Positions 1 through 13,586 of a stretch of 13,586 nucleotides of DNA are shown here, one piece after another. Source of the DNA: Octopus sinensis (Eukaryota); contig NW_021826381.1 of the NCBI RefSeq assembly GCF_006345805.1, forward strand, positions 1 through 13,586, given 5' to 3'. Numbering within the stretch: the first letter of the stretch is position 1; each line of letters opens with the position of its first letter. A program made the position numbers and the translations under genes. The notes beneath the pieces were generated by a model. It saw only the letters and a list, made by a program, of their open reading frames with translations, was not told where the DNA came from and did no database searches.

Positions 1-705
1 TTAGAATGGCGCTATACATAGCTATGGACGACCGGAAGTTTTAAGATGTTTATGTAATGAGAAGTTTAAAGGAATGTTAAATGTGTACATTCTGCAAGCC
101 TTCTCTATGATTTGATTTAAAATTCCAATTTCTAAATCAGCCTTAACTTTAATGTAGAAGAGATTGTCTCCGCTATCATAGCTGACCACTAGGGGTATAC
201 CTCGTGTACTATGAAAAAACTCCTAAACAAATATATAGTGGTTCTGTGTACGTGTGTGTGTGTCCGCGTGCGTGCGTGCGTTTGTGTGTGTGTGTGGGGG
301 GGGGGTGACTAGGCGACTCTGAATTACAGATTGCGATCTTTCTGAAAGGCTTCCACATATTCATACAATTATAGTCATATAATTTTGATTTGATCGGAGA
401 CGGTTGCAAAGGATACAAGCCAGAACGTGGCATCGTATTCAAAACCTCGACAACTGAGACGCGTGCTTCATAGACATTCAGTTATGCCTATATGCGCACA
501 TACATACATACATACATACATACATTACATACATACATACATATGTGTGCGTGTTTATGTATCTATGCATATATTATATATATATATAATATATGCATAG
601 ATACATAAACAAGCACACACACACACACACACACACACAATATATATATATAATTATATATGTGTGTTTGTGTGTATATTTATGTATATGTGTACATATG
701 TAACA

Positions 706-851
706 GTGTGGTAAAAAGCTTTCTTCTCGACGACATGGCTGCGGGTTCAGCCCCACTGCGTGGTATCTTGGGCAAGTATTTTGTTATAACCACGGGCCGA
801 CCAAAACCTTGTGAATAAATTTGGTAGACGGAAACTGAAAGAAGCCTGTCG

Positions 852-892
<41 letters not shown>

Positions 893-1136
893 CTGTCTGT
901 CTGTCTGTGTGTGTGTGTGTGCGTACGTACGTATGTATGTATGTATGTATATGTTTGTGTGTCTGTTGTTGTCCTCCCACCATCGCTTGACAACCTAAGT
1001 AGGTGTGTTACGTCCCCTAACTTAGCGGATCGGCAAAAGAACCCGATAGAATATGTACTAGACTTACAAATTTGTTCGACTAAAGGCGGTGCTCCAGCAG
1101 TCAAATGACTGAAACAAGTAAAAGAATAAAAGAATA
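706..1136 (+). mobile_element. tRNA-derived SINE, family 1, copy A (diverged, 5' end eroded, long internal microsatellite)
   Basis: Aligns by eye with four other copies in the window: GTGTGGTAA head, GGGTTCAGCCCC B-box-like motif, CTTGGGCAAGT, GTAGACGGAAACTGAAAGAAGCC, an internal (TA)/(TG)/(TATG) tract at ~851-963, and the 3' module ending CAGTCAAATGACTGAAACAAGTAAAAGAATAAAAGAATA. Confidence 0.9.
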
Positions 1137-1148
1137 CATAAATATTTA

Positions 1149-1182
<34 letters not shown>

Positions 1183-1528
1183 GTGTGTTTGTACATATAT
1201 ATACATATATATATATATACATACGTTGTCATATACGGCTTTGTTATACATCAATATGAATTCACATATGCCTGTGTATCTATGAATGTGCATCTCTCCG
1301 TGTGTGAATATGTTGGGATGCTTGTGTGCGTGTGTGTGTATGTGTGTGTGTGTACGTGTGTGTGTGTGCGCGTGCTTGTGTACATGTCTGGTATCACCAT
1401 CAAAGATCAACAAGTGTATATTTCAGCCAAAAGAGCACGCTCTCCTGCCTCACTAACAGTACATGATATTCCCTAATCACTCCACACCTATACAAAATCC
1501 ACATATCTCTGTACTACAGACACTGACA

Positions 1529-1531
<3 letters not shown>

Positions 1532-1567
<36 letters not shown>
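1532..1567 (+). repeat. (CA)n microsatellite
   Basis: Pure AC/CA dinucleotide run read directly. Confidence 0.95.
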
Positions 1568-1570
<3 letters not shown>

Positions 1571-1670
1571 AAAACGGGAGCAACAGTCTTTAAAAACATC
1601 TGATTTACATTACTCCACTTATTCATTTGTGATTATACGATCAACACAATGACAACCAATCGACCAATTG

Positions 1671-2160
1671 CACTGGTCAACAAAATGAAACTTTTTTTTA
1701 ATCATCAGAGTTGCTGAGTGACTTTCTAGCTTAATTTTTGATGCTGATTACGAATCTGAAGTCCGATTTCCTCTATTAGGTCACATTTTCATGTTAATGA
1801 TACCTGCTGTTTTAACTTATAGGATACGTAAAGCATGTCTATATAAAGTATATTGAATACAAGATACGATAATTTCATGGCTTTTTATTGTACAAAATTA
1901 AGATTATTGTGTACAAATAAGTTAGAATACACTCAAATGCATAACAACTTAAAATCTTTGAGATTTAGACTTTCTATGGTGTTTTGTCTCAGGTTCATCC
2001 CTGTATAACATCCAACAGTATTCAGCTAACATTCCTGCATTCCAAAATCCTTAATATCCTTGTTCCATCGATGCAATATCTTGATGAAAGTGTTCCCCTT
2101 GCTCAGACACTGCTCTAAGTCTCTCTAAGGTTCTCTGCAAAGAGTTCAAGATGTGAATCA
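1671..2160 (-). mobile_element. Chapaev3 (CACTA/EnSpm-related) DNA transposon remnant: 3' terminus plus C-terminal transposase fragment
   Basis: Minus-strand translation of 2159-1949 gives DSHLELFAENL, then a 10-bp duplication frameshift, then AVSEQGEHFHQDIASMEQGY*GFWNAGMLAEYCWMLYRDEPETKHHRKSKSQRF*. This matches the remembered Chapaev3 transposase C-terminal motif HSHLDFFPENLGAVSDEQGERFHQDI...YQG.W...MLADYCW. A CACTG-starting terminus (CACTGGTCAACAAAATG) lies at 1671, where the 3' TIR is expected. Confidence 0.8.
1949..2159 (-). pseudogene. Chapaev3-like transposase C-terminal pseudogene fragment
   Basis: EQGEHFHQD and EYCW motifs, one in-frame stop (Y*G), one frameshift, and a natural-looking stop at 1949-1951. 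Confidence 0.8.
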
Positions 2161-2527
2161 ATCTCATATCAAGATAAACAGCAGATGACCTTGCAGGTGG
2201 AGCCCAGTTAGAATTTTCTTCTGGTCGAGTAACCCATCCCGCTCAAAAGGTTTCTGAATAAGGGTTCTTTAAGGATGCTGAACGAAACACCCATGTTACC
2301 AGAGGTAAACTATTCAAACCCCAAAGAATCCCTCTAAACACATGGCTATGATGCTCCCCCACTACTTCTGCTCGTGATCAGAGATGCATATATCGTCAGC
2401 CACTAAGGGACATGCTCAGCTGGTTAAGGTCAAACAACTGACAAGCAAATCTGTGGTATTGAGCAGAATATTTGCTGTAGCCCATCTTTTATACCAAGAC
2501 AAAACAATGTACAGGATAACACTTCCA
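2161..2527. repeat. Probable unclassified interspersed repeat abutting the Chapaev remnant
   Basis: Complex sequence that begins where Chapaev homology ends and stops at a (TAT)/(CAT) tract. It resembles a sequence I recall as recurrent in octopus genomes, but there is no second copy in this window. Confidence 0.35.
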
Positions 2528-2540
2528 TATTATTATTATT

Positions 2541-2582
<42 letters not shown>

Positions 2583-2599
2583 TTCATCAATCATCATCA

Positions 2600-2647
<48 letters not shown>
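2528..2647 (+). repeat. Compound trinucleotide microsatellite (TAT)n-(CAT)n-(TAT)n
   Basis: Read directly; it produces the poly-Y/poly-H ORF artefact 2384..2659. Confidence 0.95.
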
Positions 2648-2648
<1 letters not shown>

Positions 2649-3139
2649 GTAAAATGTAATTGATAATTAAGTAGACTGCTAGATGAATCCGAACAAGGAG
2701 CTTACTGTGATAGCTTAGTCTGAATCCATATTTCACACAACATTGCTGTATATCTGTATATGTGTATAGGTGTGTATGTGTGTAGGTGGGTGTGTGTGCG
2801 TGTGTATGTGTCTGTCTGTCTGCCTGTCTTTGAATGTGTGTATGTGAGTGTCTGGTTGATCGTGTGTGTATGTACATATGCACATACACATAGGGTTACA
2901 GTATAATGGAAATGTCCATGCACAAATACACGGATATATATACATACATACACACGCATATTATACACAAATATCTACTAACATGTGTGCATAGATACAG
3001 TCATAACACGCATCAACTGCTTCCGCTTGTCAATAATTCAATATTTATTTCTGATTAAATACACACATACACACACAACACACACACACACACGCATACA
3101 CACGCGTGCGCAGGCACAAATAATAACATATTAAATCGA

Positions 3140-3440
3140 TATGTCTATATATATATATATATCTATATATACATATATATATATATATTTATGTTGTATA
3201 TATATATATATTATATGATATATATATATATATATATTAATATAATATATATATATATATATATACAACATATGTAAGTGTATAGATATGCATATATAAT
3301 ATCTGTATAATCTACTTATATATATATATACATATATATATAATATATTATTATAATATATATATATATAGATATATTATATTATATATATATATACATT
3401 ATACTATGCATTATAGATATATATAGATATATTAATACAT
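3140..3440. repeat. Degenerate (TA)n tract, about 300 bp
   Basis: Nearly pure A/T alternation with interruptions. Confidence 0.9.
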
Positions 3441-4018
3441 GTTATGTGTATGCACGTAGGTATATGCTTGTGGGTGTGTGTGTGTGTGTGTGTCTTTTAC
3501 TGAGCTGAAGACGAAATAATATACAACTTATCAGTAAAACTAAATGAATAAATTGAATGTTTTTTCGATTAATGAGGTGAGCAGATGGCGACAGGTACTC
3601 ATGAATACATCTAAGCAGAGACGCAAATATGCGTACATAAGTCTTTCCTTATGTGTGTATACGTATACAGACACACACACACATGTATGTGTGCTTTCTC
3701 CCTCTGGGTGTGTGTGTGTATATTTGTTCGTGCGTACGTGTGTTTGTGTGTATGTTTGTGTATATATCTGTATAAGCTGATATTTCTCTCTGTGGCTATT
3801 CAGATAATCATGCAACGTGTGGTCAGTTTGTGTCTCTCTGAAGAATTGATGGTAGTGAGAAACAACGGACTCGGGATGTTGTAGAATTTTATCTTTGAAA
3901 TTAAAATGCGATACTTCCATTTGTAGACATCACAAACGGCTATGGGTTGATTATAGTAATCCAAAATGCTACATTGACTGTCTGTCTCTTCTGAATACTA
4001 TTCCTCTCTACAGAGCTG

Positions 4019-4275
4019 TTCCTTCTCGAGCCATGCCTGGCTCAAAAGAGCTGGTTTCCCGGTCCGTCGCAGGTGAGCTGTAAGATGCAGGAGGAAAGAG
4101 TGAGAGAAAGTTGTGGTGAAAGAGTCAGCAGAAGTTTGCAATTACCTTCTACCGGAGCCGCGTGGAGCTTAGGTGTTTCGCCCATAAACACACATATCGC
4201 CCGGTCTGAGCTTCGAACCCGCGATCCCTCGACCGCGAGTCCGCTGCTCGAACCACTAGGCCATGTGCCACCACA
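4019..4275 (-). mobile_element. tRNA-derived SINE, family 2, with a 13-bp target-site duplication
   Basis: Minus strand: A box TGGCCTAGTGG (4253-4263) and B box GGTTCGAAGC (4210-4219); the tail ends GGCATGGCTCGAGAAGGAA. Flanking direct repeats CTCTACAGAGCTG (4006-4018) and CTCTAGAGAGCTG (4276-4288) are 12/13 identical. Confidence 0.9.
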
Positions 4276-4622
4276 CTCTAGAGAGCTGGAATCTGAAGGA
4301 GCATTTACATGTACACTTCTACTAGCTAGACAATCACCAAAGAGCGTAAGGGGAAACCTCTACACTGTCTCTTAACATGCGAAAAATATCAGCTAAATCT
4401 CTCTTAATTATCACCTACATAATGAAAAATAGAAAGCTACACCGGTTAATGTAATCCTACATAAAATATTAACGATACATATATGGAACGCTTTTGATTA
4501 CAGGACAGATTGATCGTGTCTGGCCAATGGTTAAATAACAGTACTAACATTAACAACAACAACAACAACTAAAGCAGAGAATTTCAACCTAGAATTCTTT
4601 TACATCTCGACATATATATGTC

Positions 4623-5030
4623 GTAGGAGTGGCTGTGTGGTAAGTAGCTTGCTTGGCAACCACATGGTCCCGGGCTCAGTCCCACTGCATGGCACCTTGG
4701 GCAACTGCCTTCTACTATAGCCTCGGGCCGACCAAAGCCTTGTGAGTGGATTCGGTAGACGGAAACTGAAAGAAGCCCGTCGTATATATGTATGTATATA
4801 TATGTATGTGTATGTGTATGTGTTTGTCCCCCCAACATCGTTTGACAACCGATGCTGGTGTGTTTACGTCCCCTTAACTTAGCGGTTCGGCAAAAGTGAC
4901 CGATAGAATAAGTTCTAGGCTTACAAAGAATAATTTCTGGGTGGGATCTAATTGCTCACCTAAAGGCGGTGTTCCAGCATTGCCGCAGTAAAATGACTGA
5001 AAAAAATAAAAGAGTTAAAGAATAAAAAAT
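4623..5030 (+). mobile_element. tRNA-derived SINE, family 1, copy B (near full length)
   Basis: A box TGGCTGTGTGG (4630-4640), degenerate B box GGCTCAGTCC (4673-4682), CCTTGGGCAA, an internal (TA)/(TG) tract at ~4783-4826, and an AAAGAG/AAAGAA-type tail. Confidence 0.92.
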
Positions 5031-5049
5031 AAACTTTCTTATAAGTATA

Positions 5050-5930
5050 TTTTCTGAATTCACATTTGATGTCAACGATTCCTTCGAGGTAGAACCATAT
5101 TAGTTGACAAGCCTGCACAAAAATGGTCCCTATTTGTTTCAGGGATTACCTGGGCAATGACGGTTTTCAGTGAAGGTATGGCATCGCGAGGATGTTGATT
5201 AGTCTTCATTTCAGCAGCGATCCAAACCTAGTAATGTCATAGAATTTTAATCTGGTGAGTTTGGAGGCTGCAAATTGGATCTCACATGATTGTAAACGTT
5301 ATCTCACATCCATTCTTAGGTTATGTGCCTTTGTGAGAAGGTACTGAGTCTTACTAAAACATGGATGGCCTTCCACTGCGACCTTCATGTACTCTGGATT
5401 TAACAACTGTCTTCATCACCTCAACATAGTCAGTCGCATTAATTCTAAGACCTTTTGCAAAGATGTAAAGTGGCATGGCATACTCTTTTACTTGTTTCAG
5501 TCATTTGACTGCAGCCATGCTGGAGCACCGCCTTTAATCGAGCAACTCGACCCCGGGACTTATTCTTTTTTGTAAGCCCAGTACTTATTCTATCGGTCTC
5601 TTTTGCCGAACCGCTAAGTAACGGGGGACGTAAACGCACCAGCATCGGTTGTCAAGCAATGCTAGGGTGACAAACACAGACACACAAACACACACACGCA
5701 TATATATATACATATATACGACGGGCTTCTTTCAGTTTCCGTCTACCAAATCCACTCACAAGGCATTGGTCGGCCCGAGGCTATAGAAGAAGACACTTGC
5801 CCAAGATGCCACGCAGTGGGACTGAACCCAGAACCATGCGGTTGGTAAACAAGCTACTTACCACACAGCCACTCCTGCACCTTCTTTACTCACTAGTCCA
5901 AAGACCTTTTCAGTTCCAGGGCAGCCAGCC
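5050..5930 (-). mobile_element. maT-type (DD37D) Tc1/mariner transposase remnant, interrupted by SINE copy C
   Basis: Minus-strand translation across the SINE: VFGLVSKEG|DAMPLYIFAKGLRINATDYVEVMKTVVK...GRPSMF**DSVPSHK, frameshift, T*EWM*DNVYNHV..NLQPPNSPD*NSM(D)..VW..AEMKTNQHP...SLKTVIAQV...RACQ. The second catalytic D (5348-5350) and third D (5236-5238) are about 37 codons apart. Confidence 0.85.
5482..5877 (-). mobile_element. tRNA-derived SINE, family 1, copy C, inserted in the maT transposase
   Basis: Full head (CAGGAGTGGCTGTGTGG...GGGTTCAGTCCC), an internal TA/TG tract at ~5673-5718, and the complete 3' module. Removing it rejoins the transposase frame. Confidence 0.93.
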
Positions 5931-6311
5931 CCGTCTGTGATTGTCCGAGGACGGGGCCTCAAATTCTGACCAACGGAATGCCATCAGTTGAAACTCGAAC
6001 CATACGCACGTTTATTCATATTTATTCATCCTCAGTCGTAAGTTTCTTTTTAATTTGTCCCTTCCACCACCGAATAGGTAAACCTACTTACAAACCCATG
6101 ACTCCTTACAAATACACACTTGAGTATATGTATGTATATATATGCATACATATATGTGTGTTTCTGTGTGTGTATGTGTATGTGTGTGTGTTTGTATGTA
6201 CGTATCAGGCCACTGAATAACAGGCTGTTACCTCACTAATAGACATATTGAACAATTTAACCACTTTGAAGTTTAATATATATGCACGAACGTATGTGCA
6301 CAAACGTAGAT

Positions 6312-6338
6312 ACATACATACATACATACATACATACA

Positions 6339-6369
<31 letters not shown>

Positions 6370-6381
6370 GTATGTATGCGC

Positions 6382-6416
<35 letters not shown>
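6312..6416 (+). repeat. Compound (TACA)n-(CA)n microsatellite
   Basis: Read directly. Confidence 0.95.
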
Positions 6417-6421
<5 letters not shown>

Positions 6422-7613
6422 AGAGAAATATACAGATGGGACAGATAAAAAAAAAGTCGACCGCTCAGCAACTCGTTCTTGTAACGAACATTACGCTGTC
6501 TTTGCAAAAAAAAACTACTTGCCATAAACCTGGTTTGCAAGTGATCACAACTGTTGCCTTTAAACAGCGACAACAACCATAAAATGCTACAGAGACTGGT
6601 CTAATGAGGAAATGAATGATCCTTTGATTTTAAACTCATCCTCTTTAGTATGATCTTAATATCGAAAAATACATTTGCGAAAAATACATTCAATACCAAA
6701 CCCCAAATAACACTCACCCATTTACACTTCCAGACTGAAGTAGGTCCACATCATTATCGTAATACATCTGGAAGCAGAAAGATAGTTGAACTGAGTATAG
6801 GAATGGCATAGCTCAGAAAACTGGTATTGCTGTTTCTGTGATCCATCCATAGAGTGGGCCATAAAGACTACAATACTAGTTACTGACATGTCAAAGCTGT
6901 TTAAGTTATGTTTAACACTTTGTCTGTGTAATCGCTTGTCATAATTTCATCCTAAATGTCCATGCTTGTTTTCAGACATTTGGTCAGCTCTGGTTTCATA
7001 TGTTTTGAGTAATAGATAGTTTTCCTTTCATACACGCTAAGTTACTCTAGTGACTGAAGAGAATTGAAAACGCCAAATATGATGAATGATCACCAGGAAA
7101 ATACGTTTCGTGTATCACGTGTGATGCTCAGGACTGGCAAATGACTAACTGAGATGTATGACATTATGATTTAATTGTTTGATATATTCTATAAAAAAAA
7201 AGACTTTTCTATTGTACATATGTAAGCATGTTAACAAATTCCTATTAAACATTTAAACGTAGCTAAATATCCTCACCAGTACATACATTGAACCGCTATC
7301 TACCCTTGATAATAATAATAATAACTCTTCAATCTAGTATAAAGTACTGGTTCACTAATCATATATCTACAGCAAACTCTTAACGCAAGCTGCCATATTG
7401 TTGTATCAAATCACCGCAGTTCGCCATCGAAAACTAGCAAATATAAGACGTTCGACGAGCACCTTCACCTAAACTGATGAATTCTTAATATAAGTTCTTC
7501 TGTCTATGATTTTTCTGCCCTTGCTATAATTTCTATGTTGTAATTCTGAATAGGGACGGAGTGAATTAAAGACTTCAAACAAATCTATTGTATCTTTGTG
7601 ATTGTAATTTACA

Positions 7614-7696
<83 letters not shown>

Positions 7697-7700
7697 TTAT

Positions 7701-7797
<97 letters not shown>
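7614..7797 (+). repeat. (TATC)n tetranucleotide microsatellite, 46 units (44 TATC plus 2 TATT at 7694-7701)
   Basis: Counted from coordinates: 184 bp in phase. Confidence 0.97.
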
Positions 7798-8013
7798 CCA
7801 GGACAATGTAAAACACTATTAAGGTAAGAATTAATATAAGGTATTTAATTTTATAAATATAATTATAAAATTATAAGAGTAACTTCTGAGTTACCACATC
7901 TTAGAACAAGACGCCAAATGGCTCTAAAATTACCTTATTTATCACATAGATACGAGCAGTTTTTTATTTTTTACATGCTAGCTATTTGATAAAATCCTAT
8001 ACAGATTTTATCC

Positions 8014-8223
8014 TTACTCTCTCTCTTTTACTTTTTTACTTGTTTCAGTCATTTGACTGCGGCCATGCTGGAGCACCGACTTTAGTCGAGCAAATCGACC
8101 CCGGGACTTATTCTTTGTAAGCCCAGTACTTATTCTATCGGTCTCTTTTGCCGAACCGCTAAGTGACGGGGACGTAAACACACCAGCATCGGTTGTCAAG
8201 CAATGCTAGGGGGACAAACACAG

Positions 8224-8261
<38 letters not shown>

Positions 8262-8438
8262 GTATATATATATACATAAACGACAGGCTTCTTTCAGTTT
8301 CCGTCTACCAAATTCACTCACAAGGCATTGGTCGGCCCGGGGCTATAGCAGAAGACACTTGCCCAAGATGCCACACAGTGGGACTGAACCCGAAACCATG
8401 TGGTTGGTTAGCAAGCTACTTACCACACAGCCACTCCT
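8014..8438 (-). mobile_element. tRNA-derived SINE, family 1, copy E (best-preserved copy)
   Basis: Minus strand: AGGAGTGGCTGTGTGG head, GGGTTCAGTCCC B box (8380-8391), an internal TA/TG tract at ~8215-8280, and the 3' module with GTCGATTTGCTCGAC and CAGTCAAATGACTG hairpins. Confidence 0.93.
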
Positions 8439-8852
8439 TGATTATAATGATAAATATAAATTCCTTTAAACCAAATTTATTCGCTGCTGAATAATTTGGT
8501 TATTCACACGTGGCTAATATGAACGAATTAGATTTAACTTGTATATCACTGTGAACATTTGTATATACACTGTGGATGCATTGTGTTCGCATTGTATGAA
8601 TAAATGTTTATAATTATGTACCTTCGGTTATGTCATACTGGGGACGGTAAAGGGTGTTACACCCCTAAACCAGAAATCGATCTAGGGCTAAACTTTTTTT
8701 AAAATCTTTTTGTTCATTCCCTCGCTTTCGGTCCATATCTATGTGATAAATAAGGTAGTTTTAGAGCCATTTGTGTCTTCTTCTAGCTTATGACATTACT
8801 CAGTAGTGTCATTATAATTTTATAATTATATTTATAAAATTAAATACTTTAT

Positions 8853-8948
8853 AATGTATGTATGTATGTATGTATGTAGTATGGTCTGTATGTATGTATG
8901 TATGTATGTATGTATGTATGTATGTATGTATGTATGTATGTATATATA

Positions 8949-8983
<35 letters not shown>

Positions 8984-9004
8984 GATATATATATATATAC
9001 ATAT

Positions 9005-9076
<72 letters not shown>
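8853..9076 (+). repeat. Compound (TATG)n-(TA)n-(GATA)n microsatellite
   Basis: Read directly. Confidence 0.95.
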
Positions 9077-9077
<1 letters not shown>

Positions 9078-9103
9078 AAAGTAGATAGAGAGAAGTTTTT
9101 ACA

Positions 9104-9439
9104 GACGTAGGAGTAGCTGTGTGGTAAGTAGGTTGTTTACGAACCACATGGTTCCGGGTTCAGTCCAACTGCGTGGCACCTTGGGCAAGTGAGTGGATTT
9201 GGTAGACGGAAACTGAAAGAAGCCTGTCGTATATATGTATATATATGTACGTGAAGGTATATATTTGTGTGTCTGTGTTTGTCCCTGGTGTGTTTAAGTC
9301 CCCGTAACAGTTCGGCAAAAGAGACCGATAAAATAAGTATTAGGCTTACAAAGAATAAGACCAGGGGTCCATTTGCTCGACTAAAGGTGGTGCTCCAGCA
9401 TGGCCACTGTCACATGGCTGAAACAAGTAAGAGTAAAGA

Positions 9440-9441
<2 letters not shown>
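9104..9441 (+). mobile_element. tRNA-derived SINE, family 1, copy F (two internal deletions)
   Basis: GACGTAGGAGTAGCTGTGTGG head and GGGTTCAGTCC B box. Relative to copies B/C/E it lacks the segment between GGGCAAGTG and AGTGGATTTGG and the segment between TTTGTCC and CTGGTGTG. The tail is GAAACAAGTAAGAGTAAAGAG. Confidence 0.92.
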
Positions 9442-9488
<47 letters not shown>

Positions 9489-9490
9489 AT

Positions 9491-9819
9491 GAAGGCGCAT
9501 CGTCCAGTGGTTACAGAGTCGAACTTACGATCGTGAGGTCGTGAGGTTGTGAGTTCGATTCTCGGACGCTGCTCCAGTTCACTCACCTGTAGAAATGAGT
9601 CGCGATGTCACTGGTGCCAAGTTGTATAAGCCTTTACCTTTCTCTTGGATAACGTCGGTGGAGTGGAGAGGACAGGTTGGTGTGCATGGACGACTGCTGG
9701 TCTTCCATAAAAACCACCCTACGTTGTGCGTTCGCCGGTGAGGCGACATTCCGCCCGGACCTGTACCCCGGAGGGGAACCTCTTAGGTGCACGCATGGTC
9801 ATTCGTGACCAACGGAACC
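9491..9819 (+). mobile_element. tRNA-derived SINE, family 3
   Basis: Degenerate A box TCGTCCAGTGG (9500-9510), B box GTTCGATTC (9553-9561), a CCAGTTCACTCACCTGTAGAAATGAGT central segment resembling Deu/Nin-type SINE cores (recollection), and a 3' hairpin TGGTCA-TTCG-TGACCA (9796-9811). An 8-bp tandem duplication TCGTGAGG lies at 9531-9546. Confidence 0.75.
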
Positions 9820-9894
9820 AAGTATATATATATATATATATACTTGTTTTCTTTTTGGTGAAACTCTGCTAACTAGCTGCCTCTTTTAATTATG

Positions 9895-10021
9895 CGTATG
9901 TATGTATGTTATGTATGTATGCATGTATGTATGTATGTATGTATGTATGTATGTATGTATGTATGTATGTATGTATGTATGTATGTATGTACGTATGTAT
10001 GTATGTGCGTGTGTATAAGTC

Positions 10022-10055
<34 letters not shown>

Positions 10056-10075
10056 TATGTTTGTATGTATACAAA
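9895..10075 (+). repeat. Compound (TATG)n-(TA)n microsatellite
   Basis: Read directly. Confidence 0.93.
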
Positions 10076-10539
10076 TTTACATATAGCGACATATACCTCT
10101 CTGTGTGCGCGTGTATGTGTGTGTGTTTGTGCGCGTGTGTCTGTGTTTCATGTGTGTGCATAAGTGTCTTCGCGAGCACACATCTGGGTGTACGCGCGCG
10201 CGTTGTGGGTACCGATGATTTCGACTTAATTTTCTAGCATCATTACGAAAGTTAATTTGCATATTTCACTCGGCAGTAACGAAATACTCGGCAGTAATGT
10301 CTTCCTCGCCTTCCACCACCATCGTTGTCGTCGTCGTTGTCATCAATAGCTCAATGCCAGTCGTCATGTGTGTCTTGGAACAGGCTTCCACAGACCTATC
10401 AACCTCACCAAGAACCATCTGTTGCGCCTGGCCTCCTCTCCCTATCCCCCACCCTACACACCCTCCCACGGAGTTAGTCTCTTCAAATTTCACTGGAAAA
10501 TAGAGCGTGACATTGGCAAAGGAAGCATAAATAATTCAA

Positions 10540-11285
10540 CATGAGGTCTTGCGTGCATGTGTGTCCTGCAAATGAGTGTGTGAGTGTGTGCGTGCATGTA
10601 TTCTTCTGTATGCATATTGTGTATGTGTGTGTGTGCGTGTCTTTGTATGTTCGTCTGCACATTTGCATACGTGTGTGGGGGTGCGTGTGTGCGGGTGCGT
10701 GTGTGCGGGTGCGTGTGGGGGGGGGTGCGGGGTGCGTGTGCGTCTGTATATATATCTTATAGCTATATCTATATTTATTATATATGTATATATACATATA
10801 TATACATATATATTTATGTACATATATATACTAATGTATGTATGTATGCATGTATGTATGTATGTATGCATGCATGCATTATGTATGTATGTGTGGTGTA
10901 TGTATGCATGCATGCATGTATGTATGTATGTATGTATGTATGTATGCATGCATGCATGTATGTATGTATTATGTATATGTATGTATGCATGCATGCATGT
11001 ATGCATGTATGTTGATGTATGTATGTATGCATGCATGTATGTATGTGTGATGTATGTATGTATGTAGTATGTATGCATGTATGGTATTTATGTATGTATG
11101 TTGTAGTATGTATGTGTATGCATGTATGTATGTATGTATGTTATGTATGTATGTATGTTGTATGTATGTATGCATGTATGTATGGTATGTATGTATGTAT
11201 GTATGCAGCATGTATGTATGTAATGTATGTATGTATGTGTGTATGTATGTATGTATGTAATGCATGCATGTATTATGTATGTATA
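10540..11285 (+). repeat. Large compound simple-repeat block: (TG)/(TGCG), (TA), then a (TATG)/(CATG) mosaic
   Basis: Read directly; it explains all the MYVC/HTYI ORFs in this interval. Confidence 0.92.
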
Positions 11286-11404
11286 CCAGAGACATGCCAT
11301 ATTCACACAAATATATTCCAAGTTGCGTAAAAGTTATTTCATATTTTCACTGATGACTTTTTGGGCAACTTCTTCTCCATGACATATCAGTATTTGAATA
11401 CAAA

Positions 11405-11753
11405 ACTTTAATTACTATTGACAAACTTTGTGCACATCTTGTTGTGTATGTTGGTCGTTAACACACATGTTTCGGCTGATATAGCCCCACCAGCCTGATA
11501 TACACGCCACCACCAAGTGTCTTGGGGAAAATTTCGAACCTCGTTCTCATTCTAAGTATTTTCGTGATATTAATTATTATTATTATTATTATATATTATT
11601 ATTATTATTATGATTATTATTATTATTAATTATTATTGTTGTTGTGTTGTTGTTGTTGTTGTGTTGTTGTTGTTTGGTAATTCAGGTCACTGCCTTGAAT
11701 CGAATCGGAATCTTGGGTTAGTAGCCCTCGCACTTACACTACGCTATATGCCC
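11405..11753 (-). mobile_element. tRNA-headed retroposon, family 4, left arm of the inverted pair
   Basis: Minus strand: GGGCATA-TAGCGTAGTGT (A-box-like, 11736-11746), GGGCTACTAACCC anticodon-like arm, GATTCGATTC degenerate B box, an (AAC)n-(AAT)n tract, CGAAAATACTTAGAATGAGAAC...GGTTCGAAATTTTCCCCAAGACAC, and GGCTG...CAGCCGAAAC. Colinear with the + strand copy. Confidence 0.85.
11460..11521 (-). ncRNA. Second, core-disrupted hammerhead motif in the left arm
   Basis: Minus strand: GACAC, then a CTGATGA core replaced by about 20 nt of degenerate duplicated sequence, then A-GGCTG-(12 nt)-CAGCC-GAA-ACATGT-GTGTT. Stem II and both stem I arms are intact; the core and H17 are lost. Confidence 0.5.
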
Positions 11754-11757
11754 ACTT

Positions 11758-12090
11758 GTGTTAAGAGCGCGGGCTACTAACCCCAAGATTCCGAGTTCGA
11801 TTCAAGGCAGTGACTTGAATAATAATATAATAATAAAATATAATTATAAAATAATAATAATAATAACACAACAAACAACAACAACAACACCACAACACAA
11901 CACAACACCAACATCGAAAATACCTTAGGAATGAGAAGGCAGGTTCGAAATTTCCCCAAGACACCTGATGAAGGCTGGAGGGTATCTCCGAAACGTTGTA
12001 TTAACAACAAGCAAGATGAGAACAAATGTAAATAAATGTAAATAATTTAAATAGTGTACATAATTCCTCATCTCTGAAATATAGAACTGT
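11758..12090 (+). mobile_element. tRNA-headed retroposon, family 4, right arm (truncated within the A box)
   Basis: GTGTTAAGAGCGCGGGCTACTAACCCC (GGG-CTACTAA-CCC arm, ACT in the anticodon position), B box GTTCGATTC (11795-11803), an (AAT)n-(AAC)n tract, and a body colinear with the left arm. The 3' end is approximate. Confidence 0.85.
11960..12002 (+). ncRNA. Degenerate minimal type I hammerhead ribozyme motif
   Basis: GACAC (stem I 5' arm), CTGATGA (11965-11971), a stem II region with GGAG/CTCC, GAA (11990-11992), ACGT palindromic stem III, T (H17, 11997), and GTATT (stem I 3' arm, 4/5 pairs). Order and spacing fit a type I hammerhead, but stem II is altered. Confidence 0.6.
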
Positions 12091-12152
12091 TGATACAACT
12101 TGTTGCCGAGGTCGTTGCACAATTGGTGTTATTGTTGATTTTCGTATATAAC

Positions 12153-12442
12153 AATATAGCATTATCACCCGGCGGTTGCCGGGTTTGTAAGGGTAATAAC
12201 TATATAAGCATTTTTAGAGAGTTATAGCCAAAAAATAGCAAAAAATTCATTAAAAATGGAAAAAAAATTTTTTTTTTAATCGTAGACTCATCGTAGACGC
12301 GCACTAATACCCAGAAGGGTTCGATATGAATCACGACTATAAGATACCCGGTTTTGGTTAAACTGCACCGCAAAATGTGGGAGTAGTTAGGAATCTAAAT
12401 CGTAGGAGACAGACATACAACTTGACTTTTATATATAAAGAT
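12153..12442 (+). mobile_element. Probable non-autonomous Helitron/Helentron-like (HINE/DINE-1-type) element
   Basis: A 5' GC-rich hairpin ACCCGGC-GGTT-GCCGGGT (12167-12184) just inside the start, A-rich body, and a 3' ACAGACA...CTTTTATATATAAAGAT end with the palindrome TTTATATATAAA (12428-12439). This architecture resembles DINE-1/Lep1-type elements. No coding sequence and no TSD seen. Confidence 0.5.
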
Positions 12443-12481
12443 AATCATTAATTGTATGTTCTCTATTTTACAGCTTTGATA

Positions 12482-12702
12482 ATGAGTAGTGAAAAAATAT
12501 CAAACGGATCCATTTTACGCTACCTGCGGATAAAAGGACTGACTGCAAAGGCATCGGGAAAAGAAATTAATGATGTAAACGGCCTAGGAGCTGTCAACGA
12601 ACGTGTAGCACAAAACTAGTTTGCCGGTTCAAGGTAGGTAATGCTACCCTCGAGGACAATCCGCAGTCAAGGAGACTGTCTGTCATGGAAGATGAGGCTT
12701 AG
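12482..12702 (+). pseudogene. mariner (DD34D) transposase N-terminal HTH fragment
   Basis: MSSEKISNGSILRYLRIKGLTAKASGKEINDVNGLGAVNERVAQN*FA, frameshift, RFKVGNATLEDNPQSRRLSVMEDEA*. It parallels the Hsmar1-type HTH region (GTANERTVQWWFKKF.KGDESLEDEERSGRPS). Confidence 0.85.
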
Positions 12703-12704
12703 CC

Positions 12705-12940
12705 TGAAATTCCGCTACCCGGCAAAGATCAATTGAAGGGATGCACTTCTACAGTATTACAATGGCCCAGGATGCACTGCCAATGTAACCTGACCTTACA
12801 TGTTCAGACTACTTTTTCAGCCATGGCTTATTTCTTGCATAGACAGACATTCAACAATGTGGGTAAGGATGAAAATGGGTGCAGGGAGATTTTTGCCTTA
12901 AATCAAGCCAAATCGTATGGGCTGGGAATTGAGCTTTTCG
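12705..12940 (+). pseudogene. mariner transposase C-terminal fragment, misplaced duplicate (copy 1)
   Basis: RYPAKIN*RDALLQYYNGPGCTANVT / PDLTCSDY / SAMAYFLHRQTFNNVGKDENGCREIFALNQAKSYGLGIELF. About 83% identical (17 mismatches in the first ~100 nt, hand count) to the segment starting at 13340. Confidence 0.85.
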
Positions 12941-12942
12941 CT

Positions 12943-13586
12943 CAAGCACTCGTATATTATCGGCAGAACTTGATCCTTCACAAAGCATCATCATTCGGCA
13001 CCGCTCAAAGTTCGGCCTTGCGAACGAAGACTGTCGTGAAGTTCCTCATAAACTGATCAATGACCAAACTCAGTGAGGTGTGAACACTTGTAAACAACTG
13101 CTGGCAAATCTTCGAGATTTGAGCATCAAAAACTGGATCTATTTTCGTAATCTTAATCAGAGAAATCTATTCCGGTTAGATATCAGAACCTTGTCCAAAC
13201 AAGAGCGGCGTGCACAGAATGTCATGTTGTGTCTTGTGTGAAATTTCAAGGGTGTGTTGCACTTTGTCCAAATGATCATGTTGTGAACGCTAACCTTTAT
13301 GGTCAACAACTGCAGTAAGTATACGATGCATTGAAACCACGCTACCCGGCAATGGTCACTTGAAGACGTGCACTTCTACAGCATTACAATGGCCTAGCAC
13401 GCACTGCCAATGTGACCAGACGTCACACCTTCAGATTACCTTCTTTTCCAAGCCATAGACAGATATTGTTTCCTGCATTGACAGAGATTTAATAATGTGG
13501 ATTGGTTGAAAACGGGTGCCGGGAGATCTTTGCCTTATACCAAGCAAACGGTATGAGCGTGGAACTGAACTTCTTACGTATAATGG
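12943..13586 (+). pseudogene. mariner transposase middle and C-terminal fragment, running to the window edge
   Basis: STRILSAELDPSQSIIIRH...CREVPHKL (WVPHEL-like, 13041-13055)...NTCKQLL..[first-D motif deleted]..NWIYF...NVMLCLV*NFKGVLHF, frameshift, NANLYGQQLQ*VYDALKPRYPAMVT*RRALLQHYNG...PDVTPSDYLLF...RFNNVD...YERGTELL. Confidence 0.88.

Follow-up and report, generated by a model that had tools for sequence, protein, structure and literature searches.

The window analyzed here is a 13,586-nt stretch of Octopus sinensis DNA (contig NW_021826381.1, forward strand). At positions 11407–12089, arm alignments confirm the head-to-head inverted pair that an initial annotation had proposed, with arms about 72–75% identical. 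The longer arm, referred to as the minus copy (11407–11753, minus strand), has the tRNA-like 5′ end GGGCATATAGCGTAGTG. The plus copy (11755–12051, plus strand) is truncated on its 5′ side at around 11755–11761; it lacks the A-box and begins inside the D-arm-like part. Its 5′ end adjoins that of the minus copy and differs from it. Both arms are tripartite: promoter boxes of the tRNA type lie in the head, an (AAT)n/(AAC)n microsatellite comes next, and a hammerhead-like motif lies in the 3′ domain. In both arms, the motif and the boxes are on the same strand. Read in the sense direction, the microsatellite is (AAC)n then (AAT)n in the minus copy (11573–11676, minus strand) and (AAT)n then (AAC)n in the plus copy (11816–11912, plus strand). 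This opposite order of the blocks argues against a simple single-event palindrome, and the microsatellite may represent a fast-evolving middle part of each copy. Identity between the arms is best at the inner ends (around 89%) and least at the outer termini (around 52%). Twin priming seems a poor account of the pair, as both arms hold the same parts of the element and not complementary ones.

On the plus arm only, a 38-nt extension (12052–12089, plus strand) lies between the end of the arm homology in alignment A2 and a candidate right target-site duplication, TTGATACAAC (12090–12099, plus strand), seen in the flank comparison. The candidate left duplication is TTGAATACAAAAC (11394–11406, plus strand). 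The flanks share a long direct similarity, which we do not accept as a target-site duplication since it is not significant (p ~0.11). About 110 bp from the pair lies the end of a long (TATG)n tract. Blastn searches of the window with both arms revealed no third copy and gave microsatellite matches only, and exact-pattern scans of viral, metagenome, and genome contigs yielded no copy either, the four 19-mer matches being due to chance and without extension. A six-frame protein query with both arms concatenated returned nothing at E ≤ 1, and a literature search for the element sequence found nothing relevant.

The initial annotation assigned a tRNA-like head to each arm. Our box scan supports this for the minus copy, in which the A-box-like TAGCGTAGTGT (11736–11746, minus strand; one mismatch to TRGCNNAGTGG) and the B-box-like GATTCGATTCA (11696–11706, minus strand; two mismatches) are 40 nt apart and on the correct strand for a tRNA-type head. 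Moreover, this arm ends at the position expected for the tRNA +1. The plus copy retains a B-box only, AGTTCGATTCA (11794–11804, plus strand). Four A+B pairs were observed in the window against 0.03 expected; the other three are recognized SINE heads, and the remaining five A-box matches of the window are all inside SINE heads. A second B-box-like sequence, GGTTCGAAATT (11530–11540, minus strand), occurs in the minus copy's 3′ domain, where its extra T makes a TTTT run upstream of the hammerhead-like motif, a potential Pol III stop. No T4 stop is present ahead of the motif in the plus copy.

With default settings, ARAGORN did not call a tRNA at the inverted pair; at 75%, its only calls here were on the wrong strand or spanned the palindrome, whereas control SINE heads were recovered at 75–80%. 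The Rfam tRNA family gave no match on 741 nt at E ≤ 10. A bona fide SINE head of the same window, used as a control, likewise scored none, so Rfam is uninformative as a tRNA test. The miRNA-like Rfam matches on 11692–11808 were discarded as artefacts of the palindrome center.

The window also contains five copies of an abundant tRNA-derived octopus SINE with the same layout (A/B-box head, internal microsatellite, unique 3′ part). This SINE has no similarity to the studied element beyond simple repeats and carries no hammerhead-like motif. Its heads are found in the correct orientation by relaxed ARAGORN, whereas the head of the studied element is not. Peptides from the ORFs of the abundant SINE match three O. 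bimaculoides UniRef proteins, and no copy of this SINE turned up when genome and viral contigs were scanned for traces of host contamination. Decayed mariner remnants are visible in the window as well, and a protein query with the mariner pseudo-ORF gave no match.

A sequence check recovered all the motifs from which the initial annotation had assembled a hammerhead, at the positions given there. According to descriptor search, folding, and sequence, the motif of the plus copy covers 11960–12002 (plus strand). It comprises the 5′ strand of helix I, GACAC (11960–11964), the core box CTGATGA (11965–11971), an unpaired A (11972), a disrupted helix II (11973–11989), GAA (11990–11992), ACGT (11993–11996), a T corresponding to U17 (11997), 3′ of which cleavage is predicted, and the 3′ strand of helix I, GTATT (11998–12002). 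Helix I forms 4/5 pairs (GACAC/GUAUU), and GAA-ACGU-U satisfies A15.1–U16.1, a palindromic 15.2–16.2, and an H17 that is not G. In the canonical register, helix II is reduced to GG/CC (2 bp); beyond a 5-nt bulge, GGAG/CUCC (a 4–5-bp helix) can form instead.

The motif of the minus copy is degenerate (11460–11521, minus strand; sequence, alignment A2, and MFE fold). Its GACAC (11521–11517) is followed by UUGGUGG (11516–11510) where CUGAUGA is expected, without the essential A6 and A9, and a 13-nt insertion, TGGCGTGTATATC (11509–11497), lies between UUGGUGG and helix II. Helix II is preceded by an unpaired A and consists of a perfect 8 bp, GGCUGGUG/UAUCAGCC (11495–11488/11481–11474), with the loop GGGCUA. 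It directly adjoins GAAAC (11473–11469), and the MFE fold retains all 8 bp; the GGCTG/CAGCC stem previously described as closing on GAAA is thus present and longer than reported. Helix I pairs at 5/5 positions with GTGTT (11464–11460), but its register relative to position 17 is not legal: GAA-ACAUGU-G offers no register combining A15.1–U16.1 with a non-G at 17. The minus copy also carries a tandem duplication, TGGTGGCGTGTATATCAGGC/TGGTGGGGCTATATCAGCC, and alignment A2 places the TGATGA of the plus copy against its TGGTGG. As annotated, neither copy is intact, helix II being broken in the plus copy, and the minus copy having a degenerate box, an insertion, and no legal cleavage register.

The proposal that the two copies merge into a complete minimal hammerhead (min-HHR) held in part. 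Free merging of the copies as aligned in A2 produces a strict min-HHR. Another alignment can lose it, however: a second MAFFT run with slightly different bounds did not recover the merged motif. This “complete” hammerhead is a chimera of two copies, and the ancestral state cannot be polarized from two copies. With descriptors whose thresholds were set after the data had been seen, the plus copy matched the relaxed form, as did 0/3000 dinucleotide-shuffled windows, while the strict form was failed by each copy alone and satisfied by their merge. Merging gave no strict min-HHR in the other repeat-pair alignments of the window (about 9 kb) and three in 32,000 simulated diverged pairs, that is, around 1 in 10,000. 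The MFE structure of the merged RNA consists of helix I and helix II, and a helix II closed by G10.1–C11.1 and joined to A9 and G12 is present in the merged sequence only. Statistically, the resemblance of the motif to a hammerhead goes beyond chance.

Other checks suggested in the initial annotation did not favor a ribozyme. Rfam detected no hammerhead family on 11380–12120 at E ≤ 10, in a search that had no control and in which minimal variants lacking loop 3 may score poorly; for the whole window, the 150 listed of 190 matches include no hammerhead family. The core is not better conserved than its surroundings: between the two arms, the motif is conserved at 55% of alignment columns, no better than the flanks, CUGAUGA matches at 4/7 positions, and there are no compensatory changes. 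At three of the four paralogous or orthologous box positions, the sequence is TGGTGG or TGGAGG and not TGATGA; the ancestral state may therefore not have been CUGAUGA, which could be derived. The AGGCTGG junction is common to the copies and is compatible with an ancestral tandem duplication of about 20 nt that would have parted the box from helix II. The difference between ACGT (plus) and ACAT (minus) is a CpG-to-CpA change, which favors ACGU as the probable ancestral form.

Positions 11407–12089 are thus a plausible relic of a hammerhead-bearing SINE-like retroposon. The explanation we prefer, and to which we give roughly an even chance, is that two old copies of a SINE-like retroposon, both killed by mutation, lie at the locus, each with the remains of a minimal type I hammerhead like those at the termini of Penelope-like elements (PLEs). 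Under this explanation, the element is about 330–350 bp long and its two copies are joined head to head. Of the SINE/retrozyme hybrid put forward in the initial annotation, the tRNA-type head and the non-random min-HHR-like motif downstream on the same strand stand, whereas an intact ribozyme is found in neither copy. The ancestral motif would have had a 5-bp helix I, CUGAUGA, one unpaired A, and a helix II of at most 8 bp with a G10.1–C11.1 closing pair. On the 3′ side of helix II would have come GAA and then a palindromic ACGU helix III without a loop, with cleavage after U17.

The strongest competitor, possible although on the unlikely side, is an ordinary tRNA-derived octopus SINE that was mobilized by a LINE and never had a ribozyme. 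The hammerhead likeness would then have arisen by chance from a segment beside a hairpin that is rich in TGG and locally duplicated, and its completeness would come from picking the convenient states of two copies. The tandem duplication of the minus copy, in which TGGTGG is the counterpart of TGATGA, fits this account, as do G, not A, as the majority state at the box positions, the lack of an Rfam hammerhead match, the variation of the merged motif with the alignment, the post hoc choice of descriptor thresholds, and the head-microsatellite-tail layout that the abundant octopus SINE displays without a hammerhead. It has to accommodate, on the other hand, the failure of shuffled windows to reproduce the relaxed single-copy match and the rarity of the merged motif in simulated pairs. 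The 8-bp helix II of the minus copy set exactly against GAAAC also speaks against it, and so do several independent features that fit published min-HHR hallmarks not used in finding the motif.

These hallmarks were described for PLEs, in which a min-HHR has a helix I of 4–5 bp, an unpaired nucleotide after A9, a G10.1–C11.1 pair, and a long helix II, has no loop 3 and a palindromic 15.2–16.2, and is predicted to act in a dimeric mode (PMC4209133). Dual min-HHRs of PLEs occur on opposite strands, 100–700 bp apart (PMC4209133). The merged motif shares the architecture of the pseudo-LTR min-HHRs, with their 7–8-bp helix II and their solo or opposite-strand paired arrangement (Cervera & de la Peña, 2014, PMC4209133). 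It differs from them in following a tRNA-like head and in passing the strict descriptor only as a merge, and the locus has no PLE ORF or tandem pLTR. An abutting inverted copy with a 5′ truncation is a described hallmark of PLE insertions (PMC8557442). What recalls a PLE insertion at the locus is the inverted copy, which adjoins the other and has its own 5′ end, and the one-sided extension, which may be comparable to the one-sided 30–40-bp “tail” of PLE insertions; no partial tandem (pLTR) was found near the pair, and the opposite microsatellite order of the arms argues against one clean event. A Pfam scan for RT and GIY-YIG returned no family in six frames of 11290–12480 or in three frames of 12440–13586, and it also missed the decayed mariner remnants. 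If the element is PLE-related at all, it is non-autonomous or a terminal fragment.

It is rather improbable that the arms are simply 3′-terminal (pseudo-LTR) fragments of a PLE, that is, two heavily 5′-truncated inverted copies with a coincidental likeness to tRNA boxes. PLE min-HHRs do sit in terminal repeats, mostly as solo truncated copies and sometimes as opposite-strand pairs (PMC4209133), and inverted 5′-truncated partners, a one-sided 30–40-bp tail, and a bias toward microsatellites are PLE traits (PMC8557442), which the differing and abutting 5′ ends, the extension at 12052–12089, and the nearby (TATG)n tract recall. However, an A+B pair at tRNA spacing is improbable by chance, and the longer arm stops where the tRNA +1 would be. 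That no frame of 11290–13586 yielded a remnant of RT or GIY-YIG argues in the same direction, though weakly given the missed mariner remnants, and octopus Naiad-type PLEs were reported without canonical hammerheads (PMC8557442). That 11407–12089 is one non-autonomous DNA transposon (MITE/foldback) with terminal inverted repeats of about 330 bp and nearly no loop is highly improbable: the near-loopless inverted repeat, the internal simple repeats, and the possible flanking direct repeat agree with it, but the identity gradient is the reverse of that of transposase-bound TIRs, the arms are unequal at the center and differ in microsatellite order, and the idea would require two coincidences, one for the promoter boxes and one for the hammerhead-like motif.

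For the hammerhead-bearing SINE-like retroposon, the following mechanism can be proposed. In intact members, the internal promoter would drive Pol III transcription through the 3′ domain. Two hammerhead units would then dimerize through their palindromic helix III and cleave 3′ of GUU, and the processed RNA might be reverse-transcribed by a Penelope-like RT/GIY-YIG enzyme, whose integration would typically leave an abutting, inverted, 5′-truncated copy. The anatomy of the pair is suggestive of such Penelope-type mobilization. The inactivating lesions present in both copies make the locus itself inactive, without functional consequence of its own. We regard as doubtful the more ambitious view of a still-active octopus SINE family with a Pol III tRNA-type head that relies on a dimer-type minimal hammerhead to trim itself and on a Penelope-like RT/GIY-YIG enzyme, not a LINE, for its copying.

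Elements combining a tRNA-derived part with a hammerhead are not new. In the account given in PMC2770079, Sm-alpha and Sj-alpha of Schistosoma are tRNA-derived SINE-like retroposons long known to carry hammerheads, and the novelty claimed by the initial annotation was therefore overstated. The octopus element resembles them in being short and non-autonomous and in its tRNA-derived head, behind which they carry a type I hammerhead in the body of the element (Ferbeyre et al., 1998; Laha et al., 2000, cited in PMC2770079). Sm-alpha is there described with a tRNA-Gln-like head and a high copy number (PMC2770079). Its hammerhead is canonical, active, and detectable with Rfam, whereas the octopus motif is minimal, lacks loop 3, is broken in both copies, and is Rfam-negative. 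The cephalopod host and the internal microsatellite that parts the head from the motif also distinguish the octopus element from Sm-alpha as described in that source.

Metazoan non-LTR retrozymes form head-to-tail tandem arrays of 170–400-bp units, each with a type I hammerhead (PMC7229834). They occur in molluscs (mussel) and were proposed to be non-autonomous partners of PLEs (PMC7229834; 10.64898/2026.07.22.740005). The octopus element resembles them in being non-coding, low in GC, and in the range of about 170–400 bp (Cervera & de la Peña, 2020, PMC7229834; 2026 preprint, 10.64898/2026.07.22.740005). Retrozymes, however, are tandem, mostly have canonical hammerheads, and are expressed as circRNAs, whereas the octopus pair is inverted and without a tandem. 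The octopus pair has a tRNA-like head, with which retrozymes have not been described; the main text of the 2026 preprint mentions neither tRNA nor Pol III.

If a family consensus held an intact minimal hammerhead, the schistosome design of a tRNA-SINE plus a hammerhead would reach cephalopods, and it would offer a natural case of a Pol III-driven SINE dependent on Penelope-like machinery. An active SINE family, if real, would mean a direct partnership between a SINE and a PLE, and cephalopods would have their first described retroposon with a hammerhead. The question bears on which elements Penelope-like RTs mobilize in trans and on the role of their hammerheads (PMC4209133; 10.64898/2026.07.22.740005). 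Inverted SINE pairs also matter for the double-stranded RNA landscape in cephalopods.

Arm alignments showed that window positions 11407-12089 form an inverted head-to-head pair, two copies of one repeat: a minus copy at about 11407-11753 (- strand, read as reverse complement) and a plus copy at about 11755-12051 (+). A 38-nt stretch without counterpart in the minus arm follows 3' of the plus copy (12052-12089, +). Overall identity between the arms is 72-75%, with about 89% at the inner ends (heads) and about 52% over the outer 50 nt. In A2, the arm-to-arm alignment used for merging the copies, homology stops near 12051 and 11407. Blastn of the arms revealed no further copy of the repeat in the window, where only microsatellite parts match elsewhere. 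In sense orientation, the plus copy carries (AAT)n then (AAC)n, and the minus copy the reverse, (AAC)n then (AAT)n. At the start of the 3' domain stands GGTTCGAAATTT(T)CCCCAAGACAC, well conserved and including a second B-box-like word.

The initial annotation had placed a tRNA-like head in each arm. The minus copy has, on the same strand and spaced by 40 nt, an A-box-like TAGCGTAGTGT (11746-11736, -, 1 mismatch to the Pol III A-box consensus) and a B-box-like GATTCGATTCA (11706-11696, -, 2 mismatches to the B-box consensus). Four such A+B pairs were observed in the window against 0.03 expected from shuffles, and the remaining three are recognised SINE heads (spacing 43-44 nt). The plus copy, which begins within the D-arm-like region, keeps only the B box (11794-11804, +). 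At the pair, ARAGORN called no tRNA with default settings and gave only wrong-strand or palindrome-spanning calls at a 75% threshold; as a positive comparison, it recovered the heads of the abundant octopus SINE in the right orientation at 75-80%. Rfam gave no tRNA match at the pair, which is uninformative because a control SINE head was likewise unmatched. The sequence supports a predicted tRNA-type internal promoter, and a recognisable tRNA fold is not supported. TTTT, a potential Pol III terminator, lies at 11528-11531 in the minus copy, upstream of the hammerhead-like motif; the plus copy has TTT (11949-11951), and its sense strand has no T4 run between the head and beyond the 3' end.

The hammerhead motifs reported for both copies, including CTGATGA, stem II and GAA, are present in the sequence and, as stated then, neither copy holds an intact ribozyme. 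The plus-copy motif reads GACAC / CUGAUGA (11965-71) / A / GGCUGGAGGGUAUCUCC / GAA / ACGU / U (11997) / GUAUU. It has the core box, GAA, A15.1-U16.1, a palindromic 15.2-16.2, a non-G at position 17 and four of the five helix I pairs. Its helix II is broken: the canonical register forms only G-C, G-C, and the alternative helix GGAG/CUCC leaves a 5-nt bulge after A9. The minus-copy motif reads GACAC / UUGGUGG / UGGCGUGUAUAUC / A / GGCUGGUG-GGGCUA-UAUCAGCC / GAA / ACAUGU / GUGUU. Its 8-bp helix II is perfect and closes on GAAAC; A6 and A9 are missing, 13 extra nucleotides separate the box from helix II (alignment A2), and no register combines A15.1-U16.1 with a non-G at position 17. An isolated second CTGATGA occurs in the left flank (11350-11356), with the other hammerhead features absent around it.

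Our descriptor follows the minimal type I hammerhead (min-HHR) of Penelope-like element (PLE) termini as published (PMC4209133), with thresholds set after the locus had been seen: a 5-nt helix I tolerating one mismatch; CUGANGA; no more than one unpaired nucleotide; a helix II of 4 bp or longer with a closing G-C pair; GAA; A...U enclosing an inner palindrome; H17; then the second strand of helix I. This strict form had no match in the window, and Rfam, the check proposed by the initial annotation, returned no hammerhead family at E<=10 on 11380-12120, nor among the 150 matches listed of 190 for the whole window. When the bulge was relaxed to 0-5 nt, the plus copy was the sole match in the window, with none on either strand of 3000 whole-window shuffles that preserved dinucleotide composition. 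We also let either copy's base, and either state per indel block, be chosen freely in A2. The resulting merge lattice includes a strict min-HHR where one was expected, so the complete hammerhead claimed from merging was recovered with A2, but it is alignment-dependent and was lost in a second MAFFT run with slightly different bounds. The same test gave no match on ten pairwise alignments of other SINE copies (about 9 kb columns, both strands) and 3 in 32,000 simulated pairs, which were more diverged than the real pair. In its predicted MFE structure the merged RNA forms both helix I and the 8-bp helix II; helix I is not formed in the predicted fold of the real plus-copy RNA. Since many invertebrate genomes hold minimal hammerheads in their thousands (PMC4209133), the prior for one is not small. 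At the level of this window, a chance origin of the motif is unlikely, post hoc thresholds and alignment dependence notwithstanding, and we regard an ordinary SINE with a chance hammerhead look-alike as a doubtful second reading.

Whether the ancestor was intact was judged from two copies, whose differences cannot be polarised. In favour, decay is unlikely to have produced the minus copy's 8-bp helix II exactly against GAAAC, or, in the plus copy, an exact CUGAUGA just one nucleotide ahead of the same GGCUGG. Plus ACGT and minus ACAT differ by a change of CpG type, pointing to ACGU as the probable ancestral state. Against it, the minus copy has a roughly 20-nt tandem duplication, TGGTGGCGTGTATATCAGGC / TGGTGGGGCTATATCAGCC, and TGATGA...AGGC / TGGAGGG... 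in the plus copy may represent both of these units with a deletion. This reading would make TGATGA paralogous to TGGTGG, and under it the A6 and A9 positions are G in 3/4 readings. Between the arms CUGAUGA matches at only 4/7 positions, GACAC and GAAAC at 5/5 each; the motif overall is conserved in 55% of alignment columns, no better than its flanks, and the two arms show no compensatory changes. The motifs noted in the initial annotation are confirmed, and its reading of them as a SINE/retrozyme hybrid is supported in part. The most likely reading, held with moderate confidence, is that both copies are dead and belong to a SINE-like retroposon with a tRNA-type head, its 3' domain being a Penelope-type minimal hammerhead relic.

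Published traits of PLE insertions are an inverted copy that abuts the element and is truncated at its 5' end, a tail of 30-40 bp on one side only and a microsatellite bias (PMC8557442), and in Schistosoma min-HHRs form opposite-strand pairs 100-700 bp apart (PMC4209133). Our pair has an inverted truncated partner and the 38-nt one-sided extension; the two 5' ends meet to within a few bases, the plus copy being the shorter, and a long (TATG)n tract lies about 110 bp away. There is no tandem or pLTR at the pair. A Pfam scan found no RT/EN remnant, a weak negative because the same scan missed decayed mariner remnants. The microsatellite blocks run in opposite order in the two arms, which is at odds with a clean palindrome from a single event. 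Given PLE-like features on one side and, on the other, the absent tandem, pLTR and RT/EN and the discordant microsatellite order, Penelope-type mobilisation is no more than suggested. We consider it improbable that the copies are themselves truncated PLE termini. Candidate imperfect target-site duplications lie on either side of the whole pair, at 11394-11406 (TTGAATACAAAAC) and 12090-99 (TTGATACAAC); the similarity of the flanks is not significant (p about 0.11). A foldback element or MITE is very improbable.

Elsewhere, the abundant tRNA-derived octopus SINE (roughly 400 bp) has five copies (706-1133, 4625-5021, 5481-5876, 8024-8438 and 9106-9444; 61-87% alignment-column identity, pairwise MAFFT) and carries an internal (TA)n/(TG)n microsatellite. 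Peptides translated from it have UniRef matches in Octopus bimaculoides, up to 93% identical, meaning SINE-derived stretches within annotated O. bimaculoides genes; the SINE copies and these matches mark the host as an octopus. One copy is enclosed by another inverted repeat (7607-7952 and 8736-9086), whose arms show 76% identity in blastn and 85% of columns in MAFFT; each consists of a long (TATC)n tract and AT-rich unique sequence of about 130 bp. A third kind of tRNA-like repeat has its head at 4198-4276 (-), where a perfect A-box, TGGCCTAGTGG (4263-4253), is followed 44 nt further on by a B-box; ARAGORN calls this head tRNA-Arg(gcg) when run at a 90% threshold. A mariner-like transposase reading frame at 12480-13586, its motifs seen by eye in translation, is so heavily decayed that it has no Pfam or protein-database match; it contains an internal tandem duplication of roughly 630 bp (12705-12936 vs 13332-13572, 77% identity). 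Long runs of (TATG)n/(CATG)n and (TA)n/(TG)n occupy 10800-11290, 480-700, 6100-6390, 8900-9010 and 9930-10100; these microsatellites produced dozens of sub-threshold Rfam miRNA matches (mir-297, mir-3149, mir-466 and others), rejected as spurious.

The motif type at the pair agrees with the min-HHR of PLEs (PMC4209133). Non-LTR retrozymes carry type I hammerheads, are present in molluscs as tandem arrays (PMC7229834) and were recently proposed as non-autonomous PLE partners (10.64898/2026.07.22.740005). Their unit size is similar to that of our repeat, but they are tandem and tRNA heads are not described for them, whereas the pair is inverted with a tRNA-type head. Our literature search found no description of a hammerhead-bearing repeat in cephalopods, the sole cephalopod mention being of Naiad PLEs, without canonical hammerheads (PMC8557442). 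The combination of a tRNA-derived, SINE-like element with a hammerhead is a design already known: in schistosomes, Sm-alpha and Sj-alpha are tRNA-Gln-like, exceed 10,000 copies and have canonical active hammerheads (PMC2770079).
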